A DNA stretch of 29,218 bases, from positions 1 through 29,218 of the forward strand of contig CAZDMB010000005.1 of the NCBI GenBank assembly GCA_964506175.1, given 5' to 3'. Position 1 is the stretch's first letter. The number at the start of each line of letters is the position of its first letter. This stretch comes from an uncultured Planctomycetales bacterium. GTDB lineage: Bacteria; Planctomycetota; UBA1135. The notes below the pieces were generated by a model. That model did no database searches. It saw only the letters and a list, made by a program, of their open reading frames with translations, and had not been told where the DNA came from. Positions 1 through 29,218 of the stretch are shown here, in pieces. The position numbers and the translations under genes were made by a program.

Positions 1-1789
1 CGAAGGTCTCGGACTCGCCGCCCCGCAGAATGAATTCGTCGGTTTGGAAGCGTCCCTGCGTGTGGGAGGCGAGATTCGCCGCGTCCAAGGTTCCGTCGGC
101 GAGCAGGCGCTCGTTGTACTCGAGCGTGACGCGCGTGCCGCGGGGCCCGCGCGTGCGCAAGCGGGCCCAGCCGGACAGGTTGACGCCGAGGTCGAAGACG
201 AACACGCCGGGCTGCGGCTCGGTCATCGCCACCGGACGTATGGTCTGCGTGACGCGGATGGGCGGCTGGGCCGCCGCCACCAGGCGACCGCCGGGCGCCG
301 CGACGGCGCGAACCGGCTGCCAAGCGCTGGCGTCGAAACCCGGGAGGGTCCAGCCGGGTTGAGCGGCGCGCGCGTCGATCGTCTCGCCGCTGCGCACGCA
401 GTTGAACGTGATGTCGCCGGTGGAGCAGCGCCAGGTCGAGTCGGACACGAGGGTTTGCGCGCTTCCGTCCGCGTATTCGATGCGCAAGTGGAGCAGGAGG
501 CGCGGCGCCGCGGACCACGGCGCGCGCTCGAAGCCGAACAGATCCGGCGTCGCGAGGTTGAACCAGCCGCCGCCGAGCGTCACCCCGAGCGCGTTCCGGC
601 CCGGCCGGATGGCGTCGGCGACCTCGAAGCTGAGGTACTGCACGCGCCGCGCGTAGTCGGTGAACCCTGGGGCGAGCACTTGGTCGCCGATTTTTTCTCC
701 GTTGATGCGCAGTTCGGCATAGCCGAGTCCGGAGAACGAGATGGTGGCGCGCGCGATCCCCGGACGCGCCTCGAACTCGCGGCGCAGCAGCACCGCCGCG
801 TTCCCCGGGCCGGCGGCGCCGCCGGCGGCGGCGAGCATCTCTCCGTCCGTCAGGCGCGCAAGACTCCAATCGCTGCGCTCGATGGAGTCGGCGGCGCTCG
901 CGGGCGCGTGCAGGGCGAGGTTCTCGCCGGCCGCCACGACCTCGAGCTCCGCCAGCGCGAAGCAGAACGGGGCTGGTCCGCTGGCGCGGTTCCACAGCCG
1001 TGTGGCGGTCACGCGGACGTAGCGCGCCGTCGTGCCGCCGGCCGGGAACCTCGCCGGCGCGTCGCCCGGATTGGGGAAGTCCGACTGCGTGCAGTCGGCG
1101 AGCAGGACGGGCGCGGCGAAGGCCGGATCGTCGGCGGCCTCGATGCGGAAGCGCAACGGGAAGCCGAAACCGCGCACTTGCGCGAAGCCCAGCGGCGAGG
1201 GCGGATGAAGCACGACCTCGTCGAAGGCGCGCGCCCGGCCGAGGTCCACCTGTACCCACTTCACTTCACCCGCGGACGCGGCCTCGAGGGCGTGATAGCC
1301 GTGCACGAAGGTGGCGCCGGTCACGGCGGCGCGCTCGTCGGCGCCGATCCACTGCGCCTGCCAGTCGGCCTCCGCGAGCATGCCCATGGTCCAGCGCGCG
1401 GGGGCGCTCCAGGAAGAAGGCCGGTCGCGGGCGTCCCAGACGCGCACTTGCCAATGGCACCGCGCGAGGGAAGGCAGCGGGGCGCCGGCGTACTCGATTT
1501 GCGTGGATGCGCGCGAGAGAACCTTGCCTGAATCCCACAGATCGAAGCGCCCTTGCCGGAGTCCCTCCTCGCTGCTGGCGACGCCGATCTGGTAGGCGCT
1601 CTGCCGCGCGCCGCGGCGCTCCGACTCCAACCACCAACTGAGGCGCGGCTGCGGCGCATCGATGCCCTGCGGATCTTGCCGATATTCGCAGCGCAGGCGC
1701 GCCGGCGCGCAGTCGCCGAGGGCGCGCGCGCAACTCGCGCCCGCCAAGGCGAGCGCGAGCGCCAGCCACCGCAGCCGAGCGGAGCGCAT
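1..1789 (-). CDS. Alpha-L-rhamnosidase (GH78)-like secreted glycoside hydrolase with an inserted F5/8 type C (discoidin) domain; 3' end runs off the window
   Basis: Absent from the ORF track because there is no stop in the window. Manual translation from ATG 1789 gives MRSARLRWLALALALAGASC (signal peptide), then LRCEYRQDPQGIDAPQPRLSWWLES...QSAYQIGVAS (typical GH78 N-terminus), WVQVDLG...ARYVRV (discoidin-like), and QTDEFILRGGESETF at the window edge, still in frame. Confidence 0.85.
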   Translation of the reverse strand, partial: MRSARLRWLALALALAGASCARALGDCAPARLRCEYRQDPQGIDAPQPRLSWWLESERRGARQSAYQIGVASSEEGLRQGRFDLWDSGKVLSRASTQIEYAGAPLPSLARCHWQVRVWDARDRPSSWSAPARWTMGMLAEADWQAQWIGADERAAVTGATFVHGYHALEAASAGEVKWVQVDLGRARAFDEVVLHPPSPLGFAQVRGFGFPLRFRIEAADDPAFAAPVLLADCTQSDFPNPGDAPARFPAGGTTARYVRVTATRLWNRASGPAPFCFALAELEVVAAGENLALHAPASAADSIERSDWSLARLTDGEMLAAAGGAAGPGNAAVLLRREFEARPGIARATISFSGLGYAELRINGEKIGDQVLAPGFTDYARRVQYLSFEVADAIRPGRNALGVTLGGGWFNLATPDLFGFERAPWSAAPRLLLHLRIEYADGSAQTLVSDSTWRCSTGDITFNCVRSGETIDARAAQPGWTLPGFDASAWQPVRAVAAPGGRLVAAAQPPIRVTQTIRPVAMTEPQPGVFVFDLGVNLSGWARLRTRGPRGTRVTLEYNERLLADGTLDAANLASHTQGRFQTDEFILRGGESETF

Positions 1790-1829
1790 GCTGCGCGCAC
1801 GATAGCAGGCGGAGGCGAGCCGCGGCGCT

Positions 1830-2879
1830 TCAGCGGAAATCCGCCACCGGGCGCGGCCGCACGCCCAGCCGCGCGTAGTCGAAGCCGCTGTCGTGCGGCG
1901 CATAGCGGCCGACGACGTCCACGCGGGCGTCCGGACGGATTCGTTCCTCCAATCCCAGACACCAGTAGGCCGCGTTGATCGTCAGCCGGCGCAAGCCCGC
2001 GCTCAAGAAGTCGCTGGCGCTGCCCATCGTCACGTGGAACACGCGCGCGGTCCGGCCCCTCGATCCCGTCCAACTGGTGGTCCAGGCGACCGGCAGGGCG
2101 ATCAACTCGGGGTTCGGCGGATCGTCGTGACCGCGGCCGAGCAGGGGCTGGCCGTAGAGCAGCGCCGTGCATCGCTCCGGCAGGCTGCCGCCCTCCGGAT
2201 AGGTGCGATAGACGTCGCTCGTGCCCCAGACGTCCTCGACGCCGCGCAAGATCGGATGCTGCCGCTGCGCTTCGACCACCACGCCGCGCGTCGAGTCGCG
2301 GCTCCAGTTGCCATGGTGGCTCAAGAAGGCGCCGCCCAGCACGTCCTCGCCGAAGCGCACGCGCCGGCCATCGAGGTCGTAGGGAAAGTTCTCGAGGAAG
2401 CCGTGATTGGCCGTGCGGATGGCGAGAATCGGCTTGCCGGAGTCCACGTAGTCGACCACGTGCCGGATCTGCTCGTCGGGCAGGGTGATCAGGCGGCTGA
2501 AGAGGATCATCAAGTCCGCCCGGTCGAGTTGCTCGATCCCGGGAATGTCGTGCACGACCGTCTTGTCCTCCCAGCGGATCTTCTGGGTCGGATCCACCAG
2601 GCCGTCCCGGTTCTGCGCGAACAGCACCGTGCAGTCGAAGCCGTGCCGCTTGGCGAGGATCTTCGCCAGCATCGGCAACGCCTCCTCGCTGCGATATTCC
2701 TGGTCGGCGGCAATCAGCACGATGCGCTTGCCTTGGCCGGGACCCGCGCCTCCCGGATAGTGCAGCCAGCGCAACGCGGCAGGCGGAGGCGGCGCGCCTG
2801 CGGCGCAGCCGGCGGGCAGGCACAGCGGCGCGGCCAGGAGCCCGCACAGCCCCGCGCGCAGGAGGAGGCGAGCGTTCAC
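1830..2879 (-). CDS. ThuA-like (trehalose utilisation / class I glutamine amidotransferase-like fold) domain protein, exported
   Basis: C-terminal half of track ORF 1830..3968. Likely start is GTG 2879, overlapping the upstream stop (GTGA). Hydrophobic N-terminus, then KRIVLIAADQEYRSEEALPMLAKILAKRHGFDCTVLF, GKPILAIRTANHGF and RVFHVTMG, as in planctomycete ThuA-domain proteins. Confidence 0.8.
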   Translation of the reverse strand: MNARLLLRAGLCGLLAAPLCLPAGCAAGAPPPPAALRWLHYPGGAGPGQGKRIVLIAADQEYRSEEALPMLAKILAKRHGFDCTVLFAQNRDGLVDPTQKIRWEDKTVVHDIPGIEQLDRADLMILFSRLITLPDEQIRHVVDYVDSGKPILAIRTANHGFLENFPYDLDGRRVRFGEDVLGGAFLSHHGNWSRDSTRGVVVEAQRQHPILRGVEDVWGTSDVYRTYPEGGSLPERCTALLYGQPLLGRGHDDPPNPELIALPVAWTTSWTGSRGRTARVFHVTMGSASDFLSAGLRRLTINAAYWCLGLEERIRPDARVDVVGRYAPHDSGFDYARLGVRPRPVADFR

Positions 2880-4418
2880 TTGGGAATGCGGTTGACCGTG
2901 TAGTAGGCCTTGGTGTGCAGGAGGCTTGCGCCGGTCTCCGCGCGCAGGCCGTCGAGATCGAAGGCGTGCACGTGTCCGGCCACCATGCCATCGACGAACA
3001 GACGCACGCGCCGCCCGTCCGCCGACGGCTCGGCGCGCAGCACTCGCGCGGTGGTCTGATCCACTTCGGGGCTGCCGTAGTACTCCTGATAGACGTGGGT
3101 GAAGGTCTCGATGCGGTAATTGGCCGCGGTCGCCGCGCTGTCGTGCGCGACCGGCAGCGTGAAAGTCAGGAGGAAGCCGTCCGGTCGAATGACGATGCGC
3201 TCGATCTCGAACGGCGTCTTGCCCGTCCACTCGAGGCGCTCGAGGATGTGCCGGCGGTTGCCGCGCACCGGCCAGCCGCGATTGGTGCCGCCGGTCATGA
3301 GGTATCCCTGCGGCGAAAACTCCACGGACAAGATCCCTTGACCGAGGCCCTCGCGGAAGGGGTAGCAGGCGCCCTGCCACACCCCGTCCACCAGCTCGGT
3401 GGTGGCGCGCATCACCAGGCTCAGCGAGTAGTCGCCCAGGAACAACTGGCCGGCGAACGGCCCGAATCGGCCCTCGCTCGGATCGACGCGGAACGTCGTG
3501 ATGGACTGCCCCATCTTGCGATAGGGAAACACCACCGCGTAAGGCACCAACTGCTCGATGCGCTCGCATTCCGTCGCCAAGCGCGAGAGATTCTGCGGTT
3601 CGAGCGGCCTTTCTCCCATGCCTGCGGCCAAGGGCAGATCGTAGGCCGGAAAACTGGCGGGATGGCCCATGAAGCCGCCGCGACGCAGATGCTTCAGCGA
3701 GCAGGAGCCGTTCCACGGGCCTTGGCTCTCGGCGTAGAACATTTCGCCGGCCTCGTTCGGGGCCACGCCGCCGGCGCTGCGGATGCCGCTGGCGATCGGC
3801 AGCGAGCGGCCATCCGGAGTGACCTGGAACGCCCAGCCGCGAAATGGCGCCTTGTAGTTGTAGGACTCCGAGAGGCCCAGCACGACGTAGACGCTGCCGT
3901 CCGGAAGCACCGGCGAACCCCAGGCGAACTCGTGGTAGTGCTCGAAGCCCCAGCCTCCGCTTTCCCAAAAGATCTCTCTGGCGCGAGAATGTCCGCGCCC
4001 GGCGTCAGGTCATGCGTTGCTTTTCTGGTGGCTGAGACCGGGTCTCTTAAATCATTCGCGCCGTCGCGGTGTCGCCATCGCGGTCGGTGATGCGCGTCAA
4101 CTCGGTCTGCTGCGTGGCGTAGAAGGCGCCGTCGCGCCAGCCGAGCCCGAGCACCTCGTCGAGTCCGCTGGCGAAGCGCTGCACGCGCGGCTGCGGAATC
4201 TCGTCGAAGGCGCCGGTCACCAGCAGAATTTCACCGCGACGCGTGCCGATGGCGAGCCGGCCGTCCGGCAGCGCGCACATGCTGCCGGCCTCGAGCGCAA
4301 GCGCCGGATCGAAGGGCAACTCGACGATGCGGTAGTACTCCTCCTCGGCGCGCTCCGTGCCCCAGAAATCGCCCAGTTCCTGGACGGCCAATGCAGCCAA
4401 GGTGACGAGCATCATCAT
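2876..4418 (-). pseudogene. Planctomycete secreted beta-propeller protein (PVC-type membrane-bound dehydrogenase-like), interrupted at about 3959-4070
   Basis: The N-part starts at ATG 4418 (MMMLVTLAALAVQE...LTRITDRDGD) and ends at TAA 4047. The C-part (SGGWGFEHYHEFAWGSP...YAESQGPW...YYTVNRIPK) is in a different frame, open from 4009 to 2876. The two halves read as one protein family. The break may be a sequencing artefact rather than a true pseudogene. Confidence 0.7.
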
Positions 4419-6781
4419 CGGCCTTCCTCCCGCCACGCATATTCGACGGTCAATTCGCCGCGCCCGCCGCGGATGACGACGTCCACCAGCAGTTCGCTTT
4501 GCCCGCCGACCGGGCGAATGCGGAACGAACCCGGCGGCAGCCGCAGCAGCAGCGCATCGCCGACCCGGACCGCGCTCGCGCCGTCCTGAACGATGCGCTC
4601 CGCGAGGGCGGCGCGAAACTGCAGGGTCTGGTCCGCTGGGGCCGTCAGCGTGAGGGTGCGGCGCAGGAGCGGCCGTCCGCCCGGCGCCGCATCCGGGTCG
4701 GGCGCGGCGATCGGCGCGTCGGCGATGGCCACCTCGCCGCAGGTATAGCGAAACACCGGCCGTTGTTCGGCGTCGAGGTCGTAGCCGCGAAACTGCTGCC
4801 CGAGTTCGCGGCGCGAGGCCGCCGGCCACGGCGCGTCGGCAGCGGCCAGGACGGCAAAGCAAGGTCCGCTCGGCAGCGCGGCGCGCTCCGCGCCGAGAAT
4901 GCGCGCTTCGCCGCTGCCCTGCTCTGTCCACACGGAAGAAGCGTCGAGGAATCGGCCCCACCAGATCTGATTCATGCCCAGTCGCTCGGCGTCGAAGCTG
5001 AGATTGACGCCGCCGGGAAAGCCGACGCTGATCCCGCGCTTGCCGGTGTGCTGCACGCTGCGGCGCAAGATCACGGTTTCATCGCCCACCACCAGTTCGA
5101 GCGGCGGCCGGCGCATGCCCTGCGGCTTGCCGACGTTGCGGCCCGCGGCCAGGTAATGCCAGAGGGCGCTGATCTGCAGCGCGCCGTCGCCGCCGCCGAG
5201 TTCGGGACGCACGGTCTGGCCGCCGGGAAAGAACTGGGGCATCAGGGTGCCGGGTTTGAACTCCAGCGGCGCGCGCAGGAAGCGCGCGAACCACTCCGGT
5301 CGCAGGCGCCGTCCGGTGGAGTCCACCAAGTCCACGGCAGCCATGCCGCCCGCCGTCTCGCCGGCGAAGCTGTGGCACGAGATGCAGGCCATGCCCTTCT
5401 CGCCGGCGAGCTCGCGGCCGAGGTCGGTCATCGCGCGCGCCGCGTCCCCGTCTTCGGGCAGGGCTGCGACGGCCGCGGTCAGCGGCGGATCCGCCGCCTC
5501 CAGGCGGACAGCCAGCGCCGCCGCCAAGGCGTCCCCGAAGCCGGGCATGCGCGTGCGCAGATAGGGGCGCACGGACTGGCCATGGGCGATGGCATCCACC
5601 AGCCAATCGTGTTGCAACTTGGCGCCGACGCCCGTCAGCGGCGGCGGTTCGCGCCCTTCCGGCCCGAGATTGGGATCCGCGCCCGTGAACGAGGCGCCGC
5701 GCTCGGGCGCGATGCCGCCGAGATCGCCGCGCGCATGGCAGGCGACGCAATTGCGCGCCACGAGCAGTTGCCGCACGCTCTGCTCGCCGTCGAGCGTCGT
5801 GCCGAGCGCGGCCAGAGCGGCGCGGATGTCGGCGCGTTGCTCGGAGGACAGCGCGTAATCGGGCCACCTGCCGGGAGCGCCGGACAGACAGCCGCGGCCA
5901 GGGTTGAGGCTGGCCAACGGCGTCTGGGCGCGCGGCGGCGCGCGTTCCGCCGCGGGCACGGAGTGGCAGGCGGCGCATCCGAGTTCATGGAAGAGCGCGC
6001 GGCCCTGCGCCGCCGCGTCGGCGGTTTCCGCGGCGGCAGCCATGCCAGCCGCGGCGATGGGCGCGGCCGGCGATGCGATCAGATAGTGACTGAGATCGCG
6101 GGCTTCGCTCGGCGCCAGATGCAGGTCCGGCATGCGTCCCGCCGGCCGCGCCGCGAGCGGCGCGAGCAGGAAGGCGGCGAGGCTCGTCCGGGTGTACTTC
6201 TCCGCCAGCGGCGCGAGCGGCGCGCTGCCGGCGAGCGGCAGCTCCGCGCCGGAGGCGTCGCGGGGAGCATGGCAGGCCGCGCAACCGGACTCGTGGAACA
6301 GGGTGCGGCCCCGCGCTGCGGACTCCGGATCCTCCGCGTCAGGCGCGTCGCTCGCGAAGGCGGGCGGCGGCGGACCGAACGAAAGCAAGTAGGCGACCAG
6401 GGCGTCGGCGGCGGCGCTCCGCTCCTTTTCGCTCCGCGCGCCAAGCACGTCCGGCATGGTCGTGCCCGGCTCGACGCCGCGCGGGTCGGCGAGGAAGCGG
6501 CGCAGGTACGCGGGCTGCACCCGGCCGCCGACGGTCGCCAACTCCGGGCCGCGATGCGCATCCGCCTGCGGCTGTGTTGGCGCCTGCGCGTGACAGTTCA
6601 CGCAGCCGAGCTCACCCAGCAGAACGAGTCCGCGCGTGCGCGCCTCCAGACCCGTGCGCGCGAGCCCGGCGACGACGGGCGGCGCCGCGACGCGCTCCGG
6701 CGCGGCTTCGGAACAGGCGAGCAGCAGGGCGAGAACCGTCCCCCATGCTCCACAGGCGACGAGCGCCAGCCGATGGGACAT
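4415..6781 (-). CDS. Multihaem (5 CxxCH) cytochrome c, planctomycete type, exported
   Basis: 788 aa ORF with CVNCH, CAACH, CAACH, CVACH and CISCH, each followed by PGTxMP/GRMP/RMP distal-Met-type motifs; N-terminal signal or lipoprotein-like segment (LLLACS); stop overlaps the next start (ATGA). Confidence 0.85.
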   Translation of the reverse strand: MSHRLALVACGAWGTVLALLLACSEAAPERVAAPPVVAGLARTGLEARTRGLVLLGELGCVNCHAQAPTQPQADAHRGPELATVGGRVQPAYLRRFLADPRGVEPGTTMPDVLGARSEKERSAAADALVAYLLSFGPPPPAFASDAPDAEDPESAARGRTLFHESGCAACHAPRDASGAELPLAGSAPLAPLAEKYTRTSLAAFLLAPLAARPAGRMPDLHLAPSEARDLSHYLIASPAAPIAAAGMAAAAETADAAAQGRALFHELGCAACHSVPAAERAPPRAQTPLASLNPGRGCLSGAPGRWPDYALSSEQRADIRAALAALGTTLDGEQSVRQLLVARNCVACHARGDLGGIAPERGASFTGADPNLGPEGREPPPLTGVGAKLQHDWLVDAIAHGQSVRPYLRTRMPGFGDALAAALAVRLEAADPPLTAAVAALPEDGDAARAMTDLGRELAGEKGMACISCHSFAGETAGGMAAVDLVDSTGRRLRPEWFARFLRAPLEFKPGTLMPQFFPGGQTVRPELGGGDGALQISALWHYLAAGRNVGKPQGMRRPPLELVVGDETVILRRSVQHTGKRGISVGFPGGVNLSFDAERLGMNQIWWGRFLDASSVWTEQGSGEARILGAERAALPSGPCFAVLAAADAPWPAASRRELGQQFRGYDLDAEQRPVFRYTCGEVAIADAPIAAPDPDAAPGGRPLLRRTLTLTAPADQTLQFRAALAERIVQDGASAVRVGDALLLRLPPGSFRIRPVGGQSELLVDVVIRGGRGELTVEYAWREEGR

Positions 6782-6789
6782 CCCGCGCT

Positions 6790-6795
6790 ACAGTA
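6790..6795 (-). promoter_or_regulatory. Putative sigma70 -10 box (TACTGT) 8 nt before ATG 6781
   Basis: TAnnnT in a 24-nt GC-rich intergenic gap; the same geometry recurs at six other genes in the window. Confidence 0.5.
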
Positions 6796-6805
6796 GCCGC
6801 GCGCG

Positions 6806-7168
6806 CTACCGATCCGGGCGCGGCGCGAAGGCCGTCAGCCGCCCGGCCTCCGCCGCAAGGTGCCGGCAGATCAGCGCGCACAACTCTTTCGGCGTGGCGT
6901 CGGCGAGGGAATAAATGGCCGTGGTGCCCGCTTGGCGCCGGGTCACGAAACCCTGCGCCGCGAGCGCGGCCAGGTGCCTGCTCGCGCTGGAATGCGCGAG
7001 TCCGGCGGCGGCGGCCAGGCTCTGGACGCTGGCCTCGCGCTCGCACAGCGTTTGCAGCAGCAACAGGCGTTTCGGATCCGCGAGCGCCGCGAAGCGTTCC
7101 GCCACGCGCGCCAGCAACTCCGGCGCCAACGCCTTGCCGGGAATCAGTCCGTGGGAGGCGGGCTTCAT
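6806..7168 (-). CDS. ArsR/SmtB family transcriptional repressor
   Basis: 120 aa with FAALADPKRLLLLQTL, a winged HTH (SVQSLAAAAGLAHSSASRHLAALAAQGFV-TRRQAGTTAIYSL) and a C-terminal LCALIC; last gene of the sulfur operon. Confidence 0.92.
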   Translation of the reverse strand: MKPASHGLIPGKALAPELLARVAERFAALADPKRLLLLQTLCEREASVQSLAAAAGLAHSSASRHLAALAAQGFVTRRQAGTTAIYSLADATPKELCALICRHLAAEAGRLTAFAPRPDR

Positions 7169-7172
7169 GGTT

Positions 7173-8591
7173 TCACGCTCCCATCGCTGCGGGGAGCGTG
7201 GCCTCGGCAGCCCACTCCTGCCAAGAGCCGTCCCACCAACGGGCGCCTTCGATGCCGAGCAACCATCGCAGGGTGAACCAGGTCAAGGCCGCCTGATGAC
7301 CCGTGCGGCAGCCCACGATCACCTGGGACTGCGAACCGATGCCGAGCGCTCCGTAAGCGGCGCGCAGCGAGGGCTCCGCCTTCCAGGCTCCGCCGTCCAG
7401 GTCGAGCGCCATCGGACGATTGAGCGCGCCAGGCACGTGGCCCGGCCGCGCCTCCGTCGATTTCTCCCCGCGGAACTGCTCCTCGGGCCGGACGTCCAGC
7501 AGGATGGCCGCGTGCGCCTGGGAGGCGCGCGCCACTGCGTCGAGGTCGGCGAGGAAGGAGTCGTCGACGCGGGTGAGCGGATAGGGCGCGAGGGCGGGAG
7601 GATCCGGCTCCGCTGCGCCGGTGGCGAGCGGTCGGCCCTCGGCGCGCCAGCGGACGATGCCGCCGTCGAGGAGCGCGAGCCGCCGATGGCCGAGGCGGAA
7701 GAGTCCCATCAGGGCATGCGCCGCATCTTGCTGCCGCTCGTCCGCGTAGGCGACGACCTCGGTCTCCGGTCCGATCCCGAGCGCGGCGTAAATCGCGGCG
7801 AGTTCCGCCGGATCGCGCAGTTCGTCCACGGCATGCTCGCCGCCGCGGTTGAGGCGCAAGGCCGCGGGCGGCAAGGAGCGCGCGCCCGGAAGGTGCCCGG
7901 CGGCGAAGTCTTCCGCCTTGCTCCGGCCGTCGAGAAGGACGACACGCGCGTAGTTGCGCGCCAGCCAGGCCGTGGTGACGACCGTCGGCGCGGCCAGGCG
8001 CGCGGGCTCCGTGGCGAACGGACCCGCCGGCGCGGTGGCCTCCCCCGCCACCAGGCGCCGCAGTTCATGATTGCGCACGGCGTCGGCCGGCGCCGGCGTC
8101 AAGCCAGTCGGAGGGCGCAGGGAGGCGGGCATCAGCACGCGCGTCGTGAAGCCTGCAAGGCCGTCCTCGAGCACGCGGACGCCTTGGGCGCGGCCCTGCG
8201 CCGCAAGCGCCATCCACGCCTGGGCGGCGTGCGTCATGCCGCGCGACACGAGCACGATCTCCTGGCCTTCGGCGCGCGCCGCCGCCAACTGCGCCAGCCC
8301 CGCCGGCGCGAGCAAGGCGTCGAGCGTGAGATTCACTGCGCCGGGCAGGCGCAGACGGGCGAACTCCTCGGCAGTCTGCAGGTCGAAGACGCGCGCGCGC
8401 CCGGATAGCAGCAGGTCGGCGAATTCCTCGGCGCCGACGTGATCGGCGCCCTGCTCGACGGCCGCGGCCGCCGCGTCGGCGCCGTCCGCTTGCGCCGCCG
8501 CTCCCGGTCCTCCGCTCAGCGCCAGACTCAGAATGAGAGCAAGCCCCACCGCGAGAGCGGCGGCGGCTTGGGTGAGGCGTCGTGTGTTCAT
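7173..8591 (-). CDS. Three-domain rhodanese / thiosulfate or mercaptopyruvate sulfurtransferase with an N-terminal signal or anchor
   Basis: Domain 1 lacks the catalytic Cys (IVLVSRG). Domains 2 and 3 form a TST/SseA-like pair (GHLPGA, LDGG, GHVPGA, DGSWQEW) with the active loop CRTGHQA. Hydrophobic N-terminus ends AAA-Q. Confidence 0.88.
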   Translation of the reverse strand: MNTRRLTQAAAALAVGLALILSLALSGGPGAAAQADGADAAAAAVEQGADHVGAEEFADLLLSGRARVFDLQTAEEFARLRLPGAVNLTLDALLAPAGLAQLAAARAEGQEIVLVSRGMTHAAQAWMALAAQGRAQGVRVLEDGLAGFTTRVLMPASLRPPTGLTPAPADAVRNHELRRLVAGEATAPAGPFATEPARLAAPTVVTTAWLARNYARVVLLDGRSKAEDFAAGHLPGARSLPPAALRLNRGGEHAVDELRDPAELAAIYAALGIGPETEVVAYADERQQDAAHALMGLFRLGHRRLALLDGGIVRWRAEGRPLATGAAEPDPPALAPYPLTRVDDSFLADLDAVARASQAHAAILLDVRPEEQFRGEKSTEARPGHVPGALNRPMALDLDGGAWKAEPSLRAAYGALGIGSQSQVIVGCRTGHQAALTWFTLRWLLGIEGARWWDGSWQEWAAEATLPAAMGA

Positions 8592-8592
8592 G

Positions 8593-9180
8593 TCAGAGGG
8601 CGGCCGGGCCGCGGCGGCGCATCCACGCGCCGATCATGGTGAAAGAAATCACCGCCATCGCGACCACCGCGAGCGGCAGGATGAAAGCGGGCACGCCGAG
8701 CGCGCCCTCCAAGGTTTGCACGCCGGCGGCGCCGAGGGTGAGCGGCGCCTCCAGCGCGGGCCAGGCAAAGGCGAAGGCCACGCTGCCGCCGGCGGCGCCG
8801 GCGAGGAACAGCAGCGCGTCGCCTTTGCCGCTGGCGGCGCCGACCAGGGCGGTGCCGGGGCACCAGCCGCCGATCACGAAGCCGGCGCCGAACAGCAGGC
8901 CGCCGGCAATCTGCGCCACAGGCAGCGTCTCCATGCGATGCAGGGAGGTGATCTGTGCCACGCCCAATGCGTCCAGCAACTGCAGGCCGAGCATCGCCGT
9001 GACGACGGCGGTGAACATCACTTGGTAGACCGCGAAGTCCTTGAGGTAGAAGATCGCGGTCAGCTTGCGGCTGGAGCCGAATCCTGCGCGCTCGAGCGCG
9101 AAGCCGAAGCCGATGCCGACCAGGCCGGCGGCGAGAAGCGCCGCGGGCGTGCCGAGGAGATCGTGGGCGTAGAAGTTCAT
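8593..9180 (-). CDS. YeeE/YedE (thiosulfate/sulfur transporter) family membrane protein, second half
   Basis: GIGFGFALERAGF and GFVIGGWCPGT motifs; multiple hydrophobic helices. Confidence 0.9.
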   Translation of the reverse strand: MNFYAHDLLGTPAALLAAGLVGIGFGFALERAGFGSSRKLTAIFYLKDFAVYQVMFTAVVTAMLGLQLLDALGVAQITSLHRMETLPVAQIAGGLLFGAGFVIGGWCPGTALVGAASGKGDALLFLAGAAGGSVAFAFAWPALEAPLTLGAAGVQTLEGALGVPAFILPLAVVAMAVISFTMIGAWMRRRGPAAL

Positions 9181-9187
9181 GGGAGCA

Positions 9188-9721
9188 TCAATTCCATTGC
9201 CGGCGGACGAGCCAGGCGGCGCCGAAGGCGCCGGCGAACACGGCCAGGAAGAAGGCCCAACTGCCTGCCAGCAGCAGCGCCCCGCCAGTGAGCGCTTGGC
9301 CGGAAGTGCAGCCGCCGGCCATGCGGCTGGCGAAGCCGGCGATCACGCCTCCCCCCACCGCCAACAGGGCGCGGCCGCGGGCGCTGGCGCGCGGGCCGCG
9401 CTCGAGCACCAACGAGCGCTCGCGGCGGCCCGCGGACAAGGCGGCGGCGAGTCCGCCGAAGAAAGTGCCGATCGCCATGAAGACGAGGTAGTGACGCAGG
9501 GGATTGCCCGCGGCGAACCACGGAGCGAAATAGGAATTGTTCTCGGTGGCGGCCGGCGCCACGACGTGCGCGGCGGCGGCGCCCACGCGCGCGATCGCTC
9601 CGCTCGCGCCAAGGCCGACGCCCAGCACGAGGAACGAAGCGAGAAGCACGAGGCCGAGGACGACCCCCGCGAGATAGGGATTCCAGAGCGGCGCGGGCGC
9701 CTCTTGGGTTCGGGATTTCAT
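9188..9721 (-). CDS. YeeE/YedE family membrane protein, first half
   Basis: Likely start is ATG 9721, 2 nt after the upstream stop. WNPYLAGVVLG, LGASG and RMAGGCTSGQAL motifs. Confidence 0.9.
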   Translation of the reverse strand: MKSRTQEAPAPLWNPYLAGVVLGLVLLASFLVLGVGLGASGAIARVGAAAAHVVAPAATENNSYFAPWFAAGNPLRHYLVFMAIGTFFGGLAAALSAGRRERSLVLERGPRASARGRALLAVGGGVIAGFASRMAGGCTSGQALTGGALLLAGSWAFFLAVFAGAFGAAWLVRRQWN

Positions 9722-9723
9722 GG

Positions 9724-11688
9724 CTAGCAACCAGCGGATCGAGGTTTGCGCGCCGGAGCCGGCGCAGCGGCGGGGGCCGGCCGCGCCGCGGCCGGAGCGC
9801 CCGCGGCGGACGCGGCTTGGAGGACGCCCGCGCCGCCGAACGAGTCCTGCCACCAAGCGGCGGTGCCTCCGAGCAGCACGCGCACGTCGCGCTCCGGATG
9901 ACGCGCGAGCAAGGCGCCGGCAGCGGCGAAGGCCTGCGTGCCGTCACGGTCCAGAAGCACCGCGCGCGTTCCGGCCGGCAGCGCCCGCAGCGCGCCGTCG
10001 AGTTCGGCCGGCGCCAGATTCACCGCGCCGGGGACGTGGAATTCGGCGTAGTGGGTCGCGGGGCGCAGATCGAACAGCGCCCAGCGCCCTGGCTGGCTCT
10101 CCAACGCGCGCGCCAAGGCCGCCGCGTCCATCGCCTCGGGCAGGAGCAAGTCGGCGGCGGGTGCCGCCGTCGCCAACTCCTGCGCGGCCTCCCCTTCCAC
10201 GGCCTGGCCGGCGCTGATCCAGGCGTCGAGGCCGCCGTCCAAGCTCAGGACTTCGGCGAAGCCGAGCCGTTCCGCCAGACCCAACGCCATGCTGCTGCGA
10301 TAGGCGGAGTTGCAGGCGAACAGCGTCGCCTGCTTGGGATCGAGCACGCGAGCGAAGTCCTGCCAGTCGGAGAGCGGCAGCAGGCCGGTGCCGGGGATGC
10401 GCAACTCGGCGTGCTCGGCCGGCGTGCGCACGTCCACCAGCAGCGGCTCGGTGCCGGCGGCGATGCGGCGCGCCAGTTCGGCGGGCGACAGCAACTCGGC
10501 GCGTCGCACCGGCTGGCCGGCGCCTTGCCACGCGTCCATGCCGCCCGCCAGCCAGCCGCGCGGCGCGTCGTAGCCGATCCGGCGGAAGCGGAATGCGGCC
10601 TCGCGCGCGTCCGCCTCGGCGCCGATCAGCACGATCGGCGCGTCGAAGGGCACCACCGTGCCGAGCCAGGTGTCCACGCGGCCGCGCAGGGCGATGTTGA
10701 TGGCGCCGGCCACGTGGCCTGCGGCGTATTCTTGCTGACTGCGCAGGTCCACGAGCCATGCGCCGTGCGCCGCGAGATCCGCGACGGCCTGCGGCGTCAG
10801 CGCGGGCGGCGCTTCGTTCGTCCATTGCAGCACGGGCGGGCCCGCGCGGTTGAGCGCCACGTTGTGAGAGAAATACTGCGGCGCCACGGGCAGTCCGGCC
10901 ACCGTGCGGGAGATGAACGCGGCGCGCGACTGCGGCTGCAGATAGGGGTTGCTGCGTCGCTCCGCGCCGAGCAGCGCGCTCGTGTCCGGCGCCAGGTGCG
11001 CGCCGCACAGCGAGCCGGCGCCGTGCGCGGGCAGGATGCGCGTGGTGTCCGGCAAGGCCGCGAAGCGCGCGATCGAGTCGTAGGCCGCGTTCGCCAGCAG
11101 GGCGGGCGTGACCTCGCCGCCGACGAGATCGGGGCGGCCGATGCCGCCGAGGAACAGAGTGTCGCCGGTCAGGGCATAGGCGGGAGCCGTTGCGCCCCCG
11201 ACCCGCACGAGGGCGGTCATGGCGTCCAGGGTGTGGCCCGGGGTCGCCCAGAATTCCAACTCGGCGGAGCCGAAGCCGAAACGATCGCCGTCGTGCAGGG
11301 CGCGGTGCGGGAAGCCCGAATGGCTGGCGCCGCTGATCAAGATTTCGGCGCCCGCGCGCGCCGCCAGTTCCGTGTGTCCGGCCACGAAATCGGCATTGGT
11401 GTGCGAGAGGTAGACCGCGCGGATCTTGACCCCCAGATCCTGGGCGTCCTTGAGGTAGTGATCCACGTCCCGCATCGGGTCGACGACCACGGCCTCCCCG
11501 CCGGAGGCGAGCAGGTAGCTCAGTTGGGACAAGCATCCCAACTGGTATTGCCGCAGAAGGAAGTCCCCCGATCGCTCCTCGAAGGAGATCTGCGGGGTGG
11601 AAGCGGTGGCGGCGTGCGTGGCGGCCTCGGCGTCCTTGCCTTGAGGCAGCGGCAGGGCCAGGGCGAGTGCAAGGAGGGTGGGGCTCAT
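9724..11688 (-). CDS. CstB-like persulfide dioxygenase (MBL fold) fused to three rhodanese domains, with a predicted signal peptide and a C-terminal Cys tail
   Basis: LGCLSQLSYL, VVVDP, SHTNADFVAGH, TPGHT, LTGDTLF, PAHGAGSLCG and PQYF; rhodanese 1 has no Cys, rhodanese 2 has CNSAYRS, rhodanese 3 has Asp in place of Cys; the protein ends in an Ala/Pro linker plus RKPRSAGC. Confidence 0.9.
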   Translation of the reverse strand: MSPTLLALALALPLPQGKDAEAATHAATASTPQISFEERSGDFLLRQYQLGCLSQLSYLLASGGEAVVVDPMRDVDHYLKDAQDLGVKIRAVYLSHTNADFVAGHTELAARAGAEILISGASHSGFPHRALHDGDRFGFGSAELEFWATPGHTLDAMTALVRVGGATAPAYALTGDTLFLGGIGRPDLVGGEVTPALLANAAYDSIARFAALPDTTRILPAHGAGSLCGAHLAPDTSALLGAERRSNPYLQPQSRAAFISRTVAGLPVAPQYFSHNVALNRAGPPVLQWTNEAPPALTPQAVADLAAHGAWLVDLRSQQEYAAGHVAGAINIALRGRVDTWLGTVVPFDAPIVLIGAEADAREAAFRFRRIGYDAPRGWLAGGMDAWQGAGQPVRRAELLSPAELARRIAAGTEPLLVDVRTPAEHAELRIPGTGLLPLSDWQDFARVLDPKQATLFACNSAYRSSMALGLAERLGFAEVLSLDGGLDAWISAGQAVEGEAAQELATAAPAADLLLPEAMDAAALARALESQPGRWALFDLRPATHYAEFHVPGAVNLAPAELDGALRALPAGTRAVLLDRDGTQAFAAAGALLARHPERDVRVLLGGTAAWWQDSFGGAGVLQAASAAGAPAAARPAPAAAPAPARKPRSAGC

Positions 11689-11691
11689 CGT

Positions 11692-11724
11692 TCTATGCTT
11701 GTATGCGCATATTCGAGAGCGAAT
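11692..11724. promoter_or_regulatory. Candidate operator/promoter region of the sulfur operon
   Basis: AT-enriched patch with the perfect palindrome TATGCGCATA (11702-11711) and the inverted repeat ATTCG-AGAG-CGAAT (11711-11724), 13-36 nt upstream of ATG 11688, between divergent genes. Confidence 0.45.
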
Positions 11725-11776
11725 CCCTCATCCCCCGCACGCCTCCCTCCCCGCGCCGCGCTGGCAGGATTCCGCG

Positions 11777-13234
11777 GTGCATCCAGGCGACCGCGCCGTC
11801 GTCGCCCTCACGGGGGCGACCGGGTACGTCGGCGGCCGCTTGCTGCGGACGCTCGAAGCCGGCGGAGCTTCCGTGGTCTGCCTGGCGCGCCGCCCGGAGC
11901 ATCTGAACGGCAAAGTCGGGCCACGGACGCGCGTCGTCGCGGCCGACCTGCTGCAACCCGCCGGCCTGGAGGAAGCGCTCCAGGGGACGACGGTCGCCTA
12001 CTACCTCATCCATTCGATGGGCGCTCCGCAGGGCGACTTCGAGGAGCAGGATCGTCAGGCCGCGCGCAACTTCGGAGCGGCAGCGCGCGCCGCCGGCGTG
12101 CGGCGCATCGTCTACTTGGGCGGCTTGGCGCCGGCAGGGACGCGCCTCTCGCCGCATCTGCGCAGCCGGCATGAGGTCGGCGAGATCCTGCGCGCCGCCG
12201 GCGTCGAGACCATCGAGCTTCGCGCCTCCATCGTGCTCGGCGCGGGCAGCCTGTCGTTCGAGTTGGTGCGCGCACTGGTGGAACGATTGCCGTTCATGAT
12301 CGTCCCGCGTTGGACGCGCGTCGAGGCGCAGCCGATCGCCGTCGCCGACTTGATCGCTTACCTGGAGGAGGCCGCGCGTCTGCCGCCGGGTCCCAGCCGC
12401 GTCTATGAGATCGGCGGCGCGGACCGCTGCTCCTACGAAGGACTGATGAAGGAATACGCGCGGCAGCGCGGCCTGACGCGGCCCATGCTGCGCGTGCCGG
12501 TGATCACGCCGTGGCTCTCCAGCCTGTGGCTCGGCCTCGTGACCCCGCTGTACGCGCGCATCGGCCGCAAACTGATCGAGTCGATTCGCAACCCGTCGAT
12601 CATGCAGGACCTTTCGGCCCTGCGCGACTTTACGGTGCGCCCGCTGGGAGTCGCGGAGGCGATGCGACGTTCGCTCGAAGACGAGGAGCGGGAAGTGGTG
12701 CTCACCCGATGGCACGACGCCGTCTCGTCCTCGGGCAATCCGCGCTCGTGGGGCGGCGTGCGTTTCGGCAACCGCCTCGCGGACGCCCGCAGCATGCGGG
12801 TGCGCGTTCCTCCGGAGCGCGCCTTCATTCCCATTCAGCGCCTCGGCGGCGCTACCGGCTACTACGCCTGGAACTGGCTGTGGCGCCTCCGCGGAGCCCT
12901 CGACCTGTTGGCGGGCGGCGTCGGCATGCGGCGCGGCCGCGCCCATGCGCAGCAGTTGCGCGTCGGCGACGCCGTGGATTTCTGGCGCGTCGAGTCCTTC
13001 GAGCCGGGCCGGCGACTGCGGCTCGCCGCCGAAATGCGCCTGCCCGGACGCGCTTGGCTGGAGTTCGAAGTCGTGCCCGACGGCGCCGGCGCCAAGATCA
13101 TGCAGACCGCGGTGTTCGACCCCGTGGGAGTGCTGGGCAATCTGTACTGGTATCTGGTCTTTCCCCTGCACGCGCTCGTCTTTCGCGGCATGCTCAAGGG
13201 CATCGCGCGCGCGGCGGAGACGCCGGCGCCCTAG
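11777..13234 (+). CDS. NAD(P)-binding SDR-like oxidoreductase with C-terminal DUF2867 (YbjT-like)
   Basis: TGATGYVG Rossmann motif, YYLIHSM, RRIVYLGGL, GDAVDFWRV and EMRLPGRAWLEF. Start re-assigned to GTG 11777, which has CAGGAT 6 nt upstream; the track start at 11678 overlaps the divergent gene. Confidence 0.88.
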   Translation: MHPGDRAVVALTGATGYVGGRLLRTLEAGGASVVCLARRPEHLNGKVGPRTRVVAADLLQPAGLEEALQGTTVAYYLIHSMGAPQGDFEEQDRQAARNFGAAARAAGVRRIVYLGGLAPAGTRLSPHLRSRHEVGEILRAAGVETIELRASIVLGAGSLSFELVRALVERLPFMIVPRWTRVEAQPIAVADLIAYLEEAARLPPGPSRVYEIGGADRCSYEGLMKEYARQRGLTRPMLRVPVITPWLSSLWLGLVTPLYARIGRKLIESIRNPSIMQDLSALRDFTVRPLGVAEAMRRSLEDEEREVVLTRWHDAVSSSGNPRSWGGVRFGNRLADARSMRVRVPPERAFIPIQRLGGATGYYAWNWLWRLRGALDLLAGGVGMRRGRAHAQQLRVGDAVDFWRVESFEPGRRLRLAAEMRLPGRAWLEFEVVPDGAGAKIMQTAVFDPVGVLGNLYWYLVFPLHALVFRGMLKGIARAAETPAP

Positions 13235-13242
13235 GATCTGCC

Positions 13243-14814
13243 GTGCGCGCCTTCCTCTGGATTGCTCTCGCGGTCGGCCTGGGTCTGGCAGCGCGCGGCC
13301 TGCGCCCGCCGGCGCCGCGCGCCGCGGACGCTCCCGGCGCCGAGTTCTCGGCGGAGCGGGCCTTTCCGGCTATCGCGGCGCTGGCCGCCGCTCCGCGGGC
13401 GCGCCCGGCCACGCATCACGAGAAATCGCGCTCCTTTCTCGCGGGACGGCTGCGCGCGCTCGGCTTCGAGCCGCAGGAGCAGGCCGCCGTGGTGGACGGT
13501 CTGCCCGTGCGCAATCTCCTGGCGCGCCGCGCCGGCAGCGGCGCCCAGAGCGGCGCCGTGTTGCTGTGCGCGCACTACGATTCGGTCGCCGCCGGACAGG
13601 GCGCAGGCGACGATGCGCTCGGCTGCGCGGTGCTGCTCGAGCTGCTGCGCGCGCTCGGCGAGGCGCCGCCGCCGGCGCGCGATCTCATCGCGCTGTTCAC
13701 CGACGGCGAAGAGATCGCCCTGCTCGGCGCACGCGCCTTCCTGCTCGGCGGCGACGCCGCTTCCCCGCCGCATCCCTGGGCGCAAGACGTGGCCTTGGCC
13801 TTGAATTTCGAGGCGCGCGGCAGCGGCGGCCCGGCGTGGATGTTCCAGACCAGTGCGGGCAATCTCGACATGGTGCGGGCGCTGGCCGGCGCCCCGGCGC
13901 CTGCTGGGTCCTCGCTGGCGAAGGCGGTGTACGACCGGATGCCGAACGACACCGATTTGACGGTCTTCCTGCGCGCCGGCGTGCCGGGGATGAACTGGGC
14001 CTGCGTGGACCGCTTCGCCTCCTACCACACCAAGCTCGACGTGCCGGAGCGCCTCGATCGCGGCACGCTGCAGCAGATGGGCGATCAGGGCCTGACGATC
14101 GCGCGCTGGGCCCTGGACTGGCGCGGAGCGTTCGACGCCGGCAAAGACGCCGCCTACTTCACCATCCTTGGCGGGGTTTTCGTTCACCATCCGCTGCGCT
14201 GGACGCGCGCGCTGGCGCTCGTGCCTGCGCTCGCCTTTCTCGCGTGGTCGCGAGTCCGCCGACGCCGCCCCGGCGCCGTGGCGCTCGGCTTCCTGCCGGT
14301 GGCGGGCGCCCTGCTGATCGCCGCCGCCGTGATTCTCCTGGCGCAAGCGGCCGCTCCCGGCGCCTTCAGCATGGAGGCTTCCCATGCCAGCGACGACCAT
14401 CTGCGCGCGCTCGGACTGTCCGCCGCCCTGGCCGCAGCCGTGGCCGCGCTGCTGGTGCAGGATTGGGCGCGCCGCCGCTGGCCGCGCGCCGACGGCGATG
14501 CCGCCTCCCTGCTGCTCGCCGGCGCCGGCGCGGTCACCCTTTCCTTCGCCCTTCCCGAGGGCGCCTTCCTGCTGCTCGTGCCCGCGACCTGCGTGCCGCT
14601 GGCGCTGCTCGTGCCAGGAAGCGGCGCGGCCGCGTGGCTGGCGCGCGGCGCCGCCGTCGTGCTGGTGGCGAGCCTGATCGGCACGTGGGTCTACAGCCTG
14701 ATCATCGCCCTCGCCTTGCCGGCGGTGCTGGTTCCTTCGCTGCTGGCCGCGTTCACCGTGCTCGTGTTGCGCCCGCTGTGGACCGCTAGCCCGGCGGCGG
14801 CACCCAGCGCCTGA
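13243..14814 (+). CDS. M28 family membrane metallopeptidase (ER/vacuolar membrane protease-like)
   Basis: C-terminal part of track ORF 12511..14814. GTG 13243 has TAGGAT 5 nt upstream. Motifs LLCAHYDSV, GAGDDALG, FTDGEE, NFEARG, PNDTD and YHTKLD, followed by several TM helices. Confidence 0.9.
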   Translation: MRAFLWIALAVGLGLAARGLRPPAPRAADAPGAEFSAERAFPAIAALAAAPRARPATHHEKSRSFLAGRLRALGFEPQEQAAVVDGLPVRNLLARRAGSGAQSGAVLLCAHYDSVAAGQGAGDDALGCAVLLELLRALGEAPPPARDLIALFTDGEEIALLGARAFLLGGDAASPPHPWAQDVALALNFEARGSGGPAWMFQTSAGNLDMVRALAGAPAPAGSSLAKAVYDRMPNDTDLTVFLRAGVPGMNWACVDRFASYHTKLDVPERLDRGTLQQMGDQGLTIARWALDWRGAFDAGKDAAYFTILGGVFVHHPLRWTRALALVPALAFLAWSRVRRRRPGAVALGFLPVAGALLIAAAVILLAQAAAPGAFSMEASHASDDHLRALGLSAALAAAVAALLVQDWARRRWPRADGDAASLLLAGAGAVTLSFALPEGAFLLLVPATCVPLALLVPGSGAAAWLARGAAVVLVASLIGTWVYSLIIALALPAVLVPSLLAAFTVLVLRPLWTASPAAAPSA

Positions 14815-15691
14815 TGCCGGGCAGGCTGCGGAAGAGCAGCGCGTGATACAGCGCGCGCGGCAGCAGCCGGCGCAGCAGATAGAAGATCCGCGCGTCCGGC
14901 GTCACGGCCATGCGCAAGGGCGGACGCCGCCTCCCCGCGCACGCCAGGATGCGCGCCGCGACTTGGTCCGCCGTCGCCGGCGACTTGAGCATCAACTTGG
15001 CGATGAAGGGACTCATGTGCCGGTAGTAGGCCGCATAGGCGCCCTGTCCCTCCTCCTCGCTTGCCGGCCGCAGCACGCGCGTGAAGGAGTCCGAGCGGAC
15101 GAAGCCGGGCTGCACCAGGCTCACGCGCACTCCCCAGGGCCGCATCTCGTACCACAGCGCCTCGCTCGCGCCTTCGAGCGCCCACTTGCTCGCCGAGTAG
15201 GAGCCCATGGTCGGCATCGCCATCATGCCGCTGACGCTGCTGACGTTCAGGATGCGGCCCCATCGCTGCGCGCGCATGTGGGGCAACACGAGGCGGGCGA
15301 GCGCCACCGGCGCGAAATAATTCACCGCCTGCTGCGCGGCCTCGTCCGCCTCGGACATGTCCTCGAGCGCCGCCCGGTAGGACACGCCGGCATTGTTGAT
15401 GAGCACGTCCACGCCGCCCCAGCGCGCCGCCGCCGCGGCCACCACGGCGCGCCGCTCCTCCGCGCGCGTGACGTCCAGCGGCAGGAGCAGCAGGCCGTCG
15501 CCGTCGCCGAGCGTGGTGGTCAGCGCGGGCAAGGATGCCGGGCGCGCCGTCAGCACGGCGCGGCAGGCGCCCCGCGACGCCGCCGCCGCCAAGCGGCGCG
15601 CCAGCGCCAGCCCGATGCCCGAGGAACAGCCGGTGACCAACACCACCGGCGGCCCGCCGCGGGCCCGGGCGGGAAAGCCCGGTGCGCGCAA
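14786..15691 (-). CDS. Classical short-chain dehydrogenase/reductase
   Basis: TGCSSGIG, NNAG, NVSS and YSASK motifs. The TTG start is supported by TAGACT 7 nt upstream. Overlaps the M28 gene end convergently by 29 nt. Confidence 0.92.
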   Translation of the reverse strand: MRAPGFPARARGGPPVVLVTGCSSGIGLALARRLAAAASRGACRAVLTARPASLPALTTTLGDGDGLLLLPLDVTRAEERRAVVAAAAARWGGVDVLINNAGVSYRAALEDMSEADEAAQQAVNYFAPVALARLVLPHMRAQRWGRILNVSSVSGMMAMPTMGSYSASKWALEGASEALWYEMRPWGVRVSLVQPGFVRSDSFTRVLRPASEEEGQGAYAAYYRHMSPFIAKLMLKSPATADQVAARILACAGRRRPPLRMAVTPDARIFYLLRRLLPRALYHALLFRSLPGIRRWVPPPG

Positions 15692-15709
15692 GGCTCCGAG
15701 TCTAGCGGT

Positions 15710-18364
15710 TCACTCCGCCGGGTCGGACTTGCGCTTCGCCTTGCCGGCCGACTTGGCGGCCCGCGCCATCTCCTTCAGACGGCGCTTCAACTCCTTGCGC
15801 ACGTCGCGCCCGAGCCGCTCCTGCAGCACGATCTCCAGTTCGCCGCCGGTTCCCGGGCCCTCGCCCGCGGCCGCCGGCACCGGCGCCGGCGCGCCCGGCC
15901 CGCGCGGTCCCGGCCGGCGCAGCACCACCAGGAAGGGATCGCGCAGCGCGCCGAGGAAACGGCGCCGCGCCAGCACCCGCACGGTGTCGCCGTGCACGAG
16001 CGCCTGCACGCGGCCCGCCCACTTGCAGTCGCGCTGCAAAGCGGCCACCGTCGACAAGCCGGCGTCCACGCCCTGGCGCCGGCCGAGGAGCTCCAGGCAG
16101 GCGCAGCACAGGCCATCCAGCATTTCCTTGTTGCTGACCGGCTGACGGCACAGGCCGCAGGGCTCGGTCTCGCCGACGTCCACCACCAGGCCGCTGATGC
16201 CGCAGTGCACCGCGCGATCGCGCGCAATCCGCTTGCCGGAGAGTTCGCTGATCACCAATTCGTCCGGGAACACGGGCCGGCGCGTGGTCTCGCACAGCAC
16301 GAGCAGCTCCTTCGCGCCGCGTTCGCCGCTCAGCTTCGAAACTCCCATGAACTGCGGCAGCATGCGCCGGCCGCTGCGCGAGCAGGTCTGTAGCATGTCT
16401 GGGCGCACCCGCTTGCCGCTGGCTTCGCAGGTGGCCAGGTACTCGTCCAGCACCTTGTTGCCGCTGACTTGACAAGTTCCGAGGAGTGACGGCAGAACGC
16501 GTTTGCCGGTCGCGGAGCAGGTGGCGAGTTCCTCCGGCAGGGCCGGCGCGCCGGTCACCGCGCAGTGCACGACGATGTCCTCGGTGATCTCGGCTCCCGA
16601 CACCGCCGAACGGACCAGGTTTTCCCGCAGCGTTTTCTTGCCGGTGCGCTCGCACGACACGAGCAGTTCCTTGAGCACCTTGCTGCCGGTCACTTCGTTG
16701 ACGCCGAGCAGCGAGGGCATCACGCGCTTGCCCGTGATGCTGCAGGCCTCGAGCACGCCCGGCGCCACCAGTTCGCCGCTGACTTCGCAGTGCTCGGCCA
16801 CGCGCCGCAGGATGCGCCGGTGGGTGGCCGCGCAGGCCACGAACTGGTCCGGGTGCGCCATCACCCCCGTGGCGGCGCAGCGCTCCAACTTGTCCGGCAG
16901 GGCCTGCCGACCGGTCTCCTGGCACTGCGTCAACTCGGTCGCCAGCACCTGCGCGCCGGTGATCGAGCACGAGCCGAAGCGTTCGGCCAGGGTGTGCAGG
17001 CCGGTGCGCGGGCACTTGCGCAGCAGGCGTTGCAGCACGCGCAAGCCGGTGACGTCGTCCATGCCGAGCAGCGAGCGCCGCACGCGGCGGCGCGTCGCCG
17101 CGCACGTCTCGAGCGCCTCCGGCGCGCACGGCGCGCCGGACTCCTCGCAAGCGATGGCCTTCTCCTTCAGCAACCAGTTGCCCGTCTCGGCGCACTGCAC
17201 CAGCAGGTCCTTGGCCACCCGGCGGCCGGTCACCGCGCAGGTGCCGATGTGCTCGGGCAGCACGCGGCGCCCGGTGGCGGCGCAAGTCTGCAGGAGGGAG
17301 CGCCGCACCCGGCGTCCGGTCGCCGCGCAGGCCTCGAGGCCCTCCGGCAGCACTTGCACGCCGGTGGCCGCGCAGGCGTCGAAGAACTGGGGACGCGCGC
17401 GTTTGCCGGTTTCCGGGCAGACCCGCAGCAGCGTGTGGCGAACTTCGGCGCCGCTCACTTCGCAGCGGCCGAGCGCCTCCGGCAGCACCATCAGGCCGGA
17501 TTCCGCGCACTTGCGCAGGTGGCTCGCGCAGCCGAAGGCGCCCGTCTCCGGGCAACTCGCGCCCTCTTCCGGCAGCAGCCGCGCACCGCAGCTGCTGCAG
17601 GCGCGGATTTCCTGCGGCAGGGCCAGGCGGCCGCTGGCGTCGCTGCGCACCATGGACTCGGGCAGGGCGCGCGCGCCGCTCACGGCGCTGGCCACGAAAA
17701 ACTCCTCCAGGCAGAGTTCGCCGCTGACCGGATCCTGGAACAGCAGGTCGCGCGCGACGCGCTTGCCGGAGCGCGCGCAGGTCGCGACTTCGTCCGGCAA
17801 CAGGGAGCGCCCGCTGGCGGCGCAGTTCACCAACTCGTCGGCGAAGGCCCAGCGGCCGGAGAGCGCGCTGCGCACGAGATCGACCTTCGGGCCGGCGCGG
17901 CCGGAGACCGCGGAGTGGGCGATCTCATCCTGCAGGAAGACGCGTCCGTCCGCCAGGGTCACGCAGCAAGCCGCGCACGCCCTGCCGCCGCCCGCCGTCA
18001 GCGTGAGATGCTCCGCGCACAGCGACTTGTCGCAACCGGCGCAGCTCGCGGCGTGGCGCTCGCAGTGCTCCTTGCCGCAGTCGGCGCAGGCGCTCAGGCC
18101 GCCGCTGTCCTGCGCATGTTCCGGGCAGTGGCCGTTCGTGCAGCCGGGAGTGGCGCAGGTGCGGATGGACCCAGCCGGGACCAGGTGGCCGCTGGCGCAG
18201 GCCCACAGCGGCGCATCCGCCGCGGCGCCGGCGGGCAAAGGCAGTTCGTCGAGCAACACGCCGCTCACCGGCACGCACCGCAGGCGCAACGGCCAGGCGG
18301 CGCTCTGATCGCGGTGGCGCACGCGCGCCTCCACCGTGACGATGGAGTAGAGCACGCCAATCAC
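15710..18364 (-). CDS. Cys-rich repeat protein: B-box-like Zn-finger cluster plus 39 tandem 15-aa C-x-x-[ST]-G repeats; probably the C-terminal half of the upstream helicase-like gene
   Basis: 884 aa ORF with host-like codon use. The frame stays open upstream to 18544 with no ATG/GTG/TTG before 18364, and good codons continue to about 18457 (ADLAAFLQHAAS...). Confidence 0.85.
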   Translation of the reverse strand: MIGVLYSIVTVEARVRHRDQSAAWPLRLRCVPVSGVLLDELPLPAGAAADAPLWACASGHLVPAGSIRTCATPGCTNGHCPEHAQDSGGLSACADCGKEHCERHAASCAGCDKSLCAEHLTLTAGGGRACAACCVTLADGRVFLQDEIAHSAVSGRAGPKVDLVRSALSGRWAFADELVNCAASGRSLLPDEVATCARSGKRVARDLLFQDPVSGELCLEEFFVASAVSGARALPESMVRSDASGRLALPQEIRACSSCGARLLPEEGASCPETGAFGCASHLRKCAESGLMVLPEALGRCEVSGAEVRHTLLRVCPETGKRARPQFFDACAATGVQVLPEGLEACAATGRRVRRSLLQTCAATGRRVLPEHIGTCAVTGRRVAKDLLVQCAETGNWLLKEKAIACEESGAPCAPEALETCAATRRRVRRSLLGMDDVTGLRVLQRLLRKCPRTGLHTLAERFGSCSITGAQVLATELTQCQETGRQALPDKLERCAATGVMAHPDQFVACAATHRRILRRVAEHCEVSGELVAPGVLEACSITGKRVMPSLLGVNEVTGSKVLKELLVSCERTGKKTLRENLVRSAVSGAEITEDIVVHCAVTGAPALPEELATCSATGKRVLPSLLGTCQVSGNKVLDEYLATCEASGKRVRPDMLQTCSRSGRRMLPQFMGVSKLSGERGAKELLVLCETTRRPVFPDELVISELSGKRIARDRAVHCGISGLVVDVGETEPCGLCRQPVSNKEMLDGLCCACLELLGRRQGVDAGLSTVAALQRDCKWAGRVQALVHGDTVRVLARRRFLGALRDPFLVVLRRPGPRGPGAPAPVPAAAGEGPGTGGELEIVLQERLGRDVRKELKRRLKEMARAAKSAGKAKRKSDPAE
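16160..17914 (-). repeat. Coding tandem repeat, 39 x 45 nt (15 aa), consensus C-x-x-[ST]-G-x-x-hydrophobic-x-x-x-x-hydrophobic-x-x
   Basis: Manual parsing from SAVSGRAGPKVDLVR (aa151) to CGISGLVVDVGETEP with no indels. Cys at position 1 in 29/39 units, Ser/Thr at position 4 in 38/39, Gly at position 5 in 36/39. Confidence 0.95.
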
Positions 18365-20927
18365 GCCCTCGCAGCGGGCGCGGAGCTGCGCCTCCGGGGC
18401 GGCGCGGTTGCCGGCGGTCTGCCGCGAAGCGGCATGCTGCAGGAACGCGGCCAGGTCCGCGCTCCCGCGCGGCCCCTTCGATCGTGGCGCCCGCGCGCTG
18501 GAAGGTCGCGGCGAGCGCGGCGCTGGCGGCCTCGTCCAGGGAGCTCACCATGGGCAGCCGCGAGCCATCGGGCGCCGGCAGAGTTTCCGGAGCGTCCAGA
18601 TAGGCCTCGAGCTTGTGCCCCGGGGCGCAGTCGCGTACTTCGAAGAGCGACTCCTGCCGCTCCGGGCCGCTGGCCGCGCAGGCGCTCATCTGCAAGGTGC
18701 TGGCCGCGATGGGTTCGCTCGCGGCGGCGCTCACGGATTCCAACAGCAGACCGTGGGCCGCGAGCCGCTCCTGCAGCTTGCGCGCCACCCGATCGAGCGG
18801 ATAGTTCCGCGCGTCCGCAAGGAAGAAGCGCGAGCCTTCGCGGAAGCCCGCCGTCAGGCGCTGCCAGGCCCACGAGCCCGGCTCGCACACGAGCACGCGC
18901 TCGCCGGCGGCCGGTTGGCGCGCCAGAGTGCGCCCTGCGGGGTCGGGCGTGCGCAACTCGAAGTGCTGGCCGCCCTCCTCCAGCAGGATGCGCTTGTCGT
19001 CGGTGACGTGCCAGCCTCCCGTGCGCAGCTCCAGGCTCGCCGCGACCAATTGCGCGACGCTGAACCGCGGCGGCTCGCCCAGGTTCTCGCGGCGCCGGCG
19101 GGGCGTGGTGCGCACCAGATCTCCGAGCACGCGATCGGTGTTGCGGCGCCGTTCGGCGCGGCCGCTCTCCGCGGCTTTGCGCTTCTCGATCAGCGGCAGC
19201 AACTCCTCCTCGCGCTGCGCGCCTTGGAACCAGTCGGCGGCGCGGCCCAGCAGGAAGCGCAGCCAGCCGCGCGCGCCGTCGGCAAAGCCGAGATCGGCGA
19301 GCCAGCCGCTGACTTCGTCCGGCTCGAGTTCGTGGAAGCCGAGGCGCGTCTGCGCGCCGTTGATGGCCGCGTCCTCGGCGGTGCCCTTGAGCACGAAGCG
19401 CCGGATCTGCGTCTTGCCGGACTTCGCGGCGCCCAGGTGCTCCAGGCGTCCCGCGTGATCGGCGGGCTCGAGCGGCAAGTCGAAGTGCACCAGTTCGGTG
19501 ACGGCGCGAATGGCTTGGCCGCGCGCGGCCGCGTCGGGCGCCAGCAGGATGCGGCGCTCGCCCAGGGTGAAGCGCTGGATGGCGAGGCGATTCAGGCCGT
19601 CGTTGCCCTCCCGCAGGGTTTCAAGGTGCTCGATCAAGCCGGCCTGCGACAGCGCCTGCCCCACGCCCGCGGCCGAAGCGGCGCTGCGCACGCAGACCAG
19701 GATGCGCGCCTCGCGATCCTTGAGCGCCTTGCGCGCCAGCGTCGCCAGCTCCGCCGTCTTCGCGGTCTCGCGCATGTTGCGCCCGCGGACGACCAGATCC
19801 TGCAGCATGCGCTTCAGACCAGCCTCGTTCACGAGGTTGCGCGACAGCGCCTTCTCGACCGCGTCGGCGAAGTGCCACGGTCCGCCGAGAGCGGCGGCCA
19901 GGTAGTGTTCGCGCGCGCCTTCCGGAAAGCCGAGAGCCGCGCGGAAGGCGAGTTCCAGGTATTCCTTCTCGCGCGGCTGCGTCTCGACCAGATGCTCCTT
20001 GACCGTGCGCCGCGGGCGCTTGGCGCCGGCTTCGGCCGGCCCCGCGCCGCGGCGGCGCATCCACGCCGCCAAGCGCGCGCGCAGTTCCTCTTCCGCCCCG
20101 CGGCGGACGAAACGCGCCTGCGCCTCGCCCTGCAAGAAGGTCTGCACGAACTCCTCCCACGGGCCGAGCGGGTGCGGCACCTGGCCGCGCACGAGGTCGA
20201 GCGCGCGGTGCAGCGTGGCGAAGCCGTCGTGCATCGGCGAGGAGCTGCGCGCGAAGACGAAGGCCTGCTCGGCGTTCAGCACGCGCCGCAGGGCGCGCTG
20301 GTTCTCGGCGCTCACTTCGTGCGCCTCGTCGATCAGGAGAATGCCGAATTCACGATCAGCGAGCTGCTGCGCGCGCTGCGCCGCGGTGGCGTGGTCGATC
20401 ACCCAGCAGGCGCCGTCGCGCAGGTGCGCGAAGTCGTCCTCGCCGCAGAGGCGCGCCGGCAGGCCGTATTCGGACTCGAGGCGCTCGACCCATTCCGCCG
20501 CGTTCGCCGCGGGGCACAGCACCAGCAGGCTGTCGGCCTGGCCGCGCTCGATCAGCTCGGCGGCCGCCACGGCCATCGCCTGGCGCACGGCGTCGCCGTC
20601 CTCGTCGCAGACGAGCGCCCGCGGACCCAAGTCGCGCAGCATGGCGAGCGCGTGTTCGATCACCGCGTCCGCCGGCTCGAGTTGCCGGCGCTCCAGACAG
20701 GAGAAATCCGCGCGCTCGTTCAGGGCCAGACCGCGCGCCAACTCGTGCTGCCGCACCGCGAGCCGCAGGCGGAAGGACTTGCGATCCGCCGCCGGCTTGT
20801 CGGCGCTCTCCAGCAGCCAAGCGGCGAGCGCCGGCGCTTCGAAGGGAATCTGTTGCGGAATCGCGGAGGCGCCGGGGTTCGGGGTCCCAGTCGCTCCCGA
20901 AATGGAGGCGGGCGAAAGCTTGCTCAT
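17925..20927 (-). CDS. SNF2/RapA/YqhH-like helicase homolog with degenerate ATPase motifs (pseudo-helicase); genuine coding probably ends near 18459 at a frameshift
   Basis: Likely start is ATG 20927. RALVCDEDGDAVRQ (motif I position), LLVLCPAANAAEW (Ia), LLIDEAHEV (II), ILLAPDAAARG (V) and HFDLPLEPADHAGRL (VI position). Translation turns into low-quality R/A/P-rich sequence after IEGAARER. Confidence 0.75.
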   Translation of the reverse strand: MSKLSPASISGATGTPNPGASAIPQQIPFEAPALAAWLLESADKPAADRKSFRLRLAVRQHELARGLALNERADFSCLERRQLEPADAVIEHALAMLRDLGPRALVCDEDGDAVRQAMAVAAAELIERGQADSLLVLCPAANAAEWVERLESEYGLPARLCGEDDFAHLRDGACWVIDHATAAQRAQQLADREFGILLIDEAHEVSAENQRALRRVLNAEQAFVFARSSSPMHDGFATLHRALDLVRGQVPHPLGPWEEFVQTFLQGEAQARFVRRGAEEELRARLAAWMRRRGAGPAEAGAKRPRRTVKEHLVETQPREKEYLELAFRAALGFPEGAREHYLAAALGGPWHFADAVEKALSRNLVNEAGLKRMLQDLVVRGRNMRETAKTAELATLARKALKDREARILVCVRSAASAAGVGQALSQAGLIEHLETLREGNDGLNRLAIQRFTLGERRILLAPDAAARGQAIRAVTELVHFDLPLEPADHAGRLEHLGAAKSGKTQIRRFVLKGTAEDAAINGAQTRLGFHELEPDEVSGWLADLGFADGARGWLRFLLGRAADWFQGAQREEELLPLIEKRKAAESGRAERRRNTDRVLGDLVRTTPRRRRENLGEPPRFSVAQLVAASLELRTGGWHVTDDKRILLEEGGQHFELRTPDPAGRTLARQPAAGERVLVCEPGSWAWQRLTAGFREGSRFFLADARNYPLDRVARKLQERLAAHGLLLESVSAAASEPIAASTLQMSACAASGPERQESLFEVRDCAPGHKLEAYLDAPETLPAPDGSRLPMVSSLDEAASAALAATFQRAGATIEGAARERGPGRVPAACRFAADRRQPRRPGGAAPRPLRGRDWRALLHRHGGGARAPPRSERRLAVAPAVRAGERRVARRTAFARRRRGGCAAVGLRQRPPGPGWVHPHLRHSRLHERPLPGTCAGQRRPERLRRLRQGALRAPRRELRRLRQVAVRGASHADGGRRQGVRGLLRDPGGRTRLPAG

Positions 20928-21055
20928 GATTGGAAGAAAGGCTCCCTCCTTATCGGGCTGGAAGCGCCCTGGCATGAAACAAGACCTTGCCGTTGTCCTT
21001 CTGCTCCCGGATTCCGCGGCAACCCGGCCCGGTTCTGCCGATAAGAGGGACCGGG

Positions 21056-22555
21056 ATGCGGACCTCAAGGTCACTCGTCGGCGCGGCGTGCGCCGCCGCG
21101 GCGCTGACGGCTTGCCTCGCGGGCGGCGGGGGCACGCCCACGGGCGAGGCGGAACTGGACGTCCAGCTGGCCGCCCTCATCCTCGAGCACGGGCTCACCG
21201 GGAGGCCGGAACTCCTGGCCACGAACGAAGGCGAGAACCTCCCGCGCCTGGACGATCCGCTGGTCGAACTCGGCAAGCGCCTGTTCTTCACGCGCTCTCT
21301 CGGCGGCAACTTCACCTCGACCTGCGCGAGTTGCCACCATCCGCTGCTCGCCGGCGGCGACGCGCTCACCCTGCCGGTCGGGGTGGACGCGGTGGACCCG
21401 GCGCGCGTCGGCCCGGGCCGCCAGCAAGCGCCCGGCGCGGCGGGCTATGACGGCGGCCCCAACGTGCCGCGCAATTCCCCCACCACCTTCAACAGCGTGC
21501 TCTATCGCAAGGCGCTGTTCTGGGACGGCCGCGTGCGCCGCAATCCGCTGGACGGCGGCATCCTGACGCCGGATTCCGCCGGTCCGACCGCCAGCGACCC
21601 GGACGCGGGTCCCTCGCTGCTGGCCGCGCAGGCGCGCTTCCCCGTGACCTCGGAGGAGGAGATGCGCTCCTTCGACTTCGAGATCAACAGCACGCGCGCC
21701 GAGGTGCGCGCGCACCTGGCTGGCCGCCTCGGCCACTACGGCGCCGGCGTCGGCGAGATTCCGGATTCGTGGCTGCCGCTTTTTCGCCGCGCCTTCGATC
21801 AGCCCGCCGGCACCGCCCAGGACCTGATCCACTTCGGCACCATCAACCTCGCGCTCGCCGCGTATCAGGCCTCGCAATTGTTCGTGGACAATCCGTGGAA
21901 CCGCTACGTGCTGGGCGAGACCAAGGCCATCAGCACGGCGGCCAAGCGCGGCGCGCTCCTGTTCTTCCGCACGCCGGCGCACGGCGGCGCCGGTTGCGCC
22001 GCGTGCCATTCCGGCGATTTCTTCACCGACGAGGACTTCCACATCCTCGCCATGCCGCAGGTTGGACGCGGCAAGGGGGACGTCAACGAGCTCGGCGAAG
22101 CCACCGGCGACTTCGGCCGCTGGCAAGTGACGGGAGACGCCCGCGACAAATTCGCCTTCCGCACGCCGACCCTGCTGAACGCCGAGGTGAGCGCGCCCTA
22201 CGGCCATGACGGCGCCTACGACGCGCTGGCGGACGTGATCCGGCATCATCTGGACCCCGTCGGCATGGCCGCGAACTACTACTGGCCGCAGACGGACCCA
22301 GGCACGCAAGTGTCCTCGATGATCCAGAACACCGGCGAGGCGGTGGCGGCGCTGCTGGCGGCGCGGGCGCAAGGCCGCTCGCTGCTGCCGACCGGCGTGG
22401 CCCTGACCAATCAGGACCTCGGCGACCTGCTCGCCTTCATGAAGGCCCTGACGGACGCGCGGGTGAAATCCGCGGCGGCGCTGGAGCCGTGGGTGGCGCG
22501 CGATGACGCGCAATTCACCGACTCGCAGTTGCTCGACGCCAGTTTCCAGAACTGA
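21056..22555 (+). CDS. Di-haem cytochrome c peroxidase / MauG-like lipoprotein
   Basis: Start re-assigned to ATG 21056. Lipobox LTAC; CASCH and CAACH; RNSPTTFN, LFWDGR, FRTPTLLN and PYGHDG. Confidence 0.9.
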   Translation: MRTSRSLVGAACAAAALTACLAGGGGTPTGEAELDVQLAALILEHGLTGRPELLATNEGENLPRLDDPLVELGKRLFFTRSLGGNFTSTCASCHHPLLAGGDALTLPVGVDAVDPARVGPGRQQAPGAAGYDGGPNVPRNSPTTFNSVLYRKALFWDGRVRRNPLDGGILTPDSAGPTASDPDAGPSLLAAQARFPVTSEEEMRSFDFEINSTRAEVRAHLAGRLGHYGAGVGEIPDSWLPLFRRAFDQPAGTAQDLIHFGTINLALAAYQASQLFVDNPWNRYVLGETKAISTAAKRGALLFFRTPAHGGAGCAACHSGDFFTDEDFHILAMPQVGRGKGDVNELGEATGDFGRWQVTGDARDKFAFRTPTLLNAEVSAPYGHDGAYDALADVIRHHLDPVGMAANYYWPQTDPGTQVSSMIQNTGEAVAALLAARAQGRSLLPTGVALTNQDLGDLLAFMKALTDARVKSAAALEPWVARDDAQFTDSQLLDASFQN

Positions 22556-22576
22556 GCACGGCGCGTGGTTTGCCGC

Positions 22577-22582
22577 TAGCAT
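22577..22582 (+). promoter_or_regulatory. Putative -10 box (TAGCAT) 6 nt before ATG 22589
   Basis: Same TAnnnT geometry as at other genes; independently supports 22589 as the true start. Confidence 0.55.
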
Positions 22583-22588
22583 CCTCGG

Positions 22589-23248
22589 ATGCTCGCCGAA
22601 CTCCTCCTGCTCGCCCAGCAGCCCGCCACGGACGCCGCCGTCCCTTCATGACCCGTGTGACCGGGCGAAGGCCAGCCGGTTCGTTGGACCGGCGACACCG
22701 AGAAAGAGCGGCCATACACCTTCAGCCTGCGCTGGATTCCGAACATCGCGGTGGATCGGCCGCGCGTGCGCATGAACCTCGCCTACCGCGCGACCACGCG
22801 CCTGTCGGTGGCCCTGGAATACAACCCGCTCGCGGACGAGGTTCTGCCGAACTTCAACTACTCGCCCTCTTTGCCCGGCGAACACATCGAGGGCGTCGGC
22901 GCGATCGTGGGCCTTTCTTCCGACCGCATCGGCACCCCGAGCGGCGTCGCCTGGTTCGGGACGCTGTCCTGGAACGCGCAGGCGTGGAGCGACCTGCCGC
23001 TCTCCGGCTACGCCGGCCTCGCCTTCGGCACCTACGAGGACGAACTGCGGCCGATCGCCGGCGCCACCTGGAGTTTCAGCGACCGCATCTCCGCCGGCTT
23101 CATCCATGACGGCGAGAACCCGCACTGGATCGGTTCCTATGGCCTGGGCGAACTGGGCCCGGGCGGCGGCCTCTATCAGGCGGATCTGCTGATCATCGAG
23201 CAGGACGGCGTGCGCACCTTCGGCACCACGCTTTCCGTCCGCTTCTAG
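22589..23248 (+). CDS. Candidate selenoprotein: small outer-membrane beta-barrel-like protein with an N-terminal UxxU motif (219 aa if both TGA are decoded)
   Basis: ATG 22589 is in frame with track ORF 22751..23248: MLAELLLLA-QQPATDAAVPS-TGA(22649)-P-V-TGA(22658)-PGEGQPVRWTG... It has a signal peptide, amphipathic strands, SSDRIGTP, a C-terminal beta-signal-like TTLSVRF and a downstream hairpin. Confidence 0.75.
22675..22693 (+). promoter_or_regulatory. Bacterial SECIS-like stem-loop
   Basis: GCCGGU(UC)-GUU-(GG)ACCGGC: six Watson-Crick pairs plus U-G and C-G, with an apical G followed by U. The loop G (22683) lies 22 nt after the second UGA and 31 nt after the first. Confidence 0.65.
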
Positions 23249-23257
23249 AATGGCGCC

Positions 23258-25801
23258 ATGCGCGCGCTGGCGATGCTGACCGCCGCCGCCGCGGCCGCCT
23301 GGGCCGCGGCGCAGGAGCCCGCGGCCGCCGGCGCCGGCGAGGAAGGCCTGCGCCTGTTTCGCGAAGTCGTCGCGCCGACCTTCGCCGCGCAGTGCGCCGA
23401 ATGTCATGACGCCGCTCAACACAAAGGCGATCTGATCTTGACGACCCGCGAGGCCTTGGCGGCCGGCGGCGAAAACGGCGATCCGCTAGCGGGCGAGGAC
23501 CCGCTGCTGCTGCGGCTGATCGAGCACCGCGAGAAGCCCTTCATGCCGCGCAAGAAACCCGCGTTGGAGCCCGCGGTCATCGCGGGCATCCGCCGCTGGA
23601 TCGAACTCGGCGCGCCCTACGCGCACCCGATCGAGACGGAGGCGAGGCAGTGGTGGTCCTTCGGGGCGCTGCGCCCGCCGGCCGCGCCCCCCGGCGCCGG
23701 CCACCCGATCGACGCCTTCCTCGGCGCCGCGCCACCGCCCGCCGACCGCGCCACCTTGATCCGCCGTTTGTGGCTCGACCTGCTGGGCTTGTCGCCGACG
23801 CGCGCCGAGGTGGCGGCCTTCGTCGCCGACGCGCGGCCGAACGCCTGGGAGTTGCTGGTGGAGACCGCGCTCGCCAGCCCGCGCTACGGCGAACGCTGGG
23901 GCCGCCACTGGCTCGACGCCGCCCGCTACGCGGACAGCGCCGGCTACGAGTTCGACGTCGAGCGCCCCAACGCCTGGCCGTACCGCGACTTCGTCATCGA
24001 CGCCGTCAACGACGACCTGCCGTGGGACGAGTTCCTGCGCTGGCAACTTGCCGGCGACGAACTGGCGCCCGGCGACGCGCGCGCCGTGGCGGCGACCGGC
24101 TTCCTCGCGGCCGGCCCGCGCGTGGACAACCAGGTGCTCGAGGATCTGCGCTACGACGAGCTCGACGACATGCTGGCCACCACCGGCAGCGCGATGCTCG
24201 GCCTGACGGTGGCCTGCGCCCGCTGCCACGACCACAAGTACGACCCGATTCCGCAGAAGGATTACTACTCGATGCTGGCGGCCTTCACCAGCACGGAATT
24301 CGTGGACGCTCCCTTGCGCGGACAGAGTTCGGCGGCGGAAGTGCTGGCGGCGGCGCGGCGCAGCGCGTGGCGCTACGCCACCGCGGCGCCGCCGGCCGGC
24401 TGGGAGCGCGAAGGTTTCGACGACGGCGCCTGGAGCAGCGGCACGGGAGGCTTCGGCGCGCCGGGCACCCCGGGCGCGGAGCTCGGCACCGAGTGGCATG
24501 GCGCGGACATCTGGCTGCGGCGCAACTTCGCCTGGAAGGAGGCGCCGCTCGGCCTCTGGCTGCACCACGACGAGGACGTCGAAATCTTCCTCAATGGTGA
24601 AAAGATCTTCGCCGAAGCCGGCTTCCTGAAGGAATACGAGTTCGTCGAGCTGCCGGCGGCCAAGCCGCGGCCGAACGCGGACAACCTGCTGGCGGTGCAC
24701 TGCCGCCAGAGCGTCGGCGGCCAGTACGTGGACGTCATTCCGGTGAGCCGCGAGGATTTCGAGCGGGCGCGGCGGCACCTGGGCTCGGTGTTGGCGGTGC
24801 GCGACCGCGGCCCGGAGCCGGCGGAATCCTGGCTGCTCGAACGCGGCAACCCGGGAACCAAGAAGGAGCGCGTGACCCTCGGCTTCCTCACGGCGGTCGG
24901 CGACGGCAGCCGCAGCCCGGCGGACTACCTCGCGGCGGCGCGCGCCGGCTTGCAAGCCCGTGCTCAGGACGGCGCCGCGCCGCGCTCGACCGGCCAGCGC
25001 GCGGCCCTGGCGCTGTGGCTCACCGACGTCGCGCACGGGGCCGGCGCGCTGGCCGCGCGCGTGGCGGTGAACCGGATCTGGCAGCACCATTTCGGGCGAG
25101 GACTGATGGCCACCGCCGGCGACTTCGGCGCGCAGGGCGATCCGCCGGAGCATCCCGAATTGCTGGAGTGGCTGGCCGCCGACTTCGTGCGGCGCGGATG
25201 GTCGGTCAAGGAGATGCACCGCCTGATCCTGACGAGCGCGGCGTGGCGTCAGGCGGGAGCCGGCGCCGGCCCGCGCCGCCTCGAAGGCGAGATCGTCCGC
25301 GACCGCATCCTGCAGACGAGCGGCTGCCTGAACTTGGCGATGGGCGGCCCCGCGGTCCAGCCCTGGATCCACCCCGACGCGATCGCCACCGGCTCGACCA
25401 AGAAGTGGCCCGAAAACGTCGTGGACGGGCCGAACACCTGGCGGCGCAGCGTCTACGTGTTGATCCGGCGCAGCGTGATGTTCCCGATGTTCGAAGTGTT
25501 TGACGGGCCCACCGCGCAGCAGGCGTGCACGCGCCGCAACCTGACCACCACCCCCTTGCAGGCGCTCACGCTGCTCAACGACGCCTTCGTGCGCGACCAG
25601 GCGCGGCGCTTTGCGGCGCGGCTCGAACAGGAGCATCCCGGCGACCGGAGCGCGCAGGTCGAAGCCGCTTTCTGGGATGCGCTGGCGCGCGCGCCGACCG
25701 CGCAGGAACGCGCCGAAGCCCTGGAGTTTCTCGCGCGCAGCCCCCTGGCCGACTTCTGCCAGGTGCTGTTCGCCCTGGACGAGTTCGTGTACGTGGATTA
25801 G
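23258..25801 (+). CDS. Planctomycete cytochrome c + DUF1549 + DUF1553 (PSD1) protein with an inserted galactose-binding-like domain
   Basis: CAECH; WWSF...[68 protein letters not shown] and [15 protein letters not shown] lies 6 nt upstream. Confidence 0.93.
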
Positions 25802-27513
25802 GGAAGGATTTCCGTCTGCGCCAGCGTCGAGAGGGTGTGCACCTCGCCCGCGCCGCCGGCGCGCAGCACGACCGCCTTCCAAGTCACCGTCTGTCCCGGC
25901 GCCAGCGGCCAGCGCGTGAGGTCTACGCGAATGCGCGCCGCGCCCGCGGCGTCCAGCGTGCCGCGGAACGCCGGCTGCGCCAGCGTGGCGGTCAGAAGCG
26001 GGCTCGGGCCCAGGTGCGTCTTCCAGCCGTCCACGCGCTCGCCGCCGGCGCCGTCGAAGGCGGTCGAGCCGAGCAGACGGAAGGAAAGGCCGGCGCCGTT
26101 CGGGATCCAGAGCTCGCCGATCAGTTCGCCAGACGCGGGCGACTGCTCCGGCATCGTCAGAGTTGCGGGCGAGAGGATGGCGGCTTGCAGTGGAACCCCG
26201 ATGACCGGCAGGTCCTGGGCGGAGGCGTAGACCTTGTGGGCGATTTCTATGAGTCCGTCTCGGTCCAGGTCACCGACGGCCGTGATGGGAATGCCGACTC
26301 GCATTGACTTCGCATTCAGGCGATCCGCCGACCACGGAAGAAGATCCTCCGGGAACTCTGCTGGCCCCACGAGTTCGCCGGTCGCGCAGCGCACCTCCAT
26401 CACCGGCCAGCGGAAGCCGCGGAAGCCGGGATAAGGCACTTCCACGGGCAAGAATGCCGTCGGACCACTTCCGTGCCGGCTCGGCTGAATCGTCTGCCCG
26501 ACCAGACTCTGACCTTCGCCGAGAAAGCCGGGGGAGTAGTGCTGCTCGCGCGCGCCTAATGGAATGCGCCACAGTTCCGCGCCCGTGGCGCCGCTGTAGG
26601 CCACCCAATCCCGATCGTGCGGCGTCACAATCACGTCTTGCGCCTGGTCGCCGTCGAAGTCGCCGCCCCAGGCCGCGCCGCAGTAGTCGGTCCACGGACC
26701 TGTCTGGTGACGCCAGATCTCGGATCCGTCCACCCCCGACAGGAGAGACACGACCTGCACGTAGCCGCCATTCACCAGGTCGAAGAGCGAAGCGTGGTGA
26801 ATCTGGTCCAGCCAGCCGTCGCCGTTGACGTCGAAAGGGCCGCCCTGGCTGACGAAGACGGCCGCGGTCGGAATCGCCATCGGATACTCCCCGTGCAGCC
26901 AGCGCGGCTGCAGGGTGCGCCCGTCCATCACGCCCACCACGGAGGCGCCGCCGCCATTGGTCTCGAACAGAATGTCGTCGTAACCGTCGCCGTCCACGTC
27001 GCCGGCCGTGCGCAAGGCGCGGAAGGCTCCCAGCGGCGGCCAGTTCGGGTTCGGCGGCGGCGGCACGTCGAAGATGCCGCGCAATGTGCCCGTCGTCCAG
27101 TCCCGCACTGTGATGCTTGGAGCGAGCGTGATGTCCAGGATCGTTGCGCGAATCCCGTCCGGAGCCTTCAGGAGGGCGAGAAGCGGGGCGGTGTAACTAT
27201 TGGCAAAGGGGAATCGAGCGTATTGCGTGGACCTCTGATCCCAGCGAAGAACCCGCGGCTCCTCGCGCCCGAACTGATGCCAGAAGCGGCGCTCGGCGAA
27301 CCCCGTGAGTCCGTCCCACTCATTGGCGTGCCCGAAGAAGGAATGGCGATCGTCTCCCGAGGGAGTACCGAGTGGCCAGAAGGGCGACCAAGCCAGCTCC
27401 CAGCCTGGGGCGGACGGCGCCGCCGAAATCACGTCCTTCACCGCCCATCGAGTCGGACGCAACTCCGGCTCCGAGGCGAGTTGGGAGAGACACAAAAGGG
27501 CAAGGACGGGCAT
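25798..27513 (-). CDS. Secreted FG-GAP/VCBS (integrin alpha-like beta-propeller) repeat protein
   Basis: Ca-binding DxDGDG-type loops AGDVDGDGYDDIL, DVNGDGWLD, GGDFDGDQAQDVI and VGDLDRDGLIEI; short signal peptide; GAGGT Shine-Dalgarno-like sequence upstream; lower GC than its neighbours. Confidence 0.8.
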   Translation of the reverse strand: MPVLALLCLSQLASEPELRPTRWAVKDVISAAPSAPGWELAWSPFWPLGTPSGDDRHSFFGHANEWDGLTGFAERRFWHQFGREEPRVLRWDQRSTQYARFPFANSYTAPLLALLKAPDGIRATILDITLAPSITVRDWTTGTLRGIFDVPPPPNPNWPPLGAFRALRTAGDVDGDGYDDILFETNGGGASVVGVMDGRTLQPRWLHGEYPMAIPTAAVFVSQGGPFDVNGDGWLDQIHHASLFDLVNGGYVQVVSLLSGVDGSEIWRHQTGPWTDYCGAAWGGDFDGDQAQDVIVTPHDRDWVAYSGATGAELWRIPLGAREQHYSPGFLGEGQSLVGQTIQPSRHGSGPTAFLPVEVPYPGFRGFRWPVMEVRCATGELVGPAEFPEDLLPWSADRLNAKSMRVGIPITAVGDLDRDGLIEIAHKVYASAQDLPVIGVPLQAAILSPATLTMPEQSPASGELIGELWIPNGAGLSFRLLGSTAFDGAGGERVDGWKTHLGPSPLLTATLAQPAFRGTLDAAGAARIRVDLTRWPLAPGQTVTWKAVVLRAGGAGEVHTLSTLAQTEILP

Positions 27514-27519
27514 GACCGT

Positions 27520-27958
27520 CTACCTCGGATTCTTCTGATAGGCGCCGATGTCGCGGTCGGTCAGCACTCCGGTCCGCGCAAAGTCCGTGTAATCACGCGC
27601 GGAGTTGGGACCGATGTTCGCGAGGTAGAACTGAGAGGCGAGTAGGCTGGTCCAATTGATCGGGCCAACGAAAGCGGAACTGACGTCAGCTTCCGTGTAG
27701 ACTTGGAAGCCAGGAGTCAATCCGCTCCCGACATACCGGCACGCCTCGACTCCGAGCAGTCCCTGGATGCGGACGACGTCGTTGGGCTGAAGCGCGACCG
27801 CGGCCAGCCGGGCCGTGATGCTCGGATAGGAGCCGGAGATGACGCCGGAGCCGTCCACCACGTAGGTGTTGCCCTGTGCGGGCAGCTCAGGGGCAAGGGA
27901 TAGCCAGGCAGCCAGGCAGCCAGGCAGCCAGGAGAGGGAGACGTGCGAAGGAACGCAT
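27520..27958 (-). pseudogene. Small secreted hypothetical protein, out of frame because of an 8-bp tandem repeat in the signal peptide (possible phase-variable gene)
   Basis: ATG 27958 reads MRSFARLPLLAAWLPGCLAIPCP-stop. Removing two repeat units or adding one joins it to track ORF 27520..27861, giving MRSFARLPLLAAWLSLAPELPA-QGNTYVVDGSG... (140 aa for the two-unit deletion). Confidence 0.7.
27902..27932. repeat. Simple sequence repeat (AGCCAGGC)x3 + AGCCAGG
   Basis: Read directly: a gccaggca gccaggca gccaggca gccagg. Confidence 0.95.
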
Positions 27959-27967
27959 ACGCTCTTG

Positions 27968-27979
27968 AATCTATATCAT
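27968..27979. promoter_or_regulatory. Back-to-back divergent -10 boxes (minus TAGATT 27968-27973; plus TATCAT 27974-27979)
   Basis: AT-rich patch between divergent starts 27958 and 28007, flanked by the direct repeat TGAATC (27966 and 27979). Confidence 0.45.
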
Positions 27980-28006
27980 GAATCCGCAACCGGCAACCGC
28001 GCTCCG

Positions 28007-29218
28007 ATGCCTCCTCCCTGGCATTCCCCCTTCTACGCCGCCTCCCGCCGCGAGTTCCTGCGCCAGGCCGGCAGCGGCTTCGGCCTGCTGGCGCTGGCCG
28101 GGATGCTGCAGCGCCAGCGTCTGCTCGCCCAGGAGCCGGGCGCCGCGCCGGCGCGCGGCCTCGCCGGCCTGCCGCATCATCCGCCGCGCGCCAAGGCGGT
28201 GATCTGGCTCTTCATGTACGGCGGGCCGTCGGCGATCGACACCTTCGACCCGAAGCCCGAACTCGACAAGCACCACGGCGAATCCTGCCCGGCGGACGTC
28301 AAGACCTTCTTCGACGACGGGCGCGGGCCGCTGATGAAGTCGCCCTATGCCTTCCGGCAACACGGCCAGAGCGGCGCCTGGGTCAGCGAGGTGTATCCCG
28401 CGCTCGCCAAGTGCGTGGACGACATCGCCTGGGTCCGCTCCGTGCGCTCGAACAGCAACAATCACGCGCCCGCGCTGCTGGAGATGAACACCGGCCTGAT
28501 TCGCGTGGGCTTCCCGTCCTGCGGCTCGTGGCTGACTTACGGCCTCGGCAGCGAGAACGAAAACCTTCCCGGCTTCGTCGTCATGTACGACCACCGCGGC
28601 GGCCCGATCGGCGGCCCGCAGAACTGGTCCGCCGGCTTCCTGCCGAGCGAGCACCAGGGCACGCCCTTCCGCGCGCAGGGCCAGCCGATCCTCGACCTGG
28701 AGCGGCCGGACGACGTGGACGCGATGCACCAGCGCCGGCAGCTCGACCTGCTCGGCGACTGGAACCGGCGGCACGCCGCGGCCCGCCCCGGCGCGGCCGA
28801 ACTCGACGCCCGCATCCGCTCCTTCGAACTGGCCGCGCGCATGCAATTGGCCGCGCCCGAGGCGATCGACATCGCCGCCGAGAGCGAGGACACGAAACGC
28901 CTCTACGGCCTCGATCGCGACGTCAGCCGCTGGTACGGAACGCAATGCCTGATCGCGCGGCGCCTGGTCGAGCGCGGCGTGCGCTTCATCCAGCTCTACT
29001 CGGCCGGCGGCCACCAGCAGGATTCCTGGGACGCCCACTTCGGGCTGAAGGAGAACCACGATCTGCACTGCCCCGAGACCGACGTGCCGATCGCGGGCCT
29101 GATCACCGACCTCAAGCGCCGCGGCCTCCTCGACTCGACGCTGATCGTGTGGGGCGGCGAGTTAGGCCGCATGCCCATGAGCCAGGGCACGAACGGCGGG
29201 CGCGACCACAATCCGGAG
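28007..29218 (+). CDS. DUF1501 domain protein (sulfatase-like fold, Tat-like signal); 3' end runs off the window
   Basis: Absent from the ORF track (no stop). Manual translation from ATG 28007 gives SRREFLRQAGSGFG, HHPPRAKAVIWLFMYGGPSAIDTFDPKP, NNHAPA, NWSAGFLP, ARRLVERGVRFIQ, WDAH and GGELGRMP. Confidence 0.93.
   Translation, partial: MPPPWHSPFYAASRREFLRQAGSGFGLLALAGMLQRQRLLAQEPGAAPARGLAGLPHHPPRAKAVIWLFMYGGPSAIDTFDPKPELDKHHGESCPADVKTFFDDGRGPLMKSPYAFRQHGQSGAWVSEVYPALAKCVDDIAWVRSVRSNSNNHAPALLEMNTGLIRVGFPSCGSWLTYGLGSENENLPGFVVMYDHRGGPIGGPQNWSAGFLPSEHQGTPFRAQGQPILDLERPDDVDAMHQRRQLDLLGDWNRRHAAARPGAAELDARIRSFELAARMQLAAPEAIDIAAESEDTKRLYGLDRDVSRWYGTQCLIARRLVERGVRFIQLYSAGGHQQDSWDAHFGLKENHDLHCPETDVPIAGLITDLKRRGLLDSTLIVWGGELGRMPMSQGTNGGRDHNPE

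What the first reader, a model, noticed from the sequence alone, without database searches (positions are those of the whole stretch)
16160..17914. 39 perfectly phased 15-aa C-x-x-[ST]-G repeats forming a probable Cys-lined solenoid
Seen: 585 aa of indel-free 15-residue periodicity, with Cys in 29/39 units (otherwise Ser, Asp or Asn), S/T in 38/39 and Gly in 36/39. The units are diverged at DNA level, so this is an old repeat kept under selection rather than a recent expansion. Unit 8 (CSSCG) and the unit after the array (CGLC...CCAC) keep a full CxxC, and a B-box-like Cys/His cluster (about 17963-18199) precedes the array. Inference: the repeat derives from a zinc-knuckle CxxCG with the second Cys replaced by S/T, and forms a beta-hairpin rod with a ladder of thiols (metal, Fe-S or persulfide binding, redox sensing, or a nucleic-acid or phage-protein binding scaffold). 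I do not recognise it as a named Pfam repeat.
Basis: partly seen in the sequence, partly recalled or inferred. Interest (0 to 1): 0.8.

Follow-up and report, generated by a model that had tools for sequence, protein, structure and literature searches.

The report
Mostly zinc-free knuckle-repeat rod protein
The 39 in-phase 15-residue repeats are real. They most likely form a long rod of zinc-finger-like hairpins that have nearly all lost their zinc, on the tail of a helicase-like protein whose motor motifs are dismantled, so the cysteines look like buried leftovers rather than a metal-binding ladder.

Summary
Residues 151-735 of the minus-strand ORF 15710-18364 are 39 gapless 15-residue units (Cys 29/39 at position 1, S/T 38/39, Gly 36/39). 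Shuffled sequences give at most 3 in-phase motifs against 35 observed.

The ORF is not a separate gene. It is the C-terminal half of a 1739-aa SNF2-like protein, split in this assembly by a 2-nt gap in a CG run. Two same-genus genomes and one independent sludge metagenome contig carry the intact form.

AlphaFold models each unit as a knuckle loop, a strand, a 3-10 turn and a strand (pLDDT 96.5 for 8 units). The nearest solved folds are LIM, FYVE and PHD zinc fingers, but only weakly (Z up to 5.4).

Covariation over about 4000 family units places the former zinc site between positions 1 and 4 of one unit and positions 9 and 12 of the next. It is now filled either by Cys/Thr plus Leu or by Ser/Ser plus Glu. 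Ser at position 1 goes with Glu at position 12 of the next unit in 93% of family units and 7/7 here.

Only one junction (C256, C259, C279, H282) keeps a full ligand set. Complete zinc modules cap both ends. A metal-binding thiol ladder is therefore unlikely.

No Pfam, NCBIfam or PDB entry and no paper found covers the repeat. This scan has reported the same repeat family four times on other DNA. Function is untested.

The parts
15710..20927 (-). Whole gene as it should read: a 1739-aa protein (window:15713-18457~18459-20927:-) made of an SNF2-like half, a zinc module, a 39-unit array, a zinc ribbon and a C-terminal cap
   Evidence: Same-genus genomes G002 and G003 have single ORFs of 1805 and 1739 aa that cover both window ORFs. 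P0003 aligns to both halves.
18457..18458 (-). Frameshift site. Two bases (CG) are missing from a CG run, which splits the gene into ORFs 17925-21074 and 15710-18364.
   Evidence: Sequence read. The ortholog reads AARER-S-DLASF across the site. A contig from independent sludge run X4 has CG inserted behind 18457. Contigs of X1 and X3 end at or just beside the site: X1 at 18457/18459, X3 at 18462/18469.
18459..20927 (-). SNF2-like half with degenerate ATPase motifs (I GLGKT to GDAVR, III TATP to RSSSP, V and VI degenerate; DEAH kept), plus a linker region
   Evidence: Motif alignment against 18 canonical family members. Only weak Pfam, PADLOC and NCBIfam helicase hits. dN/dS 0.36.
17963..18199 (-). 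N-terminal zinc module (residues 56-134). Ligand sets are C70/C75/C80/H83, C93/C96/C101/H104 and C108/C111/C116/H119 (two C-x2-C-x4-C-x2-H units 15 residues apart), then C130/C133/C134.
   Evidence: Conserved in P0123, P0124 and P0003.
16160..17914 (-). 39 in-phase 15-residue units (residues 151-735), consensus C-A-[VA]-[TS]-G-[RK]-R-V-L-P-[ED]-x-L-x-x
   Evidence: AF2 pLDDT is 80-90 in the whole-protein model and 96.5 for residues 253-372.
17519..17599 (-). The one junction in the array with a full ligand set: C256 and C259 (unit 8 knuckle) plus C279 and H282 (positions 9 and 12 of unit 9)
   Evidence: The same pattern is conserved in P0125-P0129 and P0131; in P0130 and P0132 only position 1 of the second unit differs.
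16097..16159 (-). C-terminal zinc-ribbon-like unit: C736/C739 and C753/C754/C756
15713..16096 (-). C-terminal cap: a small alpha/beta domain (about residues 770-850, with low-confidence loops) and a Lys/Arg-rich terminal helix (853-880)
   Evidence: AF2 secondary structure. Residues up to 817 align with P0003.

Best explanation
The array is a long, mostly metal-free rod made of degenerate zinc-knuckle units.

The unit. Each 15-residue unit is a knuckle loop (positions 1-6), a short strand (7-9), a 3-10 turn (10-12, often P-E-x) and a second strand (13-15) that leads into the next knuckle.

The former zinc site. Neighbouring units interlock. The pocket where zinc sat in the ancestral C-x2-C...C-x2-H unit lies between positions 1 and 4 of unit i and positions 9 and 12 of unit i+1. 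Here that pocket is filled in one of two metal-free ways. In 29 units it holds an apolar plug: Cys1 with Thr/Ser4, and Leu or another hydrophobic residue in the next unit. In 7 units it holds a hydrogen-bonded cluster: Ser1, Ser4 and Glu12 of the next unit. The three Asp/Asn units have a polar or basic residue at position 12 of the next unit.

Where zinc probably remains. One junction (C256, C259, C279, H282) probably still binds zinc. Complete zinc modules cap the rod at both ends.

Consequence for the cysteines. They are retained former ligands that now act as small buried residues, one per junction. They do not form a metal-binding ladder.

The whole protein. The rod is the C-terminal half of one 1739-aa protein. 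Its N-terminal SNF2 motor has lost its ATPase motifs in this genus. In relatives the same rod follows an intact SNF2 motor and the gene lies among defence and mobile genes. I therefore infer that the rod is a stiff arm or extended binding platform holding the C-terminal cap away from the motor, and that in this genus it works without ATP hydrolysis.

Shown: the repeat, the gene fusion, purifying selection, the covariation and the degenerate motifs. Predicted by a model only: the fold. Inferred: the buried role of Cys and the arm or platform function.
For: - Repeat and phase.
- Fusion: single ORFs in G002 and G003 and the CG insertion in run X4.
- Fold: AF2 pLDDT 96.5 and pTM 0.77 for 8 units, with one hairpin per unit; 80-90 across the whole array.
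- Nearest solved folds are all zinc fingers: tandem LIM by Foldseek (E 0.04, TM 0.38); FYVE, Slp4, PHD and RING at Z 5.4-4.3 over 4 units.
- Predicted rods in proteins named RING-, B-box-, LIM- or DZANK-type, HerA, Mrr or amidoligase match at query-normalised TM 0.6-0.79.
- Site geometry: 25 family units have Cys at positions 1 and 4. In 15 of them the next unit has Cys or His at positions 9 and 12; the same unit never does and the previous unit does once. The background rate is 22 of 4072.
- Two fillings: Ser1 goes with Glu12 of the next unit in 93% of cases, against 13% for Cys1, which goes with Leu in 38% (Cramer's V 0.80). In the window this holds 7/7, and 20 of 29 Cys units are followed by a hydrophobic residue there.
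- The residue at position 1 is nearly fixed unit by unit among orthologs down to 40% identity: all 29 Cys kept in six of seven orthologs and 28 in the seventh; 5-7 of the 7 Ser kept.
- dN/dS: array 0.19-0.25, helicase-like half 0.36.
- Motor motifs.
- Contexts of motor-intact relatives: type I R-M with HEPN_AbiU2 and an integrase; HipA with AbiEi/Eii; DUF2130 with ParB_N, an RNase H-like domain and a helicase; AAA_13 with DUF2130; an SbcCD-like pair with HTH/M78.
- Patchy distribution: found in 3 of 200 other genomes sampled from the phylum.
- Zinc-knuckle definition (CPxCG in the hairpin turn, two Cys per knuckle): PMC5906684.
Against: - I could not inspect model coordinates, so burial of the thiols and the distances between them are inferred from covariation and from the residue pattern.
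- AF2 does not model metals and may give zinc-finger shapes to any knuckle-like sequence.
- Keeping all 29 Cys at 40% identity is strong conservation for a mere packing residue, so a thiol-specific role is not excluded.
- The covariation counts include related sequences and duplicated units, so they overstate independence. At least one ortholog pairs Cys1 with Glu12.
- The defence association rests on five neighbourhoods, not on an enrichment test.
- This genus's copy sits among housekeeping genes.
- No experiment exists for any family member.
Confidence: 0.68

Rival explanations
1. One reading: the position-1 cysteines form a functional ladder that binds metal or Fe-S, carries persulfide or senses redox state along the rod.
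For: - Cys fraction is 74%, at the 95th percentile of the family (median 54%).
- All 29 Cys are kept in six of seven orthologs down to 40% identity, and 28 in the seventh.
- The window also holds a persulfide dioxygenase-rhodanese gene and a divergently transcribed di-haem cytochrome c peroxidase gene. The latter is also next to the G002 ortholog.
Against: - At most two of the four site positions are Cys or His at 38 of the 39 junctions, usually only the position-1 Cys.
- Ser replaces Cys in 40% of family units, with a compensating Glu.
- Partner positions are mostly Leu and other hydrophobic residues, as expected for a buried apolar pocket.
- The peroxidase gene does not adjoin the G003 ortholog; the PSCyt2 gene does.
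- Relatives sit among defence genes, not redox genes.
Confidence: 0.1
2. The array itself is the working surface. It is an extended nucleic-acid-binding (or protein-binding) platform that lies along DNA or RNA, rather than a passive spacer.
For: - Positions 6 and 7 are Arg or Lys in 19 of 39 units each, and position 11 is acidic in 24 of 39, which gives charged stripes.
- It is fused to a DNA motor family.
- The array is more constrained than the motor half.
- Zinc-bearing look-alike rods are fused to HerA helicase and Mrr nuclease domains.
Against: Net charge is only +11 over 585 residues. No nucleic-acid-binding family matches. There is no structural model with a ligand. This rival overlaps with the main explanation and differs only in what the rod does.
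Confidence: 0.3
3. The locus is a decaying pseudogene: a dead helicase plus a frameshift, with no present function.
For: The frameshift in the window, the dismantled ATPase motifs and contigs that end at or beside the site in two runs.
Against: - dN/dS is 0.19-0.25 for the array and 0.36 for the motor half, across three genus members.
- Intact single ORFs in G002 and G003.
- The in-frame CG form in run X4.
- High GC3 in frame over the whole ORF.
Confidence: 0.05
4. The array is a pentapeptide-repeat-like beta-helix (15 = 3 x 5), a DNA mimic like Qnr or MfpA.
For: A profile of 8-unit windows hits designed pentapeptide-repeat solenoids (E 5e-4), MfpA (E 0.04) and QnrB1 (E 0.7) in the PDB sequences. 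Positions 3-5 ([VA]-[ST]-G) resemble the pentapeptide L-[ST]-G.
Against: - No Pfam pentapeptide model hits, even at E<=1.
- Only one of the three pentads in a unit fits the motif.
- AF2 gives hairpins at pLDDT 96.5.
- The structural matches are zinc fingers, not beta-helices.
- The CxxC/CxxH covariation fits a zinc-site origin.
Confidence: 0.03

Closest known systems
Tandem LIM domains and cross-braced FYVE/PHD/RING zinc fingers (e.g. PDB 7d2t PINCH1 LIM4-5, 5x6t Slp4, 2yw8, 1joc)
   Same: Chains of short beta-hairpins whose turns are zinc knuckles. There are about 14-15 residues per knuckle, and four units superpose on one two-zinc finger (50 residues aligned, rmsd about 3 A, Z 4.3-5.4).
   Different: Those domains need two Cys/His pairs for each zinc. 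Here 38 of the 39 junctions hold at most two ligand-type residues, usually one. The match is weak (Z under 6, Foldseek E 0.04) and there is no sequence relationship. The array is 39 units long rather than 4.
Zinc ribbon / CPxCG zinc knuckle (as defined in PMC5906684)
   Same: The knuckle motif sits in the hairpin turn: C-x-x-[ST]-G here against C-P-x-C-G. Intact CxxC units survive at unit 8, before the array and after it.
   Different: The second knuckle Cys is S/T, and the partner ligand pair is replaced by Leu or by Glu. It is therefore stabilised by packing and hydrogen bonds, not by metal.
The unnamed SNF2 helicase family with a 15-residue [CS]-x-h-[ST]-G repeat tail, reported by this scan on other DNA (e1-549329, e1-2535847, e1-1305263, e1-1924892)
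   Same: Same repeat unit, same position after the SNF2 domains, and the same absence from Pfam, NCBIfam, PADLOC and the PDB. About 412 clusters at 50% identity.
   Different: This genus's version has dismantled ATPase motifs. It also has one of the longest and most Cys-rich arrays (39 units against a median of about 15 for the longest in-phase run; 74% Cys against 54%), an added complete zinc module in front, and a housekeeping rather than a defence neighbourhood.
DISARM DrmD, BREX BrxHI and Hma HmaA (SNF2-like defence helicases)
   Same: The motor halves of canonical family members hit these models at E 1e-45 to 1e-62. Several relatives lie among defence genes.
   Different: All scores are far below the NCBIfam cut-offs (210 against 610 bits for DrmD). 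The hits cover only the helicase core. No DrmA/B/C, BREX or Hma partner genes were seen. The window protein itself hits DrmD at only E 4e-10.

Membership tests
Zinc ribbon / zinc-knuckle metal site | Four Cys/His ligands per site, two from each of two ligand pairs | tested here: not met
   Only the junction of units 8 and 9 (C256, C259, C279, H282) has four. The other 38 junctions have at most two, usually only the position-1 Cys. The flanking modules (residues 70-134 and 736-756) do meet it.
Zinc ribbon / zinc-knuckle metal site | Knuckle motif in the turn of a beta-hairpin | tested here: met
   In the AF2 model positions 1-6 form the loop between two strands in every unit. This rests on a model only.
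LIM / FYVE / PHD / RING fingers | Significant sequence or fold match to the domain | tested here: not met
   No Pfam hit. Best Z is 5.4 and best Foldseek E is 0.04, both below levels that indicate homology.
Pentapeptide repeat (Qnr/MfpA) | Tandem A(D/N)LXX pentads recognised by the Pfam Pentapeptide models, forming a quadrilateral beta-helix | tested here: not met
   No Pfam hit at E<=1. The model shows hairpins. There are only marginal PDB profile hits.
SNF2 / Swi2 ATPase | Intact motifs I (GxGKT), II (DEAH), III, V and VI (QRxGR) | tested here: not met
   Only DEAH is kept. Motif I reads GDAVR, III reads RSSSP and VI reads HAGRLEHLG. SNF2-rel_dom scores E 0.25. Homology to SNF2 is clear from the relatives.
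DISARM DrmD | Score above the NCBIfam cut-off, and drmA/B/C neighbours | tested here: not met
   38.6 bits against a cut-off of 610. The neighbours are an SDR and a cytochrome c peroxidase.
Unnamed 15-residue knuckle-repeat SNF2 family (earlier reports of this scan) | In-phase [CS]-x-h-[ST]-G 15-mers after an SNF2-type N-terminal half, plus a conserved C-terminal cap | tested here: met
Unnamed 15-residue knuckle-repeat SNF2 family (earlier reports of this scan) | Unit number changes in steps of four (claimed in earlier notes) | tested here: inconclusive
   P0003 has exactly 4 more units (43 against 39). With the two flanking degenerate units the window total would be 41 = 4x10+1. However, my crude counts show no clean mod-4 pattern, and unit similarity at lag 4 is not significant (p 0.11).

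The most novel reading that the evidence does not exclude
The 29 single, strictly conserved thiols, one at each former zinc pocket, act as a distributed redox or persulfide sensor. Oxidation or sulfuration would loosen or stiffen the rod. That would make this motor-dead protein an ATP-independent stress sensor, in a genome region that also carries sulfane-sulfur and peroxide enzymes.
Probability: 0.07. Interest if true: 0.8.

Novelty: new variant of a known kind. Interest (0 to 1): 0.55.

Why it matters
If the model holds, this is a clear natural case of a zinc-finger polymer that swapped metal for packing. It did so in two different ways within one protein (Cys/Leu plug, Ser/Glu cluster) and kept one metal site as a relic. 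That gives a direct system for asking how small metal-stabilised folds become metal-free.

It also defines an undescribed repeat present in roughly 400 sequence clusters of SNF2 helicases, several of them in defence islands. The role of a long rod behind a DNA motor (ruler, arm or sensor) is open. The motor-dead but conserved version in this genus suggests that the rod has a function of its own.

Tried and rejected
- Pfam, NCBIfam and PADLOC scans of the repeat protein gave only sub-threshold noise.
- phmmer against PDB sequences found nothing.
- The ESM Atlas feature search gave only unnamed Planctomycetota clusters at score 0.84.
- Foldseek of the whole 884-aa model against the PDB was useless because the rod is long and flexible. 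A separate 8-unit model was needed.
- My first attempt at an in-register repeat alignment failed. MAFFT slid overlapping windows onto each other (A2; A3 was still 228 columns). A3 nevertheless gave a confident model.
- The pentapeptide-repeat lead from the PDB profile search was rejected.
- The 'steps of four' claim could not be confirmed or refuted with my crude unit counter.
- Five literature searches found no description of the repeat.
- Cluster look-ups gave only generic names such as 'SNF2-related protein'.
Full report
**1. The observation**

The minus-strand ORF 15710-18364 encodes 884 residues. Residues 151-735 (nt 16160-17914) divide into 39 consecutive 15-mers with no insertion or deletion. 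Position 1 is Cys in 29 units, Ser in 7, Asp in 2 and Asn in 1. Position 4 is Thr or Ser in 38. Position 5 is Gly in 36. Positions 3, 8, 9 and 13 are hydrophobic. Positions 6 and 7 are often Arg or Lys, and position 11 is often Asp or Glu.

The motif [CSDN]xx[ST]G occurs 35 times in one phase. In 2000 shuffles the mean was 0.9 and the maximum 3. The DNA copies are only 49% identical on average, and Tandem Repeats Finder sees no 45-nt array. dN/dS of the array against two same-genus orthologs is 0.19-0.25.

**2. The gene is larger than the finding**

The upstream ORF 17925-21074 overlaps this one. Past about residue 870 it reads like out-of-frame, Arg-rich sequence.

The three same-genus genomes searched all have a match, and the other 27 relatives searched have none. 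Two of them, G002 and G003, encode one continuous protein of 1805 and 1739 aa covering both window ORFs. The best database hit, P0003, aligns to both halves.

At 18457/18458 the window reads GAG CGC G GAC CTG, where the G003 ortholog reads Glu-Arg-Ser-Asp-Leu. Logan contigs were laid from four metagenome runs. A contig from an independent sludge study (X4) has 'CG' inserted behind 18457, which restores the frame. Contigs of X1 and X3 end at or just beside this point. The split is therefore an assembly error or a strain variant in a CG run. The natural product is window:15713-18457~18459-20927:- (1739 aa).

**3. The family**

A word-based search and an exhaustive HMMER search find 231 and 412 relatives respectively. 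Nearly all are 1200-2100-aa proteins with SNF2-rel_dom and Helicase_C at the N-terminus and the repeat array behind.

No Pfam, NCBIfam or PADLOC model covers the array. No PDB sequence matches it. Public names are generic, such as 'SNF2-related protein'. Five literature searches found no description.

Only 3 of 200 other genomes sampled from the phylum have a match, so the distribution is patchy.

Earlier notes of this scan describe the same repeat family on other DNA (e1-549329, e1-2535847, e1-1305263, e1-1924892). I treated these as leads only.

**4. Fold**

- AlphaFold2 with a 40-sequence alignment gives pLDDT 80-90 over the array.
- An 8-unit piece (residues 253-372) gives pLDDT 96.5 and pTM 0.77.
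- In both models each unit reads as a loop (positions 1-6), a strand (7-9), a 3-10 turn (10-12) and a strand (13-15). That is one knuckle-type hairpin per unit, joined by short turns.
- Solved structures match only weakly, and all the best matches are zinc fingers. These are tandem LIM (Foldseek E 0.04, TM 0.38) and FYVE, Slp4, PHD and RING, with four units aligned over about 50 residues at Z 4.3-5.4.
- Predicted structures match much better by query-normalised TM: 0.79, 0.73, 0.72, 0.72 and 0.69. They include same-family helicases and proteins named RING-, B-box-, LIM- or DZANK-type, HerA, Mrr and amidoligase.

The rod architecture therefore exists in zinc-bearing form elsewhere. This array is a version with few ligands.

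**5. Where the zinc used to be, from sequence alone**

I built a position matrix from the family and phased 4072 units in about 240 proteins.

- *Full sites.* Twenty-five units have Cys at positions 1 and 4. In 15 of them the next unit has Cys or His at positions 9 and 12. The same unit never does, and the previous unit does once. The background rate is 22 of 4072. A complete site is thus the knuckle of unit i plus positions 9 and 12 of unit i+1.
- *Covariation.* The strongest covariation with position 1 is at position 12 of the next unit. With Ser1 it is Glu in 93% of cases. With Cys1 it is Leu in 38% and Glu in only 13% (Cramer's V 0.80). Ser1 also goes with Ser4, and Cys1 with Thr4.
- *In the window.* All 7 Ser units are followed by Glu12. 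Twenty of the 29 Cys units are followed by a hydrophobic residue. The three Asp/Asn units are followed by Ser, Arg and Asn. The junction of units 8 and 9 has the full set C256, C259, C279 and H282. This set is conserved in P0125-P0129 and P0131; in P0130 and P0132 only position 1 of the second unit differs.
- *Conservation.* Position-1 identity is nearly fixed unit by unit among orthologs down to 40% identity. All 29 Cys are kept in six of seven orthologs and 28 in the seventh. Of the 7 Ser, 5-7 are kept. Co-adaptation with the partner residue explains this.
- *Caveat.* Related sequences and duplicated units inflate these counts.

**6. The ends**

Residues 56-134 hold two C-x2-C-x4-C-x2-H units exactly 15 residues apart (C93... 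and C108...). A C-x4-C-x4-C-x2-H set precedes them and C130/C133/C134 follows. After the array come C736/C739 and C753/C754/C756.

**7. The motor**

Compared with 18 canonical relatives, this clade (the window, G002, G003, P0125 and partly P0126) has lost motifs I, III, V and VI and keeps DEAH. The motor half is still under purifying selection (dN/dS 0.36), though less than the array.

**8. Context**

Motor-intact relatives lie beside:
- a type I R-M system, HEPN_AbiU2 and an integrase;
- HipA and AbiEi/AbiEii;
- DUF2130, ParB_N, an RNase H-like domain, a helicase and an IS element;
- AAA_13 and DUF2130;
- an SbcCD-like pair and HTH/M78.

The window copy lies between an SDR gene, 18 nt downstream on the same strand, and a divergent di-haem cytochrome c peroxidase gene. 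The peroxidase is also next to the G002 ortholog, while G003 has the PSCyt2 gene there. P0126 also has housekeeping neighbours.

**9. Reading**

The array is a mostly metal-free rod of interlocked degenerate zinc knuckles. It is capped by complete zinc modules and keeps one internal site with a full ligand set. The cysteines are retained former ligands that now act as small buried residues.

Function is inferred only. I read the rod as an arm or binding platform behind an SNF2 motor in defence-type genes, retained in this genus after the motor lost its ATPase motifs.

The thiol-ladder idea is unlikely but not excluded. A pseudogene and a pentapeptide beta-helix are both poorly supported.

Noticed in passing
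window 18459-20927 (-): The SNF2-like half has lost motifs I, III, V and VI but keeps DEAH and is still under purifying selection (dN/dS 0.36). The same holds in G002, G003 and P0125. Sister proteins P0127-P0132 are canonical.
   Followed up: partly
window 18457-18458: A 2-nt (CG) gap in a CG run splits the gene. One independent metagenome contig carries the in-frame form, and contigs from two other runs end at or beside this spot.
   Followed up: yes
L008:6526-7794 and the P0108 neighbourhood: A DUF2130 gene lies within a few genes upstream of the repeat-bearing SNF2 helicase in two different family members (P0092 and P0108). It may be a recurring partner.
   Followed up: no
P0003 residues about 664-760 against window residues 140-150: The closest non-genus relative has exactly four extra units (60 residues) at the start of the array, 43 against 39. 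This agrees with the 'steps of four' claim in earlier scan notes.
   Followed up: partly
window 14786-15691 (-): A short-chain dehydrogenase gene starts 18 nt after the stop codon of the repeat protein, on the same strand, so the two may be co-transcribed.
   Followed up: no
window 20987-25801 (+): A di-haem cytochrome c peroxidase gene, a small ORF and a PSCyt1/PSCyt2/PSD1 protein gene are transcribed divergently from the repeat gene. The peroxidase gene adjoins the ortholog in G002, but in G003 the PSCyt2 gene adjoins it directly. These families suggest a Planctomycetota-like genome.
   Followed up: partly
A3 profile against PDB sequences: The 8-unit profile weakly hits designed pentapeptide-repeat solenoids, MfpA and QnrB1. 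This probably reflects the shared x-x-[LV]-[ST]-G pentad recurring every 15 residues.
   Followed up: partly

Follow-up and report, generated by a model that had tools for sequence, protein, structure and literature searches.

Does the minus strand of the 29,218-nucleotide stretch of planctomycete DNA analysed here (the window) carry two adjacent genes, one helicase-like and one built of Cys-containing repeats, or a single long gene that has come apart, and in the latter case what would the whole protein be? A single gene of ~1739 aa, broken at position 18458 where a short GC-rich run has lost 2 nt, is strongly supported. We consider it very probable that this gene of ~1739 codons is interrupted at 18458 by a break that is not conserved, and that it specifies a protein of dead motor, fingers and rod. 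Gene callers would be expected to report the locus as two unrelated hypothetical proteins, one of them with a 177-residue junk tail, where the true unit would be a protein of 1739 residues.

In the ORF listing and its translation, the helicase frame of the minus strand opens at an ATG at 20927 and runs uninterrupted as far as 17925, and the repeat frame is open from 18544 to a TGA stop at 15710-15712. Past residue 823 (codon CGC, 18459-18461), the helicase frame turns into 177 Arg/Pro/Gly-rich residues, while the repeat frame is junk upstream of the GAC at 18455-18457 and protein-like downstream of it; re-translation thus returned the same limits of good codons that had been proposed from the sequence at first sight. 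The junction letters on the minus strand are GAG CGC G GAC CTG, the orphan G being 18458. Neither half (823 + 915 codons) contains a further stop or shift, and the G+C content of the region is ~74%. Restoring 2 nt to the 5218 nt present gives 5220 nt, or 1739 codons and a stop, as the sequence-only reading had calculated, and this length agrees with that of intact relatives of 1739-1742 aa. The same reading had found no earlier start codon in the repeat ORF, and this also holds: the first one is a GTG at 18364, which lies 31 codons inside a stretch conserved in relatives, and the C-terminal half is therefore without a start of its own. The gene and its break are laid out as follows:

15710..20927, minus strand: whole gene if the frame is continuous, ~1739 codons and a TGA stop, from the ORFs and single-frame relatives
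20925..20927, minus strand: ATG start codon, the N-terminus aligning with those of P0007 and P0009 as annotated
18458..18458, minus strand: break point, an orphan G between CGC (helicase frame) and GAC (repeat frame), the remnant of one codon
17925..18458, minus strand: helicase frame continued out of frame, giving 177 junk residues and a stop, translated only if the break is real

Relatives in which the two halves are joined carry the argument for one gene. Of the same-genus genomes, G002 has a single 1805-aa frame with a stop that spans the junction, and G003 has a single frame across it of 1739+ aa, cut by a contig end, which reads CGC TCC GAT at the junction. Eleven metagenomic protein clusters of 1707-1742 aa, with 64-95% identity to G002, are likewise all undivided. 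Single proteins covering both halves, the check that the sequence-only reading had called for, were thus found in both kinds of data, and close relatives are not the separate genes with their own starts that would have spoken for two genes. All 12 intact relatives checked have exactly one residue at the site of the orphan G (A, S, V, G, R, P or E), so the window is short of 2 nt or has gained 1 nt; by sequence alone, a net 2-nt deletion and a 1-nt insertion would look alike. A search of metagenome contigs for a same-species copy by the exact junction pattern found none, and a protein query against such contigs found only a 68% relative. Two relatives bear PF26196 as a precomputed Pfam assignment; a rescan with a Pfam set lacking PF26196 returned nothing.

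Judged against these relatives, the break is specific to the present assembly and not a conserved feature of the gene. Its cause had been put down to an assembly error, a recent mutation or programmed frameshifting, and the first two are retained as roughly equally likely. The break may be an assembly or consensus error, the organism having an intact 1739-residue gene, and we give this close to an even chance. The genome assembly is a draft in many fragments (363 contigs, N50 of ~10.9 kb, 81% complete, 1330 N), the region is rich in G+C, and both halves are otherwise flawless and conserved. In addition, contig ends interrupt the copy of a third same-genus genome (G001) within its repeat array, and a TAG lies 56 nt from a contig end, which shows that the locus is hard to assemble. 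The break in the window, however, lies in the middle of a 29-kb contig, outside the repeat array and away from contig ends.

A genuine, very recent frameshift, present as a pseudogene or a population variant, is also quite possible, though we place it somewhat short of an even chance. In that case a truncated protein of 1000 residues would be made, ending in a junk tail and lacking the rod. At 5.2 kb the gene is a large target, the local GCGCGG context permits loss of a dinucleotide, and the family is as sporadic as accessory genes are, occurring in 3 of 300 other sampled genomes of the phylum. Against a genuine frameshift, there is no second lesion across 1738 codons, and the gene is intact and syntenic in both same-genus genomes in which it is fully assembled.

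We regard it as improbable that the break is a tolerated gene fission, in which the motor part and a rod part starting at GTG 18364 act as two polypeptides. Two distant members of the family do consist of two adjacent genes, each with its own start: in L024 (Gemmatimonadales), the genes lie at 9791-11965 and 11962-14205 with a 4-nt overlap, and in L074 (KSB3), they lie at 9566-11587 and 11577-13388. However, these natural splits fall just past the ATPase core (~residue 600), whereas the break in the window is at residue 823. Moreover, the upstream frame of the window continues 440 nt beyond the GTG, which is itself internal to conserved sequence and is preceded only by a GAGG whose spacing, 1 nt from the GTG, is poor. 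That the full-length protein is made by programmed ribosomal frameshifting (+1 or -2) at CGC G GAC is very improbable: a purine-rich GGGAG lies directly 5' of the CGC codon, and GGA is presumably little used as a codon at a genomic G+C content of 72%, but all 12 intact relatives do without a shift, no slippery sequence is present, re-pairing of the tRNA from CGC to GCG is impossible, and no stimulatory RNA structure was found downstream (minimum free energy of -48.1 kcal/mol, compared with a mean of -47.2 for shuffled sequence; z of -0.28).

As a gauge of assembly quality, a genome-wide count of frameshift-like ORF pairs based on GC3 was also tried and dropped: it gave 257 candidates and was uninformative, as open frames commonly overlap at 72% G+C.

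The N-terminal half of the gene had been read as a pseudo-SNF2 body, and this description was borne out, since the SNF2 fold is kept and motifs I, III and V/VI are degraded. The AF2 model of this half (pLDDT of 86.7, pTM of 0.75; first 22 residues disordered) contains two RecA-like lobes with SNF2-type insertions. Over residues 66-610, VIA gave Z of 18-20.6 to more than 40 SNF2 structures, with Z of ~20 to INO80, SRCAP, CSB, RapA and the Sulfolobus Rad54-like core. The features of this half are as follows:

19098..20732, minus strand: SNF2-type two-lobe ATPase core, residues 66-610, catalytically degenerate (AF2, VIA, motifs)
20580..20609, minus strand: remnant of motif I (Walker A), GLGKT changed to GDAVR, the degenerate form being conserved in 11 of 11 clade clusters
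20316..20333, minus strand: motif II, DEAH kept (motif alignment)
19431..19484, minus strand: degenerate motifs V/VI, with WNP changed to LEP, a 3-residue deletion and an altered arginine-finger block
18459..19097, minus strand: post-ATPase spacer/CTD-like region, residues 611-823, aligning only with RapA (VIA, Foldseek)

Among motifs I, II, III and VI of the window, DEAH is the only one retained, motif III reading SSSP. The erosion is shared by all 11 clusters of the window's clade, in which GLGKT has become GD[AG]xR, TATP has become SSSP and motifs V/VI are altered; outside this clade, the ATPase motifs are canonical in 28 of 30 sequences. Domain models follow the same pattern: all 29 distant family members examined reach Pfam SNF2 and Helicase_C, whereas the window stays below the gathering scores for Helicase_C (PF00271; 17.8 bits, cut-off 23.5) and ResIII (15.4 bits, cut-off 22.5) and has no Pfam match to SNF2-rel_dom (PF00176). 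As judged from these motifs, the ATPase of the window's clade is conserved but predicted to be dead.

The C-terminal half is made up of the following parts:

18218..18457, minus strand: linker and conserved beta segment, residues 1-80 of the C-terminal half (relatives; AF2 strands at 40-62)
17918..18217, minus strand: Cys/His finger cluster with 13 Cys and 6 His, three times C-x2/4-C-x4-C-x2-H
16163..17917, minus strand: 39 repeats of 15 residues, all in phase, with the consensus x-C-x-x-[ST]-G-[RK]-R-V-L-P-[ED]-x-L-x
15809..16078, minus strand: small alpha+beta C-terminal domain, residues 794-883 of the C-terminal half (AF2)
15713..15808, minus strand: basic C-terminal helix, the last 150 residues together having a pI of 10.3

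The order of parts proposed earlier (dead SNF2 body, linker, Cys/His fingers, 39 repeats, basic tail) is largely right, except that a B-box-like nature of the fingers is not supported: residues 81-180 of this half gave no Pfam zf-B_box match even at E of 10, and their spacing is the threefold pattern listed above. Only weak matches to WCCH, AN1 and IBR were obtained in Pfam for the finger cluster, whose Cys/His columns are conserved family-wide.

The repeat array is regular, each of its 39 units being exactly 15 residues long with no indel, and its self-identity is 0.31 at lag 15 compared with ~0.05 at other lags. Each repeat is predicted to form a beta-hairpin and a short turn (AF2 blocks, pLDDT of 71-91). 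A single Cys is present in 29 of the 39 units and none in the other 10; in 38 of the 39 repeats, Ser or Thr takes the place of the second knuckle Cys. Distant members often have Ser at the first Cys position, so the ladder of Cys residues need not bind metal. Zf_2nd_IFT121 (PF23145) matched three stretches within repeats 1-17 (30.3 bits, cut-off 25). Neither Foldseek nor VIA gave a credible match to the array among solved structures, phmmer gave none for the C-terminal half among PDB sequences, and an ESM Atlas search returned only unnamed planctomycete clusters. For the small C-terminal domain, VIA gave Z of up to 7.5 to PepSY, cystatin and NTF2-like folds, which is not specific.

The family is sporadically distributed and undescribed; with E of 1e-3 or better, it numbers at least 410 clusters when grouped at 50% identity. 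Members of full length come from MAGs labelled Planctomycetia, Alphaproteobacteria, Paceibacterota, Elusimicrobia and Nitrospira, while Gemmatimonadales and KSB3 MAGs carry two-gene forms; the length of the repeat array varies between members. Literature searches found no description of the architecture, and beyond the SNF2 core, no Pfam, NCBIfam, PADLOC or PDB entry searched describes the family, although it spans many phyla. One member is labelled "helicase/ribosomal protein S27E" by JGI. The protein had also been called a strong candidate for nucleic-acid sensing or defence, and as a claim for defence this is not supported in that strength: the neighbours in the window are ordinary (an SDR, a di-haem peroxidase and planctomycete PSCyt/PSD1/DUF1501 genes), the position of the gene is syntenic within the genus, and integrases and defence genes adjoin only some distant members. 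When 64 neighbours from 9 loci were compared with one another by BLAST in search of a conserved partner gene, one marginal match was obtained. A role in defence is possible.

Judging by its fold resemblance and charge pattern, the protein may be a scaffold associated with nucleic acid or RNA polymerase. The intact protein would begin with a RapA-like Swi2/Snf2 body that has no RapA N-terminal domain and whose ATP-binding and arginine-finger motifs are eroded, the erosion being conserved. The finger cluster would follow, then a rod of 39 beta-hairpins of 15 residues, putatively derived from zinc knuckles and bearing an Arg/Lys stripe, and finally the small alpha+beta domain and the basic helix. 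In active family members, the motor could move on or remodel DNA or an RNA-polymerase complex, and the fingers and variable-length rod could hold or read a partner that is a polymer. The motor of the window's clade would be locked, leaving the protein as an ATP-independent binding scaffold. A bolder version, which we hold to be rather unlikely, is that the family is an undescribed class of stand-alone, horizontally mobile sensor or defence proteins, in which a RapA-like motor is coupled to an arginine-striped repeat rod of variable length that binds or measures a nucleic-acid polymer, and that the window's clade is a domesticated, ATP-independent form at a fixed chromosomal site. If so, this clade would indicate that rod and fingers are still functional after the motor has been permanently switched off. 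In any case, a natural motor-dead clade separates the role of the rod from that of the ATPase, and if the rod binds nucleic acid or RNA polymerase, its 15-residue units would represent a new modular recognition scaffold.

Several known systems share parts of this design. Partial PADLOC/NCBIfam matches to the DISARM protein DrmD (E of 1e-9 to 1e-10 over ~150 residues) were found, and the SNF2 fold is common to generic bacterial SNF2 helicases, DrmD and Zorya ZorD (VIA, Z of 19.3 for ZorD) among them; however, the window contains no DISARM or Zorya partner genes, and the C-terminal architecture of those proteins is unrelated. Membership in DISARM was rejected, the DrmD model NF038317 scoring 39.9 bits over 150 residues against a cut-off of 610 and the partner genes being absent. 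The repeats resemble zinc-ribbon and zinc-knuckle hairpins such as Zf_2nd_IFT121 and rubredoxin-like ribbons, in that each is a hairpin carrying a C-x-x-[ST]-G knuckle, and zf-ChsH2 gave a weak match. A zinc ribbon, however, has four Cys/His ligands per module, which the repeats do not provide, and classical four-ligand zinc sites are unlikely because of the Ser/Thr and Ser substitutions at the two knuckle positions. To our knowledge, no array with 39 such units in phase has been described. The cell-wall/choline-binding and CROP repeats of large clostridial toxins and glucansucrases, which were among the weak Foldseek matches, are likewise rods of short hairpins, but TM-scores were below 0.1 without sequence similarity, and those repeats are 20-30 residues long, extracellular and carbohydrate-binding.

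The closest counterpart is E. coli RapA/HepA (PDB 6BOG, 8SO8, 8T0L), a Swi2/Snf2 ATPase that associates with RNA polymerase and recycles the enzyme at the expense of ATP; it was the best Foldseek match (E of 7e-20). The protein differs from RapA in its dead ATPase motifs, a property of the window's clade, and in ~900 extra residues (fingers, 39 repeats and end domain) that have no RapA equivalent; it also has no counterpart of the RapA N-terminal domain (residues 1 to ~107), residue 33 of the model meeting RapA residue 110. The NCBIfam RapA model (NF003426) scores 15.4 bits (E of 0.004) against an equivalog cut-off of 576. A RapA-type motor is combined here with a repeat rod unlike any solved structure searched. 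Nevertheless, among solved SNF2 proteins, RapA alone can be aligned along the entire N-terminal half: the VIA alignments of other SNF2 structures end near residue 610, whereas residues 33-823 of the model align to RapA 110-902 (634-669 residues, Z of 19.9-20.5), and in both proteins, the ATPase core is followed by a spacer and a C-terminal domain.

The helicase and repeat frames belong to one gene. ORF listing and translation placed the two frames as follows.

ATG at 20927, open to 17925, minus strand: frame 1, the helicase frame
Open from 18544 to the TGA at 15710-15712, minus strand: frame 2, the repeat frame

Frame 1 is protein-like through residue 823 (codon CGC, 18459-18461) and then runs into 177 off-frame residues rich in Arg, Pro, and Gly; frame 2 is off-frame text upstream of GAC (18455-18457) and protein-like from there on. 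Only one base, G (18458), lies between the two good readings, and the earliest start codon of frame 2 (GTG, 18364) falls 31 codons within sequence conserved in relatives. Because these frame limits, the orphan G, and the GTG are as ORF listing, translation, and the local sequence place them, the coordinates and codons that the sequence-only reading had assigned to the break are exact.

When the C-terminal half (the repeat-frame part) was searched against 40 related genomes, three matched, all of the window's genus, with none beyond. The match lies within a single complete open frame of 1805 aa in G002 (the longest ORF; the true start is probably internal, giving ~1740 aa), and within a single frame of 1739+ aa, ended by the contig edge, in G003. 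In G001, the gene is spread across two contigs (L010 on G001:C31 and L004 on G001:C412), whose ends interrupt it close to where the repeat array begins; an in-frame TAG at 6795-6797 of L010, 56 nt before the contig end, was also seen, and both features are probably assembly problems within repeats. With the G002 protein as query, a large protein collection gave 11 clusters of 1707-1742 aa (64-95% identity), each a single protein. Homologues of the two halves are thus not consistently two genes among close relatives, and the proposal of one gene of about 1739 aa is confirmed by the single frames in G002 and G003, by the single-protein clusters, and by the repaired length: with 2 nt restored, the frame measures 5220 nt (1739 codons and a stop), in agreement with relatives.

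The junction was aligned across 12 intact relatives, those that carry the conserved motif by which it was located. All 12 read R-x-R-X-[D/A/E]-L-x-x-F, where X is exactly one residue (A, S, V, G, R, P, or E), whereas the window has the orphan G alone (CGC TCC GAT in G003 versus CGC G GAC in the window). The simplest reading of this alignment would be that one codon has lost 2 nt; gain of 1 nt together with loss of residue X is also possible.

Neither half contains any stop or frame shift besides the junction, and the lesion is therefore artefactual or very young. A frame error in the assembly of this draft genome (363 contigs, 2.73 Mb, N50 of ~10.9 kb, 81% completeness, ~72% G+C) and a genuine, recent frameshift mutation are about equally probable; in two scans, no metagenome contig yielded a copy from the same species. 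A real break would give a 1000-residue product with a junk tail and without the 39-repeat rod. Gene fission, with motor and repeat part tolerated as two genes, is improbable: two very distant loci do carry them as adjacent genes with their own starts, but those splits come just after the ATPase core, whereas the window's break is at residue 823.

L024 (Gemmatimonadales MAG), 9791-11965 and 11962-14205: SNF2 motor gene and repeat-protein gene
L074 (KSB3 MAG), 9566-11587 and 11577-13388: SNF2 motor gene and repeat-protein gene

Programmed frameshifting, which had been offered as an option, is very improbable, since no relative requires a shift, the site has no slippery sequence, and the predicted folding of the 97 nt downstream is no more stable than that of shuffled sequence (z -0.28). 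The split itself is ordinary, a broken frame in a draft genome, and the value of the finding lies in the reunited protein.

An exhaustive HMMER search with the C-terminal half, clustered at the 50% identity level, gave 410 clusters at E <= 1e-3 (105 at <= 1e-30). Most members measure 1200-2100 aa and carry their repeats C-terminally, and longer proteins have more repeat motifs (r 0.83, range 5-53). All 29 sampled members carry Pfam SNF2 and Helicase_C, the rest of each protein being without a Pfam family. By MAG label, full-length members occur in Hyphomonadaceae, Alphaproteobacteria, Paceibacterota, Planctomycetia, Elusimicrobia, and Nitrospira, and two-gene forms in Gemmatimonadales and KSB3. 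In an even sample of 300 other genomes of the window's phylum, three had members; the distribution is sporadic, like that of accessory genes.

The C-terminal half consists of the following parts.

First 80 residues: linker
Next 100 residues: Cys/His cluster (13 Cys, 6 His), with C-x2/4-C-x4-C-x2-H three times
Repeat array: 39 units of exactly 15 residues, without indel (lag-15 identity 0.31)
After the array: small alpha+beta domain, then a long basic helix (AF2 model)

The finger cluster is conserved family-wide. It had been called B-box-like, a label that the Pfam search did not support, giving no B-box match and only weak ones to WCCH, AN1, and IBR. The repeat consensus is x-C-x-x-[ST]-G-[RK]-R-V-L-P-[ED]-x-L-x, and in the AF2 model (pLDDT 82) each unit is predicted to form a beta-hairpin and then a turn of three residues. 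Net charge across the array is +16 at position 7 and +17 at position 8, a stripe of basic residues, and -22 at position 12; the pI is 8.6 for the array and 10.3 for the last 150 residues. How the Cys and Arg stripes are arranged in space is predicted from sequence alone. Repeats 1-17 score 30.3 bits against the Pfam zinc-finger model Zf_2nd_IFT121 (cut-off 25) and weakly match a rubredoxin-like ribbon, so that the array resembles a series of zinc-knuckle hairpins from which the second ligand has been lost. A metal-binding Cys ladder in the rod is doubtful, since the first Cys is often Ser in distant members. Foldseek (TM-scores < 0.1), VIA, and phmmer found no solved-structure equivalent of the array: VIA matched the small end domain alone (Z 7.5 or less), and phmmer matched nothing to the C-terminal half.

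The suggestion that this is a defence protein does not suit its location. The window locus is not a defence island: the downstream neighbour on the same strand is a short-chain dehydrogenase, a divergent di-haem peroxidase forms the other flank, and upstream synteny is kept in two of three same-genus genomes. The window's Pfam families (PSCyt1, PSCyt2, PSD1, and DUF1501) indicate a planctomycete. Elsewhere in the window (13231-14814), long ORFs without a Pfam match lie on both strands (plus, 767 aa and 614 aa; minus, 389 aa); AT skew is strongly negative, and either strand could be coding. No common gene was found among 64 neighbours at nine distant loci, which include four phage-type integrases and one DNA methylase. 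At L017 (2206-9188, Nitrospira sp. LK70 MAG), an OLD/GajA-like ATPase-nuclease adjoins an SMC/LmuB-like protein; the family member's neighbours there are this nuclease, a 413-aa protein of no assigned kind, and the 1257-aa SMC/LmuB-like protein on the opposite strand, surroundings that look like a defence cluster. A PDC-S02 PD-(D/E)XK gene lies near the family member at L016 (1234-8429, Elusimicrobia MAG), where two consecutive ~1200-aa proteins without a PADLOC match stand between them, and an MkoA-like helicase is a neighbour at an alphaproteobacterial locus. There are hints, from nine loci as a small sample without background control, that active members (those with canonical motor motifs) travel in mobile or defence islands.

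Sequence-library searches of the N-terminal half (residues 1-823) gave helicase matches below threshold only. Its AF2 model is confident (pLDDT 86.7, pTM 0.75), and residues 66-610 superpose on many Swi2/Snf2 ATPases (Z 18-20.6). PADLOC matches to DrmD in the window merely mirror this common SNF2 fold. In all 11 clusters of the window's clade, GLGKT is replaced by GD[AG]xR and TATP by SSSP, 3 residues are deleted following motif V, and the arginine-finger block is altered; DE[A/V/I][H/Q] is retained. A more distant homologue, P0014 (32% identity to the full-length G002 protein, 91% coverage), aligns with the same overall architecture and canonical motifs. Because the degenerate motifs are themselves conserved, the clade's motor is a selected, ATPase-dead derivative rather than a product of decay, which together with the model upholds the earlier term pseudo-SNF2. 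In P0016 and P0017, from the lineage nearest the clade, motifs I, II, and VI are degenerate too, with different residues; this lineage either lost them separately or represents an earlier step in the loss seen in the clade. Precomputed annotation places PF26196 in clade members P0008 and P0012; rescanning both with a Pfam set not containing PF26196 gave no match.

In active members, the motor would translocate along, or remodel, a DNA or RNA-polymerase complex, with a polymeric partner held by the fingers and rod; for the window's clade, a locked motor would leave a static binding module. As a whole, this scaffold model is tentative, somewhat short of an even chance; a defence or sensor role is distinctly less probable, and the remaining weight falls to a role not foreseen. 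No earlier description of this architecture was found in the literature searched, and the protein is a Swi2/Snf2-kind variant with an undescribed repeat rod and a naturally dead motor. Only Escherichia coli RapA, the RNA-polymerase-associated Swi2/Snf2 ATPase, aligned over the whole N-terminal half (model residues 33-823 to RapA 110-902, 634-669 residues aligned), and the predicted body plan is therefore that of RapA without its N-terminal domain.

What the first reader, a model, noticed from the sequence alone, without database searches (positions are those of the whole stretch)
19430..20630. SNF2/YqhH-like helicase with systematically dismantled ATPase motifs
Seen: the motif I position reads CDEDGDAVRQ, motif III reads RSSSP, motif V reads APDAAARG and motif VI reads PADHAGRLEHLG, while DEAH, domain spacing and an open frame with normal codon use are retained. 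Established: SNF2/RapA enzymes need the Walker A GxGKT (ADEVGLGKT) and the motif VI QRIGR arginine fingers. Inference: loss of several catalytic motifs without nonsense decay points to a pseudo-enzyme scaffold or sensor, for example a decoy for phage anti-helicase factors or a non-catalytic partner of an active paralog elsewhere in the genome.
Basis: partly seen in the sequence, partly recalled or inferred. Interest (0 to 1): 0.7.

Follow-up and report, generated by a model that had tools for sequence, protein, structure and literature searches.

The report
Domesticated ATP-dead SNF2 with zinc-repeat rod
A group of Planctomycetota bacteria keeps, at one fixed chromosomal site and under selection, a 1,740-residue relative of SNF2 DNA motors that has lost its ATP-burning site in steps while its long zinc-finger-like tail became the most conserved part, which suggests a mobile, defence-island motor turned into a non-enzymatic core-genome protein.

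Summary
The motif changes are real and lineage-wide. All 12 orthologues that cover motif I lack the Walker A Lys and have Thr->Arg; dN/dS of the core is 0.06-0.36. The loss is not total: Walker B Asp-Glu and one motif VI arginine are invariant. Orthologues are single ~1,740-aa proteins: dead SNF2 core, YqhG/RapA-C-like middle, a rod of ~39 15-residue degenerate zinc-knuckle repeats, and a small end domain. The window copy is split by a 2-nt loss near 18460 (probably assembly or recent; unresolved). More than 100 relatives with this architecture have intact motifs, and 3 of 4 loci checked lie among restriction/helicase genes. The dead forms are one clade nested among them, with a graded series of decay. 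The two main dead groups share a chromosomal site. No active paralogue was found in four genus genomes (76-84% complete), so the 'partner' and 'decoy' readings are not supported. Best reading: a domesticated pseudo-ATPase platform whose work is done by the repeat rod; its partner is unknown. The scan noted the active family and unrelated dead SNF2s before, but not this clade.

The parts
20949..20956 (-). Conserved upstream element CCGA(T/A)AA(G/A), about 20-27 nt before the ATG; possible -10 box (inference)
   Evidence: Present in the window and 6 relative loci within an otherwise divergent spacer
18459..20927 (-). 5' part of the gene (about 823 codons from ATG 20927): N-terminal helices, pseudo-SNF2 core, most of the middle domain
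   Evidence: 68.5% identical to residues 1-823 of orthologue P0003; start matches orthologues
20652..20684 (-). Q-motif region; His-Gln of active relatives replaced
20580..20609 (-). Motif I / Walker A: Lys lost, Thr replaced by an invariant Arg, P-loop acidic
   Evidence: 12/12 orthologues with this region; Thr 100% in 86 actives
20313..20333 (-). Motif II / Walker B: Asp-Glu invariant in all 13 orthologues
20226..20249 (-). Motif III: TAT of actives replaced by R(T/S)SS
19518..19541 (-). Motif V: Thr replaced by invariant Pro; Asp kept
19431..19466 (-). Motif VI: Gln lost, first Arg finger kept, second replaced by His here; 3-residue deletion in front
18200..19070 (-). Middle domain (about 300 aa), weakly YqhG-like / RapA-C-like; spans the frameshift
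   Evidence: AF2 pLDDT about 90; Atlas features 0.93 to RapA_C clusters; hhalign 22%, E 0.001 to the gene after a stand-alone YqhH-like helicase
18458..18462 (-). Frameshift: a CG run two bases shorter than the orthologue frame requires
   Evidence: reads inconclusive
15710..18460 (-). 3' part of the gene (about 916 codons, open frame)
   Evidence: 78% identical to residues 821-1737 of P0003; GC3 mostly 0.86-0.98 in this frame
16136..17917 (-). Rod of about 39 in-register 15-residue C-x-x-(S/T)-G units; degenerate treble-clef/FYVE-like zinc knuckles, preceded by a few full Cys/His units (about 17950-18205)
   Evidence: Exact 15-aa period; regular hairpin+3-10 turn model, pLDDT 92-94; four units align to FYVE-type fingers at Z about 5, rmsd 2.7-3.1 over 51 aa (weak)
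15710..16135 (-). Small C-terminal domain, no family match; no nuclease family detected

Best explanation
The gene encodes a domesticated pseudo-ATPase. SHOWN: it descends from a scattered, motif-intact family of SNF2 + middle domain + 15-residue-repeat proteins. One ancestor settled beside a xanthine-dehydrogenase-like operon, lost ATP-site residues in steps (Walker A Thr->Arg first, then the Lys, motif III/V, the motif VI Gln), went through a burst of change in the core, and then came back under purifying selection. Constraint moved from the motor to the tail. INFERRED: the protein does not hydrolyse ATP or translocate. The new Arg occupies the Mg2+ site and pairs with the retained Walker B Asp-Glu, which with the retained motif VI Arg holds the two RecA lobes in one fixed shape. 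That fixed core is a static mount on nucleic acid or on a large partner such as RNA polymerase, and the zinc-knuckle rod is the main binding surface, in a housekeeping or regulatory role. The partner is not identified. The window's own copy carries a frameshift that is an assembly error or a very recent lesion.
For: Shared motif losses in all orthologues against intact motifs in >100 same-architecture relatives. Dead forms are one clade nested among actives in trees that exclude the motif columns and in a tree from the tail alone (100*); P0139 is sister (94) with an intermediate motif state. Core dN/dS 0.06-0.36 over 21 pairs; 19 syn: 4 non-syn within the species. Core versus repeat identity is 0.66 v 0.51 in near actives but 0.67 v 0.78 and 0.73 v 0.80 in the two dead groups. 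The locus is fixed across the genus, and the two dead groups share the same flanking dehydrogenase subunit gene, 77% identical and in the same orientation. 3 of 4 active loci lie among methylase/restriction/helicase genes (not 36). Precedent: D. radiodurans PriA has lost ATPase activity but keeps DNA and partner binding (PMC4504706).
Against: No biochemistry. The salt-bridge lock is argued from co-conservation only; model coordinates could not be inspected and the core model had pTM 0.40. Several nucleic-acid-contact positions (motif IV Arg, motif V Thr) are also changed, so DNA binding is not assured. No conserved co-oriented partner gene: ECF sigma + kinase follow it in 2 of 5 loci and not in the window. 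Retention of Asp-Glu-x-His and an Arg finger also fits nucleotide binding. The long branches of the two dead groups meet in the core tree (warning), though the tail tree and synteny agree.
Confidence: 0.55

Rival explanations
1. Hydrolysis-independent defence sensor: the core still binds nucleotide or invader DNA and the protein still acts in anti-phage defence, now as a stand-alone chromosomal gene.
For: Active relatives often lie in defence-like islands. In HmaA, mutating the motif I Thr did not abolish defence but a motif VI Arg was required (PMC11232893), which resembles what is lost and kept here.
Against: HmaA needs its NOV_C nuclease; no nuclease or PADLOC family matches the C-terminal 1,140 aa. 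Neighbours are cytochrome, SDR and peptidase genes. Core-like presence in 4/4 genus genomes and slow change are untypical of defence genes (own knowledge).
Confidence: 0.15
2. Non-canonical but active ATPase: the new Arg replaces the Walker A Lys, and Walker B plus one Arg finger still support slow hydrolysis.
For: Asp-Glu invariant and one Arg finger invariant in 13/13 orthologues; an Arg lies one position after the lost Lys.
Against: Loss of the Mg2+-binding Thr, the P-loop glycine pattern, Q-motif Gln, motif III and motif VI Gln together; only 41 of 116 positions conserved in actives are kept. The sister dead group also lost the Walker B Glu. Lys->Arg alone abolishes ATPase in PriA (PMC4504706).
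Confidence: 0.08
3. Decoy that soaks up phage anti-helicase proteins.
For: Family origin in defence-like islands.
Against: No active target of the family found in the four genomes to be protected. A decoy should stay similar to its target, yet the core is only 28% identical to its nearest active kin. No sign of diversifying selection.
Confidence: 0.06
4. Non-catalytic subunit of a heteromer with an active paralogue.
For: A common fate of pseudo-enzymes (own knowledge); the genomes are only 76-84% complete.
Against: PF00176 0/4 genomes. Active-family query and profiles find only the dead gene. The one SNF2-type fragment, in G001, is a different protein.
Confidence: 0.05
5. The gene is being lost: the frameshift is real and the motif changes are decay.
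For: The window has a real 2-nt shortfall at about 18460 while neighbouring full-length genes show no frameshift against orthologues. No listed contig bridges the site to contradict it.
Against: Motif changes are shared by all orthologues, nearly all of them full-length. Window-lineage dN/dS (0.22-0.34 v L030) is no higher than that of intact orthologues. Strain variants beyond the break are 16 syn: 4 non-syn. This can explain at most the single allele (about 1 in 3 that the break is real in this strain), not the clade.
Confidence: 0.06

Closest known systems
RapA/HepA-YqhH-DrmD group of bacterial SNF2 ATPases (E. coli RapA PDB 6bog; B. subtilis YqhH = HepA, PMC7385302)
   Same: Two RecA lobes with SNF2 spacing; RapA is the top fold hit; the middle domain resembles RapA_C by language-model features; short N-terminus like the stand-alone YqhH-type gene in G050.
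   Different: ATP site degenerate; only about 80 residues precede the Q motif, so there is no RapA N-terminal domain (own knowledge); fused 600-aa repeat rod; NF003426 score 14.5 v cut-off 576.
Unnamed active family: SNF2 + middle domain + 15-residue C-x-x-(S/T)-G repeats (Phycisphaera mikurensis, Lacipirellula parvula, Schlesneria, Eisenbacteria and others; annotated only as DEAD/DEAH helicase)
   Same: Same architecture end to end; direct ancestor group.
   Different: Members have intact motifs, are patchy (5 of 400 other phylum genomes at E<1e-40) and are often in defence-like islands; the dead clade is fixed and tail-constrained.
DISARM DrmD and HmaA (Snf2-type defence helicases; PMC11232893)
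   Same: Weak core similarity (DrmD E 2.4e-9, HmaA E 0.0017).
   Different: Far below cut-off (38.8 v 610); no drmA/B/C, methylase or NOV_C nuclease; motifs degenerate.
Deinococcus radiodurans PriA pseudohelicase (PMC4504706)
   Same: Lineage-wide loss of SF2 ATPase motifs with the gene retained.
   Different: A different SF2 family with a known ancestral role; there Walker A Lys->Arg with poor Walker B, here Lys is lost, Thr->Arg, and Walker B is kept.

Membership tests
SNF2-family ATPase (by descent) | Two-lobe SF2 core with SNF2-type fold and motif spacing | tested here: met
   Foldseek top hits RapA and Sulfolobus SNF2 (E 1e-11); profile hits to active SNF2s to 1e-83
SNF2-family ATPase (active enzyme) | Walker A G-x-G-K-T | tested here: not met
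   Lys and Thr replaced in 12/12 orthologues
SNF2-family ATPase (active enzyme) | Walker B D-E-x-H | tested here: met
   Asp-Glu 13/13, His 12/13
SNF2-family ATPase (active enzyme) | Motif VI Gln and both Arg fingers | tested here: not met
   Gln lost; first Arg kept; second Arg is His in the window
SNF2-family ATPase (active enzyme) | Pfam SNF2-rel_dom and Helicase_C above cut-off | tested here: not met
   No PF00176 hit; PF00271 17.2 v 23.5 bits
SNF2-family ATPase (active enzyme) | DNA-stimulated ATP hydrolysis | not testable with these tools
   Needs an assay
YqhH-YqhG pair | YqhG domain following the helicase | tested here: inconclusive
   PF11079 no match here, nor in G050 where a gene sits in that position; hhalign 22%, E 0.001 to that gene
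RapA/HepA | NCBIfam RapA model above cut-off and N-terminal RNAP-binding domain | tested here: not met
   14.5 v 576 bits; N-terminus about 80 aa
DISARM class 1 (DrmD) | DrmD above cut-off, with drmA/B/C and methylase adjacent | tested here: not met
   38.8 v 610 bits; no such neighbours in the window or five orthologue loci
Hma (HmaA) | C-terminal NOV_C nuclease | tested here: not met
   No PF13020 or PADLOC match in the C-terminal part
Pseudoenzyme | Homology to an active family, loss of catalytic residues, retention under selection | tested here: met
FYVE/treble-clef zinc fingers | Cross-brace fold with full Cys/His ligand sets | tested here: inconclusive
   Z about 5 only; most units keep one Cys, three full units per protein

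The most novel reading that the evidence does not exclude
A mobile defence-type SNF2 motor was captured once into the core genome of a Planctomycetota lineage and rebuilt into an ATP-independent structural or regulatory protein, for example a nucleoid or RNA-polymerase scaffold with a 600-residue zinc-knuckle rod. Its active site is self-plugged by an Arg in the Mg2+ site, and living intermediates record each step.
Probability: 0.3. Interest if true: 0.75.

Novelty: new variant of a known kind. Interest (0 to 1): 0.55.

Why it matters
Bacterial pseudohelicases with a tested function are few (PriA of Deinococcus is the example found), and my searches of the held library found no paper on this repeat-bearing SNF2 family or on a dead bacterial SNF2. 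This clade gives a natural live / half-dead / dead series with identical architecture, so one can ask directly what an SNF2 does without its motor and what the 15-residue rod binds. It also looks like a case of an island-type gene becoming a core gene. The limits are a narrow range (one genus plus a sister group, all uncultured), no identified partner, and several other dead SNF2s already noted by this scan.

Tried and rejected
Programmed frameshift: rejected, because orthologues are single open frames. Reads over the frameshift: inconclusive; no listed contig bridges it, and two contigs of one run end on either side of base 18458. RNA contigs touch both halves, but at DNA-like depth in the same sample, so expression is not shown. 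Start at GTG 21074: rejected for ATG 20927. Link to ECF sigma/kinase: only 2 of 5 loci and not the window. 'Only SNF2 in the genus' as a special feature: rejected, since 34 of 49 family genomes also lack PF00176 hits. Pfam, PDB-sequence and fold searches of the middle domain gave nothing clear, which does not show a new fold. PF26196, precomputed on some orthologues, is not in the local library. No sigma-70 consensus promoter or terminator upstream. The Kaur 2020/2021 conflict-system papers do not describe this family in the passages searched. No complex prediction was run, because no candidate partner had support.

Full report
OBSERVATION. The quoted motifs lie in the minus-strand ORF 17925-21074 at the stated place, in the frame with GC3 0.84-0.98. 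Pfam sees only sub-threshold Helicase_C/ResIII. An AlphaFold model of the core (mean pLDDT 70, pTM 0.40) has RapA and Sulfolobus SNF2 as best fold matches. A profile search of 1.84 billion proteins returns SNF2 helicases down to E 1e-83. The SNF2 descent is secure.

THE GENE IS LARGER THAN THE FINDING. Twelve orthologues at 55-73% identity exist, nearly all 1,707-1,742 aa; two shorter ones are cut. The window matches residues 1-823 of P0003 in one frame and 821-1737 in another, and GC3 switches frame near 18460, where a CG run is two bases short. The full architecture is a short helical N-terminus, the SNF2 core, a ~300-aa middle domain, a few full zinc-finger units, about 39 units of exactly 15 residues with C-x-x-(S/T)-G, and a small end domain. 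The middle plus part of the rod folds at pLDDT 91 as a regular hairpin repeat. Four units resemble FYVE-type zinc fingers weakly (Z about 5), and similar tails occur on archaeal HerA and Mrr proteins and on stand-alone proteins in the Atlas (TM at most 0.40). The middle domain resembles RapA_C by language-model features and weakly the gene that follows a stand-alone YqhH-type helicase in G050; Pfam YqhG does not match. Public contigs do not bridge the frameshift. The window lineage shows no relaxed selection and strain variants are 19 synonymous to 4 non-synonymous, 16:4 beyond the break. The break is therefore an assembly slip or very recent.

WHAT IS LOST AND KEPT. In all 12 orthologues that cover motif I, the Walker A Lys is gone and the Thr is an invariant Arg. 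The Q-motif Gln, motif III TAT, motif V Thr and motif VI Gln are also replaced. Walker B Asp-Glu is invariant. In the family alignment the first motif VI arginine finger is invariant too, after a 3-residue deletion, and the second is kept in about half. Of 116 core positions at least 90% conserved in 86 active relatives, 41 are kept. 'Systematically dismantled' is thus right for the phosphate/Mg2+ side and overstated for motif VI.

ORIGIN. A search with the repeat region finds 390 proteins; of the 109 non-orthologues listed, all but four have intact motifs where covered. Those four (P0029-P0032; one labelled Planctomycetota UBA1135) form a second dead group that has lost the Lys, has the same Thr->Arg, and changes Walker B Glu in two of three. 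A further Planctomycetota protein, P0139, keeps the Lys but has Thr->Arg and Glu->Gln. Trees without the motif columns, and a tree from the tail only, place both dead groups as one clade inside the active family (99*, 100*), with P0139 as sister (94). These are quick trees on subsets of rows, and the core tree carries a long-branch warning. The stems are long in the core (1.0-1.7) and shorter in the tail (0.36-0.49). Synteny supports one origin: the dehydrogenase small-subunit gene directly upstream of the second dead group lies 10 kb upstream of the first group's gene in G001, 77% identical and in the same orientation. One unrelated independent decay exists (P0250).

SELECTION AND CONTEXT. 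Pairwise dN/dS is 0.06-0.36 in the core, 0.13-0.46 in the middle and 0.06-0.34 in the tail (Nei-Gojobori). In near active relatives the core is more conserved than the repeats (0.66 v 0.51); in both dead groups the order is reversed (0.67 v 0.78; 0.73 v 0.80). The gene is in 4/4 genus genomes and in no other of 339 class genomes at orthologue level. It sits between PSD1/DUF1501 (with or without a di-haem peroxidase gene) and an SDR plus M28 peptidase, with a conserved upstream element. Active relatives are scattered; three of four loci read lie among methylase, restriction or helicase genes (not 36). No SNF2-domain gene or family paralogue was found in the four genus genomes (76-84% complete), but that absence is common in the family.

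MECHANISM. Shown: descent from an active family, stepwise motif loss, fixation at one locus, purifying selection, and a shift of constraint to the tail. Inferred from established P-loop chemistry: no ATP hydrolysis. Inferred from co-conservation only: the new Arg fills the Mg2+ site against the retained Asp-Glu and fixes the lobes, making a static mount, while the rod is the main binding surface. The partner (nucleic acid, RNA polymerase or another protein) is not identified; B. subtilis YqhH is described as an RNAP-interacting translocase (PMC7385302), which is only a lead. The strongest rival is hydrolysis-independent defence: HmaA tolerates loss of the motif I Thr but needs a motif VI Arg (PMC11232893). 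It also needs a nuclease, and none is detected here.

COMPARISON AND NOVELTY. It is an SNF2 by descent, not an active member, and not RapA, DrmD or HmaA by the tests run. The nearest precedent in kind is the PriA pseudohelicase of D. radiodurans (PMC4504706). Literature searches found no description of the family or the dead clade, within the limits of the library. Earlier notes of this scan describe the active family (e1-1547106, e1-2535847) and other unrelated dead SNF2s, but not this clade in another genome.

VERDICT. Real, conserved and undescribed in the sources searched; a new variant of a known kind. Confidence that the clade is ATPase-dead and selected is about 0.85; in the full scaffold reading, 0.55. 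Interest 0.55.

Noticed in passing
window 27523-27756 (-): Only the last ~95 codons remain (48% identity) of a 724-aa gene that is whole between DUF1501 and the FG-GAP gene in relative L030; looks like a deleted remnant.
   Followed up: partly
window 20949-20956 (-); L027, L028, L030, L044, L046, L074: Conserved CCGA(T/A)AA(G/A) before the start; six relatives also have TCCAG 17 nt further upstream, which the window lacks at that spacing. Possible promoter of this lineage.
   Followed up: partly
L027 15251-19959; L028 14876-19590: In some congeners a diverged ECF sigma, a Ser/Thr kinase-TPR and a beta-propeller gene follow the dead SNF2 on the same strand; they are absent from the window and L030, and L074 has a different, convergent sigma fusion. 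The site just downstream seems to be a variable slot.
   Followed up: partly
L006 / G050:C68: Stand-alone, motif-intact 596-aa YqhH-type helicase followed by a ~340-aa partner gene, i.e. the unfused two-gene form in the same order.
   Followed up: partly
P0250 (1,239 aa, JGI): An independent degenerate member of the wider family with altered Walker A, motif III and VI.
   Followed up: no
ESM Atlas rows: Similar middle-plus-repeat shapes appear in stand-alone ~715-730-aa proteins of Gemmatimonadota/Chloroflexota and on archaeal HerA, Mrr and a phage amidoligase protein (TM at most 0.40); the repeat may be a mobile module.
   Followed up: no
L047 / G001:C407: Fragment of a different, motif-intact SNF2-type helicase (769-aa open frame) in one congener only.
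   Followed up: partly
window 22008: A 1-base deletion in one contig of run X2 within the di-haem peroxidase gene, depth 3.5; possibly an error.
   Followed up: no

Follow-up and report, generated by a model that had tools for sequence, protein, structure and literature searches.

A candidate double-selenocysteine (UxxU) outer-membrane beta-barrel family in Planctomycetota and Acidobacteriota, predicted from a gene interrupted by two in-frame TGA codons

The window analysed here is a 29,218-nucleotide stretch of DNA from an uncultured Planctomycetales bacterium (GCA_964506175.1 CAZDMB010000005.1:1-29218), and the putative complete selenoprotein gene lies on its plus strand, at 22589-23248. It comprises 219 codons, including two presumed selenocysteine (Sec) codons, plus the stop TAG (23246-23248). 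ATG 22589 and both TGAs are in one frame with the ORF that this TAG closes, and the frame is open up to F219 if the TGAs are read. The first TGA (UGA-1, 22649-22651) is codon 21, i.e., Sec21, and the second (UGA-2, 22658-22660) is codon 24, i.e., Sec24; the peptide around them is S-U-P-V-U-P-G and the read-through N-terminus is MLAELLLLAQQPATDAAVPS-U-PV-U-PGEGQPVRWTG... The twenty codons preceding UGA-1 (22589-22648, plus strand) encode the leader MLAELLLLAQQPATDAAVPS, with a short hydrophobic N-terminus and a conserved V-P-S at its end. UGA-2 is followed by a SECIS-like hairpin within the coding region (22675-22693, plus strand), then by a predicted 12-stranded beta-barrel domain (22715-23245, plus strand; residues 43-219). 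The gene is flanked, on the same strand, by a MauG-like di-haem cytochrome c peroxidase upstream (20987-22555; PF03150, E 2.4e-26), which does not reach the thresholds of the MauG, MbnH and His-Xaa-Ser models, and by a PSCyt1/PSCyt2/PSD1 (DUF1549/DUF1553) protein downstream (23258-25801; Pfam). The coordinates, the CxxC-like spacing of the two TGAs and the frame given by the original prediction, as well as the hairpin that it placed after the TGAs, are found again by direct reading of the window. Its promoter-like TAGCAT, on the other hand, is not retained, as a sigma-70 scan around this motif gives no sigma-70-like promoter.

In DNA of about 70% GC, two TGAs upstream of an ORF carry little weight alone: an upstream in-frame stop is unremarkable there, and the case therefore rests on comparison. 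Both TGAs could indeed be true stops. A leader ORF (in Acidobacteria, a TlpA gene) would then end at the first TGA, the barrel would be started downstream, and the conservation described below would reflect overlapping regulatory or coupling signals. Gene callers annotate the region in this way, and these genomes end ordinary genes with TGA more often than with any other stop. However, the earliest ATG, GTG or TTG 3' of UGA-2 in the window is GTG 22751, 30 codons on, without any of these three codons in between, though the peptide encoded there is conserved in relatives. A separate barrel would also lack the leader and the conserved arm and, if started at ATG 22772, where the public gene call P0001 (158 aa) begins, even later than GTG 22751, it would in addition lack strand 1 and part of strand 2.

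The relatives bear more directly on this alternative. Protein homologues of the part 3' of the TGAs are annotated as "hypothetical" ORFs, 140-186 aa long and without any Pfam domain. In the DNA of four of them both in-frame TGAs recur, surrounded by the same peptide, including in a relative of only 38% identity. Confirmed relatives amount to 433 matches in 185,579 species-representative genomes and more than 565 in metagenomes. Codons at the two sites were compared in 166 loci, consisting of the best 80 of the 433 genome relatives and the best 80 of the more than 565 metagenome relatives, plus earlier-fetched loci; they belong to Planctomycetota, Acidobacteriota and one Verrucomicrobiota MAG. 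The first and second sites are TGA/TGA in 162 of the 166 loci, TGC/TGA in three and TGA/TAA in one; TAG is present at neither site in any of the 166, and TGC, encoding Cys, is the sole sense codon found. Counted over 140 distinct sequences, UGA-1 is TGA in 137 and TGC in 3, and UGA-2 is TGA in 139 and TAA once.

The peptide around the sites is almost invariant, (S/A)-x-V-P-S-U-P-(L/V/M/I)-U-P-G-E-G, and the DNA encoding it is not. Codon variability across the TGAs is 0.13, 0.09 and 0.49 at positions 1, 2 and 3, respectively, the flanks differing mainly at third positions. The Ser preceding the first site (U1) is encoded by AGY as well as by TCN codons, and the P, G, E and G residues 3' of the second site (U2) are invariant as amino acids, with all their synonymous codons in use. 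Such a near-invariant peptide, written with varying synonymous codons, indicates that selection is acting on a continuous polypeptide running through both TGAs. This amino-acid conservation, with synonymous wobble on both sides of the TGAs and between them, is not what is expected of stops kept for overlapping signals.

The residues replacing U in divergent relatives point in the same direction. HMMER, run exhaustively over 1.84 billion representative proteins, yields 287 relatives, most of which are truncated calls starting just past the second TGA. Among the full-length ones are six proteins of a divergent branch (P0113, P0114, P0135, P0155, P0159 and P0163), which read ...APT-C-AG-C-AGEAR..., with cysteines exactly in both Sec columns. 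As Cys aligns to both columns in this CxxC branch, Sec/Cys correspondence is found at each of the two positions. In one further protein (P0085), Cys and Trp occupy the Sec positions, and two others have neither Cys nor Sec at these sites, including a tandem paralogue in Rohdeia mirabilis. Homologues with UxxU, CxxU and CxxC at this place are all found, the outcome by which the original prediction had proposed to judge homologues. The stops at the two sites are never TAG, are TAA only once (second site), and give way only to TGC as sense codon, and relatives have Cys at both sites, all of which argues against true termination; we consider this reading very improbable.

The TGAs themselves are reliably sequenced. 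A contig from a sludge DNA run matches the window exactly across both of them, and a strain from an independent biofilm metagenome differs by 15 substitutions in 22462-23002, none of which falls in the TGAs. A metatranscriptome contig (22611-22868), which as the product of an RNA library is no proof of transcription alone, bridges both TGAs and the annotated start. UGA-1 is the same in runs X1, X7 and X16. Contigs from independent runs show TGA, and not TGC or TGG. TGA terminates 103 of the 166 family genes, so it is not reassigned in the carriers. A pseudogene, a sequencing error and a reassigned code were considered and are rejected on the grounds of the conservation, the independent contigs and the TGA terminators of the family.

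The machinery for Sec insertion is present in the parent genome, where the original prediction had proposed to look for it. Its MAG, 81% complete, contains selA (452 bits), selB (283 bits) and a selD that itself has an in-frame TGA, adjoined by the gene for tRNA-Sec (selC, 75 bits), i.e., all four genes. Both selA and tRNA-Sec are found in five of the five other carrier genomes tested, including the complete genomes of the cultured Engelhardtia mirabilis Pla133 and Rohdeia mirabilis Pla163. Within the parent genome, the family profile matches 22616-23245 with two TGAs inside. In a phylum sample of 301 genomes, there are 10 carriers (about 3%), and all 10 have two TGAs inside the gene. Such a patchy spread is as expected of a trait linked to the use of Sec. 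The UGAs could alternatively be read through without Sec, with Trp or Cys inserted by near-cognate decoding or through a local recoding event, and the Cys and Trp of P0085 show that other residues are tolerable. The Sec machinery in every carrier genome tested, the patchy distribution with both TGAs always kept, and the covarying SECIS-type hairpin, with its G-U loop at a canonical distance, leave little room for this explanation, to which we give only a few chances in a hundred.

The hairpin consists of an 8-bp stem (GCCGGUUC / GGACCGGC) and a GUU apical loop. It starts 14 nt past UGA-2 and 23 nt past UGA-1; for the loop G, these distances are 22 nt and 31 nt, respectively. Bacterial SECIS predictors accept UGA-to-loop distances of 16-37 nt, and both loop distances lie within this range. 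The SECIS of the parent's own selD also has a GUU apical loop, 33 nt past its UGA. In the X16 metatranscriptome contig, a single SNP in the stem (22681 T>C) turns a U-G pair into a C-G pair.

Covariation was assessed on 86 distinct Planctomycete-type sequences, against a column-shuffle control that ignores phylogeny. Over the eight pairs, stem pairing is 91%, compared to 76% in the shuffles, none of 1000 of which reaches 91%, a control that, being blind to phylogeny, overstates independence. When the 3' partners are moved by 1-3 nt, pairing falls to 23-51%, as against 85% in register (with one extra outer pair counted). Double-sided compensation is observed in six of the eight pairs, with, for example, GC in 39 sequences, CG in 34 and UA in 4 at one pair, and the amino acids encoded by the stem vary along with the stem pairs. 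The Planctomycete-type loops are GUG, GUU or GGG; all start with G, and in 75 of 86 the next base is U. This G-U is provided by an Arg codon, which is CGT in 75 of 86 sequences despite the high GC, a bias that points to a constraint at the RNA level. Despite the phylogeny-blind shuffles, the variety of compensated stems seems hard to explain otherwise than by a conserved RNA element. The fold of the whole region is not more stable than shuffles (z = -0.44), so that support for the hairpin comes from covariation and not from energy.

Acidobacterial relatives have a different and shorter hairpin, composed of 3+3 bp around a G-G mismatch, with a CGUGA loop and one UA-to-CG compensatory pair; RNAalifold on the pooled sequences found no common fold, the Planctomycete and Acidobacterial groups using different hairpins. 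In Acidobacteria, the spacer between the UGAs is also complementary, at long range, to GAGCGG; this possible pairing is nearly invariant and would compete with the local hairpin. Like the E. coli fdhF-type SECIS, the element of the window is a hairpin just 3' of a UGA within the ORF, with G-U opening a small apical loop. It differs from it in that two UGAs, 9 nt from each other, apparently share a single element, and the Acidobacterial version of the family differs further by its shorter, interrupted stem. A single hairpin for both UGAs means spacers of 14 and 23 nt. A hairpin at a permitted distance, with compensatory changes, is thus found where a SECIS was anticipated. Apart from one SECIS for two nearby UGAs, the Sec insertion mechanism is ordinary. 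All these results, which come from comparison of sequences, lead us to regard the gene as a genuine UxxU selenoprotein gene with a probability of roughly 0.9.

The product is probably exported, although its own leader is unusual. The original prediction had described MLAELLLLA-QQ as a signal peptide. The hydrophobic leaders of relatives speak for it; the window's leader is nevertheless very short and, besides lacking a basic n-region, includes a Glu. More precisely, position 4 of MLAELLLLAQQ is a Glu, basic residues are absent, and the hydrophobic stretch runs uninterrupted for only five residues; three codons 5' of ATG 22589, the frame is closed by a TAG. Acidobacterial forms start with textbook signal peptides, and many Planctomycete leaders have 10-20 hydrophobic residues ending in A-Q-(E/D)-P or A-x-A, 9-35 residues before U1. 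Judged from these leaders, there is little doubt that the family is extracytoplasmic, and by analogy with them MLAELLLLAQQPATDAAVPS is probably an atypical signal peptide.

It is conceivable that the family is real and that the window's copy is impaired, its leader being too short or too acidic, which would leave the protein poorly made or not targeted. The absence of a basic residue and the TAG three codons upstream would fit, as would the longer, basic n-region of the related locus L013. However, the same minimal leader (M-x-x-x-x-LLLLLQ) recurs in the closest relatives (L016, L027-L029, L107, L111 and L113), so the short leader is a property of the clade and not damage; moreover, the remainder of the gene is intact and is kept so in strain variants. 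An impaired copy thus appears improbable, and export of the window's protein, while not certain, is the reading we retain.

The part of the protein that follows the arm is predicted to be an outer-membrane barrel. AlphaFold2, given a 44-sequence alignment in which U was replaced by C, returns a confident model (mean pLDDT 87, pTM 0.83) with twelve antiparallel strands in residues 43-218, in line with the beta-barrel expected from the amphipathic strands. In an exhaustive structural search, the top ranks are occupied only by 12-stranded outer-membrane barrels: KdgM (Z 16.4), the NalP translocator (Z 15.5), FapF and the COG4313 channel 4RL8 (both Z 15.2), then EstA, NanC, LpxR and others (Z below 15.2). 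Foldseek agrees, with NanC, KdgM and FapF. Identity to these structural matches is 5-12%, for Z of 14-16 and rmsd of 2.4-2.8 A. The terminal Phe pointed out at the start is a family trait: F219 is nearly invariant, and G212, seven residues earlier, is invariant. In the model, the loops of the barrel are very short and the invariant G-T-S-S-D-R-I-G-T-P segment forms the third outward loop. The invariant polar residues R48, R57, R61, E77, N79 and D174 probably face the lumen, to judge from strand alternation. Taken together, these features make an outer-membrane barrel very likely.

The UxxU segment is modelled with a pLDDT of only 60-76 here, and below 57 in an Acidobacterial fusion; since confidence in the arm is moderate, its position relative to the barrel is a prediction only. 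Alignments to the plugged barrels NalP, COG4313 and FapF start at model residues 11-24 in several cases, which is compatible with an arm entering the lumen. The modelled protein shares twelve antiparallel strands with the KdgM/NanC porins, FapF, NalP, EstA and COG4313 (4RL8). With FapF, NalP and COG4313 it further shares an N-terminal segment associated with the pore, and the order found in FapF (periplasmic N-terminal domain, linker, plug, then barrel) is reminiscent of the TlpA-fused relatives described below. None of these 12-stranded barrels, in contrast, has a Sec or CxxC arm. There is no Pfam match at E<=1 to KdgM/NanC (PF06178) or to COG4313/Phenol_MetA_deg (PF13557), and a profile search of PDB sequences gives nothing meaningful. 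Insofar as the model holds, the resemblance to known barrels is one of fold, not of family membership. A neighbouring PF13557-like barrel was also considered as a relative and was rejected (hhalign probability 0.7%).

What the protein does has to be approached through its relatives. In the window, the immediate neighbours are the peroxidase and the DUF1549/DUF1553 protein, and no metal genes. The peroxidase is syntenic in L013, L016 and a few others, and the PSCyt/PSD1 order is found in L013, L015 and L016. As this arrangement is common only to the window's closest 5-7 relatives, it leaves the function unsettled. No universal operon partner is found among the family loci, whose neighbourhoods vary. 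The commonest association is instead a fusion: in many loci a long ORF lies in frame upstream of U1, the largest fusion cluster comprising 38 of 105 dereplicated loci, mostly from Acidobacteriota. The fused part comprises a signal peptide and a TlpA/ResA-like AhpC-TSA/Redoxin domain that has a W-C-x-P-C site of its own, frequently together with a Cys-rich domain; it continues in one frame, through a charged or His-rich linker, into ...S-S-V-P-S-U-P-L-U... Some of these linkers are strikingly His-rich. The UxxU is located in the linker, about 130 residues downstream of the thioredoxin-fold W-C-x-P-C, and the model of one 497-residue fusion has three folded domains, with UxxU in a disordered tether. 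On two Cys-type relatives, the N-terminal domains are YHS domains (PF04945, E 5e-18 and 2e-12), and a Cation_efflux (CDF) gene is present downstream of the barrel in 7-13 loci, in both phyla.

We tentatively favour a soft-metal-binding arm, because of the TlpA fusions, the His-rich linkers, the YHS domains and the CDF neighbours of the relatives; metal handling is thus a plausible role of the protein, though far from an assured one. Association of a TlpA-like domain (in Sec forms) or a YHS domain (in Cys forms) upstream of the motif recalls TlpA with ScoI/CoxB and the YHS/TRASH domains, and by this analogy points to two metal-binding chalcogen residues served by a reductant. The window's protein differs in having neither domain, the link being made via the domain association of its relatives.

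The arm could alternatively be a redox catalyst, in which UxxU would alternate between the diselenide and the selenol state, with peroxides, disulfides or some other oxidant being reduced at the outer membrane; a TlpA-like domain would recharge the pair, and reducing power may be relayed through the barrel. UxxU is, after all, the selenium analogue of CxxC redox motifs, Prx-like UxxC/UxxU proteins are catalogued, many relatives contain a fused reductase domain of thioredoxin fold, and a di-haem peroxidase stands upstream in the window. Nevertheless, the motif is on a disordered arm, outside any thioredoxin fold, while the His-rich linkers, the fusions to YHS domains and the neighbouring CDF genes speak for metals. 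The presence of TlpA does not tell the two roles apart, as TlpA, the classic reductant of copper-site cysteines, would have its place in either. We therefore hold redox catalysis to be possible but rather unlikely, and retain metal handling as the preferred role.

To place this protein among known selenoproteins, we compared it with a May 2026 review that tabulates 119 prokaryotic families (PMC13188914), none of which corresponds to the UxxU barrel family. In this catalogue, UxxU occurs only in Prx-like oxidoreductases (PF00578, UxxC/UxxU), in the metal-binding protein NF041115, described as a 'metal-binding (seleno)protein / putative mercuric reductase', and in an FmdB-type protein (PMC13188914, Table 1). 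These three have in common with the present family a U-x-x-U equivalent to CxxC, Cys homologues and a presumed soft-metal or redox role. They differ from it by the absence of any sequence match, and by the position of the motif, which is here on a disordered barrel arm and not in an HMA, thioredoxin or zinc-ribbon fold. The read-through protein has no NCBIfam match to NF041115 and the window's protein has no PF00578-type domain. Outer-membrane barrels with Sec are represented in the catalogue by GSU2204/MtrB-PioB (NF041027) and by a TonB-dependent receptor with an FCYXU motif (NF049945) (PMC13188914). The likeness is limited to Sec in an outer-membrane beta-barrel protein: these have one Sec and are much larger barrels, and the window's protein has no match to their HMMs.

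Pfam and NCBIfam release 20 scans of both the truncated and the read-through protein give no family model, and a full-text literature search found no description of a UxxU barrel family. Whether the family was undescribed had been left open at first; it is absent from Pfam, from NCBIfam and from the 2026 selenoprotein catalogue, and we treat it as an uncatalogued family, whose architecture is new and whose Sec-for-Cys motif and standard Sec machinery are known. The truncation by standard gene callers, foreseen by the original prediction, is borne out in public protein sets.

The reading that best accounts for the whole is that of one gene encoding a double-Sec, exported barrel, and we hold it with only slightly less confidence than the selenoprotein assignment itself. 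Both UGAs would be decoded as selenocysteine by the SelA, SelB, SelC and SelD of the host, a single in-ORF hairpin with a G-U apical loop probably directing both insertions. The predicted product would consist of a short, cleavable or anchoring leader, a flexible arm, V-P-S-U-P-V-U-P-G-E-G, and a compact 12-stranded barrel ending in Phe. It would be exported and inserted in the outer membrane, with the arm placed at the periplasmic mouth or in the lumen, like the plug segments of FapF, NalP and COG4313. There, the two selenols may bind a soft metal (of the Cu, Zn, Cd or Hg type) or undergo a diselenide/selenol cycle; the TlpA-like thioredoxin domain carried by the same polypeptide in many relatives might keep them reduced.

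A more specific, and doubtful, proposal is that of an undescribed envelope system: a minimal channel whose arm carries two selenolates that capture or gate a soft metal (Cu(I), Zn, Cd, Hg), with TlpA-type recharge in many lineages, and whose fused genes could give two products in a ratio set by selenium. Speculatively, termination at UGA-1 in the fused genes would release a free periplasmic reductase, and Sec insertion would produce a barrel-tethered one. If this two-product idea were true, selenium supply would set the ratio of free to tethered reductase.

The annotation error that conceals this family is systematic, as all the public calls examined either are truncated and leaderless or, for Acidobacteria, separate a TlpA gene from the barrel that belongs to it. 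The family also offers a natural system in which to study how two UGAs three codons apart share a single SECIS, and its two cultured carriers with complete genomes make the prediction directly testable. If confirmed, a widespread family would be added to the prokaryotic selenoproteome, in which families with a pair of adjacent Sec residues are very few, as are those located in the outer membrane. Planctomycetota and Acidobacteriota are abundant, poorly studied bacteria of soil and wastewater. Confirmation would also link the use of selenium to metal or redox handling in the envelope of these two phyla.

Directly upstream of the barrel gene (window 22589-23248, plus strand) lies a gene for a MauG-like di-haem cytochrome c peroxidase (window 20987-22555), a pairing that is kept in the nearest relatives only. 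The peroxidase scores 190, 119 and 104 bits against the MauG, MbnH and His-Xaa-Ser-system models, respectively, all under the cut-offs, and it may form a separate subfamily. Downstream of the barrel gene and on the same strand, a Cation_efflux (CDF) transporter gene is found at loci of relatives (L043, L044, L047, L049, L073 and L083), this gene order being present in Planctomycete and Acidobacterial loci alike.

In the parent genome, selD (contig C79, 8814-9971; loci L010 and L019) is itself a selenoprotein gene, with an in-frame TGA in the context ...CAG-U-AAK.... It is immediately adjoined by the tRNA-Sec gene, and the loop of its SECIS reads GUU.

Some barrel copies differ at one or both Sec positions. 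In Rohdeia mirabilis Pla163 (L087), the Sec copy at 3043 is preceded, at about 2100-2900, by a tandem paralogue that carries Ala and Ser at the two positions (VPL-A-PV-S-PGLG) and is the same protein as P0046 (249 aa); the paralogue is a natural form of the barrel with neither selenium nor cysteine. P0085, a 209-aa protein of the representative library, has Cys at the first position and Trp at the second (VPA-C-VG-W-PGEG). The Trp codon TGG differs from TGA by a single base, and this Cys/Trp pattern may be a relic left by the loss of Sec. Finally, near 3010-3020 of L089, one MAG copy has its second TGA replaced by TAA (TGA-ccc-gtg-TAA), which marks either a pseudogene or a mistake in the assembly; a second barrel copy from the same MAG (L046) has both TGAs.

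Among the Cys-type relatives, P0135 and P0163 (C-A-G-C) bear one or two YHS metal-binding domains N-terminal to the barrel, in parallel with the TlpA fusions of Sec-type proteins. At the Acidobacteriota locus L018 (3032-4525), a TlpA-like gene and the barrel ORF constitute a single reading frame through the two TGAs, and similar one-frame loci include L050, L053, L056, L057, L061 and L065, among others. Public annotation cuts this frame into a first part of 313 aa, labelled 'redoxin', and a second of 174 aa, labelled a hypothetical protein. The TlpA-barrel gene could yield two products, depending on whether translation stops at the first TGA (UGA-1) or Sec is inserted.

What the first reader, a model, noticed from the sequence alone, without database searches (positions are those of the whole stretch)
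22649..22693. One SECIS-like hairpin positioned to serve both UGA codons
Seen: GCCGGTTC-GTT-GGACCGGC (22675-22693) lies inside the coding region, with its apical G 22 nt after UGA-2 and 31 nt after UGA-1. Established: bacterial SECIS elements are hairpins just 3' of the UGA with a G early in a small apical loop, often followed by U, at roughly 16-37 nt. Inference: both spacings fit, so one element may recode two UGAs 9 nt apart, which is mechanistically interesting for SelB tethering.
Basis: partly seen in the sequence, partly recalled or inferred. Interest (0 to 1): 0.7.

Follow-up and report, generated by a model that had tools for sequence, protein, structure and literature searches.

The report
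One SECIS hairpin, two selenocysteine codons
The hairpin is a real selenocysteine-insertion signal, kept by selection, and it sits just after two UGA codons in a hidden outer-membrane protein gene; relatives that keep only one of the two UGAs still keep the same hairpin, so it very likely serves both, an arrangement already suspected for other bacterial proteins but never tested.

Summary
Observation confirmed. GCCGGUUC-GUU-GGACCGGC (22675-22693) is an 8-bp, GUU-loop hairpin of -12.0 kcal/mol. Its loop G lies 22 nt after UGA-2 (22658-22660) and 31 nt after UGA-1 (22649-22651).

- **The gene.** Both UGAs lie in a 219-codon gene (22589-23248): signal peptide, VPS-U-PV-U-PGEG tail, 12-stranded outer-membrane barrel. 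Of 81 loci from several phyla, 77 have TGA at both sites and 3 have TGC/TGA. Distant homologues have CxxC. The genome encodes tRNA-Sec, SelA, SelB and a Sec-type SelD.
- **The hairpin is selected.** In 40 Planctomycetota-type loci, 91% of stem positions pair, against 71% after synonymous-codon resampling. Five of eight pairs show compensatory changes. The loop Arg codon is CGT in 39 of 40, against 8% elsewhere in the same genes.
- **Other clades.** Acidobacteriota and a second planctomycete subfamily carry a hairpin 4 nt closer. CxxC homologues have none in register.
- **One element for both UGAs.** CxxU and UxxC variants keep the same hairpin, no second conserved structure exists, and both spacings occur in single-UGA genes of this clade.

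Single-SECIS decoding of both UGAs is well supported but untested. UxxU motifs, and the single-SECIS idea, are already published. This scan also met UxxU genes on other DNA, including an outer-membrane barrel that begins with Sec-x-x-Sec.

The parts
22589..22648 (+). Start codon (ATG) and short hydrophobic signal-peptide-like N-terminus (MLAELLLLAQQPATDAAVPS), directly upstream of UGA-1.
   Evidence: TAG at 22577 closes the frame upstream. Relatives have clearer signal peptides at the same place.
22649..22651 (+). UGA-1, the first Sec codon of the U-P-V-U motif, followed by C.
   Evidence: TGA in 78 of 81 loci and TGC in 3. Cys in distant homologues.
22658..22660 (+). UGA-2, the second Sec codon, followed by C.
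   Evidence: TGA in 80 of 81 loci and TAA in one second copy. TGT in the UxxC paralogue L120.
22661..22674 (+). 14-nt spacer between UGA-2 and the base of the hairpin; it encodes PGEG, which is invariant at protein level.
   Evidence: The small CCCG/CGGG stem that the single-sequence fold puts here has no comparative support.
22675..22693 (+). SECIS hairpin: 5' arm 22675-22682, apical loop GUU 22683-22685, 3' arm 22686-22693.
22715..23242 (+). 12-stranded outer-membrane beta-barrel domain (residues 43-218) ending in ...SVRF; the stop TAG is at 23246-23248.
   Evidence: AlphaFold2 model with pLDDT about 88 over residues 43-218. Foldseek matches FapF, NanC, KdgM and designed transmembrane barrels. 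Public gene calls start at 22751 or 22772 and would remove strand 1.

Best explanation
The hairpin at 22675-22693 is a bacterial SECIS element inside the coding region of a mis-annotated selenoprotein gene (22589-23248), and it is the only recoding signal for both UGA codons of the U-P-V-U motif. Proposed course (inferred): SelB-GTP-Sec-tRNA(Sec) binds the G-U of the apical loop. When the ribosome has UGA-1 in the A site, the stem base is 23 nt downstream and still folded, and the tethered SelB delivers Sec. Three codons later UGA-2 is in the A site, the stem base is 14 nt downstream and still outside the mRNA entry channel, and a second SelB complex bound to the same hairpin delivers the second Sec. 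Only then is the hairpin unwound. Both UGAs are followed by C, a weak termination context (from my own knowledge). The product is an exported 12-stranded outer-membrane barrel whose disordered, presumably periplasmic, N-terminal tail carries the Sec-x-x-Sec pair, probably a redox or metal-binding site. Shown here: the hairpin exists, is under selection at the RNA level, goes with UGA and not with Cys codons, and is retained when either UGA alone remains. Inferred: SelB binding, and use of the hairpin twice.
For: 1. The UGAs are coding. TGA/TGA occurs in 77 of 81 loci across Planctomycetota, Acidobacteriota and Verrucomicrobiota, with conserved peptide on both sides (VPS-U-P[VL]-U-PGEG). Cys-Cys homologues exist: P0029 has VPSCPVCPGE, and L091-L097 have PTCAGCAGE written with TGC/TGT. 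No in-frame start lies between UGA-2 and the conserved first strand. TGA ends the neighbouring CCP gene and TAG ends this one.
2. The machinery is present: tRNA-Sec at 75 bits with anticodon tca, SelA, the SelB wing domain, and SelD with one TGA.
3. The hairpin is under RNA-level selection. 90.9% of cells pair against 75.2% in shuffles and 26-57% slid; the covariation score is 0.454 against 0.175; 5 of 8 pairs show two-sided changes. L011 has two compensatory pairs made purely of synonymous changes. Synonymous resampling gives 0.713 +/- 0.018 against 0.909 observed (0 of 2000 reach it).
4. The loop U is a selected synonymous site: CGT in 39 of 40, against 8.2% of 441 Arg codons in the rest of the same genes.
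5. Other clades have their own hairpin with a G-U loop 4 nt closer. The Acidobacteriota type pairs in 100% of cells, with U-A (21) and C-G (16) covarying at one pair. The second planctomycete subfamily shows the same.
6. CxxC homologues have no hairpin in register (54% and 39% of model pairs).
7. CxxU (L021, L051, L082) and UxxC (L120, next to a UxxU paralogue) variants keep the hairpin at the same columns.
8. There is no second element.
9. Single-UGA SelD genes of this order carry GUU, CGUGC or CGUGA loops 27 or 33 nt after the UGA. Predicted hairpins of Prx-like genes of this genome sit at 20-30 nt.
10. All four published bSECIS criteria are met (PMC13188914).
Against: - No experiment: SelB binding and Sec insertion at either codon are inferred.
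- From my own knowledge of E. coli fdhF work, changing the UGA-to-hairpin spacing by a few nucleotides reduces read-through strongly, so a 9-nt difference is not obviously tolerated by every SelB.
- The UxxC case is a single gene (L120) in a subfamily only 26-28% identical to the window's protein.
- The Cys-Cys controls are distant (24-47% identity) and differ in peptide over the hairpin region, so their lack of a hairpin is not a clean sister-group contrast.
- The in-genome spacing references other than SelD are single-sequence folds.
- The genome is 81% complete, so a second SelB or a tRNA-ReC could be missing from the assembly.
Confidence: 0.7

Rival explanations
1. The hairpin is a true SECIS but serves only one of the two UGAs, most likely UGA-2, which sits at the E. 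coli-like distance in the Acidobacteriota-type genes. The other UGA is read by another route: SECIS-independent or long-range SelB action at low efficiency, a tRNA-ReC-like tRNA inserting Cys, or near-cognate read-through.
For: CxxU variants arose three times against one UxxC among the loci seen, as if UGA-1 were the more dispensable codon. PMC13582414 reports tRNA-ReC enriched in genomes with UXXU hydrogenases. In Acidobacteriota-type genes the spacer after UGA-2 is 10 nt, close to the 11 nt I recall for the minimal fdhF SECIS.
Against: L120 keeps UGA-1 alone together with the same hairpin. SelD genes of this order place their loop G 27 or 33 nt from a single UGA, the same distance that UGA-1 has here (27 or 31 nt). 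Only one tRNA-Sec-like gene was found, and the other Rfam hits are ordinary Ser, Leu, Tyr and similar tRNAs. UGA-1 is TGA in 78 of 81 loci, which implies an efficient decoding route.
Confidence: 0.2
2. The hairpin is a by-product of a conserved peptide or of GC-rich sequence. The TGAs are real stops or assembly errors, and the gene starts at GTG 22751 or ATG 22772 as in public gene calls.
For: The 61-nt stretch folds no better than shuffles (z = -0.5). Public databases call the protein from downstream starts. There is no Rfam match.
Against: Synonymous resampling cannot reproduce the pairing (0 of 2000). Compensatory changes occur at synonymous sites. CGT is used in 39 of 40. The TGA pair and its flanking peptide are conserved across phyla, with Cys in homologues. 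The downstream starts would delete the first barrel strand and the signal peptide.
Confidence: 0.03
3. The conserved hairpin has a different main job, for example pausing the ribosome for co-translational targeting of the signal peptide or stabilising the mRNA, and the recoding signal lies elsewhere.
For: The hairpin lies about 30 codons from the start, where pausing could help export. This is speculation with no direct evidence.
Against: The hairpin is missing from exported Cys-Cys homologues that have the same architecture. Its loop carries the selected G-U that characterises bacterial SECIS loops (PMC13188914). The same loop types follow the UGA of SelD in this order. No other conserved structure is available as a SECIS.
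Confidence: 0.05

Closest known systems
Bacterial SECIS element (bSECIS consensus of Zhang and Gladyshev, as summarised in PMC13188914; prototype E. coli fdhF)
   Same: A stem-loop in the coding region just 3' of the UGA. It has a small apical loop starting with G followed by U, an 8-bp upper stem, 22 and 31 nt between UGA and loop (allowed range 16-37), and a folding energy of -12 kcal/mol (allowed at most -7.5).
   Different: One element follows two UGAs 9 nt apart. It has a short perfect stem with no bulged U and no lower stem. Its position shifts by 4 nt between clades of the same gene family.
UXXU-type Group 4 [NiFeSe] hydrogenases (PMC13582414, 2026)
   Same: A bacterial UxxU motif derived from CxxC, with one predicted downstream SECIS that has a conserved loop G. 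CXXU and UXXU types share the same SECIS. The authors raise the possibility that a single SECIS decodes both UGAs.
   Different: An unrelated protein (cytoplasmic or membrane Ni-Fe enzyme against an exported outer-membrane barrel). There tRNA-ReC is enriched in UXXU genomes; none was found in this genome. This family also offers a UxxC paralogue with the same hairpin, and clade-specific spacings.
Catalogued bacterial UxxU selenoproteins: Prx-like thiol:disulfide oxidoreductase (GOS Prx-like 2, PMC2398784), NF041115 metal-binding protein and the FmdB family (table in PMC13188914)
   Same: Two Sec residues in a CxxC-like redox or metal motif, with Cys-containing homologues.
   Different: No sequence relationship: the window protein hits no NCBIfam or Pfam model. 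The motif sits on a disordered tail of a beta-barrel, not in a thioredoxin fold or an HMA domain.
12-stranded outer-membrane barrels (KdgM and NanC porins, FapF)
   Same: The predicted fold of residues 43-218 and the C-terminal Phe.
   Different: About 10% identity and TM-scores near 0.5, so similarity is at fold level only. None of these carries an N-terminal CxxC or UxxU tail.

Membership tests
Bacterial SECIS (bSECIS consensus model, PMC13188914 Fig. 2) | 3-9 nt apical loop on a 4-16 bp upper stem | tested here: met
   3-nt loop (GUU) and 8-bp stem. Relatives have 3-nt or 5-nt loops (GUG, CGUGC, CGUGA).
Bacterial SECIS (bSECIS consensus model, PMC13188914 Fig. 2) | G in one of the first two loop positions, usually followed by G or U | tested here: met
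   The loop is G-U-U. The G is invariant and the U is kept at a synonymous site (CGT 39 of 40 against 8.2% background).
Bacterial SECIS (bSECIS consensus model, PMC13188914 Fig. 2) | [quoted passage not shown] | tested here: met
   22 nt from UGA-2 and 31 nt from UGA-1. In the other two clades the figures are 18 and 27 nt.
Bacterial SECIS (bSECIS consensus model, PMC13188914 Fig. 2) | Minimum free energy at most -7.5 kcal/mol | tested here: met
   -12.0 kcal/mol for 22675-22693.
Bacterial SECIS (functional definition) | Bound by SelB and required for Sec insertion at the UGA | not testable with these tools
   Indirect evidence only. The hairpin goes with UGA and not with Cys codons. The same loop types follow the SelD UGA in this order. 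SelB, SelA, SelD and tRNA-Sec are present.
Selenoprotein gene (Sec/Cys-pair criterion) | In-frame TGA conserved among homologues, conserved flanks, and Cys at the aligned position in other homologues | tested here: met
   TGA/TGA in 77 of 81 loci. TGC at site 1 in 3 loci, TGT at site 2 in L120, and CxxC in P0029, P0086, P0093, P0103 and L091-L097.
Known UxxU selenoprotein families with NCBIfam or Pfam models (NF041115, Prx-like PF00578, FmdB TIGR02605) | Match to the family model | tested here: not met
   No Pfam or NCBIfam hit at E up to 0.1 for the window protein.
Rfam RNA families | Match to any curated covariance model | tested here: not met
   Only two chance-level hits elsewhere in 22400-23000.

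The most novel reading that the evidence does not exclude
Bacterial SelB-SECIS tethering is far more elastic than the E. coli fdhF paradigm suggests. One short hairpin is loaded twice within three codons and works at two spacings 9 nt apart. The same gene family tolerates a further 4-nt shift between clades (18 and 27 nt against 22 and 31 nt). The hairpin is placed as close to UGA-2 as the ribosome's mRNA channel allows, so that it is still within reach of UGA-1. This family, with natural UxxU, CxxU, UxxC and CxxC forms and two cultured carriers, would be a ready-made system to measure that elasticity.
Probability: 0.6. Interest if true: 0.65.

Novelty: new member of a known kind. Interest (0 to 1): 0.58.

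Why it matters
How a bacterial ribosome reads two UGA codons three codons apart as selenocysteine is an open mechanistic question. The SECIS must sit right behind the UGA, and in E. coli its spacing is thought to be tight. Single-SECIS decoding of UxxU has been proposed only in silico (PMC13582414).

This family offers unusually clean natural evidence:
- one conserved hairpin and no second one;
- clade-specific positions of that hairpin;
- natural single-UGA variants of both kinds that keep the hairpin.

It occurs in two cultured planctomycetes, so direct tests are feasible. In practical terms, public gene calls for this family are truncated: they lose the signal peptide, the Sec pair and the first barrel strand. 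Fusions of the Sec/Cys tail-plus-barrel to thioredoxin-like, His-rich or YHS domains point to an unexplored selenium-dependent redox or metal function at the outer membrane.

Tried and rejected
- **Single-sequence folding.** The hairpin is in the minimum-energy fold, but z = -0.5 over 61 nt. It also predicts a small CCCG/CGGG stem enclosing UGA-2, which has no comparative support (worse than shuffles).
- **RNAalifold on all 78 sequences together.** It found nothing, because the family holds two hairpin registers. Splitting by clade resolved this.
- **A second hairpin, as reported for other UxxU families in this scan.** The 50 nt after the hairpin fold no better than shuffles (mean z 0.07 and 0.26).
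- **A tRNA-ReC-like second tRNA.** The sub-threshold tRNA-Sec hits are ordinary tRNAs.
- **Functional link to the upstream di-haem peroxidase.** Synteny holds only in the two closest relatives, so no inference was drawn.
- **A separate thioredoxin partner near planctomycete-type genes.** tblastn with the acidobacterial N-terminal domain found only the two fused forms and nothing in the window.
- **Family databases.** Pfam, NCBIfam and Rfam gave no family for the barrel or the hairpin.
- **The look-up of encoding contigs was closed.** The DNA of P0029, the closest Cys-Cys homologue, could not be examined.
- **Literature on fdhF spacing.** The search gave nothing citable, so those statements rest on my own knowledge.

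Full report
**What is at the site**

On the + strand, TGA-1 is at 22649-22651 and TGA-2 at 22658-22660. Both lie in the frame of the ORF that public gene calls start at 22751 or 22772. Read with TGA as Sec from ATG 22589, the frame gives a 219-residue protein: a short hydrophobic N-terminus, then VPS-U-PV-U-PGEG, a linker, and a beta-rich body ending in ...SVRF. TAG at 22577 closes the frame upstream. The gene ends with TAG at 23246-23248. The neighbouring di-haem peroxidase gene ends with TGA, so TGA is an ordinary stop in this genome.

Alone it folds at -12.0 kcal/mol with z = -3.5. The 61-nt stretch around it is not exceptional for this GC-rich DNA (z = -0.5).

**The UGAs are selenocysteine codons**

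The window lies in a draft genome of 2.73 Mb, 81% complete. That genome has:
- a tRNA-Sec (75 bits; ARAGORN reads SeC with anticodon tca);
- SelA and a SelB wing domain;
- a SelD gene with one in-frame TGA beside the tRNA-Sec;
- seven AhpC/TSA-like genes, each with one in-frame TGA.

A scan of one genome per species found 445 relatives, of which 80 loci were kept. In-frame translation shows the same motif in all of them. Counting the window, the 81 loci split as follows:

| Codons at the two sites | Loci |
|---|---|
| TGA / TGA | 77 |
| TGC / TGA (CxxU: L021, L051, L082) | 3 |
| TGA / TAA (a second copy in one assembly) | 1 |

The peptide is conserved on both sides of the TGAs, and no in-frame start lies between UGA-2 and the conserved RP[FY]T.S.R strand. 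More distant homologues carry Cys at both sites:
- P0029 reads VPSCPVCPGE.
- P0086, P0093 and P0103 read TCAGCAGE.
- Seven metagenome loci write that motif with TGC or TGT.

In 400 sampled Planctomycetota genomes, 14 besides the window's own carry the family, nearly all with two TGAs.

**The protein**

AlphaFold2 gives a 12-stranded barrel for residues 43-218 (pLDDT about 88) and a disordered N-terminal 38 residues that hold the Sec pair. Foldseek matches outer-membrane barrels: FapF, NanC, KdgM and designed transmembrane barrels. Pfam and NCBIfam have no model for it. The protein atlas places it among unnamed outer-membrane barrel clusters.

Domain fusions differ between lineages:
- Acidobacterial members carry an N-terminal AhpC-TSA/Redoxin (TlpA-like) domain, some with His-rich linkers just before the motif.
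- The Cys-Cys forms carry two YHS domains.

I therefore read the tail as a redox or metal site on the periplasmic side of an outer-membrane barrel. That part is inference. Synteny with the peroxidase gene holds only in the two closest relatives.

**The hairpin is under selection as RNA**

From 6 nt before TGA-1 the region aligns without gaps over 72 columns (A2). Window position equals column plus 22642. The family holds three hairpin registers.

| Type | Sequences | Stem columns | Loop | nt from UGA-2 / UGA-1 to loop G |
|---|---|---|---|---|
| Planctomycetota (includes the window) | 40 | 33-40 with 44-51 | 41-43 (GUU or GUG; opens to CGUGC or CGUGU where the closing pair is lost) | 22 / 31 |
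| Acidobacteriota (plus one Verrucomicrobiota) | 38 | 29-31 and 33-35 with 41-43 and 45-47, constant G/G mismatch at columns 32 and 44 | 36-40 (mostly CGUGA) | 18 / 27 |
| Second planctomycete subfamily (VPM-U-xG-U-PGEG) | 6 | 29-36 with 40-47 | 37-39 (GUU or GUC; in two of the six, single-sequence folds open it to GGUCU, columns 36-40) | 18 / 27 |

*Planctomycetota type (A5)*
- 90.9% of stem cells pair, against 75.2 +/- 1.5% when partners are shuffled and 26-57% when partners are slid by 1-3 columns.
- The covariation score is 0.454 against 0.175. Five of eight pairs show two-sided changes, in 41 cells.
- L011 differs from the window by G-C to A-U at two pairs, and all four substitutions are synonymous.
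- L016 changes C-G to U-A at the cost of two amino-acid changes (P to S, G to D).
- Resampling synonymous codons from the codon usage of the same genes gives 0.713 +/- 0.018 paired. None of 2000 trials reaches the observed 0.909.
- The Arg codon that supplies the loop G-U is CGT in 39 of 40. CGT is only 8.2% of 441 Arg codons elsewhere in these genes, whose third-position GC is 0.88.

*Acidobacteriota type (A6)*
- The hairpin lies 4 nt nearer the UGAs.
- 100% of cells pair. U-A (21 sequences) covaries with C-G (16 sequences) at columns 30 and 46.
- Synonymous resampling gives 0.556 against 1.0 observed.

*Second planctomycete subfamily*
- It is 26-28% identical to the window protein and comes from lower-GC genomes.

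*Cys-Cys loci*
- The six loci show neither register (54% and 39% of model pairs).
- Their local hairpins are weaker and scattered.

**Does one hairpin serve both UGAs?**

Four lines of evidence point to yes.

1. There is no other conserved structure.
   - The small stem around UGA-2 seen in the single-sequence fold fails the comparative test.
   - The 50 nt after the hairpin fold no better than shuffles. Earlier notes of this scan report twin hairpins in other UxxU families, which is why I tested this.
2. Natural single-UGA variants keep the hairpin at the same columns.
   - Three independent CxxU genes do so (L021, L051, L082).
   - One UxxC gene does so (L120). It is intact, ends in Phe, and lies in tandem with a UxxU paralogue in a genome of the window's own family.
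3. Both spacings are in use in single-UGA genes of the clade.
   - SelD carries one TGA in most genomes of this order.
   - Its downstream hairpins have GUU, GUC, CGUGC or CGUGA loops, the same loop types as here. The loop G lies 33 nt after the UGA in one group, which includes this genome, and 27 nt after it in another.
   - Single-sequence folds of Prx-like genes of this genome suggest 20, 22, 29 and 30 nt. This is weaker evidence.
   - UGA-1 (27 or 31 nt) therefore sits at the SelD-like distance, and UGA-2 (18 or 22 nt) at the short end.
4. The geometry allows it. With UGA-2 in the A site the stem base is 14 nt downstream of the codon (10 nt in the other two clades). I expect it to be still folded at the mRNA entrance, judging from my own knowledge of ribosome footprints and of the fdhF minimal SECIS with its 11-nt spacer.

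All four criteria of the published bSECIS model are met for both UGAs (PMC13188914).

**What is known, and novelty**

- Bacterial UxxU motifs have been catalogued since the GOS survey (PMC2398784). Current lists name the Prx-like, NF041115 and FmdB families (PMC13188914).
- A 2026 paper on Group 4 [NiFeSe] hydrogenases states that a single downstream SECIS may decode both UGAs of UXXU, and finds tRNA-ReC enriched in such genomes (PMC13582414).
- I found no tRNA-ReC candidate here, but the genome is incomplete.
- This scan has already reported UxxU genes on other DNA. One is an outer-membrane barrel family that starts with Sec-x-x-Sec (e1-4668115), which looks like the same family by description; I did not compare the sequences. 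Others are UxxU families with twin hairpins.

The element is therefore a further member of a known kind. The additions are comparative:
- synonymous-site evidence for the hairpin;
- a clade-specific 4-nt shift in its position;
- natural CxxU and UxxC variants that share it;
- the absence of a second hairpin.

**Limits**

- Nothing here shows SelB binding or Sec insertion.
- The UxxC case is a single gene.
- The Cys-Cys controls are distant.
- The statements about the spacing sensitivity of fdhF rest on my own knowledge; searches for a citable source failed.

Noticed in passing
G000 contigs C79, C84, C21, C192, C163, C207, C151, C54 (loci L098, L102-L106, L108): The genome is rich in selenoproteins. 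SelD has one in-frame TGA and lies beside the tRNA-Sec gene. Seven AhpC/TSA-like (Prx or TlpA-like) genes each have one in-frame TGA, in contexts such as FV-U-PTE, FW-U-GPC and FH-U-GGC.
   Followed up: partly
L120 and L125 (genome G301, contig C13, 9590-10763): Tandem paralogues of the barrel gene lie in a genome of the window's own family. One has UxxU and the other UxxC, and both have the same downstream hairpin. This is a natural experiment on which UGA needs the element.
   Followed up: partly
L034-L090 (Acidobacteriota loci, e.g. L049:2140-3594); L054, L057, L059, L067, L071: Acidobacterial members are proteins of about 490 residues: signal peptide, a Cys-rich stretch, a TlpA-like AhpC-TSA/Redoxin domain, a linker, UxxU and the barrel. 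Several have His-rich linkers directly before the Sec pair, which hints at metal binding.
   Followed up: partly
L091-L097 (metagenome loci): The Cys-Cys relatives (PTCAGCAGEAR) are fused to two YHS/TRASH-type metal-binding domains upstream of the CxxC tail and the barrel.
   Followed up: partly
L075:3010-3021: A second copy of the gene in one assembly (the same MAG as L030) has TAA instead of the second TGA while keeping the hairpin. It may be a pseudogene or an assembly error.
   Followed up: no
L118, L119, L121, L122 (columns 1-14 of alignment A7): In the VPM-U-VG-U subfamily a small 5-bp hairpin encloses UGA-1 in its loop (CCCAU-GUGA-GUGGG). There are too few sequences to judge.
   Followed up: no
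L126-L155 (SelD loci of the order): SelD SECIS hairpins of this order fall into two registers, with the loop G 27 or 33 nt after the UGA, and have CGUGA, CGUGC or GUU loops. Some genomes have a Cys-type SelD or a second copy.
   Followed up: partly
window 22751 and 22772; proteins P0001-P0034: Public gene calls for this family start at ragged positions just after UGA-2. They lose the signal peptide, the Sec pair and the first barrel strand, and all are named hypothetical.
   Followed up: yes
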